A stretch of 54,194 bases of DNA, taken from the IMG/VR virus record IMGVR_UViG_3300045988_120344, positions 1 through 54,194 of that record. The stretch is one strand, 5' to 3'. Below are positions 1 to 54,194 of this stretch, piece by piece; position 1 is the stretch's first letter; each line of letters begins with the position of its first letter. The translations under genes were made by a program, and so were the position numbers. The notes under the pieces were generated by a model. That model saw nothing but the letters and a program-made list of their open reading frames with translations. It had not been told where the DNA came from and searched no databases. Origin of the DNA: a virus.

Positions 1-55
1 TTTGTCACGTTCTGCTTTACTTGCTCTGTCACATCGTCTACATGCAATGCTTCTA
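1..55. repeat. Terminal direct repeat; identical to 54140-54194 (circular closure or terminal redundancy of the contig)
   Basis: Base-by-base comparison: tttgtcacgttctgctttacttgctctgtcacatcgtctacatgcaatgcttcta occurs at both ends. Confidence 0.95.
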
Positions 56-93
56 TGATGTTGTCTTTAACTTCTGTAAACTTGCTCATAATT
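1..93 (-). CDS. 5' part of a wrap-around gene (MSKFTEVKDNIIEALHVDDVTEQ...), continued at 54139->53944; hypothetical protein downstream of the endolysin
   Basis: ATG at 93-91 preceded by GGAGGATTAAATT; the reading frame runs off base 1 and continues in ORF 53944-54186 through the terminal repeat. Confidence 0.6.
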
Positions 94-106
94 TAATCCT
101 CCGCTC

Positions 107-649
107 TTAAAGATTCTCATAATCGGTGACACCACGAGCAATAGCGCGGGCGAAATCATCAGGTTTAGTACGTAGCAGGTCTTCATCTTCAAAGTTACTG
201 ATGAACGCGGTTTCAACGAGAACGGCTACCGCGTCGGTGTTGTGTAGTACATATAAGCCGTTGACACCCGGTACCGAGGCTTTCGGGCCCCGGTCAGTCA
301 GTGGCAAGCTGTTGACAAGCTGGTTATTAATGCATGTTGCTAGCATCTTGCCGTACTTGCTAGTGTAGAAGTAAAAAGTTTCGGTGCCGTTGGCTTCCTC
401 CGCTGCTGCACTATTACAGTGGATAGAGACGAAAACATCAGCGTCCCAGCTATTACTATCACTGACGATCTCATATAAATCGTCGCTCTGTAAAAGCTGA
501 CACTCGCATCCAGCAGCTTCTAAATACTTTTTAACGAGATTACCTATCGTTGCAGCTACATCGCTTTCCCGTAAGCCTGTCGTGTTGTTGACTGCTCCTG
601 GATCCGGATTACCGTTTGGTGCATGGCCTGGATTAATAAAAACCTTCAT
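107..649 (-). CDS. N-acetylmuramoyl-L-alanine amidase (Amidase_3/CwlD-type endolysin)
   Basis: 180 aa; motifs INPGHAPNGNPDPGA, VFVSIHCNS, NGTETFY, VLVETAFISN typical of MurNAc-LAA amidases; AAGGAGG RBS; end of the late operon. Confidence 0.85.
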   Translation of the reverse strand: MKVFINPGHAPNGNPDPGAVNNTTGLRESDVAATIGNLVKKYLEAAGCECQLLQSDDLYEIVSDSNSWDADVFVSIHCNSAAAEEANGTETFYFYTSKYGKMLATCINNQLVNSLPLTDRGPKASVPGVNGLYVLHNTDAVAVLVETAFISNFEDEDLLRTKPDDFARAIARGVTDYENL

Positions 650-661
650 AATAAAAACCTC

Positions 662-695
662 CTTAAAATAAAAGGGCTGTCATGGTGGCAGCCCT
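662..695 (-). terminator. Stem-loop with T-tract between the holin-like ORF and the endolysin (terminator or attenuator-like)
   Basis: Minus strand AGGGCTG-CCACCATGA-CAGCCCT followed by TTTATTTT; lies immediately upstream of the endolysin RBS. Confidence 0.45.
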
Positions 696-701
696 AAAAA
701 A

Positions 702-857
702 TCACTGTTTTATCTGGTTAACCGCGGTTTTACCTAGGTAGCCGATTAAACCTGTTGCGATATTACTTTGCAGCTGTTCGCTTGAACCAAAAATAATCGA
801 CATAAAAAGAGCCAGCACTAAGCCAGCCCCTACAATCATGTCTACGTTAAGTTTCAT
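702..857 (-). CDS. Small membrane protein, holin-like (51 aa; below the ORF-track cutoff)
   Basis: Hand translation: MKLNVDMIVGAGLVLALFMSIIFGSSEQLQSNIATGLIGYLGKTAVNQIKQ; hydrophobic segment; sits between the XhlA-like gene and the amidase; its start overlaps the stop of the upstream gene. Confidence 0.5.
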   Translation of the reverse strand: MKLNVDMIVGAGLVLALFMSIIFGSSEQLQSNIATGLIGYLGKTAVNQIKQ

Positions 858-1117
858 TTAGTACACCCCCAGCCTCCGTGATGAAGCAAATCGTCAATGC
901 CGTCAATTCGATGATGGGCGGATTTAGTGCTTTCCTCAACCCGCGCCAGCCTTAAATCGATTAACCGCTGTTGCTCCTGCGTATTCGTTATAAGCAGTTG
1001 CAGATTTTTGATGGCTTGGTTTAACGGCTGTAAAAAGATGTAGCTTATAACACCGCCAATAACTGACATAATAGCCGTCATTTGTACGGCTATAGTTAAC
1101 CATTCACTCAAGCTCAT
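854..1117 (-). CDS. Membrane-anchored coiled-coil protein, tentatively an XhlA-like lysis accessory protein
   Basis: 87 aa; N-terminal TM (WLTIAVQMTAIMSVIGGVISYIF) then a coiled coil; position directly upstream of holin/amidase as in PBSX xhlA-xhlB-xlyA. Confidence 0.4.
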   Translation of the reverse strand: MSLSEWLTIAVQMTAIMSVIGGVISYIFLQPLNQAIKNLQLLITNTQEQQRLIDLRLARVEESTKSAHHRIDGIDDLLHHGGWGCTK

Positions 1118-1125
1118 AGTGTCAC

Positions 1126-1380
1126 CTACTTAGTACCAGTTGGTTTTTCTTCTTTTTCTACCTCATCATATTTGACGCATTTACCGTTTTCGTCAATCTC
1201 GTAGCCGTCAGCTGCCAAGATGGTGTCAATATCATCTTTGTACTTCGGGAACTTTTTTACAACTCTGTTATAATCGAGTTTCCTCATTTCAATTCTCATT
1301 GCTAAATACGGTGCCATAATAAAATCACAATCCCTTCTGTAATGAAAATTAATTGGTGGTATCTGAATCACTTGTATCAC
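1126..1380 (-). CDS. Hypothetical protein (tail-fibre-adjacent small protein; the start may be the internal Met at 1317)
   Basis: 84-aa ORF in operon orientation; overlaps the upstream ORF by 32 nt if the long start is used. Confidence 0.5.
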   Translation of the reverse strand: MIQVIQIPPINFHYRRDCDFIMAPYLAMRIEMRKLDYNRVVKKFPKYKDDIDTILAADGYEIDENGKCVKYDEVEKEEKPTGTK

Positions 1381-1714
1381 TGTCCATAATGAGACAATCC
1401 AGTGCTCCTGACATTATATTGAACTGTTCCTGCAATTCTGCAAGCTGTTCAGCAAGTGTTGGTTTTTCTTTTTCTGCTTCTTCCTGCTTTTTAGCGTCCG
1501 CCTGTGCTTTTACATCAAGCTGGTGTGCTTTGATGTAGTCTGCATTATCAGCGTCAAGCCAATACTTACCTTGCGCTTCTGCTGGTTCTCTGTCGGTAAA
1601 AGCGTAGTTGTGCAAGTTGTGAGCAGCAGCAAAGTTCAAAAGCGTTTCAGGAACATCACTCTGACAGTGAAAGTTAATCGTGCCATCACTGTTATTTGTA
1701 TACAGATATAGCAT
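1349..1714 (-). CDS. Hypothetical protein (tail-fibre-associated)
   Basis: 121-aa ORF; its start is coupled to the stop of the LamG-domain fibre gene (shared base 1714). Confidence 0.55.
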   Translation of the reverse strand: MLYLYTNNSDGTINFHCQSDVPETLLNFAAAHNLHNYAFTDREPAEAQGKYWLDADNADYIKAHQLDVKAQADAKKQEEAEKEKPTLAEQLAELQEQFNIMSGALDCLIMDSDTSDSDTTN

Positions 1715-3060
1715 TAAGTATTCGCCTCCCCTGCATTATAGTTTATTTTATAGCTGCCATCAGTTAGCAGCTTTACTTCCAGTACATCAGAATTAGGATA
1801 GCTATATGTTGCGTCAGTACCGTATACGGCTTTATTCCAAGGTGCTTTTTTATCTGCTACTATCGTTAATGCTGTTACGGCACAATTGTCAGCTACATTA
1901 GTTTCAGAAAGTGCGTAAGCTATGGCAAATCCTTTCATGCCGAGTTCTGCTATTTTAGCTTCGGGAATGTTTGCGACTTCGCTTGCGTCCATTGCGCCAG
2001 CTGAAAAAGTATTTACGTCTGTAGCGTCCACATTTTGCCATGTAGCCGTTTCTTTGTTATAGGCTATATAAGTAGTCAAGTCTTTAGTAAAAGCCACTTT
2101 GGCGCTTGAATTAGACGTTGTGGTGGCTGACGTTACCGCTATACTATGTACTACTTCATACCCGCCTAGATTTATCAGCTTTTTAGGAAGTACAAGCTGG
2201 TCTTTTGGTACTGCTGAAACTGTACATTCGACTAAATTATTATATTCCGAATAGGTTAATATTTTAAATTTGCCGATAGTTTTTAGCTCATCAACGGTTG
2301 GTGTTTCGCCGTTCGTGGCAGTAAAGAGTGCTACTTTTTCTTCATTAGACAAGGCGTTCCAATCGGTGGCTAACTGTTGAAAAGTTCCGTTACTCATGCC
2401 GTACACCGCCCCCGTAGTGGACAAGTATACTTGATTGATGATTGTGAAGTAATGGTTAGGCGGTGTAAAATTGCTATTCCATAAAGCTTTATTTAATATG
2501 ACAAAATTATCTATTACACCACTTGTATGGAAATCACTTAAAGCTATAGAAGAATAGTCAGAACCAATACACATATTGTTAAGTGATGTTAATAGCACTG
2601 TTTCGGATAATTCAAGACATAATTTACCATCTACAAATACTAACTGTGTATCATTTTTGCATGTTATAGCTATATGATGCCATTCGTTATTTACAACATT
2701 AACTCCTAAACTATAAACCTTACTTACCCCGTCTGTAATATAAGCAGTAGTCGAACCGTCGCGATAACTATAAAACAAAAGTTGTTTGCTTTCGCTATAG
2801 AATGCAAACACTGTAGCATTTTTGTGCAATTCTTTTGAGCATTTAAACCATAAGCTGACAGTATATTCTTGCGGTGTAACGAAATTATCTCTATCTTTAA
2901 TGATTTTTATAGCATTAGTACCATCGAATTTTATTGCGCTGCCACCAAAAACACCTTGTTCTTTTGCTACCTGATTACCGTAATTTTCTAATGTACTACC
3001 ATTTAAATCAATTACTTTATTATTTTGGTATTTCAGATTAAACAAAAACTTAGCACTCAT
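1714..3060 (-). CDS. Tail fibre/receptor-binding protein with an N-terminal LamG (concanavalin-A-like lectin) domain
   Basis: 448 aa; N-terminal pattern LNGSTLENYG...FDGTNAIKI...EYTVSLWFK...WHHIAIT...FVDG typical of Laminin_G_3 domains; distal tail module position. Confidence 0.6.
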   Translation of the reverse strand: MSAKFLFNLKYQNNKVIDLNGSTLENYGNQVAKEQGVFGGSAIKFDGTNAIKIIKDRDNFVTPQEYTVSLWFKCSKELHKNATVFAFYSESKQLLFYSYRDGSTTAYITDGVSKVYSLGVNVVNNEWHHIAITCKNDTQLVFVDGKLCLELSETVLLTSLNNMCIGSDYSSIALSDFHTSGVIDNFVILNKALWNSNFTPPNHYFTIINQVYLSTTGAVYGMSNGTFQQLATDWNALSNEEKVALFTATNGETPTVDELKTIGKFKILTYSEYNNLVECTVSAVPKDQLVLPKKLINLGGYEVVHSIAVTSATTTSNSSAKVAFTKDLTTYIAYNKETATWQNVDATDVNTFSAGAMDASEVANIPEAKIAELGMKGFAIAYALSETNVADNCAVTALTIVADKKAPWNKAVYGTDATYSYPNSDVLEVKLLTDGSYKINYNAGEANT

Positions 3061-3176
3061 TCTTTACACCCCCATACTGCGTTATTTTCTTTCCATTCAT
3101 ATTTTTCGATTTCATCCTTAGTAACGGATTTATCAAAATGTAGACAACATAATGTGTGTTTGTCTATTTTTCCCAC
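3057..3176 (-). CDS. Possible 39-aa Cys-rich small ORF (GTG start) filling the gap between fibre genes
   Basis: Hand translation MGKIDKHTLCCLHFDKSVTKDEIEKYEWKENNAVWGCKE; its stop overlaps the ATG of the LamG gene (ATGA); no clear RBS. Confidence 0.3.
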   Translation of the reverse strand: MGKIDKHTLCCLHFDKSVTKDEIEKYEWKENNAVWGCKE

Positions 3177-3177
3177 T

Positions 3178-3930
3178 TTATACATCCACCCCTTCCACGC
3201 TTTTATATGTGCTAAAATCTATTTCATCTGACTGACTTATATAACCAGCACTGCCTAAAGCTACTGGTATAGTCATTGCTACGTTATAATTGTTTTTCAG
3301 CTTCAAACCGTTGTCACCAAATTCTATGCCGTTCTCATGTGTAAACTGCGCTTCGTCACTAGCTGAAAAGTCGTTAATCTTAACCGATACATTCGTTTCC
3401 TGCGTTCCAGCTTTTAGTATTTCAACTGGTGGCAAGCATAATGACGGCGTATTGTTTATCGCTATTGATACGGTTTTAGGTGCAGTGATATTCTTTTTCG
3501 TTATCTGAGAATAACCACTGTTTGAGCCGATAACTGTTTGGTCACTGTCAACTTTTTTCCAATAGTTCTTGGCTAAATCTGCTTCAAAACTGCTTGACGG
3601 CGTATGAGTGACTAGGCATAAATAAAGTGACTGGTCATAAGTAACTAATGACTTATTAGCTACGTACTGTGTTGTCGTACTATTCCAGGGAGCTGTATTA
3701 GTAGTTACATCCGATAGTGTTGCAGACTTTTTCAGCTCTTTATCGTTACTCAGTAACTGCCTCATCATCAGATTAAACACGTCTGCGCTGGCGGGGTCTT
3801 TGTTTATAAGCTGCGGAAAGTCTGTACTATAAGGCATATCCGGATTAAGGTTTTCAGCTGGACGCTGCTGACCTTTTACCGTGTCCGGCAGTATAGAGTT
3901 AATAAGCTTATCTCGTTCTTCATTAGTCAT
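3178..3930 (-). CDS. Tail fibre protein (short paralogue; its N-terminus is related to that of the 3931-5091 gene)
   Basis: 250 aa; N-terminal 65 aa align with the upstream fibre (EER.K.IN...PDTV.G..RP....P....PYS..FPQ.I.KD....L......RQLLSNDK..K). Confidence 0.6.
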   Translation of the reverse strand: MTNEERDKLINSILPDTVKGQQRPAENLNPDMPYSTDFPQLINKDPASADVFNLMMRQLLSNDKELKKSATLSDVTTNTAPWNSTTTQYVANKSLVTYDQSLYLCLVTHTPSSSFEADLAKNYWKKVDSDQTVIGSNSGYSQITKKNITAPKTVSIAINNTPSLCLPPVEILKAGTQETNVSVKINDFSASDEAQFTHENGIEFGDNGLKLKNNYNVAMTIPVALGSAGYISQSDEIDFSTYKSVEGVDV

Positions 3931-5091
3931 TTACTGTGTCACCTCCATACTAACCTTTATAGGTATAAACCATACTTGACAGCCGTCGTCTTCTATACTT
4001 GCAACCTGAAAAGCTGTTCCTTTAGCTATCGGGATTATCGGAGAAGCGTAGCCATTATATTGCGTAGCGACTGAAACTGCTATAATTTTAGCTCCTGCAT
4101 GTACCGTTGCATCCCCATAATCACTGACAAAATTACCAGTTATCGCGGATTGTCCTAGTCCTATAGCTGTAACCTTTGGGTATACATCCTCAACCAATTG
4201 TCTAGAAGCGATGTCCTGATTCCTATTACCGTCCCATATGTATATCCAGCCATTCTCTGGTGCTGTAAATTGCCTATTACCTTTGTTCCACGATTCTAAT
4301 ACATAAGCCTTATCATAATCCGGAAATGGCATCATTTGAGCGATTTTAGCGATTATGTCTTGGTAGTGATACCCGTCTAATTTATCGCTATTAGCCGCAA
4401 TATCAGCTGAACCTGCTGTAGTAGCTTTACCTTTGATGTTAATATCCCACGTACCGCTGGCACCTGTGCCCGCTCTTGTAGGAGCACCGATGTTACCCGG
4501 TGTTACTGTTTGCCAAGTGTTATCGTTTCGCAAAAATCGGGAGTTGTTGGCGGATTCCAATTTCGGTACATGGTTGCCGTGCACTAAAGGTGCTGCATCG
4601 ATTATACCGTAGCCTTGCAAAGTATTTGGATTAGATCCGCCCGTGACGTGACCTTGTGCATTAACCGACACTTGCTTATAGCTGCCAGCCTTAACCCCGC
4701 TGTTTGGATGCACATAGTTGTTAGCTCTGTCAGCTATACCGTCAAGCTTCTTTTTATCCTCAGTGCTCATCAAGCCGTTATGCGCTGGTGTGACTATAGC
4801 TAAGTCGTTGCTAGCTAACCTGTTATCTATAGCGTCAATCAGTGCTTTTAGCTCTTTGTCCCCTTTTTCTAGTAAAGCCTTTATGTACTTATCGTTACTA
4901 AGCAGCTGACGAGTAATAAGGTTTGTCAGCGTATAAATGACCTCATCTTTAGCGATGAATTGCGGAAAGTGTTCACTATATGGAAAGTCCGTAGGTACAT
5001 CACCGGGGCGTTTATAGCCGAGCACCGTATCGGGAAAATTCTGATTAAGTATTTTCTTGCGTTCTTCTTCTGTTATGGCCATAGCTTCCAC
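3931..5091 (-). CDS. Tail fibre protein
   Basis: 386 aa; follows the baseplate genes; shares an N-terminal attachment module with 3178-3930. Confidence 0.6.
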   Translation of the reverse strand: MEAMAITEEERKKILNQNFPDTVLGYKRPGDVPTDFPYSEHFPQFIAKDEVIYTLTNLITRQLLSNDKYIKALLEKGDKELKALIDAIDNRLASNDLAIVTPAHNGLMSTEDKKKLDGIADRANNYVHPNSGVKAGSYKQVSVNAQGHVTGGSNPNTLQGYGIIDAAPLVHGNHVPKLESANNSRFLRNDNTWQTVTPGNIGAPTRAGTGASGTWDINIKGKATTAGSADIAANSDKLDGYHYQDIIAKIAQMMPFPDYDKAYVLESWNKGNRQFTAPENGWIYIWDGNRNQDIASRQLVEDVYPKVTAIGLGQSAITGNFVSDYGDATVHAGAKIIAVSVATQYNGYASPIIPIAKGTAFQVASIEDDGCQVWFIPIKVSMEVTQ

Positions 5092-5094
5092 CTC

Positions 5095-5550
5095 TTAAAA
5101 TTCTAGTGTCCACTTAAACACCAGTGATGTTTCAGCGTCTACACCTTTCGACGTTAAAAGCCTAATCTTAGCAGCTGTTTCACCTGCTTCGTCAAGTAGC
5201 GCTATTTCATTGATACCGGACGTTACTTCACCAGCATTAACCGTAGCTTGGAAGGTGACGGCATTATCCGACGGGAAAGTTATGCTATCAAGCGTTTTAG
5301 TTAAAACGACGTGATTTAAGCTGCCTGTTTCAGTAGGTGGAGCAGGGTTATTCTGCTCATCTGTTTCACCCTGGTCCCCAAAAGCCATCTTAGTTATTTT
5401 GCTGATTGTTCCGGTTTCACCTACCGCATGTGCCAGCAGCCTACGATATAGCGCCGTTGTTACTTTGTTGTTCTTTAAAAAGTCGGCACTGTTATCACCG
5501 TTGTCAGCAAATAGCTGTAGATTCATGTTTAAATTCATATCTTGATTCAT
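5095..5550 (-). CDS. Tail-collar fibre-like protein (DUF3751-like pattern)
   Basis: 151 aa; pattern TTALYRRLLAHAVGETGTISKITKMAFGDQG...TGSLNHVV...INEIALLDEAGE resembles the phage tail-collar fibre N-terminal domain. Confidence 0.5.
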   Translation of the reverse strand: MNQDMNLNMNLQLFADNGDNSADFLKNNKVTTALYRRLLAHAVGETGTISKITKMAFGDQGETDEQNNPAPPTETGSLNHVVLTKTLDSITFPSDNAVTFQATVNAGEVTSGINEIALLDEAGETAAKIRLLTSKGVDAETSLVFKWTLEF

Positions 5551-6590
5551 AAGCTCTCCTCCGTTCTTGCGTCACCTTTTATAACTGTCACCGTGGCAGT
5601 ATGTTTAAGCATATATTTTCTACGAGTAGTCGATGTAAGTTCCCTTGAGCCGTCCAGCTCCCAGCTGCCATCAAGTACATTATCAAATTCTGCGTTACTG
5701 CAAGTTTGCTTATAATTTAGAACTGTATCAACTAAAACATTTGACTGACAGGTGACACGTGACACCGGTGACAATATATCTGTTAAGAACATTTTGTGCT
5801 TACTAGTAACTTTTTTAACGGCGTTTCCTATAATTTCCCCATGTACAGTATTTACAGGTTTTAAGCTGCTTACTGCTTCTGAATAATACGAAGCCGTTAA
5901 AAAATGTTTTTGGTCATCCCTGTAATTCGTGTCACCTTCCAATGCATCATAGCGGTACTGCCCATCAAAATAGTGGGTATGCGGTATCCCGTTTTTATCG
6001 TGTGTACCTTCCCAGTAAAGAGTTGACGTTTTACCTGTGGCACTACTGAAATAGCGTTGTGTACCTGCCCAGGTTATGCCTATACTCAAATAGTGATGGG
6101 TTTTTATGTACATCACTAAAATAGCGTTGATTATTGCACCGAGATTAGCCGGTATTATTGATCGGGCATATTTATAAACCTGTCCTTCGTTAATACCTGC
6201 ATCATCGTACATTTCTAAGTTCAGCTTGTAGTTGTCATAATCGCATTTCAGTGTAACAACACCTTCACCGTACCGCTGGTCAAGCATCTGCTGGAACTTG
6301 CGTTCGGTATATGGTAACGAGTGGTTAATCTTTGCTAAGATTTTGTTTTTACGCTGTGTCAGTGTGTCATTGTCACCCGGTCTGATGTCAAGCATACTTT
6401 CCCAGCGTTTAGCGCCGTCAACGTCGAGCAGCTCTACATAAGTATTTACGAACCACTTTTTAGCTTGTGGCCATATACGGGCAAACTCGATGTTTTCAGT
6501 CTTGGCCAGCTCCTGAAATTCTAATGACGGTGCAACAACCTTTGGGAAATAATGCGCTATGTCAACGTCACGTGTCAGTTCGTCAGCCAT
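5547..6590 (-). CDS. Baseplate/tail protein, XkdU/YmfQ-like (DUF2313-type)
   Basis: 347 aa; N-terminus YFPKVV...LEFQELAKTENIEF...W...KKWFVNTY...DGAKRWESML typical of DUF2313; follows the baseplate J gene. Confidence 0.6.
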   Translation of the reverse strand: MADELTRDVDIAHYFPKVVAPSLEFQELAKTENIEFARIWPQAKKWFVNTYVELLDVDGAKRWESMLDIRPGDNDTLTQRKNKILAKINHSLPYTERKFQQMLDQRYGEGVVTLKCDYDNYKLNLEMYDDAGINEGQVYKYARSIIPANLGAIINAILVMYIKTHHYLSIGITWAGTQRYFSSATGKTSTLYWEGTHDKNGIPHTHYFDGQYRYDALEGDTNYRDDQKHFLTASYYSEAVSSLKPVNTVHGEIIGNAVKKVTSKHKMFLTDILSPVSRVTCQSNVLVDTVLNYKQTCSNAEFDNVLDGSWELDGSRELTSTTRRKYMLKHTATVTVIKGDARTEESL

Positions 6591-7675
6591 GTTATTTCAC
6601 CCCTAATGGCTAGCTCGTTAATACCCAGCACTAAGTTTTCTTCTACACCGTTGAGCTTGGTATGTGTTATGTCGTCGATACCGTCAAGCTCTAAAATCCG
6701 GCTCTCAATTTGAGTAGTTCGTATCGTTATGCCGGTGTTGCGGGTAGTTTGTGCAGTGTCTTTTTTAGTGTCTGGCCATTTTTTGTTAAGCTCGGTAAAG
6801 TAGTTATCAATGATTTTTTCTATGTCATTTTTAAAGCTTATAGCAAGTTTTTCTGTAGTAGTTAAGTGCAGTTCTATTGCTACTTTAGAGTTGGTGACAC
6901 CTTCCACCGTGACGTGATGGCCAATTGGTGCTATGCCTATGCCCTGCCCTGCGTTAGTTACAGGGTCTATCATGGTTTGTACTTCTTGCACAAATTCCTT
7001 GGTAGGTACTTTATACTCACTGGTCATGAATACCAGCTTTACCGTGCCGCCACCTGCCCACACTGGATAAACCTTACACCCGCCTACTCCGGCTATGCTG
7101 TTCATCTTGTCAATGTAATCAGTGATGTTACCGCCATAAGCTAGCACGTTAAAGCTGTTTAAATAGCGTGTCCTGAAATGCTCTGTTTCTTCTTCATCCT
7201 GTCCCGGGCGTATTACTTCAGTCAGAGTTGCCGTTTGCAGTCCTAAAGTAAAAGAGTTAGGTATAAGTGCTCCGGGCGGTACGTTACCGACGGTTCCCGC
7301 TGTGTCACATGTTAAGTAGTAGACGCCTGGTGACACTTTTTCGGTGACAGTGTAGTTGATGGTTTCATAAGAAAACGAGCTTCCTATCTCGATATCAACG
7401 GTTGCTGGTGTAAAAGTTGCTTTTACTTTAGCACTGGAAGCCGGTGTCGGTGTCAACCCTCTCTCTTTAGCCCGCCTTATCAGCCACTCTCTTTCTGCTG
7501 TGTCAGCAAAGGTATTAGTAAAAAAGTAGTTGATAGCTACATATAGCAAGAAAAACTCGATTGACGCGGGAGCTGTTGCGTCGTAGATCAAACTGCCCTC
7601 ACGTTTGTCTACATCACTAGAGACGTTATCAAGCATCCGCTTTAAAAGTGTGTCTTGCGTTAAATCCTCATACAT
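6575..7675 (-). CDS. Baseplate J-like protein (XkdT-like)
   Basis: 366 aa; N-terminus MYEDLTQDTLLKRMLDNVSSDVDKREGSLIYDATAPASIE typical of the Baseplate_J family; synteny. Confidence 0.75.
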   Translation of the reverse strand: MYEDLTQDTLLKRMLDNVSSDVDKREGSLIYDATAPASIEFFLLYVAINYFFTNTFADTAEREWLIRRAKERGLTPTPASSAKVKATFTPATVDIEIGSSFSYETINYTVTEKVSPGVYYLTCDTAGTVGNVPPGALIPNSFTLGLQTATLTEVIRPGQDEEETEHFRTRYLNSFNVLAYGGNITDYIDKMNSIAGVGGCKVYPVWAGGGTVKLVFMTSEYKVPTKEFVQEVQTMIDPVTNAGQGIGIAPIGHHVTVEGVTNSKVAIELHLTTTEKLAISFKNDIEKIIDNYFTELNKKWPDTKKDTAQTTRNTGITIRTTQIESRILELDGIDDITHTKLNGVEENLVLGINELAIRGEITWLTN

Positions 7676-8100
7676 TATTGAAGTGTCACCACCTTTTGTA
7701 GTTCAAGTGTGCCGTAGATTGTTTTAACGGTGAATTTGCATAAAACGTCACCTCCTGTATGCGACAGGTCAAAATCAGTGACATCAGTTATGCGGTCATC
7801 TTGCATAAGTGCGTCCGTTATGCGCTGTGGCAAGACGGCGAAAACATACGGTATAGGCTGCCCGAAAAGGTCTTGTAGTTCTATACCATAATTCCAGCTG
7901 TATATCGGATATGCATAACGTTCGGTGTTTATGGCTTTATAGCAAGCCTGCGCTATAGCGTCAAGCCCTGTGACAGCACCTTTTATACGCTCTTTTTTAA
8001 TATGCATCTGATACGTGTTACTGGTCTGAATATTGTCACCTATGCTGACATCAGCAGCGCTTATTGTGACACTTGACGCGGATTCCGGAAGTGTTGCCAT
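7675..8100 (-). CDS. Baseplate protein, XkdS-like (DUF2634-type)
   Basis: 141 aa; conserved position between the XkdR-like and XkdT-like genes; start/stop coupling. Confidence 0.55.
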   Translation of the reverse strand: MATLPESASSVTISAADVSIGDNIQTSNTYQMHIKKERIKGAVTGLDAIAQACYKAINTERYAYPIYSWNYGIELQDLFGQPIPYVFAVLPQRITDALMQDDRITDVTDFDLSHTGGDVLCKFTVKTIYGTLELQKVVTLQ

Positions 8101-8104
8101 TTAA

Positions 8105-8512
8105 TCACCCCCACTGCCCCGATAGTGTTATATGATTAAAAATACGGGATATTACTAAGTATTCTTGTCCACCTAACTGTCTTAGCATTACTACACTTTC
8201 ACCCGGCGTTAAGCCATTATGAACGGTTATCCGCTTCCTGCCTTTATACCCGTGCTTATGACTAGCATACTCAGCGTACCCACTGCCGCCAGCAGCATTT
8301 TCAGTAGTGTGGTTGACAGTAATATCAACATCATAGTCCCTGACTGCATCGGTCAAAACTAAAAATTCTTCAGTGATGGTTTCTTTTGCGTCAAGCCTTA
8401 TGACAAGCGGATCGACAGTTTCAACCACACCCAGGATATAGTCAGCAGGCTTCCCCGCTTGATAAGTGTTATAAGCTAATTTCTGTAAAGCGTTCATAAG
8501 CTGGTTGCTCAT
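8105..8512 (-). CDS. Baseplate spike-associated protein, XkdR-like (DUF2577-type)
   Basis: 135 aa; synteny after the XkdQ-like gene. Confidence 0.5.
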   Translation of the reverse strand: MSNQLMNALQKLAYNTYQAGKPADYILGVVETVDPLVIRLDAKETITEEFLVLTDAVRDYDVDITVNHTTENAAGGSGYAEYASHKHGYKGRKRITVHNGLTPGESVVMLRQLGGQEYLVISRIFNHITLSGQWG

Positions 8513-9768
8513 TTAGTAATGCCCCTTCCGACTAAAGTTAAATCCATAGTGTAACCACTGTTACCGCTGTCCCATCTGTGTTTAACCTGCTCTACCATCA
8601 TCTGTACCGCGTAGGTCCGTACTACTGAGCTATCAGAAAAGTCCGGTGAATCGCCATCGTCAGTATCGGGTGGCAAATTATATATCGGTGTTCCATCCTC
8701 GGGGTTAATCCCAGAGGGCGCTATGTTGTACTCAACGCCGTTTTCTTCGCGTTGTAGTTTTACATCCGGATCCTTTATATTCAGCTTTACCCATATACGG
8801 CTGCCAGCCCGTACCCGTGTGTCACCGAAAGCACCTTTAATGCTTAAAGTTTTTTTAGCAGAGTTGTACACTTCTAGCATTGTCTGTGCTTTATCGTAGG
8901 GGTTAGTAGTGTCGCGTTCGTTAATGCTTTCAGTTTTACGCAGAATACCCCAGCGCTTTATATTAGCATCGCTCTGTCTTGAGTACTCTATATGCTTTCC
9001 TGTGTTTTTATCATCTTTATACAAGGTCACGGCATTGAAAGTATCTTTATCTATTGACGATTCAAAGTTGAAGTTCTGCGCCGTCTCAGCGTCAATAAGT
9101 ATTGGTACATCCAAACCACCTACCTCAGCCAAGGTTATGACACCGAAATCATCATATAGAATGTACATTTTCCCATATTTATAAGCGGCATTACCACTTT
9201 TATCACCTGTATACAATATGGTATGGTCAAGTGCCAGCTGGATAGTATCAAACAACGTCTGATTGCTGGCCCGCATTTTATGTATAGTGTAACCCGTGTC
9301 ACAGATGGCCTCAGTTTCAACTTCTTTACCACTTTTATCCTTGCTTTTCTTTTTATGAATTAAACCATAGTCATCACAAATAGCACGGATAACCTCGGCG
9401 GCTGTCTTTTCAACTACCACAGTTATGTCTTTGTTCTTTAGGTAGCGTAACTGGTCATAAGCTGTAACCTGTATAACACCATTCTTATCTTCTTTGTGTG
9501 AAAAGATAAAACCTTTGAAAAGATTGTCGTCACCGTAGCTCATCTGGACCATATTACCTTCTTCAAAGTCTAAAATATCATCTCGTAGCATCTTAAAAGT
9601 TAGTTTACCTGGTGTACCTTGACGAGCTAAATCCCAGGTGACACCTTCCTGTACTGCTGGCATAAAAGTTTTACCATTATGTGAAATGATAATCGTGACA
9701 GCTTTTTCTTGCTTAGCTTGCGGGGTTAAAGCTGATTGCTCTAATATCTCTAAACCTTTGATTGACAT
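8509..9768 (-). CDS. Baseplate hub protein, XkdQ/YqbQ-like (late control D-like)
   Basis: 419 aa; synteny between the XkdP-like and XkdR-like genes. Confidence 0.6.
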   Translation of the reverse strand: MSIKGLEILEQSALTPQAKQEKAVTIIISHNGKTFMPAVQEGVTWDLARQGTPGKLTFKMLRDDILDFEEGNMVQMSYGDDNLFKGFIFSHKEDKNGVIQVTAYDQLRYLKNKDITVVVEKTAAEVIRAICDDYGLIHKKKSKDKSGKEVETEAICDTGYTIHKMRASNQTLFDTIQLALDHTILYTGDKSGNAAYKYGKMYILYDDFGVITLAEVGGLDVPILIDAETAQNFNFESSIDKDTFNAVTLYKDDKNTGKHIEYSRQSDANIKRWGILRKTESINERDTTNPYDKAQTMLEVYNSAKKTLSIKGAFGDTRVRAGSRIWVKLNIKDPDVKLQREENGVEYNIAPSGINPEDGTPIYNLPPDTDDGDSPDFSDSSVVRTYAVQMMVEQVKHRWDSGNSGYTMDLTLVGRGITK

Positions 9769-10517
9769 TAATGGATCACCCCGTTTGGTATCTTTATCTG
9801 TGTTCCCTGCACTGGCTCATTATACGGATTTTTCATGCCGTTAAGTATAGCGATGTTAGCCAGCACACCTACACTAGGAGCACCACCGCTTAAAACTGTT
9901 TGCGTTGCTTCCCATATTGACCGCTGGCCACGAATAGTTATCGCATTTTGTAAGGACTTGTTACCCCCAGCCTTTCGGCTCTGCTTTACTGTAACTGTTT
10001 GTTTTCCATTCTCATCGGTACTGACTTCAACCTCTTTGGTGCCGTAGTCAACGTACTGCTTAAGTGTAACCGGCACCGTAATGTCAAATCCTTCTCCTGC
10101 ATCCTCTTTAATGCTGTAACTTTCAAGTGTCACCCGCATATACGTATCAAACAGCACCTCATAACGCGGGCTCATTCGCAGGACTATAAGGTCGAAGGGT
10201 TCCCGATCCGCTTTCAGCTTCTTAATCTTCTGCAGGAAGTAAACAGGTTGCTTATAAGAAAAGTCTTTACCAAAAAGTTTTTTGCCGATATAGGTTAAAG
10301 CGCTTGACTTGAAACTCTGGCTATAGTTTGCATAGGGACGGGCGTCACCTGGCAGCCGTATGTCAAAACTAATCTCCGTTAATCCAGCTGATTTCACTAG
10401 ATTAACTTCACCCTCGTTAATCAGATTAATAGTTTTGTTCCGGTTTTTGATTTTAGTTGTCATTTTTGCGGGCGGGACCGGCAACATCATGTCACCTAGA
10501 AAAAAGTAATAAGCCAC
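9768..10517 (-). CDS. XkdP-like tail protein with a LysM-like C-terminus (GTG start)
   Basis: 249 aa; RBS GGAGGTGATACA-GTG; C-terminal ...VLANIAILNGMKNPYNEPVQGTQIKIP resembles a LysM motif. Confidence 0.55.
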   Translation of the reverse strand: MAYYFFLGDMMLPVPPAKMTTKIKNRNKTINLINEGEVNLVKSAGLTEISFDIRLPGDARPYANYSQSFKSSALTYIGKKLFGKDFSYKQPVYFLQKIKKLKADREPFDLIVLRMSPRYEVLFDTYMRVTLESYSIKEDAGEGFDITVPVTLKQYVDYGTKEVEVSTDENGKQTVTVKQSRKAGGNKSLQNAITIRGQRSIWEATQTVLSGGAPSVGVLANIAILNGMKNPYNEPVQGTQIKIPNGVIH

Positions 10518-10531
10518 TGTATCACCTCCAC

Positions 10532-10562
10532 TAAAAAAGCACTACCATGTTATGGTGGTGCT
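10532..10562 (-). terminator. Rho-independent terminator after the tail-module moron
   Basis: Minus strand AGCACCACCA-TAACA-TGGTAGTGCT followed by TTTTTT. Confidence 0.7.
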
Positions 10563-10576
10563 TGAAAAGATTAATA

Positions 10577-11476
10577 TTATTTTTTCAGATATTCTTTACC
10601 GTTGATAATTACAGATATCGGCGCTCCTCCTTTTGAGTACGTGACTGAAAACTCAGTTTTAATTTTTTTACCAAAAGCATTTTCTGATTTTACATAAGAA
10701 CTTATTCTTATGTGTTCTGGGTTTTTATGCATATTCCAATCACTACCACCAGCCGAAGGGAACTTTGCTGAATCCGGGTCTAGCAGTACAGATTTTACAA
10801 TATTTTGGGTTTGCACTATGTACTTAGTTGCTTCATCGCTCGTTAGCTCAAAATCATCAAAAGTATTAGCTACTTTACCATCAGCATAAAGTTCACGTTC
10901 GCCGCCATCAATAAAAGCTAAAATATAAACAACTTTATCATTTTTGGTGTATACAGTTATATCATAACCGCTATTATTTTGACTTATATTCCCCTTATAC
11001 AAAGTACAGTCAGGAAATCTAGTATCATCATTAGCTACGGTTTCAAATTTTGTAGCTTGTCCAGCCATTCCACATTGGTTAAGTGTGTCCTGTATGCTCT
11101 CGGCTTCTGCTTGACTTAAATTTTTATTTAATTTTTGAAATTGGTTGCCAGCGGTTTGCTGTTCTTTTTGTGTCTCCGGATTTTGATTATTTGGGTTATG
11201 TAGAAATAACCCGCACCCGCCTATCAACAAGCAAAAGAATAAAATAAGCCCCTTTTTTATCTTCTTTTGCTTTTGGGCTTCCCACTTTTTCACGTCTTCG
11301 ATGGTGTACTGCTTAGCCTCGGATATTATTTGAGCTTTTTCTTCCTCAGCCTTTTTCTTAGCCGCTAGTCTTGCTTCCCCTTCTTCCCTGATTTTTCGTT
11401 TTGCTTCTTCCAGTAGTAATTGGTGCTCAGCTTCTTCCCGTATTTTTTGTTCCTTTGATTTACCAAACAATCCCAC
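10577..11476 (-). CDS. Membrane/lipoprotein-like protein inserted between the tape measure and baseplate genes (moron)
   Basis: 299 aa; Lys/Glu-rich N-terminal region, TM LILFFCLLIGGCGLF with a lipobox-like IGGC, about 200-aa extracytoplasmic domain; own RBS (AGGAGG) and its own terminator. Confidence 0.65.
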   Translation of the reverse strand: MGLFGKSKEQKIREEAEHQLLLEEAKRKIREEGEARLAAKKKAEEEKAQIISEAKQYTIEDVKKWEAQKQKKIKKGLILFFCLLIGGCGLFLHNPNNQNPETQKEQQTAGNQFQKLNKNLSQAEAESIQDTLNQCGMAGQATKFETVANDDTRFPDCTLYKGNISQNNSGYDITVYTKNDKVVYILAFIDGGERELYADGKVANTFDDFELTSDEATKYIVQTQNIVKSVLLDPDSAKFPSAGGSDWNMHKNPEHIRISSYVKSENAFGKKIKTEFSVTYSKGGAPISVIINGKEYLKK

Positions 11477-11562
11477 ATGAACCGCCTCCTATTAGTTAGC
11501 ATAAAATTATACTCTGTATGATTCCCTATATTATTTTCGCTAATCAATAGGTTATTTCCTGC

Positions 11563-14232
11563 TTAAACATGGACAGCTTCTGCACCTGTATTTATTCCAG
11601 TTAAAATATATTCGGTTATCTGGTCAATAACACCATCAATATCTTGCTGTTTTTCAATAGTTGGGTTAATATCGCCAACGCTGACAGCTATTTCCTGTGT
11701 AGTATAATGCTGCACTGCTTCTTTGCTAGCAAGCTCTCTAGCTTCCTTGGCAATTTCGATAAGGTCATCCATAGCGTCCGCCATTCTGCCGGTGTTGTCA
11801 GCGGTATCACGTGCAGCGCCACCGTCTCCGCCTGAACCACCTGAACTACCTCCCGAGTTATCATTTTTCTGTGCTGGCACCTCATCAAGTTTATGCCGTA
11901 TACCATCACCGAACAAATCTTTCATAGCTCCAACCGGGTCTTCCTCAAATCGTTTACCTGCGTCATAAGCACCCGCTGAATCGATTCTGCCTGTTTTTAT
12001 ATGTGACATGGGGTTAAACCCTGATATAGCTTTTCTCTCTAAAGTTAAACCGCTAGCAGATACCGAGCTTATATCTATACCTGGGATTTTATTCATTAAC
12101 GCAATAATACCATTTATTGCTTCTGCTACCAATTCTACAACGCCATTCCAAATATCAGCGAATAGATTGTATATAGCTGCTAATGGGTCTTGGAATACGC
12201 TGCCCAGAAAATTGGCAAAATCAATAAATCTGTTTATAACAAATTCCACTAAAGCCGAAATCGCGTTGAATAGCCAAGCAAACACTGTAAATATAATACC
12301 CGTTGCGGATATGCTAGTGCCTGCAAATCTGTTTACGGCGGCGATAACGACATAAAAAACAACTATAAGTAAAACTATTAAGCCAATTATCCAAGTAAGC
12401 GGACATGCAGCTAAGGCAGCGTTTAGACCATTCTGTGCAAAAATTAAACCTATTATAGCCGCGGTTTCCATAAAGGATGCAACCGCATGAGCTATTGCAC
12501 CTCCTACCGCCATAGCTGATGATGCTAACCATGCCACCCCTAAAGCCATAACCGCAACACCCAGCCCCATTAATATCGGAAATATATAATCCATGTTTTG
12601 TGATATTACATCAACAAACCATTGCGCTGTATTTGCTGCTTCACTAAAACCACTGATTATATTTTCTACAAATTGTGTAGTAGCAGGTGACTCCGCTATA
12701 TACTGGATATTATTCATTACCCAGTCAAGGGCTCCGGCCAATGCGACAACACCATTGACCGCGGCATCACTAATTATGCGGACTACTTTGCTATTTGCTA
12801 AATCATTAACTTTTTTATAAACCCCACTCATTGCATAATCAATTTTTGTCATGCCAATCTGCCAAATATCACTCCATTTAAGCGGTATTCCTTCAAACAT
12901 GGCATTGATGGTGTCCATGTTATCAAGTATAGCCTTTTTTAATATTTCGGCAGTGATAAGGCCATCACTTGACATTTGCTTTAAGGCACCCGTCGTAACA
13001 TGTAAAGACTTAGCTACCATTTGTTCAATCATTGGCGCAGCTTCGGCTATTGACCTGAACTCGTCGCCTTGCAATTTGCCGCTGCCTAGCGCCTGCGTTA
13101 ACTGTAACAAAGCGTCAGCTTGTTGCTGTACACCTGTTCCACCAATAGCGAACAGCTTTTGAATCCCTTCCATAAAAGGCACTACCTGTTGCGGGTCAGG
13201 AAACGCCTCTTTAGCTGTCATAGCAATTTTACCAACTGCATCCGCCATTTGTGTATAAGAACCTCTAGCTCTTATAGCTGATTGGAAAATAGCTTCATTC
13301 ATGGCTTCAACATCACCGCCAGCACCTACAATAAGTCTTAACCTTGCTTGCATACCTGAATAAGCGTCTGACGCTGACATAAGTTTGCTAGGAAGACTGG
13401 ATATTTCCGCTGCTACTTTTGAAATAGCTCCGGCAGCAAGATTAGCCATAGTCATTTGACCAAAGGTACTGCCAGCTAATCCTTTAAGTTTACGGAAGGC
13501 TCCGGATGTGTTATTAGTGCTATTAGTTAAGCCTGCCAATGCGTCATTTGCGGGACCTGGTGACACATGACCAAATAAGTCAGAGAACTTCTGTTTGATA
13601 CTTGCAGCAGTCTCACCAGCTTTAGCTTTTATACTTTCAAACATACTAACAACTTTAGGTGCGGAGTTTTGCGCCGCTATACCCAATTGTATGAACGGGT
13701 CTGCATAGGCTAATCCTATCCGTTTTCCTAGTGTTAACACGGGCTGCATTGATGCAGTAACAGATTTTCCCACTGGACCAAGCTCTCGTTTTGCCACTAT
13801 ACCTAATTGTATAAAAGGGTCTGCATAAGCTAAACCCATCCGTTTTCCTAATGCCATTAATGGTTGCATTGACGCGGTAACGGATCTCCCCACTGACTGT
13901 CCTTTGGTTGCTACTTTATCAAGTTCTCGCCCTGCTATTGTGCCCAATTGTATGAACGGATCAGCATAGGCCATTCCTATTCGTTTTCCGATATTCATTA
14001 TAGGCGCTATACTATTTTGAATAGCTTTAGTATTTATGTTAATGCTTTTGCCCTGCATACTATCAACAACCCGTTCTACACCGGAGACAGACTGTTCTAA
14101 CTGGTCAAAAACTTTTCTGCCGTTAGCTATCGAGCTAAAGCCTTTTTGCGTAGCATTGACGCTCTGTGTAATTCTGTTGAGCGCTGGTGACACGCCGTCA
14201 ACTAGTTCAATTCGGTTTTGTAATGTAGCCAC
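11563..14232 (-). CDS. Tail tape measure protein
   Basis: 889 aa; the largest gene, directly after the chaperone pair; internal hydrophobic segments; Gly-rich tract; GTG start with GGAGGTGATACA RBS. Confidence 0.9.
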   Translation of the reverse strand: MATLQNRIELVDGVSPALNRITQSVNATQKGFSSIANGRKVFDQLEQSVSGVERVVDSMQGKSININTKAIQNSIAPIMNIGKRIGMAYADPFIQLGTIAGRELDKVATKGQSVGRSVTASMQPLMALGKRMGLAYADPFIQLGIVAKRELGPVGKSVTASMQPVLTLGKRIGLAYADPFIQLGIAAQNSAPKVVSMFESIKAKAGETAASIKQKFSDLFGHVSPGPANDALAGLTNSTNNTSGAFRKLKGLAGSTFGQMTMANLAAGAISKVAAEISSLPSKLMSASDAYSGMQARLRLIVGAGGDVEAMNEAIFQSAIRARGSYTQMADAVGKIAMTAKEAFPDPQQVVPFMEGIQKLFAIGGTGVQQQADALLQLTQALGSGKLQGDEFRSIAEAAPMIEQMVAKSLHVTTGALKQMSSDGLITAEILKKAILDNMDTINAMFEGIPLKWSDIWQIGMTKIDYAMSGVYKKVNDLANSKVVRIISDAAVNGVVALAGALDWVMNNIQYIAESPATTQFVENIISGFSEAANTAQWFVDVISQNMDYIFPILMGLGVAVMALGVAWLASSAMAVGGAIAHAVASFMETAAIIGLIFAQNGLNAALAACPLTWIIGLIVLLIVVFYVVIAAVNRFAGTSISATGIIFTVFAWLFNAISALVEFVINRFIDFANFLGSVFQDPLAAIYNLFADIWNGVVELVAEAINGIIALMNKIPGIDISSVSASGLTLERKAISGFNPMSHIKTGRIDSAGAYDAGKRFEEDPVGAMKDLFGDGIRHKLDEVPAQKNDNSGGSSGGSGGDGGAARDTADNTGRMADAMDDLIEIAKEARELASKEAVQHYTTQEIAVSVGDINPTIEKQQDIDGVIDQITEYILTGINTGAEAVHV
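13663..14010 (-). repeat. Three tandem ~40-aa repeats inside the tape measure gene
   Basis: Protein repeats (I/L)GKR(I/M)G(M/L)AYADPFIQLG(T/I)(I/V/A)A...VTASMQP occur three times; the corresponding DNA repeats are visible near 13690, 13810 and 13950. Confidence 0.85.
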
Positions 14233-14236
14233 TGTA

Positions 14237-14430
14237 TCACCTCCGAGCCTTTGATTTCATCTTCTCTGCTTCTTTTTTATCGGCTTTAGCTTTTACGTCT
14301 ATAGCAGCCCAGATAAAAGCTTGTTCTTCTTCTGACAAACTCATTATTTCACTTGGCAGCTTGTGTAACTTTATAAGACAGTAATACAGGACACCAGCCC
14401 ATGCATCACTGCCGTTAATTAGTTTTTTGC
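14237..14430 (-). CDS. -1 frameshift extension of the tail assembly chaperone (G/GT-like long form spans 14237-14865)
   Basis: Slippery heptamer A-AAA-AAC (14422-14428, in-frame GCA AAA AAC TAA); the -1 frame is open for 62 further codons (LINGSDAWAGVLYYCLIKLHKLPSEIMSLSEEEQAFIWAAIDVKAKADKKEAEKMKSKARR) and ends at a TGA overlapping the tape-measure RBS. Confidence 0.7.
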
Positions 14431-14865
14431 GGTACTGATTTTTTCGGCCATGCCCATCTGATAGCCGGACACTTCTGATACGGCGCTTACAAGGTCTGTA
14501 TATTCGCCAGGTGTCAGCATAGCCTTAACCGTGAGTGCCGCACCGATAGTACCATAAGACGCCTGTAAATCTGCGTCGTTAAGGTTTGGGAATATTACGG
14601 CCGCACAAACCATTTCCGTTGCTAGTGCTATTTGGTCGGTAGTAGTTTTATATTCGCGGGTACTTTTGTTAAACTCTTTTTTCTTGCACCGGCGCTCCAT
14701 TGCTTCGATCTCATCATTACCAAGAACTCGCAGCTTCCACGGTATCGGATTACCTTGCTCATCTACAAAACGTTCTGACGCTACGTATTCCTTCTCTTTA
14801 ATAGCGATAGCATTACCTTTTAAAAATGCTTTCATGTTAAGTTCTGCCATGTTAAAATCCTCCAT
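14419..14865 (-). CDS. Tail assembly chaperone, XkdN-like (probable start at 14850, MAELNMKAF)
   Basis: 148 aa; position between the tube and tape measure genes; GGAGG RBS ahead of the ATG at 14850. Confidence 0.75.
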   Translation of the reverse strand: MEDFNMAELNMKAFLKGNAIAIKEKEYVASERFVDEQGNPIPWKLRVLGNDEIEAMERRCKKKEFNKSTREYKTTTDQIALATEMVCAAVIFPNLNDADLQASYGTIGAALTVKAMLTPGEYTDLVSAVSEVSGYQMGMAEKISTAKN

Positions 14866-14875
14866 GATTAAAAAC

Positions 14876-14916
14876 AGCGGATAGGCTGTTACGACACTTA
14901 AAAAAACCTATCCGCT
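14876..14916 (-). terminator. 10-bp stem-loop between the tube and chaperone genes (partial terminator or attenuator)
   Basis: AGCGGATAGG...CCTATCCGCT with a 21-nt loop, followed on the minus strand by GTTTTTAAT. Confidence 0.45.
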
Positions 14917-14929
14917 ACTATTCTACTTC

Positions 14930-15415
14930 TTAGCTAACAAGAACACCGTCAAGCTCATCAAAGCTCTGCGGCATTTCAAAATCCTCAAACGAGAAGTCCA
15001 TATCCTGTTCAAGCCAATCACCGTCTGCGTCAAATGCTGCGATAATGGCACTGTCCATGTTGCAGTTTTTGAGAATCAACGTCTGAGAACCGCTAGCCGA
15101 CGTTGCATCTTTGTTTACTACCTGCATATCAAAATAAATATCCTCACCGGTATCTTTATACTTCTGCATCAGCTTAGTAAACATCGACGTGACACTATAA
15201 ATCGTCATAGAGCCGGAGCCTTCCCAGCCGTTTGACTTGTGACCTACACCTGTTTGACCTAAAATCGGGACTTCTTTTTTGTTCTTTTTGACCGTTGCTT
15301 TCAGGTTTTTCGCCATCATTAACAAATAGCGGTTATTCTCAATGGTGGCAAAACAGTACGCAAGACGGGCGGCGTTTACATCACGTGCCCGCATTGTCTG
15401 AATTAAATCTGCCAT
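14930..15415 (-). CDS. Tail tube protein (XkdM-like)
   Basis: 161 aa; immediately downstream of the sheath gene. Confidence 0.75.
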   Translation of the reverse strand: MADLIQTMRARDVNAARLAYCFATIENNRYLLMMAKNLKATVKKNKKEVPILGQTGVGHKSNGWEGSGSMTIYSVTSMFTKLMQKYKDTGEDIYFDMQVVNKDATSASGSQTLILKNCNMDSAIIAAFDADGDWLEQDMDFSFEDFEMPQSFDELDGVLVS

Positions 15416-15428
15416 AAATTTTCACCCC

Positions 15429-16784
15429 TTACTCAATTAAAATTTGGGCATATAATTTTTCCATGCAACACGTTGGTTGTACTGCATGTTCAGTTACTAC
15501 GGCGGTTTTCTCAGTACCTTGCGTTGGTATTGGAATGTCGCTGGAACTGAAATTCTGTATTGCTCGTACACGCTGTAATTCTTGATAGTAGGCTACAATG
15601 TCACCCCACAATGCAATTCTGCCGTCCTCGTCGTTCTGCTCTTTACCAAGATAAGTTTTATTGAAAAGACGGGCAATGTCAATCGCTATCTGGTCAAGTA
15701 CCCTCATAACCTGATTCTTAGCAAAGTCAGCACTTTTTGCCTTGCTAAAGCTTGTAAAGGTATTAATGTCAGTAAGCACATTAATGTTGCCTGTAACATC
15801 TCCAGCGGTGGGATCGGTGACACGATGGAACACAAACTCACCATTATTAATAGCTTTTTTTAGTTCCGTTTGGCTGTAGTCACTTTTAACCTTGAATTCA
15901 CCGTCATAGGTTTTATTCGTGCAGGACGCATTTACCGCGCAACTTGCCTCAGCACCAACTACCCAGTAAACAAGGCTGGCAGGACTTGCACCACTGTCCT
16001 GTACCGGATTTTTAATGCTAATAACACCTTCATAGTCAGTGCCAGCAGCTTCGTACAATACCAGCTGAAACTTCATACCTACGTCATCGCGCAAACGCTT
16101 AACAAAAGATATGTACAGGTCCTTAATTGTTTTTTCCGCTGTTACTACGCCAAGTGTATTAAAGTAGTATGGTTCGATAGCAGCTAAGAAGTTTTGATGT
16201 TGCAGTGCTGTAATTGCGTCACCGTTAGTACCTCCAGTGAATACATCGCCAGCATTAGCAGTTAAAGCGTCACCAGTTTTAGTAAACACCACGTAGTCAT
16301 TATCAACGAGGTCGGCTTTTTTAGCTACTGTCTGTTCATCGACCAATGTTTTAACCCCATCAACGTTAATGTACGTTGACACGTCAAACTTGCTAGTTTC
16401 ATCGACGTTGGCAGCTACGACAACAGTTATGTCGTTACCACGCTCACCACCGTATTTAGCCGTCCCTGTTGTTCCTTGCGCTTTTACCGCATTATTTGAC
16501 ATACGATAAAAATAGCTCGTTTTAAGGTTTTTAAACAGGTCCCGCAAGCCCTTTAATTTATCGTCGGTATACTCATAGCCAAAATACTTCAAAGAGTTTT
16601 TCTGAAAGTCCTCTGCTTCTACGGCAAAAATCGTATTTTCCGGGCCCCAGTCAAGTTCTAAAGGCATTGCACCATAGCCGCGGTCTGCTACACTTGCAGC
16701 AGCACTTACTTGACTTTTAAAGTTGATGTAAGCGCCAGGCAATACCTTGTTTTGAAATATCCAGGTTCCACCACCTAAAGACAT
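15429..16784 (-). CDS. Contractile tail sheath protein (XkdK-like)
   Basis: 451 aa; N-terminus SLGGGTWIFQNKVLPGAYINF typical of sheath proteins; synteny. Confidence 0.85.
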   Translation of the reverse strand: MSLGGGTWIFQNKVLPGAYINFKSQVSAAASVADRGYGAMPLELDWGPENTIFAVEAEDFQKNSLKYFGYEYTDDKLKGLRDLFKNLKTSYFYRMSNNAVKAQGTTGTAKYGGERGNDITVVVAANVDETSKFDVSTYINVDGVKTLVDEQTVAKKADLVDNDYVVFTKTGDALTANAGDVFTGGTNGDAITALQHQNFLAAIEPYYFNTLGVVTAEKTIKDLYISFVKRLRDDVGMKFQLVLYEAAGTDYEGVISIKNPVQDSGASPASLVYWVVGAEASCAVNASCTNKTYDGEFKVKSDYSQTELKKAINNGEFVFHRVTDPTAGDVTGNINVLTDINTFTSFSKAKSADFAKNQVMRVLDQIAIDIARLFNKTYLGKEQNDEDGRIALWGDIVAYYQELQRVRAIQNFSSSDIPIPTQGTEKTAVVTEHAVQPTCCMEKLYAQILIE

Positions 16785-16797
16785 GTTCTAACCTCCC

Positions 16798-17010
16798 CTA
16801 TTTATTAACAATTTCTTTAATTGGCTTAGCTAAAAAGTCATTAGCTATTTTTAACACTTCTTCAAGAGTGTAATTTTTGTCATCGTCTAAAACCACATTC
16901 AGCACATCATAATGATTGCTAAATTTATCCGATTTTAAAATTTGTGACTTTGAATAGACAGCGCTATCTTTTTTAGCTGTCACCTTGGTATCTGTTTTTT
17001 CGTCAGCCAT
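16798..17010 (-). CDS. Hypothetical small protein
   Basis: 70-aa ORF tightly packed in the operon. Confidence 0.5.
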   Translation of the reverse strand: MADEKTDTKVTAKKDSAVYSKSQILKSDKFSNHYDVLNVVLDDDKNYTLEEVLKIANDFLAKPIKEIVNK

Positions 17011-17011
17011 G

Positions 17012-17449
17012 TTATTTCACCCCTTTTATTTGGTAATTCTGTATTAACTGTTGCATTAATGGTGATTTTGCTAATTCTTTGAAAATCATTACCTTGTAAG
17101 TAATGAAAACGTGCAGAACATTATCCTGTACCTCAAAATGCATGTCAATACCTCTTAATAAATTTTTAAGCACCGTTATATACTCGAGCTGAAAAAGCAG
17201 TTTGTAAGCAACGTCATGTAGTTCTATAGCATTATCTTCGTCAGGGTTATGAGGATAATATATTACATCAAAATCCATTGCCAACTCATAGCGGTTCCAT
17301 AGTTTAGGTTCAAGCCTGCTGTCCATTAGGTTAATAAAAAAGCAGGGAGCTTCAAAACCTTGCGGCAGGCTGTCAAAGTATACAATTGGATTGTCAAAAC
17401 TGTTTTCGAGTTCTGCTGCTATCCCTGTATATACATCATTAACCATCAA
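17012..17449 (-). CDS. Tail completion/terminator-like protein (by position)
   Basis: 145 aa; between the HK97-gp10-like gene and the sheath gene. Confidence 0.45.
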   Translation of the reverse strand: MMVNDVYTGIAAELENSFDNPIVYFDSLPQGFEAPCFFINLMDSRLEPKLWNRYELAMDFDVIYYPHNPDEDNAIELHDVAYKLLFQLEYITVLKNLLRGIDMHFEVQDNVLHVFITYKVMIFKELAKSPLMQQLIQNYQIKGVK

Positions 17450-17990
17450 AAGCCCCCTTTAGATACTTTTCTATTTTCTTTTGGACTATTGTCGGCGCCT
17501 GGTCTCGCAATTCGTTTTCACTTATTTTCAACATGTACTGCCCTTCGACAAATGACTTTTTTAATCGCTTGCCTAAAGCTGGAACAAAACGTCCCGGTGT
17601 CTGTCTGTGGCCATATTCAACGTAGCTCGCATAATGCACGGGATTAACGATGTTGATAAAAAAGCTGTTACCACTATGCTCAACCTGCACACCATTAAGA
17701 TAAACCACTATATCCGGCACGTTACCACTTTTAGCTTCTTCCTCGGTTTTAGCTGTCCAACCTCGTCTAAGCGTACCACCAACATATCCTTTCCAATATT
17801 TATCTTTAATTTCTTTGGATATGTTATTAGGTGGTACTCCTACGGGTGTCCGCTTAATGACTTTCCTCAGTAATCGGGCGGCTAACTCTTTTATACAGGC
17901 TTCAAACATTTTTTGCCTGCTAGCACCAAGATTTTTACATGCTTTAGCTAAATCATTCAGCCCAGTTAAGTCAATCCGTATATCAGCCAT
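17439..17990 (-). CDS. HK97 gp10-family head-tail joining protein
   Basis: 183 aa; pattern ELAARLLRKVIKRTPVGV...GGTLRRGW is similar to the gp10 family; synteny. Confidence 0.55.
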   Translation of the reverse strand: MADIRIDLTGLNDLAKACKNLGASRQKMFEACIKELAARLLRKVIKRTPVGVPPNNISKEIKDKYWKGYVGGTLRRGWTAKTEEEAKSGNVPDIVVYLNGVQVEHSGNSFFINIVNPVHYASYVEYGHRQTPGRFVPALGKRLKKSFVEGQYMLKISENELRDQAPTIVQKKIEKYLKGAFDG

Positions 17991-17992
17991 AG

Positions 17993-18373
17993 TTACGCCT
18001 CTTTATCAGTAAGAGTTAAACCTATCTCCTGGTGAGTGGGATATACAACGGGAGCCCCGCTTGCTTCAAACTTTGTAGTTCGTCCCGCCTGTGTTACTTC
18101 AACTATGCTGCCAGGCTTAACGGTTATATCCGGAGATATAAACAACGTTATATTTTGGTCCATAGCTGCTACTGTGGCAGTATTTTTTGCTGCCAGTGAC
18201 GTTGAATACGACAGGTGACACGTGACACCCTCACATATAACACTTTTTACGGGTTTAGTACGGTGCGTAGCAGGGTCATAGACATTACTAAATTCAGTAA
18301 TAGTACAGGTTCCTTCATGGAGCTTTTCTAAGTATTTACGAGCTAATTTGCGTATACTATCTAACCTCACCAT
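17993..18373 (-). CDS. Head closure/head-tail adaptor protein
   Basis: 126 aa; position after the gp6-like connector. Confidence 0.5.
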   Translation of the reverse strand: MVRLDSIRKLARKYLEKLHEGTCTITEFSNVYDPATHRTKPVKSVICEGVTCHLSYSTSLAAKNTATVAAMDQNITLFISPDITVKPGSIVEVTQAGRTTKFEASGAPVVYPTHQEIGLTLTDKEA

Positions 18374-18717
18374 GCTATCCTCCGGTACTTGTTAAGCTGG
18401 TACTGGTAATTTTTTAAAAGCGACGATGTGTATGTACTGTCAAAGTTACTGCTATTAAAGCTGACTTTGGTGTCGCCTTCCTCAATAGATGAGACTCGGT
18501 TATCCATTTCGCTTTTACCTACCTGCTCATTGCGGTAAGTATCGATAGCCATTCTATAAGCTGTATTCTCAAGCCCTGCGGGTAATGTTTTTAGGTTGCA
18601 GTAGTTAAGGATTGTCTCTTTGACATTATCGAGCAAGAAGTTTAAAGCAAAGTCCTGCTCTTTGTCATCAAGTGCAATCCCTAACAGCGGTTTTAACTTT
18701 AAAACTTCCAGCTCCAT
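18367..18717 (-). CDS. Head-tail connector protein (gp6-like)
   Basis: 116 aa; N-terminus LKLKPLLGIALDDKEQDFALNFLLDNVKETILNYCN typical of Phage_connect_1. Confidence 0.65.
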   Translation of the reverse strand: MELEVLKLKPLLGIALDDKEQDFALNFLLDNVKETILNYCNLKTLPAGLENTAYRMAIDTYRNEQVGKSEMDNRVSSIEEGDTKVSFNSSNFDSTYTSSLLKNYQYQLNKYRRIAW

Positions 18718-18730
18718 AATTTACCCCCTG

Positions 18731-19759
18731 TCAGGCTGTCAATTTGACAGTACCAATAAATAAACCGTCCGGATTCGGGATAATTGGAATGAATACACCC
18801 GATGATTTAGTCCAAACCGCTACTGGATCCGGTTCCTGCCACATAACTGTTGTAATGTACTGTGATGCGGATTTAGACGTCCAAGGTCCCTGCGCTTTTT
18901 CCTCCGGAGTTGCACCCCATAAGCCGCGGCCAAACGAACCGTCTGCCATCGGGGATATAGCTACGAGCTTATCCTCATCAAAGTAGCGTTTAGTGCTCAG
19001 TACACCTTTTTTACCCTCGTAGCGATAGTACTCGTCATGAGTGGTAATAGTGACACCGAACATATCCTTAAATAGCTGTGCTAACAAAGTATTGCTGACA
19101 TACGTGCCTTTTCCAAGTGCCGAATAAATCGACGTTTGGATGCCCTCGTTTTTACGCAAAAGGCTGATAACTTTGGTTGACGTTACAAGCTGCGTGATAC
19201 GCTGGCCATTCAGACGCGCTTTATCCATCAGGTTCTGTACATCCCCTAAAATGTCGGCTTTAGGATCAGCCCAGTTAAAGTTGATTTTGTTGCCAGCTGG
19301 TACCTGGTAATCGACGTTAAATTTAGCGCCGTTCTCGTCTACCGTGATTTTACCGGTACAGAGTGCTTCCATTTTCATAACTTCGGTACGGGTTTTAACA
19401 GATTCGCTAAGACGTGCTACATCATCAAAAATATATTTGACAATGCTGTTCTGCTCGGCGCCGTTATCAAGCCAATACTGAACGCGCTCAGTTTGATTAA
19501 TTTTCTCTTTAATTAGCATTTTCTCGAGCTGTACTTTTTCCATCGTAGGACGCTGGCCAATATGTGCCTCAGAATCAAAACCATGTACCTGTGCCATAGT
19601 TGGTAGCATACGCTGGTCGGAAAGACGGTAAAACTCAGCCTTTAGGTTCTGTGTTTTCATATCTGGAAAAAGCGTGTCACCTAAGTAGCTTCTAGTGACA
19701 TTGAAGTTTTGTGAAAAATCTAGCAGGTCTTTCGTTTCAACAAGTTTCATAATATCCAT
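18731..19759 (-). CDS. Major capsid protein (protein E-like fold family)
   Basis: 342 aa; position after the scaffold/decoration genes; N-terminal pattern resembles Phage_cap_E. Confidence 0.8.
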   Translation of the reverse strand: MDIMKLVETKDLLDFSQNFNVTRSYLGDTLFPDMKTQNLKAEFYRLSDQRMLPTMAQVHGFDSEAHIGQRPTMEKVQLEKMLIKEKINQTERVQYWLDNGAEQNSIVKYIFDDVARLSESVKTRTEVMKMEALCTGKITVDENGAKFNVDYQVPAGNKINFNWADPKADILGDVQNLMDKARLNGQRITQLVTSTKVISLLRKNEGIQTSIYSALGKGTYVSNTLLAQLFKDMFGVTITTHDEYYRYEGKKGVLSTKRYFDEDKLVAISPMADGSFGRGLWGATPEEKAQGPWTSKSASQYITTVMWQEPDPVAVWTKSSGVFIPIIPNPDGLFIGTVKLTA

Positions 19760-19776
19760 AATCTACATTCCTTCCT

Positions 19777-20124
19777 TTATGCCCGTACTACTGCTACGGA
19801 TTCGGTAAATACAAACCCTTTAGCTTCTAATGCAGTTTTGGCAGCTGTATCAATCTCTACCGGCAAATTATCTGCTATAACGCGTCCCGCTACCATTAAA
19901 CTACCCTCATGGTCACCTGTAGTAACTTCTACATCTTCAAATAAAATGCCCGTAGCCTGCGCATCGTTAGATGGGAAAACCGTACCTGCTGGTACCAGTT
20001 TATTTCCCCACTCATCTGCCGTACCCATAGTGTCCGGTACTGTACAAGTTTTAAGAACCAGTCCTACCGACGAATCAAGAAAATTAATCTTTTTGTCAGT
20101 CTCGTATTTTGCAATTCTCGACAT
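19777..20124 (-). CDS. Head decoration-like structural protein
   Basis: 115 aa; between the scaffold and the major capsid gene. Confidence 0.45.
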   Translation of the reverse strand: MSRIAKYETDKKINFLDSSVGLVLKTCTVPDTMGTADEWGNKLVPAGTVFPSNDAQATGILFEDVEVTTGDHEGSLMVAGRVIADNLPVEIDTAAKTALEAKGFVFTESVAVVRA

Positions 20125-20170
20125 AATTTCATCCTCCTGTCAATTTATATATTAGCAAGGTTTTTAGCCT

Positions 20171-20779
20171 TTACTTACTGTCACCTGCCGATGTATTAAC
20201 CGCATTATATTCCTGCGCAAACCTCATGCCTAAAGACATGCCATCAGTGTCATTATCGTCACCGTTAGATCCTGCGCCCTGTCTAACTCCAGCTTTAGGT
20301 TTGCCCCCCGGCAGGTCAAACAGGAATTTAGAATCATCTGCCTCCTGTAATCGTTTAAGTTGCTTGTCTAAGCCCTTGAGTTCTCCTTTTTCTTCATCAA
20401 AATCAAGCTCATCTATATCAAGCAAGGCTTTTACTGCTTTAGCATTTTTGGCCTTAGCACCTGCTATAGCATTATCTATCACCTGATTAATCCGGATAGC
20501 ATTCAGTTTATTCTGGTAATCGGTTTTCGCCTTTTTATTTGCTTCCTGCAATTCTTTTATAGTGTCATTTAGCTTGTTAGTGTCACTTATATTCTTTTGT
20601 AGGGTTTTAATCTGCTTATCGTATTCTTTGGCCTGTAGCTCTAACGTAGCTTTAGCCTGCTCAGCCAGGTCTAATTTATCCTTTGATACAAAACCTGCTA
20701 ACTCTTTTTTACTGGCTGCTGCACAAGTTTCAGCCTGTTCTTCGGTCAATCCTAATTCGATAAAATCCTCTTTAGTCAT
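20171..20779 (-). CDS. Capsid scaffolding protein (GP20-like)
   Basis: 202 aa; highly charged coiled coil; N-terminus MTKEDFIELGLTEEQAE typical of Phage_GP20. Confidence 0.7.
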   Translation of the reverse strand: MTKEDFIELGLTEEQAETCAAASKKELAGFVSKDKLDLAEQAKATLELQAKEYDKQIKTLQKNISDTNKLNDTIKELQEANKKAKTDYQNKLNAIRINQVIDNAIAGAKAKNAKAVKALLDIDELDFDEEKGELKGLDKQLKRLQEADDSKFLFDLPGGKPKAGVRQGAGSNGDDNDTDGMSLGMRFAQEYNAVNTSAGDSK

Positions 20780-20820
20780 TTAATATTTCCCCTTTTAAAT
20801 AATTTAAGTATAAAAATAGC

Positions 20821-20852
20821 ACCTACCTAATCGGTACGTGCTTAATAAAAAC
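20821..20852 (-). terminator. Rho-independent terminator downstream of the YjcQ-like gene
   Basis: Minus strand AGCACGTACC-GATTA-GGTAGGTGCT followed by ATTTTTAT. Confidence 0.6.
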
Positions 20853-20862
20853 ATATTAACTT

Positions 20863-21174
20863 TTATTTTAGAAAACTTGCTGCCTCTTTTAACGCTTTAT
20901 AGGCACGCTTCATATTTGAATTATTTTCTAAATAATCAAGTCCTTTTATAGTTATGTTTGCATTATCGATGTTCACTTCATGTACAAAAGGTGTTTTAAG
21001 CTCTTTAACCCCTTTTATATAACCTTCATCCTGCAACATCAGTAGAAGCATTACTCTACGTTTATCACTGATATTCAGGTATCTAGCTGATACTTTTTCT
21101 TTGTCTAGTGGTCCATCTAATGCAGCTTCAAAAGTAGCAAGTATAGCATAAATCACTTTGAAATATTCCATCAT
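20863..21174 (-). CDS. YjcQ-like winged-helix protein
   Basis: 103 aa; MMEYFKVIYAILATFEAAL...ISDKRRVMLLLMLQDEGYIKGV resembles the YjcQ family. Confidence 0.55.
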   Translation of the reverse strand: MMEYFKVIYAILATFEAALDGPLDKEKVSARYLNISDKRRVMLLLMLQDEGYIKGVKELKTPFVHEVNIDNANITIKGLDYLENNSNMKRAYKALKEAASFLK

Positions 21175-21185
21175 CCAGTCCCCTA

Positions 21186-21581
21186 TTATAATTCTAGCAG
21201 CCGTTTTATTTTTTCAGGTGATTCGTTAATTCCAAATGTCCAGGTACCGCCTAGCTCTATGTCAACAGGTTGCAGATCATAAAAATTCAACCGTTCAAAT
21301 ACACCATCTTTGCGCTGTACTTCTGTTGACAGTACAAACCCGCTGACAGCACATAAATACTTATCATCAATGCGCCGTGTGAAATCCATATCATCACATA
21401 ATATCAGCGCTGCCTGATACTGCTTAACTCTACATGAACACCCTAAAATTGGAACAGGTGACGACATTTCATATATCTCTATTCTAGGTGTGCAATCAGC
21501 TAGCTTTATTCGTCTTGAATCTATTGTGCTATACAATTCCCCGTTTTCACATGGAAGGGTTAATAGTAGATGCTTTTCCAT
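21186..21581 (-). CDS. Hypothetical protein (candidate immunity protein)
   Basis: 131-aa ORF in a small insert between the MuF and scaffold genes. Confidence 0.55.
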   Translation of the reverse strand: MEKHLLLTLPCENGELYSTIDSRRIKLADCTPRIEIYEMSSPVPILGCSCRVKQYQAALILCDDMDFTRRIDDKYLCAVSGFVLSTEVQRKDGVFERLNFYDLQPVDIELGGTWTFGINESPEKIKRLLEL

Positions 21582-21590
21582 AGTTTCACC

Positions 21591-21836
21591 TTAAAACCAA
21601 GCTGTCATCCATTCTTTTGGAAAATTTTTCTCTTTAAAAAATTTGCGCATAGTAGAAAATGCATGACTCCTATACATGCTATTTTCACCACCATATTCAC
21701 CCTTTACAGGAGTATTTTCTTTTATTAGCCCCGTATTTGTATTAACTGAAATTATCCCGTAATCGTTTTTATTTTCAGGGTAATACTTATATACTGCTAC
21801 ATCATTCTTTATATGTTCTAAACGTACTACTAGCAA
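21591..21836 (-). CDS. Hypothetical protein (candidate immunity protein; TTG start overlapping the MuF 3' end)
   Basis: 81-aa ORF; overlaps the 3' end of the MuF gene by 35 nt. Confidence 0.5.
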   Translation of the reverse strand: MLVVRLEHIKNDVAVYKYYPENKNDYGIISVNTNTGLIKENTPVKGEYGGENSMYRSHAFSTMRKFFKEKNFPKEWMTAWF

Positions 21837-23331
21837 TTTTAGTCCTCCCTAACAAAGCTCTCGGATAGTCAAAATGTTTAATTGCATAATTATGGGCTTG
21901 TTCATAAGTTAGTTTATAGCGTTTCTCTACGGCCCGTTCTAAATACTCATGACGCAATAGTACAATGTCAATGGGTTTATAATTTCCCTCTTTTAAACGT
22001 TGAAACGATAAAGCCATATCAAAATCAGGGTCAAATCTACCTTCACCATTTATTAATAAATGCTTATTAATAAACACGTGGTCATATACACCAGCTATCA
22101 ACTTTTTTCTTAATCCTGTATTAGCTGCTATTTTATCAACAAATACGTCTTTACCGTTATTTATTATCCTAGTGTATTCACGTTCTGCATGGGCGTCTCT
22201 TTTTGACCTATCAGGGTCATTTGTATTATTTAGAGCCCCACTTTGTTTATTATTAATTATAACATCGTTATCCGCTTTTTGTCTATCGCCAACAAACCTT
22301 TGTTCCCATTCTTTATACGTTATGTCACCTGGCACTTGATACGTTTTACCGTCTTTGCCTCGGGCTGCCCGTTCAGCGTCCTCAGCATCAGCGAAATAAG
22401 GTGCTGTACAGGACCGACAGTGACAGTGTAACGGTGGTGCCGTTATGCCAGGTTTCATATCGCTGACTTTGAACACCCTACCGTCCATGTGACGGCAAAT
22501 ATCGCTGGTACGGCTATCAAGGGTTGCTATAAACTCGTACTTCTCTACGTCTAGTTCCTTAAAACAATCCTGCTGCGCTTTAGTAGCGAAAAATGCACTC
22601 TCGGTCATTACTAAGCGACCAGCAGCACCTTTAGAAACATTCATGCGTCTAGCTATGTTGTTTGTAGCACGCCTGTAATCGTCTCCTCTGATAACAGCTT
22701 GCGTCATTTCCTGATTAAGTATGGCAACAAGTTTATTTTTATGCTCCCATACCCTGTCACTGAAATTTTTGCCGTCAGCTGCCCACGGTTTAGCTATAAG
22801 CATATCAAGCTTATTTGTATCAACCTGATTAAATGAATGACCTATACCGAATCCCTGTTGAATAGTAAATGCCGTTTCATAGTAACTATCAGTATATCGG
22901 CTACGCATGGCCGCGTCTAACGTGTCCAGCTGATTATTAAACAAAACCTCTAAATGCTGTTGTATCTGTAATAAAATAGCCTCTAGACGTGACACATGAA
23001 CACGAATAGAGGCGTTATTTAATTTTCGTTGCCAGCTTTCAGATAGATCTTGTTTCTTGGCTTTCGCTATATACTGGTCAATAGTCAGACTAAATTCAGC
23101 TAATTCCTTGCCTTGTAACATTTTTTTAGCTTCAGTAAAGGTGACATTGTTTTCCTGCATAAACTTTTGAAACCATGCAGCAAGAACGGTATCTATTTCA
23201 TTCATAGCCTGTAAATACTGTTTTTCAATATCACCATAGGTTACTAGCCCCTGTCGGTGTACTGCTGCTTCTAAGGCTTCAAACCGTTTTTCCCAATACT
23301 CATGATTCGGTATCTGCATTACTATTCTCAC
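21802..23331 (-). CDS. Head morphogenesis protein (SPP1 gp7/Mu F family) with a ~190-aa C-terminal extension
   Basis: 509 aa; MuF core ends at ...LDSRTSDICRHMDGRVFKV...APPLHCHCRSCTAPY; the extra C-terminal domain contains DHVFINKH and LLRHEYLE. Confidence 0.8.
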   Translation of the reverse strand: MRIVMQIPNHEYWEKRFEALEAAVHRQGLVTYGDIEKQYLQAMNEIDTVLAAWFQKFMQENNVTFTEAKKMLQGKELAEFSLTIDQYIAKAKKQDLSESWQRKLNNASIRVHVSRLEAILLQIQQHLEVLFNNQLDTLDAAMRSRYTDSYYETAFTIQQGFGIGHSFNQVDTNKLDMLIAKPWAADGKNFSDRVWEHKNKLVAILNQEMTQAVIRGDDYRRATNNIARRMNVSKGAAGRLVMTESAFFATKAQQDCFKELDVEKYEFIATLDSRTSDICRHMDGRVFKVSDMKPGITAPPLHCHCRSCTAPYFADAEDAERAARGKDGKTYQVPGDITYKEWEQRFVGDRQKADNDVIINNKQSGALNNTNDPDRSKRDAHAEREYTRIINNGKDVFVDKIAANTGLRKKLIAGVYDHVFINKHLLINGEGRFDPDFDMALSFQRLKEGNYKPIDIVLLRHEYLERAVEKRYKLTYEQAHNYAIKHFDYPRALLGRTKIASSTFRTYKE

Positions 23332-24772
23332 CTGCCATCTGGTACGCTAACATCTGCCGCATTTGCTCTTGTTGCTCCTGTTTTAGCCGTTCCTGCTCTG
23401 CTTGTATGTCAGTTACAAATGGATGATGTGCAAGTAATGTCTCCTGTGACACAAGCCCCTGACTTTGCTGTATCTCACTAATAATTTCAGCATCATTTAC
23501 TATCATGTTACGGTTAAATGTCACCGTTACTTCTTCATTGATAAAATCACCAGCTCCCGCCATTTGCAGGTAAATGTCAACAAAGTAAAACAGCTGGTCA
23601 AATGCCGCCTGGTACTGCTGTTCAATCATATCTGTATCAAGGTCTATGTCTGAATACATTGACCGCAAGTTCATTTCATTCGGATTATTACCTACCCTAT
23701 CGTCTTTAGCGTCAAAGCCACGGCCGTTTTCGATTAATGCCTTTTTAGTATTTTTTAAATACTCCGTATAACTAGCAACATCCCTGTCAAGCCTTAGTAC
23801 CTCGACGCCGCCATCATCACGAACTTTTACTGCGCCATACTGCATAAGCTGGCGTTTAAATTCGCTTAAATTTTCGCCACCGTAATTCCTAAGCACCAGT
23901 ATGTTATCCATGACACTTTCGCTCATGCTATGGTTCCAATTGTTACGCATTTTATTCAGATTATCTTGTAACCCTTTTATACGGCGTATAAGTGGTATCT
24001 CATCGGTATTATATTTAAAAGCCACTAATGGCACTTTGCCCCAGGTGAAAGCATTTCCTTGCTTGTCGACACCATAAGTATTGTCTAATTCTTCGGTATT
24101 AGGTGTCAGTGTACCATTATTGAGTATAAAACGGTCTACTTTATCCGGATAATACACGTCCGCATGTTGGATGTAGGTTTTGGTTCTGCCAACGTATTGT
24201 ATGGTTAAATAAAACCTCACTGCCATATCTAGCTCGGTATGCTCGTCATTTTTCCAAAAAGGCATTATTTCATGGGCAGGGAACATCCTAAATTGCAGCT
24301 CCCCATTTTCGTTGAAATACGGCATCAGCCATGCTAACCCTTCATTCAAGGCCCCCGTTGTCACCCGCTGTATAGTCCGCAAAAATGCTTTATCGAAAAC
24401 CTGTTGCAGATATGCGCTGTAATTGTCATTATTAGTCTGTATAGTCAGTGGTTTACCAACCATGTAATTAACCTTTTGGTCAACTAGGTTAGCATACTGA
24501 TTATCAAGCGTCCTAGGCGATTCGTCTGTCACATAAGTAGGGCAGCCATCTGCGTCACGCCCCCATAGTTTTTGCTTTATGTCTGGTCCTACCGTATACC
24601 GATAATAACCCAACCCATCTAACATTTCTTTGCGACGCTTGCAGTCTTTCCAGTCTGCCAGCTCTAACGCGATGAAGTCAATGTCACTTAAATTTTTACT
24701 CGCTTCTTCCCTGATAAGAGCCTCCGCGTCATCTGGTTCTAATCCAAATTGCGCTAATATACCGTCAAACAT
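23300..24772 (-). CDS. Portal protein (SPP1 gp6-like)
   Basis: 490 aa; directly downstream of the large terminase. Confidence 0.85.
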   Translation of the reverse strand: MFDGILAQFGLEPDDAEALIREEASKNLSDIDFIALELADWKDCKRRKEMLDGLGYYRYTVGPDIKQKLWGRDADGCPTYVTDESPRTLDNQYANLVDQKVNYMVGKPLTIQTNNDNYSAYLQQVFDKAFLRTIQRVTTGALNEGLAWLMPYFNENGELQFRMFPAHEIMPFWKNDEHTELDMAVRFYLTIQYVGRTKTYIQHADVYYPDKVDRFILNNGTLTPNTEELDNTYGVDKQGNAFTWGKVPLVAFKYNTDEIPLIRRIKGLQDNLNKMRNNWNHSMSESVMDNILVLRNYGGENLSEFKRQLMQYGAVKVRDDGGVEVLRLDRDVASYTEYLKNTKKALIENGRGFDAKDDRVGNNPNEMNLRSMYSDIDLDTDMIEQQYQAAFDQLFYFVDIYLQMAGAGDFINEEVTVTFNRNMIVNDAEIISEIQQSQGLVSQETLLAHHPFVTDIQAEQERLKQEQQEQMRQMLAYQMAGENSNADTES

Positions 24773-24782
24773 TCACTCCACC

Positions 24783-26036
24783 TCACTTAAAGCTAAACAC
24801 ATCGTCTAGCATGTTGTATTCATTACCATAGCGAACTGCATCTATGTGGTGATTGTTTTTATCAGGAAAACGGCTTATAAAATTACCTTCTTTATCCTGC
24901 TGGTACTCGTACCCCACAAACTCACGAAAAGTGTTAGGACAACGCTCTTTATCGATAATTATTTTTCGCCGGTCCTGTAGCCACTTTATACCGTGGTCAA
25001 CACTGTCAGGACCCTTACGGCAGCCCTTTATATTTACACCCCGTTTTTCAAACTCACGAATAGTACGCGGTTCTGCACTATCCGCGATAACTAACCTGCG
25101 TTTAGCTAGTTCTTTAACTGCTTTAGCTGCGGGGCCAGTTTCAAAACCTACTTTGTCTAGCTCGCCAAAGATATATAATATCTCATGTTTCCGGTCATAG
25201 TGCATACAATTAAATGCTAGCGGGTCTACGGCAAAACCGAAATCCAAGCCATAGCATAAGTGGTCAAACTGCTCTATCATTTTGTCACTTATACGCATGT
25301 CTTCGACATTACTGAATACGTCACCGCCGGTGCCCGTCACTTCGCCCAGGTATTCATGACGATAGGACATCTCATTTTTTCTTCTTAATATTTCAGCATC
25401 AATAAAAAACCGCTCGCCCAGCCATGATTTAGGTACACCCAAATAGGTTGAGTGATGCACTATACGCCCCGGCACATCGTTTAATTTTTCTGCGTTCACC
25501 CAATTGTTTTGACTTTTGGGCGGATTGAATGAACAGAATTCCCAGTAAATAGGGCCGCCACGCAATAGTGATTGATTTAAGCTACGGATTTCTTCCATTC
25601 CCCCGAACTGATCTAATTCTTCACACCAGCAAATACCAATATAGCCAAATGGCAGTTTGATAGATTTGATTTTCTGCGGGTCATCCACACCCATAAAAAG
25701 GATTTTCTGCCCCGTCTTCTTGTATGTGATTTCATGCGGCGAAGTCTTGAACTTGAATTTGCTGGTCAGCCCCAGCCGGTCGATAGCCCATTGCATCTGC
25801 GTGTATACGCTGTTTTTGATAGTGTTCCCGACTTTGCGTAATACTACCGCATGACAGTCCGGATTTTTCAGCAGCAACAAAATAATCTCAATACTGATAT
25901 GGGATGATTTTGTAGAGCCGCGTCCGCCTTCCTCCCAATAGTACGTATGCCCGTGTTTTTTTATGTCGCGGTGAATATCATAGAAGTGAGGGGCTATAAT
26001 GTCACTAAGTTTTATTTCAGTTTTTATCCGGCTCAC
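24783..26036 (-). CDS. terL: Terminase large subunit (PBSX/Terminase_3 type)
   Basis: 417 aa; Walker A-like EEGGRGSTKSS; family-typical N-terminus and C-terminal nuclease region. Confidence 0.9.
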   Translation of the reverse strand: MSRIKTEIKLSDIIAPHFYDIHRDIKKHGHTYYWEEGGRGSTKSSHISIEIILLLLKNPDCHAVVLRKVGNTIKNSVYTQMQWAIDRLGLTSKFKFKTSPHEITYKKTGQKILFMGVDDPQKIKSIKLPFGYIGICWCEELDQFGGMEEIRSLNQSLLRGGPIYWEFCSFNPPKSQNNWVNAEKLNDVPGRIVHHSTYLGVPKSWLGERFFIDAEILRRKNEMSYRHEYLGEVTGTGGDVFSNVEDMRISDKMIEQFDHLCYGLDFGFAVDPLAFNCMHYDRKHEILYIFGELDKVGFETGPAAKAVKELAKRRLVIADSAEPRTIREFEKRGVNIKGCRKGPDSVDHGIKWLQDRRKIIIDKERCPNTFREFVGYEYQQDKEGNFISRFPDKNNHHIDAVRYGNEYNMLDDVFSFK

Positions 26037-26544
26037 TCCCTCCTATATCGTCAATGATTTTTACATCATCGCCCTCTGTGCCTTTGCCCTGCTCCATTGC
26101 CAGCAATTCAGTTTCGAGGCGTTTTATTCTCGCTTTTTGCTCGGCTTTGTCAAGTTTGCCTGGGAACCGCTTCAAGAGATTTTCGGCGGCTTTTATACGG
26201 TCTCTGGAAGATATCCGCGTTTCAATTATGCGGGCATTGCTTATCCCTTCGCCTTCACCTTCTACAACAACATTCTCATCTGTGAGTTCGCCGCGTAGTG
26301 CCGATGTGAGAAACTCCATAACCTCGGTTATATCAGCCGTGCGTTTGGAGCGAATTTCAACCTGCCTTGCTTCAATAGCGGCTTTAATGTATGGTTTTGT
26401 GAGGTTCTCGGCTCCTACAGCTCTAGCTGTTTTTTCGCTATAGCCTGCCCTTTTGGCCGCCTCGCTCGCATTGCCTGTTTCAATGTAGGCATCTATAAAG
26501 GCTTCCTGTTTTGGTGTTAATCCGTTTCTTTTCACATCGTGCAC
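26017..26544 (-). CDS. terS: Terminase small subunit (Terminase_2 type)
   Basis: 175 aa; LTPKQEAFIDAYIETGNASEAAKRAGYSEKTARAVGAENLTKPYI is the canonical HTH of this family. Confidence 0.85.
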   Translation of the reverse strand: MHDVKRNGLTPKQEAFIDAYIETGNASEAAKRAGYSEKTARAVGAENLTKPYIKAAIEARQVEIRSKRTADITEVMEFLTSALRGELTDENVVVEGEGEGISNARIIETRISSRDRIKAAENLLKRFPGKLDKAEQKARIKRLETELLAMEQGKGTEGDDVKIIDDIGGSEPDKN

Positions 26545-26648
26545 CGCCCTCCTTTATTTTCTGCTGTTGTGTATATTTTTAGATGAATATATCCTCCGGG
26601 ATATAGTGCCCTATTTCTAGGGCTTTGCTTTGTATAAACCATCCTAAA

Positions 26649-26712
26649 TTTTAGCGTAGCACAAAAGCCGTACTACTAGTTAAAGTAATACGGCTTTTGT
26701 GCTACGCTAAAA
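26649..26712. repeat. Perfect 24-bp inverted repeat (16-nt loop) in the late-operon leader
   Basis: TTTTAGCGTAGCACAAAAGCCGTA (26649-26672) and its exact reverse complement (26689-26712). Confidence 0.9.
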
Positions 26713-26787
26713 GAACTAAACTAAGGAAACAATTATTAGGAAGTAATCCCAAAGAGTATGTTCAACCCTCAACCTCGGGACATTATC

Positions 26788-26796
26788 ATTATATCA
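26788..26796 (-). promoter_or_regulatory. Candidate late promoter, extended -10 (TGATATAAT) with no good -35
   Basis: Minus strand GGGTGATATAATG, 55-65 nt downstream of the sigma-like regulator gene and about 240 nt upstream of terS. Confidence 0.4.
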
Positions 26797-26853
26797 CCCG
26801 ATTTAGGGAAAATCCTGCCAATAAACTGACAAAAAACGACAAAAAAACGACAT

Positions 26854-27348
26854 TTAGTGTGTAGTACATATGAAAAACACATCCTGCTCCGCATAATCGT
26901 GAAAAAGCATTATAGCCAGGCTTCTAGTTGCCTCATTAGCTTTACGCTGGCAGGACCTTTCGCTCAGTCCTAGTTCTTCCCCGATCTCAGCATAGGTATA
27001 GTGCTCTATATAATGTTTTTTCAGTATTTTTTGCTCATCATCCGGCAGCCTGCCTAGCGAGCTTTCCATTTTTTCTAGATGAGTCTGCAAGCGCCTACGG
27101 TTTACCTGTAACGCTTTTACCTCCTGTTCTTGTAATGCTCGTACATGTGCTTGCTGTTCTGTACCGTTAAGCTCTGATACCCCTGAACTCGTACTAGGGC
27201 GGTAATCAACAGCACGTACTGAAACATCCGCTAACTCACGGCTAAGGTCTTGCATATCTAGCTCAATATTCCTGACTGCCTGCTGCCGGTAAGAGTAATT
27301 TTTTAAATAGTCCTTGGTTAACTTAATACAATCATTACTACGAAACAT
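26854..27348 (-). CDS. Sigma-70 region-4-like late transcription regulator
   Basis: 164 aa; C-terminal LPDDEQKILKKHYIEHYTYAEIGEELGLSERSCQRKANEATRSLA is a sigma region-4 HTH; last gene before the packaging module. Confidence 0.65.
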   Translation of the reverse strand: MFRSNDCIKLTKDYLKNYSYRQQAVRNIELDMQDLSRELADVSVRAVDYRPSTSSGVSELNGTEQQAHVRALQEQEVKALQVNRRRLQTHLEKMESSLGRLPDDEQKILKKHYIEHYTYAEIGEELGLSERSCQRKANEATRSLAIMLFHDYAEQDVFFICTTH

Positions 27349-27611
27349 TAAACTTCCTCCCTTTTAAACCGGGTACCGTTATCACGAATACCGTTATTAT
27401 AGTTTATGTGTCTCTGCATCTGCTGACGCATATTTTCATCAAACTGCATTTTATCCATAAAGCTAGTGACTGCTGTTATTAAATCGGTACATTCTTCCAT
27501 AAGTTTTATGTACAAGTCAGCCGCTTGATTGGTGTCCGTGCAGCGCCTTAGCTTTAAATAGGCTTCGTTTATTTCGCCGTATTCTTCGCCAACTTTTAAA
27601 AGCTGGTCCAA
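27348..27611 (-). CDS. MazG-like all-alpha NTP pyrophosphohydrolase-like protein (TTG start)
   Basis: 87 aa; KVGEEYGEINEA ... LMEECTDLITAV pattern (EExxE...ExxD). Confidence 0.5.
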   Translation of the reverse strand: MDQLLKVGEEYGEINEAYLKLRRCTDTNQAADLYIKLMEECTDLITAVTSFMDKMQFDENMRQQMQRHINYNNGIRDNGTRFKREEV

Positions 27612-27660
27612 TCCGCATATTTAGGGCCGTTGCATGGCTTTGGTAACACTTTGTCAGCCA

Positions 27661-27876
27661 TCAGTATTCACCTCCGATTGTCGTAGTCACAGTGACTCCG
27701 GTTTTAGGATCCCTAAATGTCACCGGCGTTTTATCCAGCTTAAATCCTGTTAACTTAACATCAGCACTCATCATCTTTACTAGCTGTGCTGCTCTTTTAT
27801 GTACCTTTCGCATAATGTTTTTCTCAGCTTCAAATGGCGTCACGTCTTTAACATGACTGCGATTAAACTTATCCAT
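27661..27876 (-). CDS. Hypothetical protein
   Basis: 71-aa ORF; ATG overlaps the stop of the upstream small ORF (TAATG). Confidence 0.55.
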   Translation of the reverse strand: MDKFNRSHVKDVTPFEAEKNIMRKVHKRAAQLVKMMSADVKLTGFKLDKTPVTFRDPKTGVTVTTTIGGEY

Positions 27877-28037
27877 TATTTTCCTCCATATTCTTCAATT
27901 CTGGCCTTTATCGCCGTTATCATTGTTTCCTGTGTCACCTTTTTACCCTGCAATGCCTTGATAGCAAAAAGCCTATCATTACCATTCCAAGCTGCGCCAT
28001 TCCAAGCTGCGCCATTTCCTTTTGAATCTTTTTCCAT
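27876..28037 (-). CDS. Hypothetical 53-aa protein (below the ORF-track cutoff) containing a 15-bp tandem duplication
   Basis: Hand translation MEKDSKGNGAAWNGAAWNGNDRLFAIKALQGKKVTQETMITAIKARIEEYGGK; the DNA ccattccaagctgcg is repeated twice. Confidence 0.5.
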   Translation of the reverse strand: MEKDSKGNGAAWNGAAWNGNDRLFAIKALQGKKVTQETMITAIKARIEEYGGK

Positions 28038-28046
28038 AATTTTCAC

Positions 28047-28424
28047 CTACTTACACATCGATATAGTGAACTCATTTATGAACTCATATAGATCAATTGT
28101 TTGCAGTGTCTGAAACTCTACATCTTCATAAAGGACTAAATGGGATTCGTCATTCAAACTAACAATCATTGCTTTTGTATAATATCCTTGCCCATCATTT
28201 CTGATAAATACACAATCTTGATGATTTTCAGCGAAATGTTTTAACTTAGTAAAAGTCATTTCGTCATAGTCTTTTAAAAATTTATCTAATGCTTTACCTC
28301 TATCATCTGTTGCAAATTTTTGTATATCTAAAAAATCTTTTTGTTTTTCTGTGAATCCTTTTTGCTCATTCGCACTTTTAACATACGCTTCTCTATTGCC
28401 GATAGCCCCTACATAAAAGAAGCA
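28047..28424 (-). pseudogene. C-terminal portion of the second pentapeptide-repeat gene, in the -1 frame (track ORF 28047-28259 is its ATG-delimited tail)
   Basis: The frame is open from 28424 (CFFYVGAIGNREAYVKS...) with no start codon until 28259; YVGAIGNR matches YIGAIGSR at the equivalent position in the intact paralogue. Confidence 0.6.
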
Positions 28425-28867
28425 TCACTTAAATTAACATATCGCAAATCAGCCTCCTGTAAATTAGCTCCCAATAACTTAGCACTATGTAATTTAGCAC
28501 AGTACAAATCTGCATTTTGCAAATTTGTATCCCGCAGGTCAGTACCTCGCAGGTCTGTACATTGCAAATCCGCATTTCGCAAATCCGCACATCGCAGGTC
28601 TGCACCTCGCAGGTCTGCACATTGCAAATAAACACATCGTAAATCAGCATATCGCAGGTCTGCACCTTGCAGGTCTGCACATTGCAAATAAGCATTTCGC
28701 AAATCCGCTTTTCGCAAATCCGCGCCCCTTAAATACGCGTTGTACAAATCAGCGCCTCGTAAATCGGCACCATGTAAATTGGCTCTCTTACCACCATTTT
28801 CACTATTTACCCACTTTTTGTGTTTTTCAAGGATTTCATCTAATTCCTCTTTAGATATTTTTCTCAT
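28409..28867 (-). CDS. Pentapeptide-repeat protein (paralogue 2; start at ATG 28867)
   Basis: A(D/N)L(R/Q)xA(D/N)L repeats throughout; GGAGGAGG RBS ahead of 28867; ends at a TAG just after a TTTT run. Confidence 0.8.
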   Translation of the reverse strand: MRKISKEELDEILEKHKKWVNSENGGKRANLHGADLRGADLYNAYLRGADLRKADLRNAYLQCADLQGADLRYADLRCVYLQCADLRGADLRCADLRNADLQCTDLRGTDLRDTNLQNADLYCAKLHSAKLLGANLQEADLRYVNLSDASFM

Positions 28868-29450
28868 TTTCCTTTTCCTCCTCCGCACTTTTTAGATATG
28901 CCTCTCGCATACTTTCAAACATTTTTATAGCGCTCAAATATTCTATTCTATACCGTTGATATTCTTCATTTTCACTGTCAGCTGGATAAACCTTGTCTAT
29001 TCTGGCTTTAAACTCGGCTAACGTGCCACCTTGGTAATCATTCCAACAACCACAGCGAATGTTGTCGTAATCTACGAAACATATCGTCTCTGCGCCTCTA
29101 CTACCGATAGCTCCTATATAAAGAAGCCACGGTCTTTTGGCGCCTTGCAAATCAGCACTGTATAAATCAACATTTCTTAAATTAGCACATCGCAAATCAA
29201 CACATCGCAAATCTGCATGTCGCAAATTGGCACCTCTTAAATCAACATTTCTTAAATTAGCACATCGCAAATCAACATGTCGCAAATTGGCACCGTACAA
29301 ATCTGCACCTTGCAAATTCGCACATTGCAAATCAGCACTGTATAAATCAGCAAATCGTAAATCAGCTTGTTCACCGCCTTCCTCGTCATTTAGCCACTTC
29401 TTATGCTTTTCTAAAATATCTTGTAATTCCTCATCTGTTATTGTTCTCAT
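28851..29450 (-). CDS. Pentapeptide-repeat protein (paralogue 1) with a C-terminal non-repeat domain
   Basis: 199 aa; about 20 pentapeptide units (ADLRFADLYSADLQCANLQGADLYGANLRH...); N-terminus ITDEELQDILEKHKKWLNDEEGG is shared with paralogue 2. Confidence 0.85.
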   Translation of the reverse strand: MRTITDEELQDILEKHKKWLNDEEGGEQADLRFADLYSADLQCANLQGADLYGANLRHVDLRCANLRNVDLRGANLRHADLRCVDLRCANLRNVDLYSADLQGAKRPWLLYIGAIGSRGAETICFVDYDNIRCGCWNDYQGGTLAEFKARIDKVYPADSENEEYQRYRIEYLSAIKMFESMREAYLKSAEEEKENEKNI

Positions 29451-29475
29451 GATATTACCTCCATATCCCTTCTAG

Positions 29476-29781
29476 TTACCCCTTATGTCCAGCCTTTAGC
29501 CGGCTTTCCCAGCGTTCCCACTTTGGTGAGTTCTCTACCGTGCTATGGTGCGGCAAACAACCAAGCATTCTCAGTATCATACACACGTCTATTGCTTCTT
29601 CTTTTAGCTGCTCTGTTGCTTCGTGCTCTGACTTTGGCGTGATGTTTGAACTGTACCCTTTTGCACGTATCAGTTTTAAGCTTGCTTGTTCCAGCTCTCC
29701 ACATTCTTCTGCCAGCTGTTCCAGCAAATCACGCTCCGTCAGGTGCTTGTGTACGTAATACATACTATCAATCCCACTCAT
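29476..29781 (-). CDS. MazG-like NTP pyrophosphohydrolase-like protein
   Basis: 101 aa; LEQLAEECGELEQASLKL ... LKEEAIDVCMILRMLG (EExxE...ExxD). Confidence 0.55.
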   Translation of the reverse strand: MSGIDSMYYVHKHLTERDLLEQLAEECGELEQASLKLIRAKGYSSNITPKSEHEATEQLKEEAIDVCMILRMLGCLPHHSTVENSPKWERWESRLKAGHKG

Positions 29782-30277
29782 TATTCCTGCCCCCCTTTGT
29801 TAATTCTTTCCGTACCCTTCTTGCATCTTCGATTATGCCACATATAAAGTCCTCAAATTCATCATCATCATCTACATCGTGACACTCCGCCTTATATCCC
29901 AGATTTAATGTCATTGATAAAGCACTAACTACATTAACTTTAAATTCTTTATCAAAATGGTATGTGAAAATACCGTCACCGTTTTTTAGCAATGCAAACC
30001 CCAATATACCTGCAACGCTGTCATTATCCCCTATATGCATAAACGCTTTGTTTACACGGCTTTTTTCAGAACGACTATCTTTTTCAAGCTTAAATTCATT
30101 CTCTTTTTCCTCAGCGAATTTTTTAGCCATTATTATTTTTTTAGCCATTTTTATTTTTTTAGCCATTTTTTCATCTATTTTAGGCAGCTCATCTTCATAA
30201 CTGTCTAAAATTTCATTCATAAGTTTTTTAATCTGCTGTTCTTTAATTTTTCTCTGTAAATCTTTATCGTTCATCAT
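29768..30277 (-). CDS. Hypothetical protein with an internal MAKKI repeat
   Basis: 169 aa; MAKKIKMAKKIIMAKKF is encoded by three copies of ttttttagccat on the plus strand (30119-30172). Confidence 0.6.
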   Translation of the reverse strand: MMNDKDLQRKIKEQQIKKLMNEILDSYEDELPKIDEKMAKKIKMAKKIIMAKKFAEEKENEFKLEKDSRSEKSRVNKAFMHIGDNDSVAGILGFALLKNGDGIFTYHFDKEFKVNVVSALSMTLNLGYKAECHDVDDDDEFEDFICGIIEDARRVRKELTKGGRNNEWD

Positions 30278-30507
30278 TCTACAATTCCCTCCACTCGACT
30301 AACTGCTTCAGCTACTTTTTTTATAAACCTTTTCATTTCATCAGCTAAAATAATCGTTTTGCCTGATTTTAACCGCACATAAGTACAATCTTTTCCCATT
30401 AATTTGATACCGTATACAATCTCAATAGAGTTAGTATCTATCATGACATCATTGCCACAAGCTCCCTTAAACTTAACTAACGCCATTCTAGTATTATTCA
30501 TCAACAC
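30274..30507 (-). CDS. Hypothetical protein
   Basis: 77-aa ORF, start/stop coupled to its neighbours. Confidence 0.55.
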   Translation of the reverse strand: MLMNNTRMALVKFKGACGNDVMIDTNSIEIVYGIKLMGKDCTYVRLKSGKTIILADEMKRFIKKVAEAVSRVEGIVE

Positions 30508-30832
30508 TAACCTTCCCTGAACTTAAAATATAGTCAACCAATTTAGGGTTATCCCTGATAAGCATTAATATTCCAGCTGCTAGCCCATCAATATACCGTT
30601 CATCATGCTCGAAGCCATTACCCATCTGCTCATAAGTAATAGCATGTACCAGTTCGTGCATTAATGTTGTTGGTTTTATACCATTTCCAGCAGACTTGGC
30701 AATATTTATAAGTCCTTCCCAGTATTCTATATCTCCGATACATTTACGTCCGTCCACCAATATTGTTGCGTCTGTCTCTTTAATCATATATATAGTTGAA
30801 CCGACTTTTATTTTTTTTGGCATATTAAGCAT
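30494..30832 (-). CDS. Small HExxH protein (putative zinc metallopeptidase-like)
   Basis: 112 aa; single HELVH motif (TLMHELVHAITYE). Confidence 0.45.
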   Translation of the reverse strand: MLNMPKKIKVGSTIYMIKETDATILVDGRKCIGDIEYWEGLINIAKSAGNGIKPTTLMHELVHAITYEQMGNGFEHDERYIDGLAAGILMLIRDNPKLVDYILSSGKVSVDE

Positions 30833-30842
30833 TTAATCAACC

Positions 30843-31244
30843 TCATTTCTCAGGCACTCTCTTTTCTTTACAGAACTGTGGGAACATGGCCGGTGTTTTT
30901 GATAGTATCTGATATGCTGTCCCTTCTATCGGTATCCAGCCCGCAATCCTTATTCCGTCCGCAGTCAGCATTTCATGATAACCCCATTTAGGCTGACTTA
31001 CCTTAGCTTCCAGAGCTTCCAGCTCTTTAATACGCGCCTCGGCTTTATCCAGCTTTATGCTTGCTTCGAGAGTAGCTCTTCGATATTTTCGACCTTCGTC
31101 ATCCAACATATCAAGTTCTCTTTTTAAATCATTATTTTCATTTGTCAGCTGCGTTGCTGTCTTTTTTACTGCATCTAATTCAGCTGCCACCGCATTATAC
31201 TGCTTTTTCAGTTCGTCATACTTCCATAATCCTGAAATGTTCAT
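30843..31244 (-). CDS. Hypothetical coiled-coil protein
   Basis: 133-aa ORF. Confidence 0.55.
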   Translation of the reverse strand: MNISGLWKYDELKKQYNAVAAELDAVKKTATQLTNENNDLKRELDMLDDEGRKYRRATLEASIKLDKAEARIKELEALEAKVSQPKWGYHEMLTADGIRIAGWIPIEGTAYQILSKTPAMFPQFCKEKRVPEK

Positions 31245-31260
31245 GTTTCCGCTCCCCGTT

Positions 31261-31719
31261 TTATACTAAATCCAATGTGCTTTGTGCCCTGTCGCCATTA
31301 ATATAGCGCATGGCTTCGTCTGTCAGTAAATCAATATCAGTTTGTAATTTCTTATCATCGTTAGTTATTAGCCAAACTGGTGTCTTGAATTTGAAAATGT
31401 GCCCCCCATTGACGGGGATTGATACTTTTATTTTTACACCACGTCTTGAATCAACACCATCGCTATATTTTATAGTAACTTCGTCTGCTTGCCAGTTCGT
31501 AGATAAATCTGCCTGTTTATGTTCCAATTCGCACATCTTCAATGCATGTAATCCCATAGTCAGCATGACATTATAAAGCTCAGGGCGTGGAGTATCTTTG
31601 CTTTTAATTGTCTGACGCTCCCAGCCGTTTTCGCCTTTAGTTTCCCACCCGATTAAAATAACTTTGCCTTTTGATGTTTCCTGTATTTTTACGTTCAAAA
31701 TTCTAGTTGAATTTAGCAT
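31261..31719 (-). CDS. Hypothetical protein
   Basis: 152-aa ORF. Confidence 0.55.
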   Translation of the reverse strand: MLNSTRILNVKIQETSKGKVILIGWETKGENGWERQTIKSKDTPRPELYNVMLTMGLHALKMCELEHKQADLSTNWQADEVTIKYSDGVDSRRGVKIKVSIPVNGGHIFKFKTPVWLITNDDKKLQTDIDLLTDEAMRYINGDRAQSTLDLV

Positions 31720-31786
31720 TATTTTTCCCCCTGTTTAAAACAACTTTTAGCTCATTTTTATAGTCTTTCATTGTCTTTTATATTCA

Positions 31787-32395
31787 TCATGCTGCCCCCT
31801 CATCATTTACATGGCTAAAATCATGGTCAAAATTAACATGCACTTTTTCCCATAAATATTTTTCTATATCATCAATGGTGTATTTTTTTGCTGTCAACTC
31901 TTGACCAATTTTCCCCATTGCTTTTACCAGCCTGCATATCCGCTTTTCTCTGAACTCAAATACATCCATTACCGAAAAAATATATATCAATGTCATTTCC
32001 TCGATAACTCTCATCTTCACCTTTTGTTCGCGTGTTTTTAAATCCTTTATATTCATCCGGTAATATTTATATTTAGCTTCCTGTTTCAGCATTGTCTGCA
32101 AATCATCAAAAGTTACATAACCGCCACGAATACAGCTTGATGTTAAGGTTGCTTTCTGAAAGAATCTATCTATACGTTTTCTGCCAAAGCCATAAACTTT
32201 ATTTAGTGAATATATAAAGATTATTAGCGTATCAGCTATGGTCTGTTCTTCAATAGCCCTGTCATTAATTGCTTGCTTAAAATATTCAGCAGCTACCTGT
32301 TTTTTCGTCTTATTTTCAAGGCTATTTTTACATCTCATATTATGCTTAACTTGCTTGATATTTTTCCTGCTAGTTTTGCGTTTAAAATTCCCCAT
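31787..32395 (-). CDS. Hypothetical protein with an internal duplication
   Basis: 202 aa; IFIYSLNKVYGFGRKRIDRFFQKA and LIYIFSVMDVFEFREKRICRLVKAM look like two related repeats. Confidence 0.55.
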   Translation of the reverse strand: MGNFKRKTSRKNIKQVKHNMRCKNSLENKTKKQVAAEYFKQAINDRAIEEQTIADTLIIFIYSLNKVYGFGRKRIDRFFQKATLTSSCIRGGYVTFDDLQTMLKQEAKYKYYRMNIKDLKTREQKVKMRVIEEMTLIYIFSVMDVFEFREKRICRLVKAMGKIGQELTAKKYTIDDIEKYLWEKVHVNFDHDFSHVNDEGAA

Positions 32396-32424
32396 TTTTA
32401 CCTCTTTTCACTTTTATTTTTGCT

Positions 32425-32616
32425 TTAATGCTTGGCTTTTTTCTGCTGTTTTTCCAGCTCTTTAAGACTGAGATTCAGTCCCTTCAGCCTGCCTTTTAAA
32501 TCCCGCATGGTCATTTCGCCAGCTTTGTACTGGTTCATCACCTGCCGTCTTTTCCGCTGCACCTCGGTTATTTTTGCCTCGATTTCGGACAATTTCATGT
32601 CATGCTTTATAGTCAT
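32425..32616 (-). CDS. Hypothetical small basic coiled-coil protein
   Basis: 63-aa ORF. Confidence 0.5.
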   Translation of the reverse strand: MTIKHDMKLSEIEAKITEVQRKRRQVMNQYKAGEMTMRDLKGRLKGLNLSLKELEKQQKKAKH

Positions 32617-32734
32617 GCTAAAAATACCACCTTTTCGTTTTCTTTAAAATCAATTTTAATGCGTCTAGCGTTCGCTACAATCAAAAATTCATGCATTGCC
32701 CATATAGTTATATGCATAGTTGTTTTTAAACGCC

Positions 32735-33256
32735 TTAAATGGCTTGATTTTTACTTACCAACTCTTGGCACATTTTCTTGATTTGCGGGTCGGTTTCAGT
32801 TTTCAGGTCCACATCAAGCGCCCGCAGCGTGATTTCCGCTCGCGGATTTTCTTTGTCTATTCCCGCTATCCGGCAGCCATCAAGCGACTTTACCAGTCTG
32901 TCATCCGCCAGCAGCCATTTTTTAGCCAGCTGTTTTTTACGCTTGCCTGTAGCTATATCCGGCATCAAAGCGTATTCATCGCTTATTAAGTCCTGTGTGG
33001 CCTGTATCAGCCCGTTTAAATCCGGATAATGCGCCCGGTTCTTGAGATAATACTTTACTTCAAGTGCTACCGGTCCTATGAAGTGTGGCAGGTTACGAGC
33101 CTTCATGAGGTGTAACCTGAATACTTTCGCATACTCCCGATATGCTTTGCTTGGAAGTATCTCCGCCCTTCTTGCTATCATCACAGAGCTGTTTTTCTTG
33201 GTCGCCGGCTGGCCGTATACCGTTATTTTGTACTCGTTTATTTTATCTATCCGCAC
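32735..33256 (-). CDS. RusA-like Holliday junction resolvase
   Basis: 173 aa; ITVYGQPATKKNS..., PDLNGLIQATQDLISDE and LLADDRLVKSLDG match the RusA acidic motifs. Confidence 0.6.
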   Translation of the reverse strand: MRIDKINEYKITVYGQPATKKNSSVMIARRAEILPSKAYREYAKVFRLHLMKARNLPHFIGPVALEVKYYLKNRAHYPDLNGLIQATQDLISDEYALMPDIATGKRKKQLAKKWLLADDRLVKSLDGCRIAGIDKENPRAEITLRALDVDLKTETDPQIKKMCQELVSKNQAI

Positions 33257-33261
33257 GCTTC

Positions 33262-33819
33262 TTATCGCCTCGTTCCTAATGCCAGCTTTTGGGCGGTTGC
33301 GTTTATGAGTGACTGCACGCTTTTTGCTCCCAGCTGGTCAAGGATTTTTTTATTTTCTTTCCGTTCTGCTTCCCGTTCCAGCTCACTGTTATAGATTTTC
33401 ATGAACTGTGCCCTGGCCGTGTTTACCGCGTCACTTTTCAGCGTGAGTAAATCCATCTTGCCAAAACGCTTTACTGCTATCGCTATCTCTGGGCATGAGT
33501 ACTGCCACGGTCGGTAGTCTCCATTGCGCTTCGCATTTTCCATTGCTTCCCGCCACGCTTCGCCTGCATCCGGCTTTCCGTTTCTTGCTGCTGTCTTTTT
33601 TATGCTTTCGGCTGCTTCAAAGATTTCTGCTACCGTTGGGAAGAACTTGCACTTGCGCAGACATTTGGTAATACCGGCATTGATTTCCTCATAGCTTAGA
33701 GGCTCAAGTGCTTTGGCATAAAGGGCGAATGTCGCTCCGTCAGCTTTTGAGTACGGATATGCCTTGTTTACCAGCGTCAAGAGTTTCATCACTGCCTCAT
33801 ACTTGCTTGTCTTGTCCAT
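33262..33819 (-). CDS. Helicase-loader-like protein (G39P-like pattern)
   Basis: 185 aa; ...LRKCKFFPTVAEIFEAA resembles the loader/inhibitor of the G40P family; follows the replisome organiser. Confidence 0.4.
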   Translation of the reverse strand: MDKTSKYEAVMKLLTLVNKAYPYSKADGATFALYAKALEPLSYEEINAGITKCLRKCKFFPTVAEIFEAAESIKKTAARNGKPDAGEAWREAMENAKRNGDYRPWQYSCPEIAIAVKRFGKMDLLTLKSDAVNTARAQFMKIYNSELEREAERKENKKILDQLGAKSVQSLINATAQKLALGTRR

Positions 33820-34645
33820 CTTCCATCATCCCCATTTCTTTTAGTGCTGCCATGCCCTGCTTATAAAGCTCATCTGCATCAGCTTGGTTAGCTTGCCTAT
33901 GCTTTTTTCGACTGCTCTTGAACCCCTCACGCTCCCAGCGTTCCAGCACCTTGATGACGTACTGGATTGACCTGCCGCCATTAACAGCGGCTTCTTTGAT
34001 TGCCGCAAGGCACCATTGTTTCCCGTATCGGTCATAAACATCGTTCAGCTGCTCTAAAACAAGATTTCCCGCGAAAGGTTGCAGATTATCGCAAAAGGCC
34101 GTTACGACTTCACCGCGATCACCATCGTATAAATCTTGAACTTTTTCTTGACATTCTCCTGAAAATGGTGTATTAGCAGCAGCATCTAACCTATCCTTAC
34201 CTAACCTATCCTTACCTAACCTATCCTTACCTACGTATCCATCTTGTACACGGTTTGTATCCAAGTCCGTATCTTCTTTGGATACATCATGTATACATTT
34301 TGTATCCGATATTTCGTAAGCCTTTGTGTTATCTAGGTGAATGAAGTATTTTTCTTCACAAGTTGATGGTCTGTAACGGTCTTTTTGGATGTAGTTGTGT
34401 ATCTTCCAGTGCCTGATAACAATAACTCCACTCTGAAACGTCAGGATAAATTGTTTTGCAATCAAAATCCGCATATCATCATCACTGGCACCAATCATGC
34501 GCTGGATGCGCCTCGGGTTATTGATAAAGCCATCATCATCCGCCCGCATAGCAAGGTGAAAATAAAGCATTTGCGTCGTTGGCGGCATATCTAAAAATAA
34601 ATCGCTGTCAATCACTGATTTTGCAAACATTCTTCTTTCTGCCAT
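33797..34645 (-). CDS. Replisome organiser/DnaD-domain replication initiation protein (track ORF extends to 34699; ATG at 34645 has the RBS)
   Basis: N-terminus MAERRMFAKSVIDSDLFLDMPPTTQMLYFHLAMRADDDGF (phage replisome organiser N-terminal domain); C-terminal ...WCLAAIKEAAVNGGRSIQYVIKVLERW (DnaD-like). Confidence 0.8.
   Translation of the reverse strand: MAERRMFAKSVIDSDLFLDMPPTTQMLYFHLAMRADDDGFINNPRRIQRMIGASDDDMRILIAKQFILTFQSGVIVIRHWKIHNYIQKDRYRPSTCEEKYFIHLDNTKAYEISDTKCIHDVSKEDTDLDTNRVQDGYVGKDRLGKDRLGKDRLDAAANTPFSGECQEKVQDLYDGDRGEVVTAFCDNLQPFAGNLVLEQLNDVYDRYGKQWCLAAIKEAAVNGGRSIQYVIKVLERWEREGFKSSRKKHRQANQADADELYKQGMAALKEMGMMEDGQDKQV
34186..34230. repeat. Three perfect 15-bp tandem repeats (ctaacctatccttac), followed by dispersed GTATCC/GGATAC motifs up to about 34310; candidate origin iterons
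   Basis: Read directly from the sequence; encodes GKDRLGKDRLGKDRL in the linker of the replisome organiser. Confidence 0.85.
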
Positions 34646-34714
34646 GTTTCCTCCTTCGGCTTTATTTTTGCAGGCGGTTTCATTAATTTCCGCCCGCAAT
34701 TTTTAAAGCCTTTT

Positions 34715-35292
34715 TTAGTTTTTAAACAAAGGGTCAGTTGCCTTATTTAATTCCTCTTTGGTAACTTTGTGCCCTGGTTCATTTGGAATAGGTTCTGTCT
34801 TTATTTCGCCGGTTTCACGGTCAACATTTGGCGGTATTTCCTGCGCATTTTCCGCGTCAATTGTAGTAATATCCGGCTCATCTGCCATACTGTCACTTAT
34901 TGACGTTTTGATGGTTTCATCCTGCGCCATTGCCCGCACAAACTCAGTTTTAATCGGGGCATATTTTAACAGTTTTTTGATAACTGTTTTCTTGGCCATT
35001 TCGTCATAATTTGTTGACCACGGTGAGTAGCTGCTATTTGCAGCTTTACTGAATTTATTCTTATGCTTATTGATATCATCTTGGCTCATAACCTCGAACC
35101 CGTAGCCGCCGTTTTTAGTGTGATAAACGGCATAATATAAAATTACGTTTCCGCGGTTTTCAAGCGCTGGGATATGCTTAAGTTTCGGTGTTAAACCAAG
35201 CTCATATTCAAAGTTGTCATTTTCATAAACTTCGTGAGCTGAAATATCTGTTATTTCGCCGGACCTGTAAGCAAGATCTATAAGTCCCTTAT
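34715..35292 (-). CDS. recT: RecT-family recombinase, exon 2
   Basis: The frame is open from 35292 with no start codon: (Y)KGLIDLAYRSGEITDISAHEVYENDNFEYELGLTPKLKHIPALENRGNVILYYAVYHTKNGGYGFEVMSQDDINKH...; this continues exon 1. Confidence 0.85.
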
Positions 35293-36091
35293 CTGTGAAT
35301 CATACAATTTGTCATCTTGTATGCATGGACTATCTCTTCACCCCATACGGATGCCATGCACTTCGAGCGGTAACTCATCTTCCACCCTACACCGCTACAT
35401 TCATCACGGTTAGTCTCTACACTCCAAAAGTTGGACATGATAACCTTTTACAGTTCCTTTGCGTTTAATTGCTTTTGTTACCGTGGCAGGATGCACACCT
35501 AATTTAATTCCAACATTTTTTACTCCATGAATAACTTCTCCGGTTTCAACTATTAAAACATCTTTCAGATGTCCTTGATTAGTTTGTGGTATTGTTTCAT
35601 GGCGTTTTAACAATCCAGCACGAATCTTTTCGCCTGATTGCGGATTTTTTCTTCCTTTCAAGGCTTGCGACAGCTTCCTTTTTGTTGATTCGGAACGAGG
35701 TTTCCCGGTAGAGTTATATACCGGGTTGAGTTCATGAATAAGTTCCAATTCCCTAGCAGATATAACATTTTTTGGGGTATCATCCTGGAATATCTCTATC
35801 GGTTCAATAGAAAAATTATCCCGCCCATATTTCAATATATCTTTCTTTACTGCCGAATTAGTATTAGATGTATAATCTCTCCACTGTTGACGCCGTTTCT
35901 TAAAACGGATTGTGGAACCGATATAAAAAGCTGCTGTAATTTTATTGGTAATTTTATAAACGCATTTCATAATGTCTCTCCTTTTAAAGCACGGTATTAC
36001 CCCAATGTAAGTGAAGGGCTTCACCGTTAGCCCTCAAAAAAGGACACCCCTGAGTAATAGGGTTCACACAGTTTTACTTGACCAAAAGTTT
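35293..36091 (-). mobile_element. Group I intron (799 nt) interrupting recT
   Basis: The 5' exon ends in U, which can pair G.U with the intron guide (CUUGGCU/GGUCAAG 36077-36083); terminal G at 35293; R-like GUAGAGACUAAC (35409-35420) and S-like AAGAGAUAGUCC (35327-35338) can form P7; contains a homing-endonuclease ORF. Confidence 0.8.
35410..35970 (-). CDS. GIY-YIG homing endonuclease (I-TevI-like, NUMOD3-like repeat, C-terminal HTH); start at ATG 35970
   Basis: MKCVYKITNKITAAFYIGSTIRFKKR (GIY-YIG), ELELIHELNPVYN, GKPRSESTKRKLSQALKGRKNPQSGEKIR; RBS AAAGGAGAG; the stop codon lies within the intron R element. Confidence 0.85.
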   Translation of the reverse strand: MKCVYKITNKITAAFYIGSTIRFKKRRQQWRDYTSNTNSAVKKDILKYGRDNFSIEPIEIFQDDTPKNVISARELELIHELNPVYNSTGKPRSESTKRKLSQALKGRKNPQSGEKIRAGLLKRHETIPQTNQGHLKDVLIVETGEVIHGVKNVGIKLGVHPATVTKAIKRKGTVKGYHVQLLECRD

Positions 36092-36425
36092 AGCCAAGCT
36101 GAAATTGGGCCTCTAAATTACCATGATTACGGTACGGGATGAGGTATGCCTGCCCCAGCGGTGTGTTAGGTTCAACACCTAGTTGGGCTGCCTGCATCAT
36201 GGCACCAAGGAAGCTATTTGGCGTGCATTGCTGAAGCTGTGGATTGGTACTCATCGCCGTAAGAACCATTCTTGTAAAGCGTTCCGGAGTAAGGACCGTT
36301 GGCAGCGCTTTAGCAATCTGCGGTCCCATCTGAACTACCAAATCTTTAATGGAACGTACTCCGTTCCCTGCCTCTGTCTGTACTGCTGCCTGTTTTTTGA
36401 TTAATCCGCCTTTTACTGTTGCCAT
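36092..36425 (-). CDS. recT: RecT-family recombinase, exon 1
   Basis: ...LTPERFTRMVLTAMSTNPQLQQCTPNSFLGAMMQAAQLGVEPNTPLGQAYLIPYRNHGNLEAQFQLG is a RecT N-terminal half; the track ORF stops at a TAA created by the intron. Confidence 0.85.
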
Positions 36426-36463
36426 TTGAAATACTTCCTTTCTGTATGAAAAATTTAATTAAA

Positions 36464-37414
36464 TTAAATGCTGAATCTGCGGGTTGGTTTACCCTGCTTG
36501 CTGTACTTTGCAAATATATCCGGCTGTTCTTTTTTCAGCCGTTTTGTATCGACAGTTACCCGTCCGGCAACTGTCTGCCACTTGACTGTGCGGGCGTCCT
36601 CATCGTCGCCAACGGTTCCGATTTCATAATCACCCAGCATGGAGCAGAATTTGTTTTGTATCTCTGCAATCTGCCCCTTGATTGATTTTTCGCTTTCTTT
36701 CAGCTCATCAAGCCGGTTTAAAAGCTTCACGGAATCGCTTGGCAGCACAATGGTTTCTTTGTTCCCGCCGGGGTACTTACGGCTTAAAGCCTCTTTGCAG
36801 GATGCCGAGCCATCAACCTCTGGCATGATATGATTTTCAACCTTGTGCCAGAAGTCAATTTCGGCTGCCAGCAGTGCCTTGATGTCCTCATCGTCCCGCT
36901 CGATGGTGTGCATGACGAAGTGATTGCCGCCGACCAGGCAGGCAATGTACCAGCGCGGAAGGCCGGAAACCATCATGTAATGCTGGCACTGCACATAATA
37001 AGCGGGCGGGATTTCCCCCTCATCCCATCCATTGCGTGCAAAGCTGTTAGTAGTCTTGCACTCAAGCCCTGCATCCTCACCAACAAGCAAACGGTCAAAA
37101 CTTCCCTGAATGAAGGGATAATCCTTCATGCGGTAAACTCCGCACCGCCTAACCAGCTTATCCGCCCGCTGGCAAAACTCATCAGCAACTACCTGCTCGA
37201 GGACGTGCCCGAAATGGACCACCTCTTTAGTGCTGATGTCCTCGGCTTCAACCTCGCCAGTCTTTTCAAGCCACAACTGATATGGGCTTTTCCAAGGCGT
37301 CATGCCAAGAATTGCAGCGGCATCACTCCCGCCTATGCCAGCTTTTCTAAGTTTCAACCAGTTATCATTGCTGGTTTCCATTTCTTTAACAGTCATTACT
37401 AACTCGCAATTCAT
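36464..37414 (-). CDS. YqaJ-like recombination exonuclease (lambda Exo fold)
   Basis: 316 aa; WLKLRKAGIGGSDAAAILGMTPWKSPYQLWLEKTG is the hallmark YqaJ N-terminus; adjacent to recT. Confidence 0.85.
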   Translation of the reverse strand: MNCELVMTVKEMETSNDNWLKLRKAGIGGSDAAAILGMTPWKSPYQLWLEKTGEVEAEDISTKEVVHFGHVLEQVVADEFCQRADKLVRRCGVYRMKDYPFIQGSFDRLLVGEDAGLECKTTNSFARNGWDEGEIPPAYYVQCQHYMMVSGLPRWYIACLVGGNHFVMHTIERDDEDIKALLAAEIDFWHKVENHIMPEVDGSASCKEALSRKYPGGNKETIVLPSDSVKLLNRLDELKESEKSIKGQIAEIQNKFCSMLGDYEIGTVGDDEDARTVKWQTVAGRVTVDTKRLKKEQPDIFAKYSKQGKPTRRFSI

Positions 37415-37576
37415 AATTTCCTCCTAATTTAAATACAGTAGATAAATGTAACAAGGAATGTTACTAAAAACATGAGACTAAACATTACTAACCATCCCAA
37501 TGGTGTGAAAAACGGTAATTCTTTTAATTCTTCTAAACAATTGCTTGCAAACTCTTTCAATTTACAGCACCTTCCT

Positions 37577-37741
37577 TTACGGTTTTATAAGGCCAGCCAC
37601 AACAAAGGCTACCGCCCATATCGCTATAACTTGTAAAAATAGCTTTAGTGCTTGCGGGAGCTTGCATATAAGCTCCCCGTACTGTCTGTAGTCCTCTTGT
37701 CGGCGTAAATACTTCAAATAGTCTTCTCTATTTGGTTTCAT
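37577..37741 (-). CDS. 54-aa membrane protein (below the ORF-track cutoff)
   Basis: Hand translation MKPNREDYLKYLRRQEDYRQYGELICKLPQALKLFLQVIAIWAVAFVVAGLIKP; ATG abuts the stop of the upstream gene. Confidence 0.4.
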   Translation of the reverse strand: MKPNREDYLKYLRRQEDYRQYGELICKLPQALKLFLQVIAIWAVAFVVAGLIKP

Positions 37742-38092
37742 TCACGCCACCTTCTTTGGGATTGCTAGAACATCACTTACCCAGAACTTTCTATTTGTAG
37801 TAGGTGGTGTCACGTATGCCTGTAACAATCCTGATTTGACATACTCCCCGATTCTGCCAACCGGGACCTTTAAAATCTCAGCAGCTTCCTTAGCTTCGAT
37901 TAATTTGTCAACTTTAACCGGTGCCATAACAGTGTGGCCGCCTGTTTCCTGAGCTAATCTCAGGTACTCAAGTACCTGCGGATTGTTTTCTAACATTTCC
38001 TGTAACTGCTGGCCCATGTGAACCAGCTCTGACAAGTTCTGCATATTTACGTCCATTAGTTTCCCTCCTATAATGGCTAACTCATGCACCAA
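37742..38092 (-). CDS. Excisionase/MerR-type HTH DNA-binding protein
   Basis: 116 aa; C-terminal EAAEILKVPVGRIGEYVKSGLLQAYV...RKFWVSDV resembles excisionase-family HTH proteins. Confidence 0.5.
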   Translation of the reverse strand: MVHELAIIGGKLMDVNMQNLSELVHMGQQLQEMLENNPQVLEYLRLAQETGGHTVMAPVKVDKLIEAKEAAEILKVPVGRIGEYVKSGLLQAYVTPPTTNRKFWVSDVLAIPKKVA

Positions 38093-38264
38093 TCGTAAAT
38101 GTAACGTTTAATGCCCTGCATATCTGTGCAGCCTTCTTGATGGTTGCTTGGCTGCGCCCGCTTTCATAATTTGCGAGCTGCTGGGCAGTGATGCCGGTAC
38201 GTTTGGAAAGCTCGTACAGCGTCATGCCGCCCCGCGCTTTCCGTAGAAACTCTGAAAATTTCAA
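38082..38264 (-). CDS. XRE-family HTH protein
   Basis: 60 aa; MTLYELSKRTGITAQQLANYESG. Confidence 0.65.
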   Translation of the reverse strand: MKFSEFLRKARGGMTLYELSKRTGITAQQLANYESGRSQATIKKAAQICRALNVTFTIGA

Positions 38265-38346
38265 TTACTTTTATCTCCTGCAATATTAGGTAAATATATT
38301 TGATTACTTGCCCTTCTCATGGTAAACTTTACATAAGAGGTAGTAA

Positions 38347-38637
38347 TTATGACTTCAATCCATGATGTTGGCTATTGGAATCCCGACGGTGCAAAAGTTG
38401 AGCTCTTGCAGCATACAAGTCAACTAAATCTTTTACTGGTAGCTGTACCACGTATGGATGATTTGTCGAAGCCTCGTAGAAAGATTGGTTTTGCCACAAA
38501 AGAAGCTGACCGATAGCTCTTATCTGCTCACTTAGTTTGCAAAGCTCATCAACGGATGAACCTTTGCTTTTCTCGCAAAGCAGCTGCAAATGCTTTTCAA
38601 GGATTTTGTTAATTTCAGTCTCAATCATTTTTCTCAT
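38347..38637 (-). CDS. Hypothetical protein
   Basis: 96-aa ORF. Confidence 0.5.
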   Translation of the reverse strand: MRKMIETEINKILEKHLQLLCEKSKGSSVDELCKLSEQIRAIGQLLLWQNQSFYEASTNHPYVVQLPVKDLVDLYAARAQLLHRRDSNSQHHGLKS

Positions 38638-38647
38638 CTACTTTCAT

Positions 38648-38866
38648 TTATGCTGTGAGGCTGCTGCCCCACAATTCTTCTACCGTGGCTCCAAGTGCCT
38701 TTGCGATACGGGTTGCCGTCCGTGCATCTGGCACTCTGTCGCCATACTCATAACGCTGGTATGTCAATCCTGAAACACCAGCTTTCTCAGCAAGTTCTTT
38801 TTGTGATAATCCTGCTTGCTGACGCAGCCCTTGCATAAGGGCTTTGAATTTTTTATCTGTTTTCAT
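38648..38866 (-). CDS. XRE-family HTH regulator (start at MKTDKKF; track ORF extends to 38935)
   Basis: LSQKELAEKAGVSGLTYQRYEYGDRVPD; divergent from the plus-strand HTH gene. Confidence 0.7.
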   Translation of the reverse strand: MKTDKKFKALMQGLRQQAGLSQKELAEKAGVSGLTYQRYEYGDRVPDARTATRIAKALGATVEELWGSSLTA

Positions 38867-38960
38867 GCTCTCCTCTCTTTCTATATTTAACACTACCAAA
38901 CGGTAATGTTTATACTTATAATATATCACTACCATTTGGTAACATCAAGGTGGTGTTACA
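38867..38960. promoter_or_regulatory. Divergent control region with two 16-bp operator-like repeats
   Basis: cactaccaaacggtaa (38891-38906) and cactaccatttggtaa (38927-38942), each with TACC/GGTA dyad arms; TATAAT at 38917-38922. Confidence 0.55.
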
Positions 38961-39179
38961 ATGAATTTTTCTACGCGATTAAAAGAACTTAGAACTAATC
39001 GAAATCTTACACAGAAGCAGGTTTACTCAGCTATCGGTATGTCTGCATTAGGCTATCAACGGTATGAATATGGCGAACGAGAACCAGCATATCAAAAGCT
39101 ATTGGCTCTTGCTGACTTCTTTGACGTCTCATTAGACTACCTAACTGGCAGAACCAATACACCAGCGATAAACCACTAA
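38961..39179 (+). CDS. XRE-family HTH regulator
   Basis: 72 aa; LTQKQVYSAIGMSALGYQRYEYGEREP...LADFFDVSLDYLTGRTN. Confidence 0.75.
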   Translation: MNFSTRLKELRTNRNLTQKQVYSAIGMSALGYQRYEYGEREPAYQKLLALADFFDVSLDYLTGRTNTPAINH

Positions 39180-39188
39180 AGGAATATT

Positions 39189-39515
39189 ATGCAAAGTCAA
39201 CAGCTTTTTCAGATTCGTAACCATTGTGCCAAAAAAGCATTTCGTTACACACAACACTTCATGCAGCGCATCATCCAACGGCGAATAACCATTGAAGATG
39301 TTGAAACAGCTCTTGCCAATGGTAAAATCATTGAAGATTATCCCGACGATTATCCCTATCCTAGCTGCCTGGTTTTAGGCTATACTATTAATGACAAACC
39401 ACTCCATGTCGTTTGCGGCATCACGCCGGATGAACTTTTTCTAATAACCGCTTATCGCCCGGATGCTTCCATCTGGTCGGCTGACTTTACTACTCGCACT
39501 ACAAGAAAGGAATGA
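39189..39515 (+). CDS. DUF4258-like protein (putative toxin of a TA pair)
   Basis: 108 aa; HFMQRIIQRRITIEDVETAL.NGKIIEDYPDDYPYPSCLVLG...PLHVVCG...LITAYRPD..W pattern. Confidence 0.55.
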   Translation: MQSQQLFQIRNHCAKKAFRYTQHFMQRIIQRRITIEDVETALANGKIIEDYPDDYPYPSCLVLGYTINDKPLHVVCGITPDELFLITAYRPDASIWSADFTTRTTRKE

Positions 39516-39521
39516 TTCAAA

Positions 39522-39746
39522 ATGACCTGCTTCCTGTGCAAAGGCACGTTAGAAAACAAACTCACTACCTTTACCGTTGACCTCGGGCACTGCATCGTCA
39601 TCGTGCGAAATGTTCCCTCGGAAGTCTGCACGCAGTGTGGCGAAGTGTCTTACAGTCGTGAGGTCGCCAAGCAGCTGGAAAAGATCGTAGCTGCTATGGA
39701 AAAATCACTAACAGAAATCGCCATCATCAATTACAAAGCTGCTTGA
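39522..39746 (+). CDS. YgiT/MqsA-type zinc-finger protein (putative antitoxin)
   Basis: 74 aa; C-x2-C (CFLC) ... C-x2-C (CTQCGE) with the TTFTVDL...IVIVRNVPSEVC pattern. Confidence 0.6.
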   Translation: MTCFLCKGTLENKLTTFTVDLGHCIVIVRNVPSEVCTQCGEVSYSREVAKQLEKIVAAMEKSLTEIAIINYKAA

Positions 39747-39760
39747 GCATGTTTGCCCTC

Positions 39761-40549
39761 CTATGCAGCCTGCTCAATAAGTGGCAATGTGCCGTTTTTC
39801 TTAAGCAACTCATACAGGAATAACCTGCCCTTCTGCGTCCACTTAGTATTCATGACTACATCAGAACGTCCATCCGAGTGCTCGATGTTGACGGTTTCGC
39901 TATGGGTATAGCCTTTAGCTTGGTACTTGCTGTACAAAAGCCACTGACTACCCATTTTGTAAATAACCTTTAGCTCGTGAAGCAGGCTATTCATTTTTTT
40001 ACCACTCATGCCGTAGTCCTTAGCTATCTGAGTGATAGTTACTAAGGAACTGCTCTGCAATATGCGGTCGGTGTAGTCCGCTTTCGGCTTCAGCTCGTTT
40101 ATGATTTGCGACTTCTGCGCAACTTCAAGCTCCGCCGTTTTTCTAGCTTCCTTTTCTTCTTTCAGCTCTGTTGCCAGCTTGATAATGAAATCAGGCTCTT
40201 GCAGGGCTTTTTTGATAACATCATCCGTCATGTAAGCACCATGCTTGCGGATAGCTGGGAGAACCTCATCGGCTAGAACCGCTTGGAACTTCTGAGCTTT
40301 ATCGTTCGATGCTTTAAAACCAAGGCGGTATACCATGTTTTCAGGGATGTAATCGTCCCCACAAGTGGGGACGAACCCAAAGTCTTTAAGATACTTATTT
40401 ACCCGTTCCCAACGAACAACTTCATTGCCACTTTTGGCAATTTGAGTAAATCCCCAACCTCTAGCCACATCTTCCGCATTTAACATGGCTGTACCATGCT
40501 CATCAACATAACCTCTAATATTTGCTACTGTCATTAATTTGTTTTCCAT
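39761..40549 (-). CDS. Phage antirepressor (BRO-N-like N-terminus plus KilAC-like C-terminus)
   Basis: 262 aa; C-terminal ITQIAKDYGMSGKKMNSLLHELKVIYKMGSQWLLYSKYQAKGY is KilAC-like. Confidence 0.7.
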   Translation of the reverse strand: MENKLMTVANIRGYVDEHGTAMLNAEDVARGWGFTQIAKSGNEVVRWERVNKYLKDFGFVPTCGDDYIPENMVYRLGFKASNDKAQKFQAVLADEVLPAIRKHGAYMTDDVIKKALQEPDFIIKLATELKEEKEARKTAELEVAQKSQIINELKPKADYTDRILQSSSLVTITQIAKDYGMSGKKMNSLLHELKVIYKMGSQWLLYSKYQAKGYTHSETVNIEHSDGRSDVVMNTKWTQKGRLFLYELLKKNGTLPLIEQAA

Positions 40550-40605
40550 AAAAAAAATCTCCTTTTATCATTGCTGTACCTTTGCTACAATAAAAGTACA
40601 GCCTG

Positions 40606-40809
40606 TCACGCTGTGAGGTTGCCGCCCCACAACGTCCTTAAATCCAGTATGTTCAGTAAATCCGCAATACAGATTGCCGTCCGTAAGCTCGGTTTCTGTC
40701 CATACTCCAACCGCTGGTAGCTAACTTCTGCAATTCCTACACGGTCGGCTACTTGCTTTTGTGTGAACCCTGCCTTGTGGCGGGCTTCAATTAACGCCTT
40801 GTTCTTCAT
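40606..40809 (-). CDS. XRE-family HTH regulator
   Basis: 67 aa; FTQKQVADRVGIAEVSYQRLEYGQKPS; paralogue of 38648-38866. Confidence 0.7.
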   Translation of the reverse strand: MKNKALIEARHKAGFTQKQVADRVGIAEVSYQRLEYGQKPSLRTAICIADLLNILDLRTLWGGNLTA

Positions 40810-40915
40810 GTCTCTCCTCTCCTTTTGTATTTAACACTACGTATTACGTTGTGTCTGTTTATAATATACACTACGTAATATGTAGTGTCAAGACTTTTAT
40901 TTGGAGGTGTTTTTT
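40810..40915. promoter_or_regulatory. Second divergent control region with two 19-bp operator-like dyads
   Basis: cactacgtattacgttgtg (40835-40853) and cactacgtaatatgtagtg (40869-40887; CACTAC/GTAGTG arms); shares tatttaacactac and ttataatata-cactac blocks with 38867-38960. Confidence 0.55.
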
Positions 40916-41137
40916 ATGTCTACTCTTTCTGCTAGATTGATAGAACTTAGAAAAGAAAAAGGCTTGACACAAAAGAACCTCGCTGATTTTCTTGGCATTG
41001 CGCCGGTTTCTTGGCAACGTTTTGAATATGGTTCGTCAAAGCCTAAACTCGAAAACATCATTACCTTGGCTGACTACTTCAACGTCTCAATTGATTACTT
41101 AGTCGGTCGCACCAACAACCCTGAAATCAACCGCTGA
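40916..41137 (+). CDS. XRE-family HTH regulator (ATG 40916 after GGAGGTG)
   Basis: LTQKNLADFLGIAPVSWQRFEYGSSKP...LADYFNVSIDYLVGRTN; paralogue of 38961-39179. Confidence 0.75.
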   Translation: MSTLSARLIELRKEKGLTQKNLADFLGIAPVSWQRFEYGSSKPKLENIITLADYFNVSIDYLVGRTNNPEINR

Positions 41138-41173
41138 ACCTCTGACAGGCTGTGCCCCCGCTTGGGGGCTTTT

Positions 41174-41962
41174 TTAGTTCAGTAATGTTTCTCTCTGTGC
41201 CAGCAGCTTGTCCATAATGCGCATTGCGTCATCAAGATAGCCCTTACGCTCTAGGAAGTCAGGCGTGCTGATTTTCTTGATCCCCTGTTTTTCACAGTAA
41301 TAGTTCTGTGAATTTCTCAGATTGGTGTGGAAAGCTGTGTTGTAAGCTTGACGGAAGTCATGCCATCCTCGATTAAATGCCAAGCCGTTACTGATGGCAT
41401 ACTTTTGAACCATCGCAACTAATTTCTGCCGCTTTGTACCTTCTGTACAGACACCGTTCAGCGTGTCCATGCGGGAATTGACAATTCGCAAGCTCTCAGC
41501 CTGTTCTTCCTGCGTCAGCTTAAGCCGTGCTAACTCTCGCTCCTGCCGTTGCAATGCCTTGGCACTCTCAACAAGAATGTCAATTTGCGTTTTTGGCTCT
41601 TTTTGATTGAAGTAATTTTCTTCCAGCAGGTCGAACATGTCCCATGCCCTGTCAGTACCTAACATTTTTGAATGGCGGGCTGCTCCTTGTTTCGTCCAAA
41701 GTGTTAGTGTTGCGGTTCTGGCTCCAATTCCAACCGTGTCGAAATTTTCGACGCGGTTCTTAAAAACACGTAATTGCTCGCCATCCAACTTAAAATAATG
41801 CTTGCCTTCCACGAACCGTTCCTTATTGTTGTTGAAATTTTGCCGAATCTGTTTCGGCTCACATCCATAAAACTCAGCAAGCTGTTCAGTGGTCACTACC
41901 GGTTGATTGCTATATTCAACAACTGGTGTTTCAATATTTGCGATTTTTACTAAGTTTTCCAT
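41174..41962 (-). CDS. ORF6N/ORF6C-type antirepressor-like protein
   Basis: 262 aa; VVTTEQLAEFYGCEPKQIRQNFNNNKERFVEGKHYFKL is the ORF6N pattern. Confidence 0.65.
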   Translation of the reverse strand: MENLVKIANIETPVVEYSNQPVVTTEQLAEFYGCEPKQIRQNFNNNKERFVEGKHYFKLDGEQLRVFKNRVENFDTVGIGARTATLTLWTKQGAARHSKMLGTDRAWDMFDLLEENYFNQKEPKTQIDILVESAKALQRQERELARLKLTQEEQAESLRIVNSRMDTLNGVCTEGTKRQKLVAMVQKYAISNGLAFNRGWHDFRQAYNTAFHTNLRNSQNYYCEKQGIKKISTPDFLERKGYLDDAMRIMDKLLAQRETLLN

Positions 41963-41974
41963 TATTAATTCCTC

Positions 41975-42328
41975 CTACCACAGTTCTACATAAAGCTGAA
42001 CGGGGACAGGTATTGACCCTATCCGATTCAGCCACACCATCGGTTTCGGCGTTAGACCGTGAATGTTGTTTTTGCGGTCGTTTTTAGCAGCAAGGACGTA
42101 GTCCGACAGTATTTCGATTTTTATCCCTGCTTTTTGCAGGTACTTGTCTAACTTGTCAAGTGCCCCAAAACAAGTAGATCCTGTCCAATAGCCATAAATA
42201 GGGAAGGTCTTGCCTTTTTCACGGCAATACGGGCAGTACTGGACCCGCCCTTTTCTAACGTCCCGTACTATGCCGTACTGCTTCTCGTCAACGGTTTTTA
42301 CAGGATATAGTGTTCCATATCCTCGGCG
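41975..42328 (-). pseudogene. 117-codon open frame with no ATG/GTG/TTG before codon 97 (frameshifted gene or non-canonical initiation)
   Basis: Hand translation ...YPVKTVDEKQYGIVRDVRKGRVQYCPYCREKGKTFPIYGYWTGSTCFGALDKLDKYLQKAGIKIEIL...; it lies in the -1 frame relative to the upstream 51-aa ORF and overlaps its last 31 nt. Confidence 0.4.
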
Positions 42329-42453
42329 CTAACCTCACTATCTTCGGCACCGAACTGAATGTCCTCACATTCATCAGCAACCTCATAATATCTCATGAAC
42401 GCTTTAGCACCGCCATGCTCGTTCATGAACGTGTATAATTCTGACATTTTCAT
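42298..42453 (-). CDS. 51-aa acidic protein (below the ORF-track cutoff)
   Basis: MKMSELYTFMNEHGGAKAFMRYYEVADECEDIQFGAEDSEVSAEDMEHYIL; strong RBS AAAGGAGG. Confidence 0.5.
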   Translation of the reverse strand: MKMSELYTFMNEHGGAKAFMRYYEVADECEDIQFGAEDSEVSAEDMEHYIL

Positions 42454-42500
42454 TTTAATTAACCTCCTTTGCGTAATCAGATTAATTAACTATAGGCTAA

Positions 42501-42701
42501 TCAATCGGGTAAAAAAATATACTTCTTGTCGATTCCGTATAAATTACAGAGCATCAACAAGTTAGCCTCATCTATACGGGTTTTGCCGTTTTCCCAACGG
42601 CATATAGTAATCGGGCTTTTATGCAATAGTTTACATACATCCGATTGACTAAACCCAGCATTAACTCTTGCCGCCGCAAGAGTTATTTTTAGCTTAGACA
42701 T
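42501..42701 (-). CDS. Cro-like XRE-family HTH protein (first gene of the lytic transcript)
   Basis: 66 aa; FSQSDVCKLLHKSPITICRWENGKTRI; divergent from the CI-like gene. Confidence 0.75.
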   Translation of the reverse strand: MSKLKITLAAARVNAGFSQSDVCKLLHKSPITICRWENGKTRIDEANLLMLCNLYGIDKKYIFLPD

Positions 42702-42870
42702 ATTCGTCTCCTCCTATGATTATTAGTCATTGCTAGGCTCGCCCCCTTATATGGGATTAATGCAAGTCTCTATCGCCTTTTGGCAACTTCGCCTGTTTCG
42801 CTGACCACAGCCAGCTCTTTAAGTCTGACGCATCCCCACGCCAATAAGCTAAAATTAGCTTACGGATTAT

Positions 42871-42899
42871 ATTTTAAATTATCTATTAGCTAATGTCAA
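42871..42899 (-). promoter_or_regulatory. Early lytic promoter: TTGACA - 17 nt - TAAAAT
   Basis: Minus strand ATTGACATTAGCTAATAGATAATTTAAAATATAA. Confidence 0.65.
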
Positions 42900-42943
42900 T
42901 AGCAAAAATAGCAAAATGTGAATTTTATTATTGCTATTGCTAG
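42899..42943. promoter_or_regulatory. Operator-like half-sites ATAGCAA (two direct, two inverted) overlapping both -35 boxes
   Basis: atagcaa at 42899 and 42908; ttgctat/ttgctag at 42931 and 42937. Confidence 0.55.
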
Positions 42944-42959
42944 ATGCTTTTTATATAAT
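42931..42959 (+). promoter_or_regulatory. Repressor-gene promoter: TTGCTA - 17 nt - TATAAT
   Basis: ttgctattgctagatgctttttatataat, 22 nt upstream of the repressor ATG region with its AAGGAGG RBS. Confidence 0.65.
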
Positions 42960-42981
42960 AAATCTATAAGGAGGTTTTATT

Positions 42982-43428
42982 ATGAGCCTACATAATACGG
43001 CATTTACAAAAAATTTAAGGCAATTGTTACACGAAAAAGACAAAACACAAAAAGAATTAGCCGCTTATGTATGTGTGTCTGCACCATCGGTTAATTCGTG
43101 GGTTAAAGGCACTAAAATGCCGCAATTAAGTAAAATCAAAAAGATAGCTTCTTTTTTTCATGTTCCTGTACAAGCGTTACTTTCTGAAGAAAATGAAAAA
43201 CTTGACAAACCACCGAATATTTCAGAAGTATCAGTCGTACCCGCCGATGCTAAATCTGAAAGCGGTCTGATGGTTGAACTATTTGCTGACCGTCCCGATG
43301 TTCTTGAGATAATCGACGGCAAAGTTTTTGGCGACAAGGAAAACAAAAAGCCTTTGTCGCCGGAAGCAAAGCTCCATATAAAAAATTCAGTTCTTTTCAC
43401 CCTCCGTGCTTGCGGTTATAACGTGTGA
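42982..43428 (+). CDS. CI-like repressor (XRE HTH plus a C-terminal domain)
   Basis: 148 aa; KTQKELAAYVCVSAPSVNSWVKGTKMP; first gene of the plus-strand lysogeny operon. Confidence 0.75.
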   Translation: MSLHNTAFTKNLRQLLHEKDKTQKELAAYVCVSAPSVNSWVKGTKMPQLSKIKKIASFFHVPVQALLSEENEKLDKPPNISEVSVVPADAKSESGLMVELFADRPDVLEIIDGKVFGDKENKKPLSPEAKLHIKNSVLFTLRACGYNV

Positions 43429-43555
43429 TTCAATCTGCTAACTAGCAGTTGAAAATACATTATAAAGGGGTGTTGCCACATGGAGAATGTCTACTACATA
43501 ATAATCGATGGTAGAATTGTCCGTATAGTCATTGCAGACTAAGGAGCAATACCAA

Positions 43556-43936
43556 TTGAAAAAACGAATTATAAATATAAATAAAACAGCATTAAAGACT
43601 TTCTTCATCTTCACGCTCATCTTTGTCGGAATGACCGGCTTCACGCTGCGGAATATCCCTGATTTGTCTGACTATCGCCCTGCATCCATCGTAAGCATCG
43701 CTGAACCGGCGGACATAGAATCGGACACAGAATATACGTGGGACAGCCACATTAAGTCAGCAACTAGCCTAGTCAAAACGACCGATTTTTTAAATGTACC
43801 AACATTATCGGCGATTGTACTTACAACGACTTTTGTACTGATTTTAATTAGTAAACAATTTTATCTCAAAAGTCACATTGAATATTGTGGTAAGAAGATG
43901 GTAAAAGCAATAATGCTGCAGTGGAGACCAAATTAA
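43556..43936 (+). CDS. Membrane protein (TTG start after AAGGAG; track ORF starts at 43532)
   Basis: Two hydrophobic segments (FFIFTLIFVGMTGF; LSAIVLTTTFVLILI). Confidence 0.55.
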   Translation: MKKRIININKTALKTFFIFTLIFVGMTGFTLRNIPDLSDYRPASIVSIAEPADIESDTEYTWDSHIKSATSLVKTTDFLNVPTLSAIVLTTTFVLILISKQFYLKSHIEYCGKKMVKAIMLQWRPN

Positions 43937-43966
43937 AATAAAATACAAGTAGGTGTTAATTGAATA

Positions 43967-45364
43967 ATGTCATGGTTACGAAACTTATTAGGGCTTACTA
44001 CCCCAGAAGAAAAAGAATTGCAAGCTATGCGAAAAGAAACAGCTCAACTGAAAGAAGAATCAAATCATATTATATACAATGCTAAAAAAAAAGCCGATAC
44101 CATCATATCAGAAGCAGGAATAAATGCTAAAAATATAATTGACGAAGCTACCGCAAGCATTGCTGAACGTAAACAAGATCTTGAACATCAAGTAAAGTCT
44201 CTAAAAGAAACACTCGATGTAAATAAAAACGGCCTCAAATCATTAGAGGACGAATTGCGTATAAAACAGGGCGCTCTTATTGAACTTGATGAAAAAGTCC
44301 TCTTACAAAATGTATCGCTTTATGAACCTATGTATGATTTTGTAAATTCAGACCGATACAAAGAAGAACTTGATAAAATTCGCAGCAATCAAAAAGCTTT
44401 AATAAAAAATGGATCTGCCATTTCAAAAACACAAACTTGGGTAGTAAATGGAAGTACTGCTGAAGGTAAAAAGATGGTGCGCGACATTTCAAAACTACTT
44501 CTTCGTGCTTTTAACGGCGAATGTGAACATTTGACTGCTAAAGTAAAGTATAATAATTTCGACGCATACAAAAAACGTATTGAATCTGCAAAAGAAGCCA
44601 TAGACAAACTAGGACGATGCATGAGCATTAGCATCAATTATGAATATTTTGATTTAAAAATAAAAGAACTTCATCTTGCTTTTGAGTATAAGCAGATGAA
44701 GCAAAAAGAAAAAGAAGAACAGCGTATGCTACGGGAGCAGCTGCGTGAAGAAGCCCGGCTGAAAAAAGAAATTGAAGAAGCTCGCAGGAAGATCAAAAAA
44801 GAACAGACACATTACAAAAATGCTATCTCTGCAATGAAGGAAAAAATAGCCAGCGCAAAGACTTCTGATGATAAGGAAGTTTTTGTGCAAAAACTAAGTG
44901 AGCTTGAAGAACAGGCGGAGCAGGTAGAAAAGCATATTGCTGATATAGACTACCGCGAAAGCAATCAAAAAGCTGGCTATGTCTACGTTATATCAAATAT
45001 CGGTTCTTTTGGCGAAGGTGTTTATAAGATAGGCATGACGCGCAGACTGGACCCGATGGATAGAGTACGCGAACTTGGAGACGCCTCGGTACCCTTCGGT
45101 TTCGATATTCACGCTATGATTTTCAGCGACAACGCTCCCAAGTTGGAAGCAGCTATCCACAAGGCCTTTGAGAACAGAAAAGTAAATATGGTAAATACAA
45201 GGCGGGAATTTTTTAGAGTTTCGCTTGATGAGATAAAAGATACTATAAATAAAAATTTTGATGGCAGTGTAGATTTTATCGAAACCGCGGATGCTGAACA
45301 GTTCCGAGAAAGCGAAAAACTTTGGCAACAGATGAACGCCCATACCAAAAAGGAGGGAGCTTGA
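43967..45364 (+). CDS. DUF4041-like coiled-coil protein with a C-terminal T5orf172 (MUG113, GIY-YIG-related) domain
   Basis: 465 aa; C-terminal GYVYVISNIGSFGEGVYKIGMTRRLDPMDRVRELGDASVPFGFDIHAMIFSDNAPKLEAAIHKAFENRKVN...REFF is the T5orf172 signature. Confidence 0.7.
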   Translation: MSWLRNLLGLTTPEEKELQAMRKETAQLKEESNHIIYNAKKKADTIISEAGINAKNIIDEATASIAERKQDLEHQVKSLKETLDVNKNGLKSLEDELRIKQGALIELDEKVLLQNVSLYEPMYDFVNSDRYKEELDKIRSNQKALIKNGSAISKTQTWVVNGSTAEGKKMVRDISKLLLRAFNGECEHLTAKVKYNNFDAYKKRIESAKEAIDKLGRCMSISINYEYFDLKIKELHLAFEYKQMKQKEKEEQRMLREQLREEARLKKEIEEARRKIKKEQTHYKNAISAMKEKIASAKTSDDKEVFVQKLSELEEQAEQVEKHIADIDYRESNQKAGYVYVISNIGSFGEGVYKIGMTRRLDPMDRVRELGDASVPFGFDIHAMIFSDNAPKLEAAIHKAFENRKVNMVNTRREFFRVSLDEIKDTINKNFDGSVDFIETADAEQFRESEKLWQQMNAHTKKEGA

Positions 45365-45654
45365 TGTTCTGTAAAAGTTGTGGAAAAGAACTGCCTAATG
45401 ATGCTAAGTTCTGCCTTAACTGTGGAGAAGCTACCGTCTCGATAATGAATAGCGTAGACAAGTCAATGCCTAATTGCCCCCAATGCCATTCTTACAATAT
45501 TACTATAAACAAGAGAGGCTTTGCCTTGGTTAGAGGCATTGTTTTGGGTTTATTTACAGGTGGTATCGGCTTATTGGCTGGATTCTTCGGAATGAATAAG
45601 TTGGTAGGAAAATGCCTTGACTGCGGATATAAGTGGGACATTTTGAATAATTAA
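45364..45654 (+). CDS. Zinc-ribbon membrane protein (ATG overlaps the upstream stop, TGATG)
   Basis: MFCKSCGKELPNDAKFCLNCG..., CPQCHS, TM GIVLGLFTGGIGLLAGFFG, CLDCGYKW. Confidence 0.65.
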   Translation: MFCKSCGKELPNDAKFCLNCGEATVSIMNSVDKSMPNCPQCHSYNITINKRGFALVRGIVLGLFTGGIGLLAGFFGMNKLVGKCLDCGYKWDILNN

Positions 45655-45664
45655 TAATCATCTA

Positions 45665-45693
45665 AAGGTGTATCACAAAAGATACACCTTTTC
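45665..45693 (+). terminator. Rho-independent terminator
   Basis: AAGGTGTATC-acaaaa-GATACACCTT followed by TTC. Confidence 0.65.
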
Positions 45694-45746
45694 AAATACT
45701 CAAATTTGCTATATACGAATAAAAAATTGATAGGAGTGACGCTTAA

Positions 45747-46952
45747 ATGGCCGTACGAACTAGAAAACGCGGTAAAACATGGAGTTATAGTTTTGACATT
45801 GAGCCCGGTCCTGACGGTAAACGCCGTATGAAAGAAAAAGGCGGTTTCAGCTCAAAAGAGGAAGCGTTTACTGCTGGTGCAGCTGCTTATACCGATTGGA
45901 AAAACGGTAATATCGGGTTGACTAGTGACAAGATACTTTTACGGGATTATCTGGAAAAATGGTTTAACCTTCATCAAAAGGACTTAAAGCCAAACTCTGT
46001 CAAAACCTATAATACGGCTATAGAAAACATTAACCGGTATTTAAGTAATATCATTTTGCAAGATTTAAAACCACGTGACATCGACCTGCTTTTCCGCAAA
46101 CTTTGTGACGGTGAAAATAAATCGTATCGTACAATTCAAACTATAAAAACCGTTCTGAGTACGGCCCTTGCTTATGCTGTATATCCGTTGGAGCTTATAA
46201 GCTATAATGCCAGTACCGCTATAAAAATCCCTAAACGGGCTAAACGGCAGGTAGTAAAGCGCTATGTCATAACCAGTAGCGACCTTGAACACCTGCTGAC
46301 TTTGTACCCGTTCGGTACGGATTACCATATCCCGATAGTTTTGGCTTACTATACGGGTTTAAGACTAGGAGAGCTGCTAGGCCTTACCTGGGATAATATA
46401 GATTTAGTCACAGGACAGGTTGATATCGTAAAGCAGCTTACTTATATACCCAGGCAGGGATTTTGCTTTAGGTCATTAAAAACTGATACTAGCAGACGTT
46501 CAATTATGCTTGATACTATAACTATAGCTATTCTGCGCAAATGGCTAAACCTGCAAAAGCAGCGCGAATTAAAAGCCGGTTCATCTTATGTATGCATTTT
46601 TACTAATGAAAACGACTTTATAATACAGAGCTCTAAACGAATAATACAACCGGATAACTACAAACGGCTAAAAATGGTGTGTACCCGTCTTGACGGTGCC
46701 TTAGTTAGCCGTGACTCCTTTTCCCAGACGTTACGCAAAAACGGATTTAACAGCCACTCTTTTAGACATACCCATGCTACCCGTTTAATCGAAAACATGG
46801 CGTCACCGAAAAGTGTGGCCGCAAGGCTAGGTCACAAGTCAACAACCATTACCGAAAATCTTTACACGCATAATACAGATTTAATGCAAAAGCAGGTTGC
46901 TGACATCACTGAACATTTACACGAAAAAGATGTAGACAAGCCTGCTTTGTAG
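45747..46952 (+). CDS. int: Tyrosine recombinase/phage integrase
   Basis: 401 aa; YTGLRLGELLGLTWDNID, HSFRHTHATRL, LGHKSTTITENLYTH (R..HxxR..Y catalytic pattern). Confidence 0.9.
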   Translation: MAVRTRKRGKTWSYSFDIEPGPDGKRRMKEKGGFSSKEEAFTAGAAAYTDWKNGNIGLTSDKILLRDYLEKWFNLHQKDLKPNSVKTYNTAIENINRYLSNIILQDLKPRDIDLLFRKLCDGENKSYRTIQTIKTVLSTALAYAVYPLELISYNASTAIKIPKRAKRQVVKRYVITSSDLEHLLTLYPFGTDYHIPIVLAYYTGLRLGELLGLTWDNIDLVTGQVDIVKQLTYIPRQGFCFRSLKTDTSRRSIMLDTITIAILRKWLNLQKQRELKAGSSYVCIFTNENDFIIQSSKRIIQPDNYKRLKMVCTRLDGALVSRDSFSQTLRKNGFNSHSFRHTHATRLIENMASPKSVAARLGHKSTTITENLYTHNTDLMQKQVADITEHLHEKDVDKPAL

Positions 46953-47174
46953 ACAAATTGTAGACAAATAACAAAACAGATGACCGTTATCCTTGCTTCA
47001 TTAAGGGTAAAGGTCATCTGCTCATATAATGGTTTAGTATTAGAAGTAATATTACATGTTATTTTAAAGGGATTTAGTCTCTTTGTCAAACCGGAAATAT
47101 CACAATAATATTAATCTAAACTGTTTTATGATTTTCAGCGGTTTTACTTTCATCTGTAGACAAATCGTAGACAA
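46932..47174 (+). repeat. Five same-orientation GTAGACAA motifs flanking the int-downstream spacer (candidate attP arm sites)
   Basis: 46932, 46949, 46960, 47156 and 47167; occur as pairs 11 nt apart on each side. Confidence 0.5.
46977..47020. terminator. Long hairpin between the convergent int and 47116-47706 genes
   Basis: CAGATGACC...GGTCATCTG with an inner TTATCCTT/AAGGGTAA pairing. Confidence 0.55.
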
Positions 47175-47706
47175 GATTTTCACTAATTACTAAATCCCAG
47201 TCAGACAGGCTCATCTTATCCCGTAAGCGGGTAAGACGAGCTTTTTCTTTACATACGTCACAAAGTAATTTTTTAAAGTGCAGCATATCCGCACAACCGT
47301 TTTCAATGCACCATTTAACCGCCGTACTATATAATACCTCTGTTTCGTTTTCCCAATCAGCCCAGCGTTCTATAAAGTGTGACAAGGTTTTACGCTTGAA
47401 CTCGCGGCCCACTGTCTGTACCTTAGTTGATAGGGCTTCCGCTGGTGTCAGCTTATCGTAGTTTTCCGCGGCAGGTACCAGCATTAGCCGGTGTCGCTGT
47501 AAATATGTATCCTCGGTACATTCCAGATCCCGCCATTCGTCTAATGCCTGGTTATGCTGTAATTCAGCAAGATTTTTCAGTCCCAGGAATTTCAGATATC
47601 GGCTTGCTTCCGTGTGGAACATTACTCCGGTCAATTGGTGGTTTGCTGTTAACTGATAAAGTTTTTCTATTGTCCAATTCGTCGTGTTCACTACTGTCAC
47701 CTCCAT
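47116..47706 (-). CDS. Hypothetical protein (probable GTG start at 47691 after GGAGGTGA)
   Basis: 196-aa ORF. Confidence 0.6.
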   Translation of the reverse strand: MEVTVVNTTNWTIEKLYQLTANHQLTGVMFHTEASRYLKFLGLKNLAELQHNQALDEWRDLECTEDTYLQRHRLMLVPAAENYDKLTPAEALSTKVQTVGREFKRKTLSHFIERWADWENETEVLYSTAVKWCIENGCADMLHFKKLLCDVCKEKARLTRLRDKMSLSDWDLVISENLVYDLSTDESKTAENHKTV

Positions 47707-47809
47707 ATATTTTATCCTGTAAATTTTTAATTACTTTACCGTACATGTTTCTACCTTCTGGTGAAAAAGCTAAAAAACCTGCCAGCATACCAGCAAAAAA
47801 GTTACCCAT
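47564..47809 (-). CDS. Small N-terminally hydrophobic protein; its 3' part overlaps 47116-47706 out of frame
   Basis: MGNFFAGMLAGFLAFSPEGRNMYGKVIKNLQDKIYGG...; about 140 nt of overlap, so the true end is uncertain. Confidence 0.35.
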   Translation of the reverse strand: MGNFFAGMLAGFLAFSPEGRNMYGKVIKNLQDKIYGGDSSEHDELDNRKTLSVNSKPPIDRSNVPHGSKPISEIPGTEKSC

Positions 47810-47823
47810 AGAATGTCACCGCC

Positions 47824-48228
47824 TTATGCTATCTTTGAAACGATAATATTCGCCAGCGTAAGTGTACCCGCACTTCCAGTATATACCACATTAACGGTCT
47901 TGCTTACGCTGCGGCATGGACAATATCTGCCAACTTTAATAAGCGTAGAAAAACCAATCGCTTGTGGCGATCCTGCTGATGTTGTGGCCACACTGCTAGC
48001 CTGATTATTATTAACACCATCTACCTGTAACTGTGCACCAATAGAACCAGCTTCTGTACTAGACCCGTAAGCATTAAAATCGACACGATATATGCCTGGA
48101 CGGTTAAGTTTTACTGTTGTGCCACCATTAGACAACAATGCAACGCACCCCGTCTCCACATCAGTATTGTTAAACACTATATTGGTATTTGGCGTGACAG
48201 CAATATTGCCAGAATGAGCTTGTAACAT
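47824..48228 (-). CDS. Beta-rich protein, tentatively similar to the BclA C-terminal (C1q/TNF-like) domain
   Basis: 134 aa; pattern ...IVFNNTDV....V.L.RPGIYRVDFNAYG.......GAQLQVDGV...; weak motif-level similarity only. Confidence 0.35.
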   Translation of the reverse strand: MLQAHSGNIAVTPNTNIVFNNTDVETGCVALLSNGGTTVKLNRPGIYRVDFNAYGSSTEAGSIGAQLQVDGVNNNQASSVATTSAGSPQAIGFSTLIKVGRYCPCRSVSKTVNVVYTGSAGTLTLANIIVSKIA

Positions 48229-48251
48229 TTAAATTCCTTCTTTCAATAAAA

Positions 48252-48288
48252 TATAAAACAAAAGAGGGCGACATTTACGCCGTCCTCT
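48252..48288 (-). terminator. Rho-independent terminator after the 214-aa gene
   Basis: Minus strand AGAGGACGGCG-TAAATGT-CGCCCTCT followed by TTTTGTTTTAT. Confidence 0.6.
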
Positions 48289-48334
48289 ATGTACGGCACG
48301 GATGTGTGCTCTGCTACTTTTGCTATGTTTGAAT

Positions 48335-48979
48335 TTAGGCTATACTGCCAGCACCGCAGCAATAGCCACCGATTGAACTGCCAATGCCAAGACCATTGAC
48401 AATACCTGCATTGGGGCATACTGCGCCAACGCCTGTGATGTTTGGTTTAGTAAGCATATTAGCTTTAATCCCTTCGATTTCACGCTGGAGAGTCGTAAAC
48501 TGTGCAGTCATATTCTGTGCTAACGTCATGCGCTCAATCGTTGCGTCCTTGGCTGCCAATTTAGCCTCATAGTTCTGCTGCTGTAGAGCTGCGGCCGTTT
48601 CGTAGCGGTTCTGCTGTGCAAGATTGTTGATTTTCAAGTCAAACATCTTTTCACCCATCGCTGTGTCATACTGCAAACGGGACTGCGTAGCAAGCTGATT
48701 AGTAGAAGCTTGGATTGCGCTAGTCACCGCATCCGTGTTGAGCAAGGAACGCTTTTCCAGCTCACAATTCGTAACCTGTCCGCAACCATGCTCGGCACCA
48801 ACCAGCGCCATGATGTCAGCGACGTTGCCTAAACCGTTATTAGGTGGGAACGGTTGATTATTAAAACCGCCAAAGTTACCCCAGCCCCTGAAAATAGCAA
48901 ACAACAGAATGAAGAAAATAATTAATCCCCATACTGACACGCTGTTACCGGCCATGCCGGTGTTGTCATCAAGTGCCAT
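48335..48979 (-). CDS. Membrane protein with a Gly/Cys-rich C-terminus
   Basis: 214 aa; TM VWGLIIFFILLFAIF; coiled-coil middle region; C-terminal GLGIGSSIGGYCCGAGSIA. Confidence 0.6.
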   Translation of the reverse strand: MALDDNTGMAGNSVSVWGLIIFFILLFAIFRGWGNFGGFNNQPFPPNNGLGNVADIMALVGAEHGCGQVTNCELEKRSLLNTDAVTSAIQASTNQLATQSRLQYDTAMGEKMFDLKINNLAQQNRYETAAALQQQNYEAKLAAKDATIERMTLAQNMTAQFTTLQREIEGIKANMLTKPNITGVGAVCPNAGIVNGLGIGSSIGGYCCGAGSIA

Positions 48980-49023
48980 AATAAAACCTCCTTTTTAAAT
49001 AGATAGTTATTTATTTATGTACA

Positions 49024-49380
49024 TCAGCTTTTTAGCTGCTGTAGTCCTGCTTTAAGCTTTGCCAGGTCGTCTACGAAACTACTCGTAGACGGTGTAGACA
49101 CTGTACCAGATGTACCCGTCAACTTATTAAAAGCATTTCTTGCTTTATTTATATCCGTACCGAGGGCGGACGCTACGACACCAGCTAGAGGGCTGTTAAG
49201 CATACTGCCAGCTTGCGTAAGCATATCGCTTGTCAAGCCAAAGGCTTTAATTGCTTTTTGTGCGCTTTGCAGGCTGTTTACTCCTGCTGACGCTTGCTGT
49301 GCTTGTCCCCATGCTTGCGATAGTTTCTGAGTGTTCGTCGGATTCAAGTTTAGCATCTGTGCTAACATTTGAGCGTTCAT
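49024..49380 (-). CDS. Hypothetical Gln/Ala-rich protein
   Basis: 118 aa; RBS GGAGGTG 8 nt upstream of the ATG. Confidence 0.55.
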   Translation of the reverse strand: MNAQMLAQMLNLNPTNTQKLSQAWGQAQQASAGVNSLQSAQKAIKAFGLTSDMLTQAGSMLNSPLAGVVASALGTDINKARNAFNKLTGTSGTVSTPSTSSFVDDLAKLKAGLQQLKS

Positions 49381-49675
49381 TTTTCAGCACCTCCATTTCC
49401 TGCTGCAAGGTCTGCATCTGCTTTAACATCCCCTGCATAACCTGCATAGTTTCTTGCTGGATCTGCTCTGGCGTTTTAGGCGGCACTATGGCTCCCAGCT
49501 CTACTAGTTTATTATAGTAACTATCAGCCAATTCCTTGAGTTCACTATACTTGCCATCAGTGACACCTACCCGGGTTTTAGTACCATATAGGGCATTTAC
49601 TTCATATATAACACCGTCCTCGACTGTACAAATTCCCGACGGTGTAGCTTTTAGTGTGCTTTGCTCTATCTGCAT
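49247..49675 (-). CDS. Hypothetical protein; its last 134 nt overlap 49024-49380 in another frame
   Basis: 142-aa ORF; RBS AAGGGAGGG; first gene of the minus-strand accessory module. Confidence 0.5.
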   Translation of the reverse strand: MQIEQSTLKATPSGICTVEDGVIYEVNALYGTKTRVGVTDGKYSELKELADSYYNKLVELGAIVPPKTPEQIQQETMQVMQGMLKQMQTLQQEMEVLKNERSNVSTDAKLESDEHSETIASMGTSTASVSRSKQPAKRTKSN

Positions 49676-49763
49676 AGGTCCGCCCTCCCTTTATCTATAT
49701 ACTACTAAATAAGTAACTAATGGAAGTGTACGAAAACTAGCTAAAAAATGGCAATTTTTTTTG

Positions 49764-49848
49764 AAAAAAGACTTGACCTCATGTATTGGTAGTAGTACAA
49801 TTAAAGTATCAAAAGGGAAACACCTTAATAAGATGAAAAAATAAAAGC
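49764..49848 (+). promoter_or_regulatory. Promoter-leader repeat copy 1 (TTGACC - 17 nt - TACAAT)
   Basis: -35 at 49773-49778 and -10 at 49796-49801; about 85 bp near-identical to 51832-51915. Confidence 0.65.
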
Positions 49849-49963
49849 CTGCAAATAAAAAGTCAAGCATAAATTTCAGAATGGAGTAAATTTCTATGAA
49901 ATGACTATCGGACATGCAAAAAAGGCTGCCGCAATGCGCCAACCTGTAAAGAATTTTCTGAAA

Positions 49964-51181
49964 TTATTCTTCTGGTGGTAGATTGTTTAAGTATTCTTTG
50001 ACTTTCCCAAAGTAAATTCGCAGAAACTTGTTGGCTCCAGCTGTCATGTAGACGTAGTAAGGCTTGCCCTCATCGCGTTTCTTCGCCATGAATCTATATA
50101 CTGGGTCATCCTCTGGCTGGTTTTTAATCAGCACTTCCATTATAAGGAACAAAGTCCTTCTTAGATAAGGTGAGCCGTGCTTGCTGGTGTGAACGCTTTT
50201 CTGGGCATAGTCGCCGGATTCATTAACACCTGGGTCTACGCCTGCAAAGGCTGTCAGCTGGCTGCGCTTGGTGAATTTATGCACATCGCCAATCTCGGCA
50301 ATAAGCTGCGGGCCAAGAGTCGTTCCTACGCCGAACATGGACATCACAACAGGGTATTCAGGCAATTGTGAGGCTAAGCTGTCCATCTGCTGACGAAGTT
50401 CCTCCACGGCTTTGGAAATGGCATTGAGCTGTGTTACAGCCTGCTGGACAAAAAGTTTGGTCATGTCATCCTTGGCTAGAATGGGAATCAGCTCTTTTGA
50501 GGCATTATAGATTTCAGCAGGTTTGTCCGGCTGGAAATTGTAGCCGTGCTTTTTGCACCATTTCTGATATTTTTCCGTAAAGGATTTGAGGCTGAGGTTA
50601 CAGACACAATCCACATGCCAAAATTTTTCAATGAAGTCTACCCATTTCTCGCTGCCATCAGGCCGCTTGGGGCTGGTAAAGAATTTATTGGCTCCTGGAT
50701 AGGTTTCATCCATCAGGGCTATAAGGTTATTTTTGTAAGCCGTCTGCTGCTTCTGGTAGAAGCTCATCTGACGGTTCATGGTTTTAAGCTGTGTACGTAT
50801 ATTATCCATAGCTGTATATTGACGCAGCATATACCATTTGTCAAGGGCAAAGCGGCCAATCTTCCTGGCATCTGCCTTGTCGGTTTTGACACGGCGCAGG
50901 GAGTTGTTGTCGAAGTCCTTGATTAGCTTGGGATTCACGGCGCTGACGAACAGTCCCGCGCCAGAAAGCCAGCGTACCACGGGTTCGTAATAACGGCCTG
51001 TGTGTTCCAAAACAATGCGGCATTCGCCGCCTAACGTATTTAAATAGTTTACGAGGTCGTTCATGCCGCTCTTGGTGTGACGTACCTCAAAAGGTTTGGC
51101 TACTGTCTTGCCTAGAGGCTCTAACACGGCTACCGTGCTCCTGCATTTCGAGACATCGATTCCTACTGCGTACATGTGCAT
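49964..51181 (-). CDS. IS110-family (DEDD) transposase/recombinase
   Basis: 405 aa; N-terminal YAVGIDVSKCRSTVAVL; C-terminal FGVGTTLGPQLIAEIGDVHKFTKRSQLTAFAGVDPGVNESGDY (Transposase_20 pattern). Confidence 0.9.
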   Translation of the reverse strand: MHMYAVGIDVSKCRSTVAVLEPLGKTVAKPFEVRHTKSGMNDLVNYLNTLGGECRIVLEHTGRYYEPVVRWLSGAGLFVSAVNPKLIKDFDNNSLRRVKTDKADARKIGRFALDKWYMLRQYTAMDNIRTQLKTMNRQMSFYQKQQTAYKNNLIALMDETYPGANKFFTSPKRPDGSEKWVDFIEKFWHVDCVCNLSLKSFTEKYQKWCKKHGYNFQPDKPAEIYNASKELIPILAKDDMTKLFVQQAVTQLNAISKAVEELRQQMDSLASQLPEYPVVMSMFGVGTTLGPQLIAEIGDVHKFTKRSQLTAFAGVDPGVNESGDYAQKSVHTSKHGSPYLRRTLFLIMEVLIKNQPEDDPVYRFMAKKRDEGKPYYVYMTAGANKFLRIYFGKVKEYLNNLPPEE

Positions 51182-51400
51182 CGCTCCTTCAGATAGAATT
51201 GCAATGGTTGACCATTCTCCTCATTGCCGATTCAATCTCCTGTGGGTTGACACGGACGCATCTGGAAAGATAGCCCAACCTGCATAAATCGAACAGCTGG
51301 GAATGAGAGGATGGCAGACAGACTTTTGTACGGACATGCAAGTCCTAGGAGGAATCCGTCTAACCATTACCTCACTATTCTACCAGCTTAAGTAATGAGG
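51182..51400 (-). ncRNA. Candidate IS110 bridge (seek) RNA in the 5' non-coding end of the IS
   Basis: No ORF; several stems visible (ACGGA/TCCGT, GGAC/GTCC, CCCAGC/GGUUGGG, AATGGT/ACCATT); extended -10 TGGTAGAAT at 51376-51384; the 11-mer CGGACATGCAA (51330-51340) recurs at 49909-49919 in the 3' end. Confidence 0.5.

Positions 51401-54194: not shown

Follow-up and report, generated by a model that had tools for sequence, protein, structure and literature searches.

Two tandem genes for pentapeptide-repeat proteins (PRPs) lie in the early or accessory region of a temperate phage, and the second of them stops just where a motif known from the first one continues in another reading frame. Is this second gene misread, recoded, divided into two products or damaged? 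The locus was studied within the window, i.e. the whole stretch of DNA that was analysed (54,194 nt), and with a probability of about 85% we consider the frame break to be a gene-decay scar in a recombination-prone array of phage PRP genes. The two genes and the DNA repeats inside them are the following.

28851..29450, minus strand: PRP1, an intact phage PRP of 199 aa, in which 15 pentapeptides stand between an N-cap helix and a conserved C-domain
28409..28867, minus strand: PRP2, 152 aa, in which the N-cap helix is followed by 24 pentapeptides in unbroken register; no C-domain
29148..29310, minus strand: tandem DNA repeat in PRP1 (TRF, 75-nt period, 2.2 copies)
28497..28716, minus strand: tandem DNA repeat in PRP2 (TRF, 60-nt period corresponding to one beta-helix coil, 3.7 copies, 81% matches)

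Both proteins matched PF00805 above its cut-off of 20.2 bits (PRP1 with 75.6 bits, E=2e-21; PRP2 with 150.9 bits, E=5e-45) and they have the N-terminus MR(T/K)I(T/S)xEELxxILEKHKKW(L/V)N in common, in agreement with the first-pass annotation, which had described them as tandem paralogues. The repeats themselves were also confirmed, but the number of about 20 units given for each gene was not: 15 were counted in PRP1, in unbroken register, and 24 in PRP2. PRP1 is preceded by a GGAGG Shine-Dalgarno sequence, while PRP2 starts at the ATG at 28867 behind a strong GGAGGAGG Shine-Dalgarno sequence, and its start overlaps the 3' end of PRP1 by 17 nt. The 3' end of PRP2 reads ...GAT GCT TCT TTT ATG TAG, therefore the protein ends with ...LSDASFM, and the stop after TCT-TTT-ATG, the TAG at 28411-28409, could be read directly as it had been described.

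The AF2 model of PRP1 (pLDDT 81, and >94 over the beta-helix, with 94-98 for residues 1-70) predicts a right-handed quadrilateral beta-helix. In Foldseek it matched Np275, Rfr, MfpA, QnrB1 and AlbG, and 4yei, 2j8i, 2f3l, 2bm5 and 2xtw are among the PDB entries that were matched. The prediction thus supports the fold suggested earlier for PRP1, and a beta-helix may be expected for PRP2 from its sequence. The similarity to synthetic and cyanobacterial PRPs of the PF00805 fold extended over 75-87 columns with an RMSD of 0.5-1.5 A, at Foldseek E values of 1e-6 or better. Counted on the sequence alone, the net charge of the repeat region is -1 in PRP1 and -3 in PRP2, with alternating D and R in both.

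Behind the repeats PRP1 continues with a module that PRP2 lacks.

28854..29138, minus strand: PRP1 C-domain, KRPW...IGSR...CGCW...GGTLAEFK...EYLSAIKMFESMREAYLKS, the family-defining module

Intact members of this family begin with an N-cap helix, continue with pentapeptide coils that vary in number, and end with a conserved C-domain of ~90 aa with the pattern RxW...IGSR...CGCW...GGTLxEFK...EYLSAIKMFExMRxAY. The C-domain of PRP1 and those of 21 homologues (22 sequences) have 28 invariant columns in common, which include R106, W108, IGSR, CGC, GGTL-EFK and EYL-AI, and all of these are present in PRP1. The domain was found in 84 representative clusters (50% identity), nearly always in C-terminal position, and PF00805 precedes it in 64 of the 84. 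It matches phrog_31567 (E=5e-12), a PHROG without assigned function; no Pfam model matches it, and searching the PDB by sequence and by fold gave no match (best fold E=3.5). One weak match to RnlB_antitoxin, in a single member of the 84, was disregarded. The family members come from metagenomes, some of them at least from the human gut, and vary both in copy number (1-4 per phage) and in coil number. The identical PRP1 protein is present on 41 contigs, and PRP1 alleles of 199, 179, 179' and 174 aa exist at an identity of at least 90%; the 75-nt tandem repeat is the substrate for these coil-number alleles of the relatives. Three alternative C-terminal modules are carried by the N-cap/PRP scaffold: the CGCW/GGTLAEFK, the DUF5758 and the DYSCWPLWCG-type.

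The region in which PRP2 departs from this build can be resolved into several parts.

28415..28436, minus strand: frame-disrupting junction between repeat frame A and relic frame B, including TTTT at 28418-28415 and an in-frame TGA at 28427-28425
28392..28424, minus strand: C-domain start stub, CFFYVGAIGNR, in frame B (C-domain HMM positions 9-13)
28374..28391, minus strand: C-domain end stub, EAYVKS (cf. MREAYLKS in PRP1), after the in-frame loss of 64 profile positions
28047..28373, minus strand: relic of an unrelated gene, codons 27-134 and the stop of a gene that codes for a stand-alone protein of 134-140 aa in relatives
28047..28259, minus strand: 70-aa ORF inside the relic, its start being the internal Met65 of the 134-aa protein

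Frame -1 opens at 28424, after the TGA at 28427-28425, and reads CFFYVGAIGNREAYV... / CFFYVGAIGNREAYVKSANEQKGF..., free of stops to 28047; its opening shortly before the TAG and its run into the 70-aa ORF were thus correctly recognized at first sight. The DNA coding for YVGAIGNR is identical at 20 of 25 bases with the PRP1 DNA for YIGAIGSR, therefore the motif common to PRP1 and the PRP2 region represents real homology. The earlier claim that this conserved motif spans the break holds to this extent, but frame -1 does not continue as the C-terminus of a PRP: only 17 codons (28424-28374) are PRP-derived, and the remaining 108 (28373-28050) are foreign. When the C-domain HMM was compared with all three frames of PRP2, positions 9-13 and 78-85 were detected and 14-77 were absent, the hmmsearch alignment being GAIGN-(positions 14-77 absent)-REAYVKSA.

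In a pairwise comparison with PRP1 alone, the frame lesion resembles the insertion of a single T into the run. A MAFFT alignment with 12 intact paralogues places a net +2 nt in 28433-28425 instead, where the ancestral K-R-(P/R)-W-F-V-Y has become K-stop-C-F-F-Y and the central codon of the invariant RxW has given way to the TGA. A single-base insertion in the T-run was rejected as the sole lesion, because the 13-sequence alignment puts a net +2 nt several bases upstream of it, in addition to the in-frame TGA. The location depends on the alignment, since pairwise and multiple alignments differ; it would lie at 28433-28425 and is not clearly the T-run. Altogether three lesions of PRP2 fall within 60 nt, namely the junction at 28436-28415, the loss between IGNR and EAY, and the transition from KS to A at 28374/28373, and short microhomologies are found at both deletion junctions. 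Real pseudogenisation comes closest among the three explanations proposed at the outset, though a 1-nt indel in TTTT would not be the sole lesion.

The foreign part could be traced to an independent gene. All 15 full-length homologues of it (P0001-P0015) are stand-alone proteins of 133-140 aa without PF00805, and they possess a conserved N-terminus of their own, MSNDVKAIFNKQKREENIAKLEKYIQ; the relic has lost the start codon, the Shine-Dalgarno sequence and the first 26 codons. Identity in blastn (98.3% with L005, 97.5% with L014/L015, 98.6% with L013, 86-87% with L010 and L016) begins abruptly at 28373, which is codon 27 of the downstream gene, in all of the six loci but L016, where it begins at 28370. 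Eight loci contain both a PRP and the 134-140-aa gene (L005, L006, L008, L010, L011, L014-L016), and there 1-4 intact PRPs with their own C-domain are followed by several small genes and then by the homologue of the relic, ~0.4-2 kb downstream of the PRPs. It had been considered that PRP2 and the ORF behind it might be halves of one gene; the homologues refute this, being separate genes, and the comparison of related phages yielded no fused gene. The 140-aa gene of L013 carries a nonsense mutation and the 134-140-aa gene is absent from L017 and L018, therefore it is dispensable; as to its function, Pfam, PHROG, NCBIfam, PADLOC and the PDB gave no match.

Since the C-domain is reduced to two stubs and the neighbouring sequence is the remnant of another gene, PRP2 is a 3'-truncated paralogue joined by deletions to the relic of that gene. 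L017 has three intact PRPs, one of which agrees with PRP2 in its first 20 residues and has retained the C-domain, and in L015 and L018 PRP1 is followed directly by other genes, without PRP2. A search of 5.8 billion proteins revealed no pre-deletion or fused ancestor of PRP2 (the best matches were 52-68% identical), and the exact 152-aa sequence has no indexed entry; the order and number of the deletion events had therefore to be deduced.

An artefact is one objection to this: in a true phage with five T, PRP2 would be a continuous 273-aa gene, and one added T would indeed join frames A and B. The 831-nt region of the window is, however, identical in ERZ2663290, ERZ27229629, ERZ2664308 and ERZ2663351, four independent metagenome assemblies produced by two assemblers (contig names NODE_ and k119_), and an assembly or sequencing error in TTTT is therefore excluded for all practical purposes. 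A homopolymer of 4 nt is not error-prone, and the repaired protein would still be unlike any family member, because it would lack the invariant RxW and 64 of the ~90 C-domain positions. Each of the 23 contigs that were read gave the same 152-aa and 70-aa gene calls; the lineage is widespread, being listed in 73 blocks of the collection, and the allele is fixed in it. A DNA search of phage GenBank returned only weak matches at the level of the repeats, to PRP genes of Listeria and Staphylococcus phages; tblastn of the downstream part against the phage GenBank collection, and a scan of the GTDB species genomes with the 134-aa protein and the PRP family alignment, gave no match. tRNA genes were not found within the window.

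If the sequence is real, the ribosome might still cross the break. Programmed -1 frameshifting on U_UUU (28418-28415) would give a 273-aa PRP2 fusion alongside the 152-aa product; this hypothetical fusion would end with the last 108 residues of the downstream protein and contain the trans-frame peptide ...LSDASFYVGAIGNR... / DASFYVGAIGNR. In its favour, frame -1 is open from three codons ahead of the slip point to 28047, and a tRNA-Phe that slips by -1 could pair with UUU again. The frame is maintained across both internal junctions, and the allele has become fixed, as many samples show. The overlapping frames, with the downstream one open just before the stop, also resemble phage -1 frameshift sites such as that of the tail assembly chaperone G/GT; unlike there, heptamer, structure and conserved overlap are missing here and the downstream frame is a relic. 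The 0-frame UCU UUU AUG UAG provides no X_XXY_YYZ heptamer, only U_UUU, and the sole hairpin of the MFE structure contains the slip site itself instead of standing 5-9 nt downstream of it, and lacks significance (z=-0.97), with 30 of 200 shuffled sequences folding equally well. Neither the downstream part nor PRP2, used as queries in the 5.8-billion-protein search, retrieved a homologue with a fusion or an overlap, and the trans-frame product would be a chimera devoid of RxW and of 64 C-domain positions. As slippery heptamer, stimulatory structure and conserved fusion are all missing, programmed frameshifting, also raised by the first-pass annotation, is very unlikely; for transcriptional slippage a longer run than four T would be needed.

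We also weighed the possibility of two independent products, in which a 70-aa protein with an initiation of its own would be made besides the 152-aa PRP2 and would retain what the C-terminal half of the 134-aa protein does. The 70-aa ORF is intact, its residues are 92% identical to the full-length homologues and the exact sequence occurs on 60 contigs, but high identity is what a recent relic would be expected to display. Furthermore no Shine-Dalgarno sequence was found in the 22 nt upstream (ATTTTTAAAAGACTATGACGAA) of the ATG at 28259, in contrast to every neighbouring gene and to the intact 134-aa genes, frame B has no start codon upstream of 28259, and the gene is dispensable, as discussed above. 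We consider a second product improbable.

Gene decay is the explanation that we prefer. Illegitimate or microhomology-mediated recombination would have made the deletions, and the locus would now give at most the 152-aa PRP2, consisting of cap and beta-helix only, with its start coupled to the stop codon of PRP1. Positions 28408 to 28047, 360 nt, would be an untranslated relic, a reading that goes with the lack of a ribosome-binding site at the 70-aa ORF. Decay and chimerism are frequent in the PRP array, as the nonsense mutation of L013, a C-domain tail that in L016 has become joined to the next PRP, the SSB-PRP-C-domain chimera P0159, the coil alleles and the DNA repeats demonstrate. Some points speak against decay: both deletion junctions keep frame B, so that the long open frame survives, and the chance of this is ~1/9; a fusion ORF could once have been selected. 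Moreover, none of the 24 repeats of PRP2 shows a flaw and a widespread lineage carries the allele in fixed form, therefore the truncated gene may still be useful rather than dead.

With regard to function, for which the first-pass annotation had proposed DNA mimicry and enzyme inhibition as a putative role, several known systems can be compared. PF00805 proteins such as Np275/Np276, Rfr32 and HetL have the same tandem A(D/N)LXX repeats in uninterrupted register, but PRP1 differs from them in its N-cap helix (ILEKHKKWL) and in the ~90-aa C-domain without Pfam or PDB relative. To our knowledge no gyrase link exists for the PRP1/PRP2 family. Qnr, MfpA, AlbG and McbG belong to the same fold class, and the long C-terminal helix of 36 residues modelled for PRP1 could mediate dimerisation in the way that C-terminal helices do in Qnr and MfpA (PMC10886550). 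The NCBIfam models of the Qnr/MfpA family, with cut-offs of 240-500 bits, were not reached (18-55 bits); PRP1 scored 24.9 and 28 bits, and PRP2 45.2 and 41.6 bits, with the Qnr equivalog (240) and MfpA (360) models, respectively. The beta-helix of Qnr is interrupted by loops A and B (PMC10886550), whereas no loops break the repeats of PRP1 or PRP2, which by their net charge appear nearly neutral rather than acidic; the C-domain differs as well. McbG and QnrB failed to inhibit BREX (PMC7261183), thus DNA mimicry by a PRP does not by itself imply anti-defence activity. PADLOC defence models matched neither PRP1 and PRP2 nor their homologues.

Similar in build are other phage PRPs (phrog_7713, phrog_923, phrog_31567, and PRPs with DUF5758/PF19062), which have the N-cap and PRP arrangement and lie in the early region, on a scaffold for which the three C-terminal modules named above are alternatives. 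Listeria phage B025 gp51 and Staphylococcus phage Twort ORF044 are of the same kind, the PRP genes of Listeria and Staphylococcus phages being weakly similar in DNA, and many phage proteins of this type are found in BFVD. As far as we know phage PRPs are common and entirely uncharacterised, and our literature search brought up no study of what a phage-encoded PRP does.

With low confidence, we propose that PRP1 and its relatives may be rod-shaped beta-helical binding modules, which would probably be dimerised or anchored by the helical C-domain; with the same low confidence, they probably bind a host protein in early infection. The rapid change of coil number and copy number suggests diversifying selection. 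Tentatively, the CGCW/GGTLAEFK PRPs might be a hypervariable phage module under an arms race, serving counter-defence, superinfection exclusion or host take-over, for which 1-4 copies, coil alleles at identities of at least 90%, and chimeras and truncations can be cited as signs of rapid diversification. If this were true, the beta-helix rod would act as a decoy or spacer of tunable length, with the C-domain as anchor or effector, and the truncated PRP2 might be a tolerated or selected rod-only variant. In annotation PRP2 should be recorded as a truncated PRP with the remnant of a gene behind it, not as a recoding site or a frameshifted full-length gene. Beyond this locus, a small phage PRP family (84 clusters) with very fast turnover of copy and coil number has emerged from the comparison, and its natural length variation makes the family a convenient entry to the question of the binding partner.

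The sequence statements made in the first-pass annotation on the two tandem pentapeptide-repeat protein (PRP) genes all hold on direct reading, and these genes and the others that place them in the genome are the following:

28851-29450, minus strand, PRP1, 199 aa
28867 (ATG) to 28411-28409 (TAG), minus strand, PRP2, 152 aa
26854-27348, minus strand, sigma-70 region-4 late-regulator-like gene, next after the PRP genes
42982-43428, plus strand, Cro/CI-type repressor (HTH)
45747-46952, plus strand, tyrosine integrase

PF00805 was matched by both PRP1 and PRP2, which have 15 and 24 pentapeptides respectively in an uninterrupted A(D/N)LXX register. The PRP2 start is preceded by a Shine-Dalgarno sequence (GGAGGAGG) and overlaps the 3' end of PRP1 by 17 nt, while its own 3' end reads GAT GCT TCT TTT ATG TAG. 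The -1 frame is open from 28424, after a TGA at 28427-28425, and reads CFFYVGAIGNREAYVKSANEQKGF..., ending with the stop codon at 28049-28047.

The window represents a temperate prophage of siphovirus type. The plus-strand lysogeny module (42982-46952) consists of the HTH repressor, a 134-aa gene without known function, a T5orf172/DUF4041 protein of 465 aa and the integrase, some 3 kb past which there is a transposase of the IS110 family (49964-51181, minus strand); no tRNA gene was found anywhere in the window. The minus strand carries antirepressor-like genes, a replication module (RecT, DnaB_2; called on the identical contig L001), the two PRP genes, the late-regulator-like gene and, beyond it, the small and large terminase subunits and an SPP1-type portal, and from this order the PRP genes stand at the end of the early/accessory region. 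Directly upstream of PRP1 there is a 101-aa gene (29476-29781, minus strand) with matches to MazG-like NTP pyrophosphohydrolase PHROGs (phrog_4856, E=1e-8), which precedes the PRP array also in L005/L006/L008, L015 and L018. In related phages (L005 1-1648, L008 1-1648, L010 1-2140) the array is located just downstream of an intein-interrupted C5 DNA methylase (Hint/Intein_splicing matches), with a second methylase fragment also upstream and, in L010/L011, a PAPS-reductase-family gene; this DNA-modification neighbourhood is missing from the window at the PRP position.

The reading of PRP2 as a split gene, or as a frameshifted one, is refuted by the finding that the first-pass annotation had itself named as decisive: in the relatives the two halves are separate genes. 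When the 122 residues of the -1 frame were searched against 5.8 billion proteins, 19 were returned, none of the 19 with pentapeptide repeats, and 15 of them, 133-140 aa long, were full-length and stand-alone, with a conserved N-terminus of their own (MSNDVKAIFNKQKREENIAKLEKYIQ, continuing directly as ANEQKGFTEKQ...). Comparison with related phages for a fused gene gave instead this stand-alone gene, well downstream of the PRP genes with several small genes between: the order is 101-aa gene, PRP190, PRP245/251, 50-aa gene, 79-aa gene and 134-aa gene in L005/L006/L008, and three PRPs, four small genes and the 134-aa gene in L010/L011, and the loci holding it have one PRP in L014/L015 and four in L016. 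In blastn the match to the 134-aa gene starts at window 28373 in five of six related loci and at 28370 in L016, and the relic (28047-28373, minus strand) is 98.3% identical to L005 and 98.6% to L013. As 28373 falls on codon 27 (Ala27), the window lacks the first 26 codons of the gene along with its start codon and Shine-Dalgarno sequence.

The 70-aa ORF inside the relic (28047-28259, minus strand) is unlikely to be an independent product, since no Shine-Dalgarno sequence precedes its ATG at 28259, as one does at PRP1 and PRP2, at the genes around them and at the intact 134-aa genes, and its parent gene is dispensable. In the close relative L013 the 140-aa gene (105-527) has an intact 5' end but is interrupted by a nonsense mutation, CAA to TAA (EKQ to EK-stop), so that the gene truncated in the window was inactivated there independently, and the 134-140 aa gene is absent from L017 and L018. 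The small gene directly downstream of the relic (27876-28046, minus strand; MEKDSKGNGAAWNGAAWNGNDRLF...) contains a 15-nt tandem duplication by which NGAAW is encoded twice; its L016 homologue has one copy (ENGAAWNNNDRLF).

Between the frame break and 28373 there are only 17 codons (28424-28374, CFFYVGAIGNREAYVKS). The conserved C-terminal module of the family (C-domain) has the consensus R106-x-W108 ... I115-G-S-R118 ... C133-G-C135 ... G141-G-T-L-x-E-F-K148 ... E170-Y-L-x-A-I ... R182-x-x-Y185, built from an alignment of 22 intact members. With its HMM, run against all three frames of 28000-28900, GAIGN was aligned to positions 9-13 and REAYVKSA to positions 78-85, and positions 14-77 are missing from the PRP2 region; the 17 codons are thus two stubs, the first and the last few residues of a PRP C-domain. 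The DNA junctions, AAT AGA/GAA GCG TAT and AAA AGT/GCG AAT GAG CAA AAA GGA, each lie at short microhomologies with intact sequences (GAG.GCA; GCG.A.GAG.AAAA). A 10-bp inverted repeat (AUGCUUCUUU / AGAGAAGCGU; 28385-28425, minus strand) flanks the T-run (TTTT, 28418-28415) and the first deletion junction; as an RNA structure it is not significant (z=-0.97), but it might have promoted rearrangement at the DNA level.

Compared to PRP1 alone, PRP2 apparently has one extra T (CTT CTT TAT against CTT CTT T TAT). Compared to 12 intact paralogues, an upstream anchor (ATATGTTAA) is in the repeat frame and a downstream anchor (TG(G/C) TTx xTT TAT ... GCT ATC GG) in the relic frame, with 9 nt between them in PRP2 (TTTAAGTGA, 28433-28425) and 7 nt in the 12 paralogues. 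In the relic frame, K-TGA-C-F-F-Y stands where the ancestral reading was K-R-(P/R)-W-F-V-Y: the invariant Arg is altered, the codon after it is a stop, and Cys has taken the place of the invariant Trp. Under either alignment RxW is encoded in no frame. Neither slippage at the T-run nor one more T there would restore a family-like protein. A programmed -1 frameshift at the end of PRP2 is very improbable: the relic frame does stay open across both deletion junctions, the chance of which is about 1 in 9, and for this reason about 3% is left for it; nevertheless the 0-frame UCU UUU AUG UAG gives just a U_UUU tetramer and no X_XXY_YYZ heptamer, the lone local hairpin takes in the slip site and lacks significance (z=-0.97), the overlap is kept in no relative, and a chimeric protein would result. 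Transcriptional slippage needs a longer run than four T.

A sequencing or assembly artefact was rejected, as 28870-28040 (831 nt) is identical in the window and in four different ENA samples, with contigs from two assemblers. Each of the 23 contigs examined for the 70-aa ORF has the same 152-aa and 70-aa gene calls, and the index gives 73 blocks of the collection for this ORF. The truncated PRP2 allele is genuine and has become fixed in a lineage that is widespread.

The PRP array is a rearrangement hotspot. Its copy number is one (L014, L015, L018), two (L005), three (L010, L017) or four (L016), and PRP1 alleles at least 90% identical (window 28851-29450, L015 2155-2679, L018 4001-4540, P0247, P0249) vary in length by entire beta-helix coils, with 199 aa in the window, 174 aa in L015 and two distinct forms of 179 aa. 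These coil-number alleles match the DNA tandem repeats detected by TRF (60-nt in PRP2, 75-nt in PRP1), so repeat number shifts faster than point substitutions build up. In L016 a PRP ORF (2860-3642) begins with the leftover tail of a preceding C-domain (MEYLSAIKLFEGMREVYLKS...), the 208-aa P0159 is a chimera in which an SSB OB-fold N-terminus is combined with a few pentapeptides and the C-domain, and L017 has a 156-aa PRP that shares its first 20 residues with PRP2 and keeps the C-domain. The truncated PRP2 is in keeping with this pattern. The intact PRP1, its 3'-truncated paralogue PRP2 and the remnant of an unrelated gene are what deletions have left behind in an array prone to recombination.

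In the predicted fold of PRP1, residues 6-20 form an N-cap helix, the beta-helix is modelled with high confidence (pLDDT 94-98), and the C-domain combines a small beta element with two helices, one short and one of about 36 residues. Only the beta-helix was matched by Foldseek (Np275, Rfr, MfpA, QnrB1, AlbG); neither sequence nor fold comparison gave a PDB relative for the C-domain, which has no Pfam model and matches phrog_31567 (function unknown). An exhaustive phmmer search gave 84 C-domain clusters among 1.84 billion representatives, nearly always C-terminal and with pentapeptide repeats upstream in 64 of the 84. The N-cap/PRP scaffold is also joined to at least two other C-terminal modules, DUF5758 (PF19062) and an unmodelled DYSCWPLWCG...FHRVDECG domain (P0020, P0022, P0032; P0048, P0126, P0138), which suggests that PRP-led proteins are a modular superfamily. 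PRP1 and PRP2 do not qualify as Qnr/MfpA members, with scores of 18-55 bits against cut-offs of 240-500. Their repeats have no loops. Over the repeats they carry little net charge (-1 and -3). PADLOC gave no matches, and no paper on phage PRP function was found in the literature. McbG and QnrB have no inhibitory effect on BREX (PMC7261183), hence the PRP fold alone does not imply anti-defence activity. As a tentative working model, PRP1 might be a putative host-protein-binding rod, dimerised via its C-terminal helix.

Follow-up and report, generated by a model that had tools for sequence, protein, structure and literature searches.

A predicted anti-phage nuclease of the SNIPE/PD-λ-1 family and a coupled zinc-ribbon gene as swappable cargo in the lysogeny module of a Bacillota-type gut phage

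The phage analysed here carries in its lysogeny module a gene for a nuclease of the SNIPE/PD-λ-1 defence family coupled to a gene for a zinc-ribbon membrane protein (the Zn gene), and we consider it probable, at roughly 70%, that these two genes are a swappable defence cargo whose nuclease cuts the DNA of superinfecting phages at injection. The window, that is, the whole stretch of 54,194 nucleotides that was analysed, is the whole genome of a temperate phage, complete and assembled as a circle of ~54.1 kb, and the phage is of a Bacillota type from the gut and not a lambdoid coliphage. The tRNA search of the whole window found no tRNA, and megablast with positions 42900-47000 gave no match among GenBank phages. 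The first-pass annotation had seen in this region a candidate prophage-encoded defence that it could not assign to any named system, but the PADLOC run gives PD-λ-1/SNIPE, so that an anonymous 'DUF4041/T5orf172' prophage gene now has a name and a role in defence whose mechanism is understood.

The genes of the lysogeny module all lie on the + strand in the order repressor, 2-TM gene, cargo, and integrase (Table 1). The rightward transcription unit begins at the repressor, and promoter-like sites that form a divergent pair were found at 42931-42959 (+) and 42899-42871 (-). The three open reading frames that had been described between the HTH_3 repressor and the tyrosine integrase are present, and their dN/dS values of 0.12, 0.13, and 0.14, obtained with an 85%-identical relative as the reference, show that they are real genes under purifying selection; for the 2-TM gene the values range from 0.12 to 0.17. 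The candidate promoter in front of the 2-TM gene is weak evidence because such matches were no more numerous in this region than in shuffled sequence, and we infer that the locus is expressed in the lysogen. Two details of the earlier description had to be amended. The first gene does code for a protein with two hydrophobic segments, but its start is probably not TTG 43532 but TTG 43556, 24 nt further downstream, because a strong AAGGAG box lies 9 nt ahead of the latter and because the alignment of the homologues begins only there. Likewise, the clean terminator placed at 45665-45693 corresponds to a hairpin that is indeed stable, but its U tract is short and lies partly within the stem and the consensus terminator scan made no call at it; it is probably an intrinsic terminator, though one whose U tail is weak.

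Table 1. Features of the lysogeny module and its cargo slot (positions in the window)
Feature	Position	Strand	Basis
66-aa ORF, divergent from repressor	42501-42701	-	
CI-like HTH_3 repressor	42982..43428	+	Pfam HTH_3 E = 4.5e-11; PHROG transcriptional repressor families
Candidate sigma-70-like promoter 5' of 2-TM gene	43473..43502	+	TTGCCA-18-CATAAT
2-TM membrane protein, 126 aa (probable start)	43556..43936	+	SD AAGGAG 43541-43546; two hydrophobic segments
Left junction of variable cargo slot	43937..43966	.	Homology break at 43937
465-aa SNIPE/PD-λ-1 family protein, TM-less subclass	43967..45364	+	PADLOC, PHROG, Pfam, AlphaFold2
DUF4041 core, aa 176-231	44492..44659	+	Pfam PF13250 E = 8.2e-20, profile 1-56 of 56
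T5orf172/MUG113 GIY-YIG nuclease domain, aa 337-429	44975..45253	+	Pfam T5orf172 E = 1.2e-19; MUG113 E = 3.8e-18
Predicted catalytic Glu E394	codon 45146-45148	+	Aligned with E414
96-aa double zinc-ribbon protein	45364..45654	+	Pfam DZR E = 1.5e-07, Zn_Ribbon_1 E = 4.1e-07; phrog_2546 E = 1e-24
Hairpin closing cargo unit, 11-bp stem	45664..45691	+	RNA fold dG -15.2 kcal/mol, z = -6.99
Tyrosine integrase, right border of cargo slot	45747..46952	+	Pfam Phage_integrase E = 4e-22; phrog_1 E = 3.4e-66

On the evidence of its sequence the 465-aa protein, of which there are ~8,000 homologues, is clearly a member of the SNIPE/PD-λ-1 anti-phage family. It matched the PADLOC PD-Lambda-1 profile PDLC03976 with E = 3.9e-156, residues 15-461 aligning with positions 37-481 of the 491 in the profile, and it matched PADLOC PDLC03977 with E = 2e-146 and phrog_1847 with E = 1.2e-151. 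The DUF4041 and T5orf172/MUG113 domains that had been read in this protein at first pass were recovered by Pfam. In the current Pfam matches on the contig collection PF13250 (DUF4041) carries the label SNIPE. The protein is 38-43% identical to the PD-lambda-1 protein of the E. coli phage PhiR26_1, which is 500 aa long and has L253, E264, K305, E223, T319, W257, I308, N250, and E414 at the positions given in the SNIPE paper (9/9). E414 is the published catalytic Glu of E. coli SNIPE, and E394 of the protein studied here aligns with E414 of the PhiR26_1 protein and is invariant across an alignment of 82 homologous sequences, as are the motifs GYVYV, YKIGMTRR, and REFF. The AlphaFold2 model (pLDDT 86) opens with a short N-terminal helix and a long helix of some 90 residues (aa 13-103); the DUF4041 region comes next, then a helical hairpin and, at the C-terminus, an alpha/beta domain, and this modelled architecture matches the published description of SNIPE. 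When the full-length model was compared with the PDB by Foldseek there was nothing at E <= 0.001; chains that are long and alpha-helical or associated with filaments ranked highest, Slx1 (GIY-YIG) was matched weakly at ranks 13 and 18, and a PDB sequence search with the nuclease gave no match.

PD-λ-1 was described in E. coli by Vassallo et al. 2022 (PMC9519451) and SNIPE by Saxton et al. 2026 in Nature (PMC13190303). The SNIPE nuclease is bound to the membrane and cuts phage DNA while it is being injected, its DUF4041 domain binds DNA and contacts the tape measure protein, it is inactive against an induced prophage, and it defends directly without killing the cell, in which the authors contrast it with an Abi system (PMC13190303). 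By homology with E. coli SNIPE, the protein studied here would most likely be located on the cytoplasmic side of the lysogen's membrane. When a tailed phage superinfects, the DUF4041 domain would contact the entering DNA and the tape-measure complex, and the GIY-YIG domain with E394 as the catalytic residue would cleave the DNA during injection; the cell would then be protected directly and without suicide, and the resident DNA would be spared. Like E. coli SNIPE, it is prophage-borne, it has the full-length domain order of N-terminal adapter, DUF4041, helical linker, and GIY-YIG/T5orf172, and the residues of its nuclease motif, the catalytic Glu among them, are conserved. Unlike E. coli SNIPE, to which it is only 38% identical, it has a DivIVA/stator-like helix in place of the N-terminal TM segment and its gene is translationally coupled to that of a zinc-ribbon membrane protein.

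A single-pass TM segment is found at the N-terminus of the prototype and of 59-66% of the homologues, while 34% do not have it (PMC13190303). In the 465-aa protein no TM segment was found, the highest Kyte-Doolittle mean over 19 residues being 0.74, and the AlphaFold2 model contains soluble helices only. That a start further upstream, and with it a TM segment, had been overlooked was ruled out because 43967 is the first ATG, GTG, or TTG past the preceding in-frame stop. That the 2-TM gene is a split-off N-terminus of SNIPE was also ruled out, as relatives (L072-L078) have this gene without SNIPE. Since the published family includes the TM-less homologues, the absence of the segment places the protein in a subclass and does not exclude it from the family. 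The N-termini of TM-less homologues are often DivIVA-like or T3SS-ATPase-like and similar routes to the membrane have been proposed for them (PMC13190303); here the N-terminus gave weak matches to DivIVA (E = 0.0014) and also to HrpE/YscL, V-ATPase E, and F0F1 b. Membrane association probably comes through the N-terminal helix (MSWLRNLLGL), which reads amphipathic, together with the long DivIVA/stator-like helix. Removal of the TM segment makes E. coli SNIPE toxic, the membrane anchor preventing autoimmunity (PMC13190303), and it follows that a TM-less protein needs some other restraint. For this TM-less subclass the membrane localisation and the safe discrimination between self and non-self are extrapolated from the prototype. 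The subclade with the strictly coupled Zn gene is a convenient test case for the restraint of the TM-less third of the family, a question that was left open (PMC13190303).

The interval between the 2-TM gene and the integrase is a cargo hotspot with varied inserts in sister phages. In blastn comparisons of L079, L082, and L072 with the window all the matches stop at 43937, which is one base past the 2-TM stop codon, and L080, which carries the SNIPE cargo, and L079, which carries another cargo, are 98.3% identical up to this break. The 2-TM protein, P0127, is identical across L080, L079, and L081; downstream of it L080 has SNIPE and the Zn gene, L079 and L081 have unrelated genes of 176 and 196 aa, and in L082 the slot holds yet another unrelated cargo of 311-, 142-, and 168-aa genes. 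No Pfam or PADLOC match was obtained for these alternative cargo genes, which lie at 5391-6483 in L079 and at 1237-3654 in L082. In L072-L078 the repressor, the 2-TM gene, and the integrase follow one another with the slot empty, the 2-TM proteins of these relatives being 37-66% identical. Since the 2-TM gene occurs in relatives without SNIPE, it is a backbone gene of the phage lineage and not, as the three-gene unit of the first-pass annotation implied, part of the SNIPE cargo, which is two genes, SNIPE and the 96-aa zinc-ribbon gene, and one of several alternatives. The 2-TM gene possibly has a role in superinfection exclusion; its product had no match in Pfam, PADLOC, PHROG, or NCBIfam, and a search of genomes returned only two weak matches, one in a Bacilli MAG and the other in a Selenomonadaceae MAG. 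The proposal that this region of the lysogeny module is non-essential prophage cargo is borne out by L079, which has flanks ~98% identical to those of L080 and other genes in between, and the view that the T5orf172 protein acts in anti-phage defence and is dispensable for the phage agrees both with the family match and with the absence of SNIPE from this sister phage. The GC content of the cargo is 37.3% compared with 41.3% for the genome and is in the lowest 10% of windows, which is only slightly low and not decisive.

The 96-aa protein was found to be as first described, with zinc ribbons, a hydrophobic segment, and an overlapping start. Besides its four CxxC pairs it has a single Gly-rich stretch that is hydrophobic (residues 52-78), and its ATG, which is preceded by AAGGAGG, has one base in common with the TGA of SNIPE (cTTGATGttc). 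Its eight Cys are invariant across 19 family members. The Zn gene comes after SNIPE in L032, L066, L080, and L065, and in a truncated form in L067, and the 1-nt overlap is kept in every full copy of the subclade, including one in which SNIPE is 85% and the Zn protein 51-61% identical. The Zn gene is translationally coupled to SNIPE and is its co-cargo; this coupling is not described in the SNIPE papers (PMC9519451; PMC13190303). In view of the conserved overlap, the nuclease of this phage may not be acting by itself. Outside the subclade the two families are independent of each other and the general link between them is weak: of 60 viral loci found to carry the Zn module in a search with a 6-sequence alignment, 59 have no SNIPE within 3.5 kb, and most SNIPE genes have neither the Zn module nor any other conserved neighbour, whereas in this subclade the coupled Zn gene is always present. 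As a C-terminal tail the module is very common, for an exhaustive search, which carries no genomic context, gave 2,799 representative clusters while a word-indexed search gave 3 homologues. The AlphaFold2 model of the Zn protein, built on a 4-sequence alignment, was uninformative (pLDDT 58.6), PADLOC gave no significant match for it or for the 2-TM protein, and nothing on what the Zn-module family does was found in a search of the literature. We regard the Zn protein as somewhat more likely to be a prophage accessory that acts independently on the envelope and accompanies SNIPE than to be an obligatory subunit.

If the Zn protein were a subunit, it could be the missing anchor or adapter of a two-component SNIPE supplied in trans, its Gly-rich segment being inserted into the membrane while one or both zinc ribbons, on the cytoplasmic side, hold the N-terminal helix of the nuclease; the nuclease would in this way be retained where DNA is injected and away from the chromosome. 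We entertain this only tentatively. The start/stop overlap is kept despite divergence, both genes are under purifying selection and are gained and lost as a pair in the hotspot, and the toxicity of E. coli SNIPE without its TM segment implies that an anchor is needed. Moreover, a zinc ribbon is fused N-terminally in other SNIPE homologues, as in P0095 (Zn_ribbon_4, E = 7.6e-07) and L030 (CxxC...CxxC), and DUF4428 has been reported among such fusions (PMC13190303). The TM-less SNIPE of L005, which is 52% identical, has a zinc-ribbon and TM gene 191 bp downstream with the motif LGxxTGGI in common, and the PH domain that is fused in some homologues is a separate downstream bPH_1 gene at L003 and L035. 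Within 250 bp downstream, 6/20 TM-less clusters as against 0/15 TM-bearing clusters have an ORF for a small TM protein (Fisher p = 0.027, with crude ORF calling and confounding by taxonomy). However, 14 of the 20 TM-less clusters have no such neighbour, the Zn module occurs mostly without SNIPE as described above, and the neighbours of TM-less SNIPEs are as heterogeneous (lipoprotein, SLATT, bPH, ImmA) as would be expected of an integrase-adjacent moron slot. In addition, dS relative to L065 is 0.63 for SNIPE and 1.71 for the Zn gene, which suggests that the two have separate histories. The broader proposal, that TM-less SNIPEs are two-part systems with the membrane adapter in a separate adjacent gene, the Zn protein here and a bPH or small membrane protein elsewhere, is in our view equally doubtful; if it is true, then the N-terminal modules (TM, PH, zinc ribbon/DUF4428) are exchangeable as independent genes and there is a modular route to retarget or restrain the SNIPE nuclease.

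The same translational coupling could also point to a toxin-immunity or abortive-infection pair in which the Zn membrane protein restrains or triggers the nuclease and infection frees it so that the cell dies. The E. coli SNIPE nuclease is toxic if mislocalised, and the Gly-zipper-like hydrophobic segment of the Zn protein could perturb membranes. This is improbable, because the prototype defends directly and its cells survive (PMC13190303), a single gene without a partner is enough for the prototype and, as tabulated, for the system of S. thermophilus, and the Zn protein has no PADLOC model match. The abortive-infection architecture suggested at first pass is likewise not upheld, since the family is one of direct defence without cell death and no Abi or two-gene model was matched in PADLOC. 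Least probable of all is that the T5orf172 protein serves the phage itself in replication or partition or as a homing endonuclease. T5orf172 domains are found in diverse phage proteins and several phage homologues are labelled in GenBank as 'chromosome segregation ATPase', 'helicase', or 'regulatory protein', but these labels are automatic and come from the coiled coil while the defence activity of the family has been demonstrated. Sister phages with 98% identical flanks carry unrelated genes instead of SNIPE, and the gene is in the lysogeny module in an orientation opposite to that of the replication genes. This reading is largely refuted, and a SNIPE nuclease carried with a coupled Zn gene as lysogeny-module cargo is the explanation that we prefer.

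In the defence hotspots of P2 and P4 prophages variable cargo lies between conserved core genes. The slot described here resembles them in its conserved flanks (2-TM gene and integrase), its sharp breakpoint, and its at least three unrelated cargos and empty state, and it differs in being in another phage lineage and another position and in that SNIPE is the only recognised defence gene among its cargos. In gut Bacillota phages SNIPE is spread as an exchangeable cargo of a hotspot that has sharp borders and adjoins the integrase, and the other occupants of the slot, which have no recognisable domains, could be screened cheaply as candidate genes for new kinds of defence or exclusion. The family is active beyond E. 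coli, and in a Gram-positive host, as is known from PD-Lambda-1 of S. thermophilus, which protected by more than 3 logs against siphoviruses and has the value 1 in a table where AbiE and AbiD have 2, which we take to mean a single gene (PMC12322248). Compared by description, that system is chromosomal and listed as a single gene, whereas here it is in a phage lysogeny module. The superinfection-exclusion genes Sie2009 of lactococcal phages and Ltp of S. thermophilus also occupy the repressor-integrase slot (PMC3952083). The 2-TM and Zn proteins are like their products in position only, being small and envelope-associated and encoded in that slot; comparison with Pfam, PHROGs, NCBIfam, and PADLOC gave no Sie or Ltp similarity and, by way of matches, generic zinc ribbons only. 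In about 55 other loci a SNIPE homologue is found alone between a repressor or ImmA gene and an integrase or recombinase gene, and homologues of the Zn module are found in the same repressor-integrase slot of Javan278, PLg-TB25, and SMO_1P.

The 465-aa protein encoded between the repressor and the integrase is, judged by its sequence, a member of the SNIPE/PD-λ-1 nuclease family. It matches the Pfam domains DUF4041 (E = 8.2e-20), T5orf172 (E = 1.2e-19) and MUG113 (E = 3.8e-18) and also phrog_1847 (E = 1.2e-151), and the PADLOC PD-Lambda-1 profiles cover it almost end to end (E = 3.9e-156 and 2e-146). The 500-aa protein of E. coli phage PhiR26_1, annotated 'PD-lambda-1', was used as the reference SNIPE because it has all nine residues named in the SNIPE paper (PMC13190303) at the stated positions. 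With this reference the window protein shares 38% identity; its E394 (codon 45146-45148) aligns with the catalytic E414, while the nuclease motifs show no variation in an alignment of 82 homologues. The AlphaFold2 model (pLDDT 86) is elongated, as expected for SNIPE. No hydrophobic segment was found in the 465-aa protein, the Kyte-Doolittle maximum being 0.74. The window nuclease carries every sequence-defined feature of SNIPE except the TM anchor; in this it differs from the prototype and resembles the 34% of homologues that are TM-less (PMC13190303). Its N-terminal helix gives weak matches to DivIVA, HrpE/YscL and the ATPase stator, and a DivIVA/stator-like N-terminus is a published trait of these TM-less homologues.

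PD-λ-1 was discovered by functional selection in E. coli (PMC9519451) and was later characterised under the name SNIPE (PMC13190303). The E. coli protein has an inner-membrane anchor, its DUF4041 region binds DNA and contacts tape-measure proteins, and its GIY-YIG domain cuts phage DNA while injection proceeds (PMC13190303). This prototype is a direct defence: it leaves the cells alive and does not attack a resident prophage that has been induced (PMC13190303). The analogy to abortive infection drawn in the first-pass annotation is therefore not supported. In S. thermophilus PD-Lambda-1, which the study lists as a single-gene system, protected by >3 logs (PMC12322248).

Five co-oriented genes occupy 42982-46952 (+). 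That the three ORFs between repressor and integrase are real is confirmed by dN/dS values of 0.12-0.14 across the three against an 85%-identical relative. The two-TM gene had been started at TTG 43532, which is unlikely; TTG 43556 is preferred because an AAGGAG box (43541-43546) lies 9 nt upstream of it and the alignment of homologues begins only there. The ATG of the 465-aa gene is the earliest ATG, GTG or TTG past the prior in-frame stop, so this gene has no start codon further upstream. The ATG of the 96-aa double zinc-ribbon (Zn) gene shares one base with the SNIPE TGA and is preceded by AAGGAGG. Of the terminator proposed after the Zn gene, the hairpin is strong (45664-45691, dG -15.2 kcal/mol, z = -7) but the U tract is weak.

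Features of the window, and segments of the 465-aa protein by residue
Feature	Position	Strand	Basis or content
Endolysin gene	107-649		
Tape measure gene	11563-14232		
HTH_3 repressor	42982-43428	+	Pfam domain
Two-TM protein, 126 aa	43556-43936	+	SD box and homologue alignment start
465-aa protein (SNIPE)	43967-45364	+	DUF4041 and T5orf172/MUG113
96-aa Zn protein	45364-45654	+	four CxxC pairs and Gly-rich hydrophobic stretch (residues 52-78)
Tyrosine integrase	45747-46952	+	context gene
Short helix	residues 2-7		AlphaFold2 model
90-residue helix	residues 13-103		AlphaFold2 model
DUF4041 region	between long helix and hairpin		AlphaFold2 model
Helical hairpin	residues 225-332		AlphaFold2 model
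Alpha/beta domain	residues 337-430		AlphaFold2 model

The three genes between repressor and integrase had been read as one unit, and comparison with related loci argues against this. In L072-L078 the order is repressor, two-TM gene (37-66% identical), integrase, with no SNIPE. One two-TM protein, P0127, precedes SNIPE and Zn in L080, whereas in L079 (5391-6483) and L081 (1040-2132) the same protein is followed by unrelated overlapping genes for 176 and 196 aa, and in L082 (1237-3654) a close variant of it by genes for 311, 142 and 168 aa. DNA homology among these phages and with the window ends at 43937, one base past the two-TM stop. On this evidence the two-TM gene is backbone; together with the integrase it borders a hotspot, and SNIPE and Zn (43938 to about 45700) are one cargo among several found there. 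This fits the pattern of known prophage hotspots, where variable defence cargo lies between conserved prophage genes. That the phage does not require the nuclease, as had been proposed, is borne out by these sister phages, which carry other or no cargo. The alternative cargos of L079/L081 and L082 had no Pfam or PADLOC match and are candidate defence or exclusion genes. The annotation is thus corrected and the cargo boundaries and hotspot are defined.

It may be asked whether the Zn protein is a functional partner of the TM-less SNIPE or only travels with it. In the close SNIPE copies of IMG/VR and metagenome contigs (L032, 100% identical to that of the window; L066, 99%; L080, 97%; L065, 85%) the Zn gene always overlaps the SNIPE stop codon, and within this subclade both genes are gained and lost jointly. 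Contig L067 (1-632) carries the 3' end of a SNIPE gene (97% identical) and, after it, a truncated Zn gene, which diverges past residue ~49 and lies against genes of host metabolism (DHH, DAHP synthase and others); this is either a decayed cassette remnant or an assembly chimera. Partnership is also favoured by the toxicity in E. coli of SNIPE deleted for its TM, which cleaves host DNA (PMC13190303), and by homologues with zinc-ribbon or PH modules in cis or in an adjacent gene. Fused PH domains have been published for some (PMC13190303). The homologue at L030:3827-5167 has a fused N-terminal zinc ribbon, CNKCG...CLDC, immediately before the conserved TPE motif, and P0095 has an N-terminal Zn_ribbon_4 (E = 7.6e-07, slightly under the Pfam cut-off). 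Downstream of other TM-less SNIPE genes, on the same strand, lie small genes related to the envelope, which encode a stand-alone bPH_1 protein at 125 bp (L003:5263-5637 and L035:5281-5655; E = 2e-39), a DUF4231/SLATT protein at 16 bp (L002:5211-5723), a 104-aa protein at 15 bp with an apparent lipoprotein signal, LIGC, at its N-terminus (L149:4845-5159), and a 198-aa protein at 17 bp with an N-terminal hydrophobic segment and then Cys (L062:5119-5715). A small downstream TM-protein ORF was found in 6 of 20 TM-less against 0 of 15 TM-bearing SNIPE clusters (Fisher p = 0.027), a comparison with crude ORF calling and confounded by taxonomy. Most TM-less homologues (L002-L006, L034, L039-L060, L149) start with a conserved motif, MG(L/I/F)xD(I/V/M/L)F(K/N), and (T/S)PE comes after it; MSWLRNLLGL-TTPEE takes their place in the window protein. 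The motif resembles the helix by which PspA/Vipp1 binds membranes with its N-terminus. Simple hydrophobic-moment values were 0.18-0.50.

On the other hand, the Zn family, with its eight invariant Cys, is very large (2,799 representative clusters). Its CPxC-KKGF-Gly-rich-CxxCG-KW module is in most cases a C-terminal tail of ~60 residues on a protein of 90-320 aa. Only one of 60 viral loci encoding the module has a SNIPE gene nearby, and that locus is identical to L032. The GenBank phages Javan278, PLg-TB25 and SMO_1P have the module in the repressor-integrase slot without SNIPE. When only IMG/VR contigs ≥15 kb are counted, no more than 3.4 kb separates the Zn gene from a contig end in 21 of 41, which fits a generic prophage-end accessory gene. 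We consider a functional partnership doubtful, at roughly one chance in four or slightly better, and independent co-cargo somewhat more probable. The SNIPE family and the hotspot pattern are already known; that the nuclease gene is strictly coupled to one for a membrane protein with zinc ribbons is a detail absent from the SNIPE/PD-λ-1 papers cited here, and we offer it as hypothesis-generating and not as a demonstrated variant. The locus is a tractable test case for tethering or restraint of TM-less SNIPE proteins. In Clostridioides phage phiC2, p19 (L071:2656-3216, 186 aa), which shares the zinc ribbon at the N-terminus as well as the CxxC-hydrophobic-CxxC module at the C-terminus, is encoded directly upstream of the tape measure gene within the tail module, a curious position as SNIPE contacts tape measure proteins.

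The window is apparently a complete temperate phage of about 54.1 kb (54,139 bp) in circular assembly, because its ends are identical over 55 bp (1-55 = 54140-54194), and the genes at 47-54 kb are therefore phage genes and not host flank. The tape measure gene contains a ~110-bp tandem duplication (13666-13775 and 13788-13895, 80% identical). A transposase gene at 49964-51181 (-) (phrog_2199, E = 2e-64) is flanked by ~77-bp direct repeats (49764-49840 and 51832-51905, 89.6% identical), and 49764-51905 is probably an insertion sequence within the phage genome. In the early region two 262-aa ORFs, 39761-40549 (-) and 41174-41962 (-), flank small HTH-like ORFs at 40606-40809 (-) and 40901-41137 (+); the homologous regions of L079 contain genes with Bro-N/ANT and Phage_pRha Pfam matches, and the window may encode two antirepressor-like genes here.
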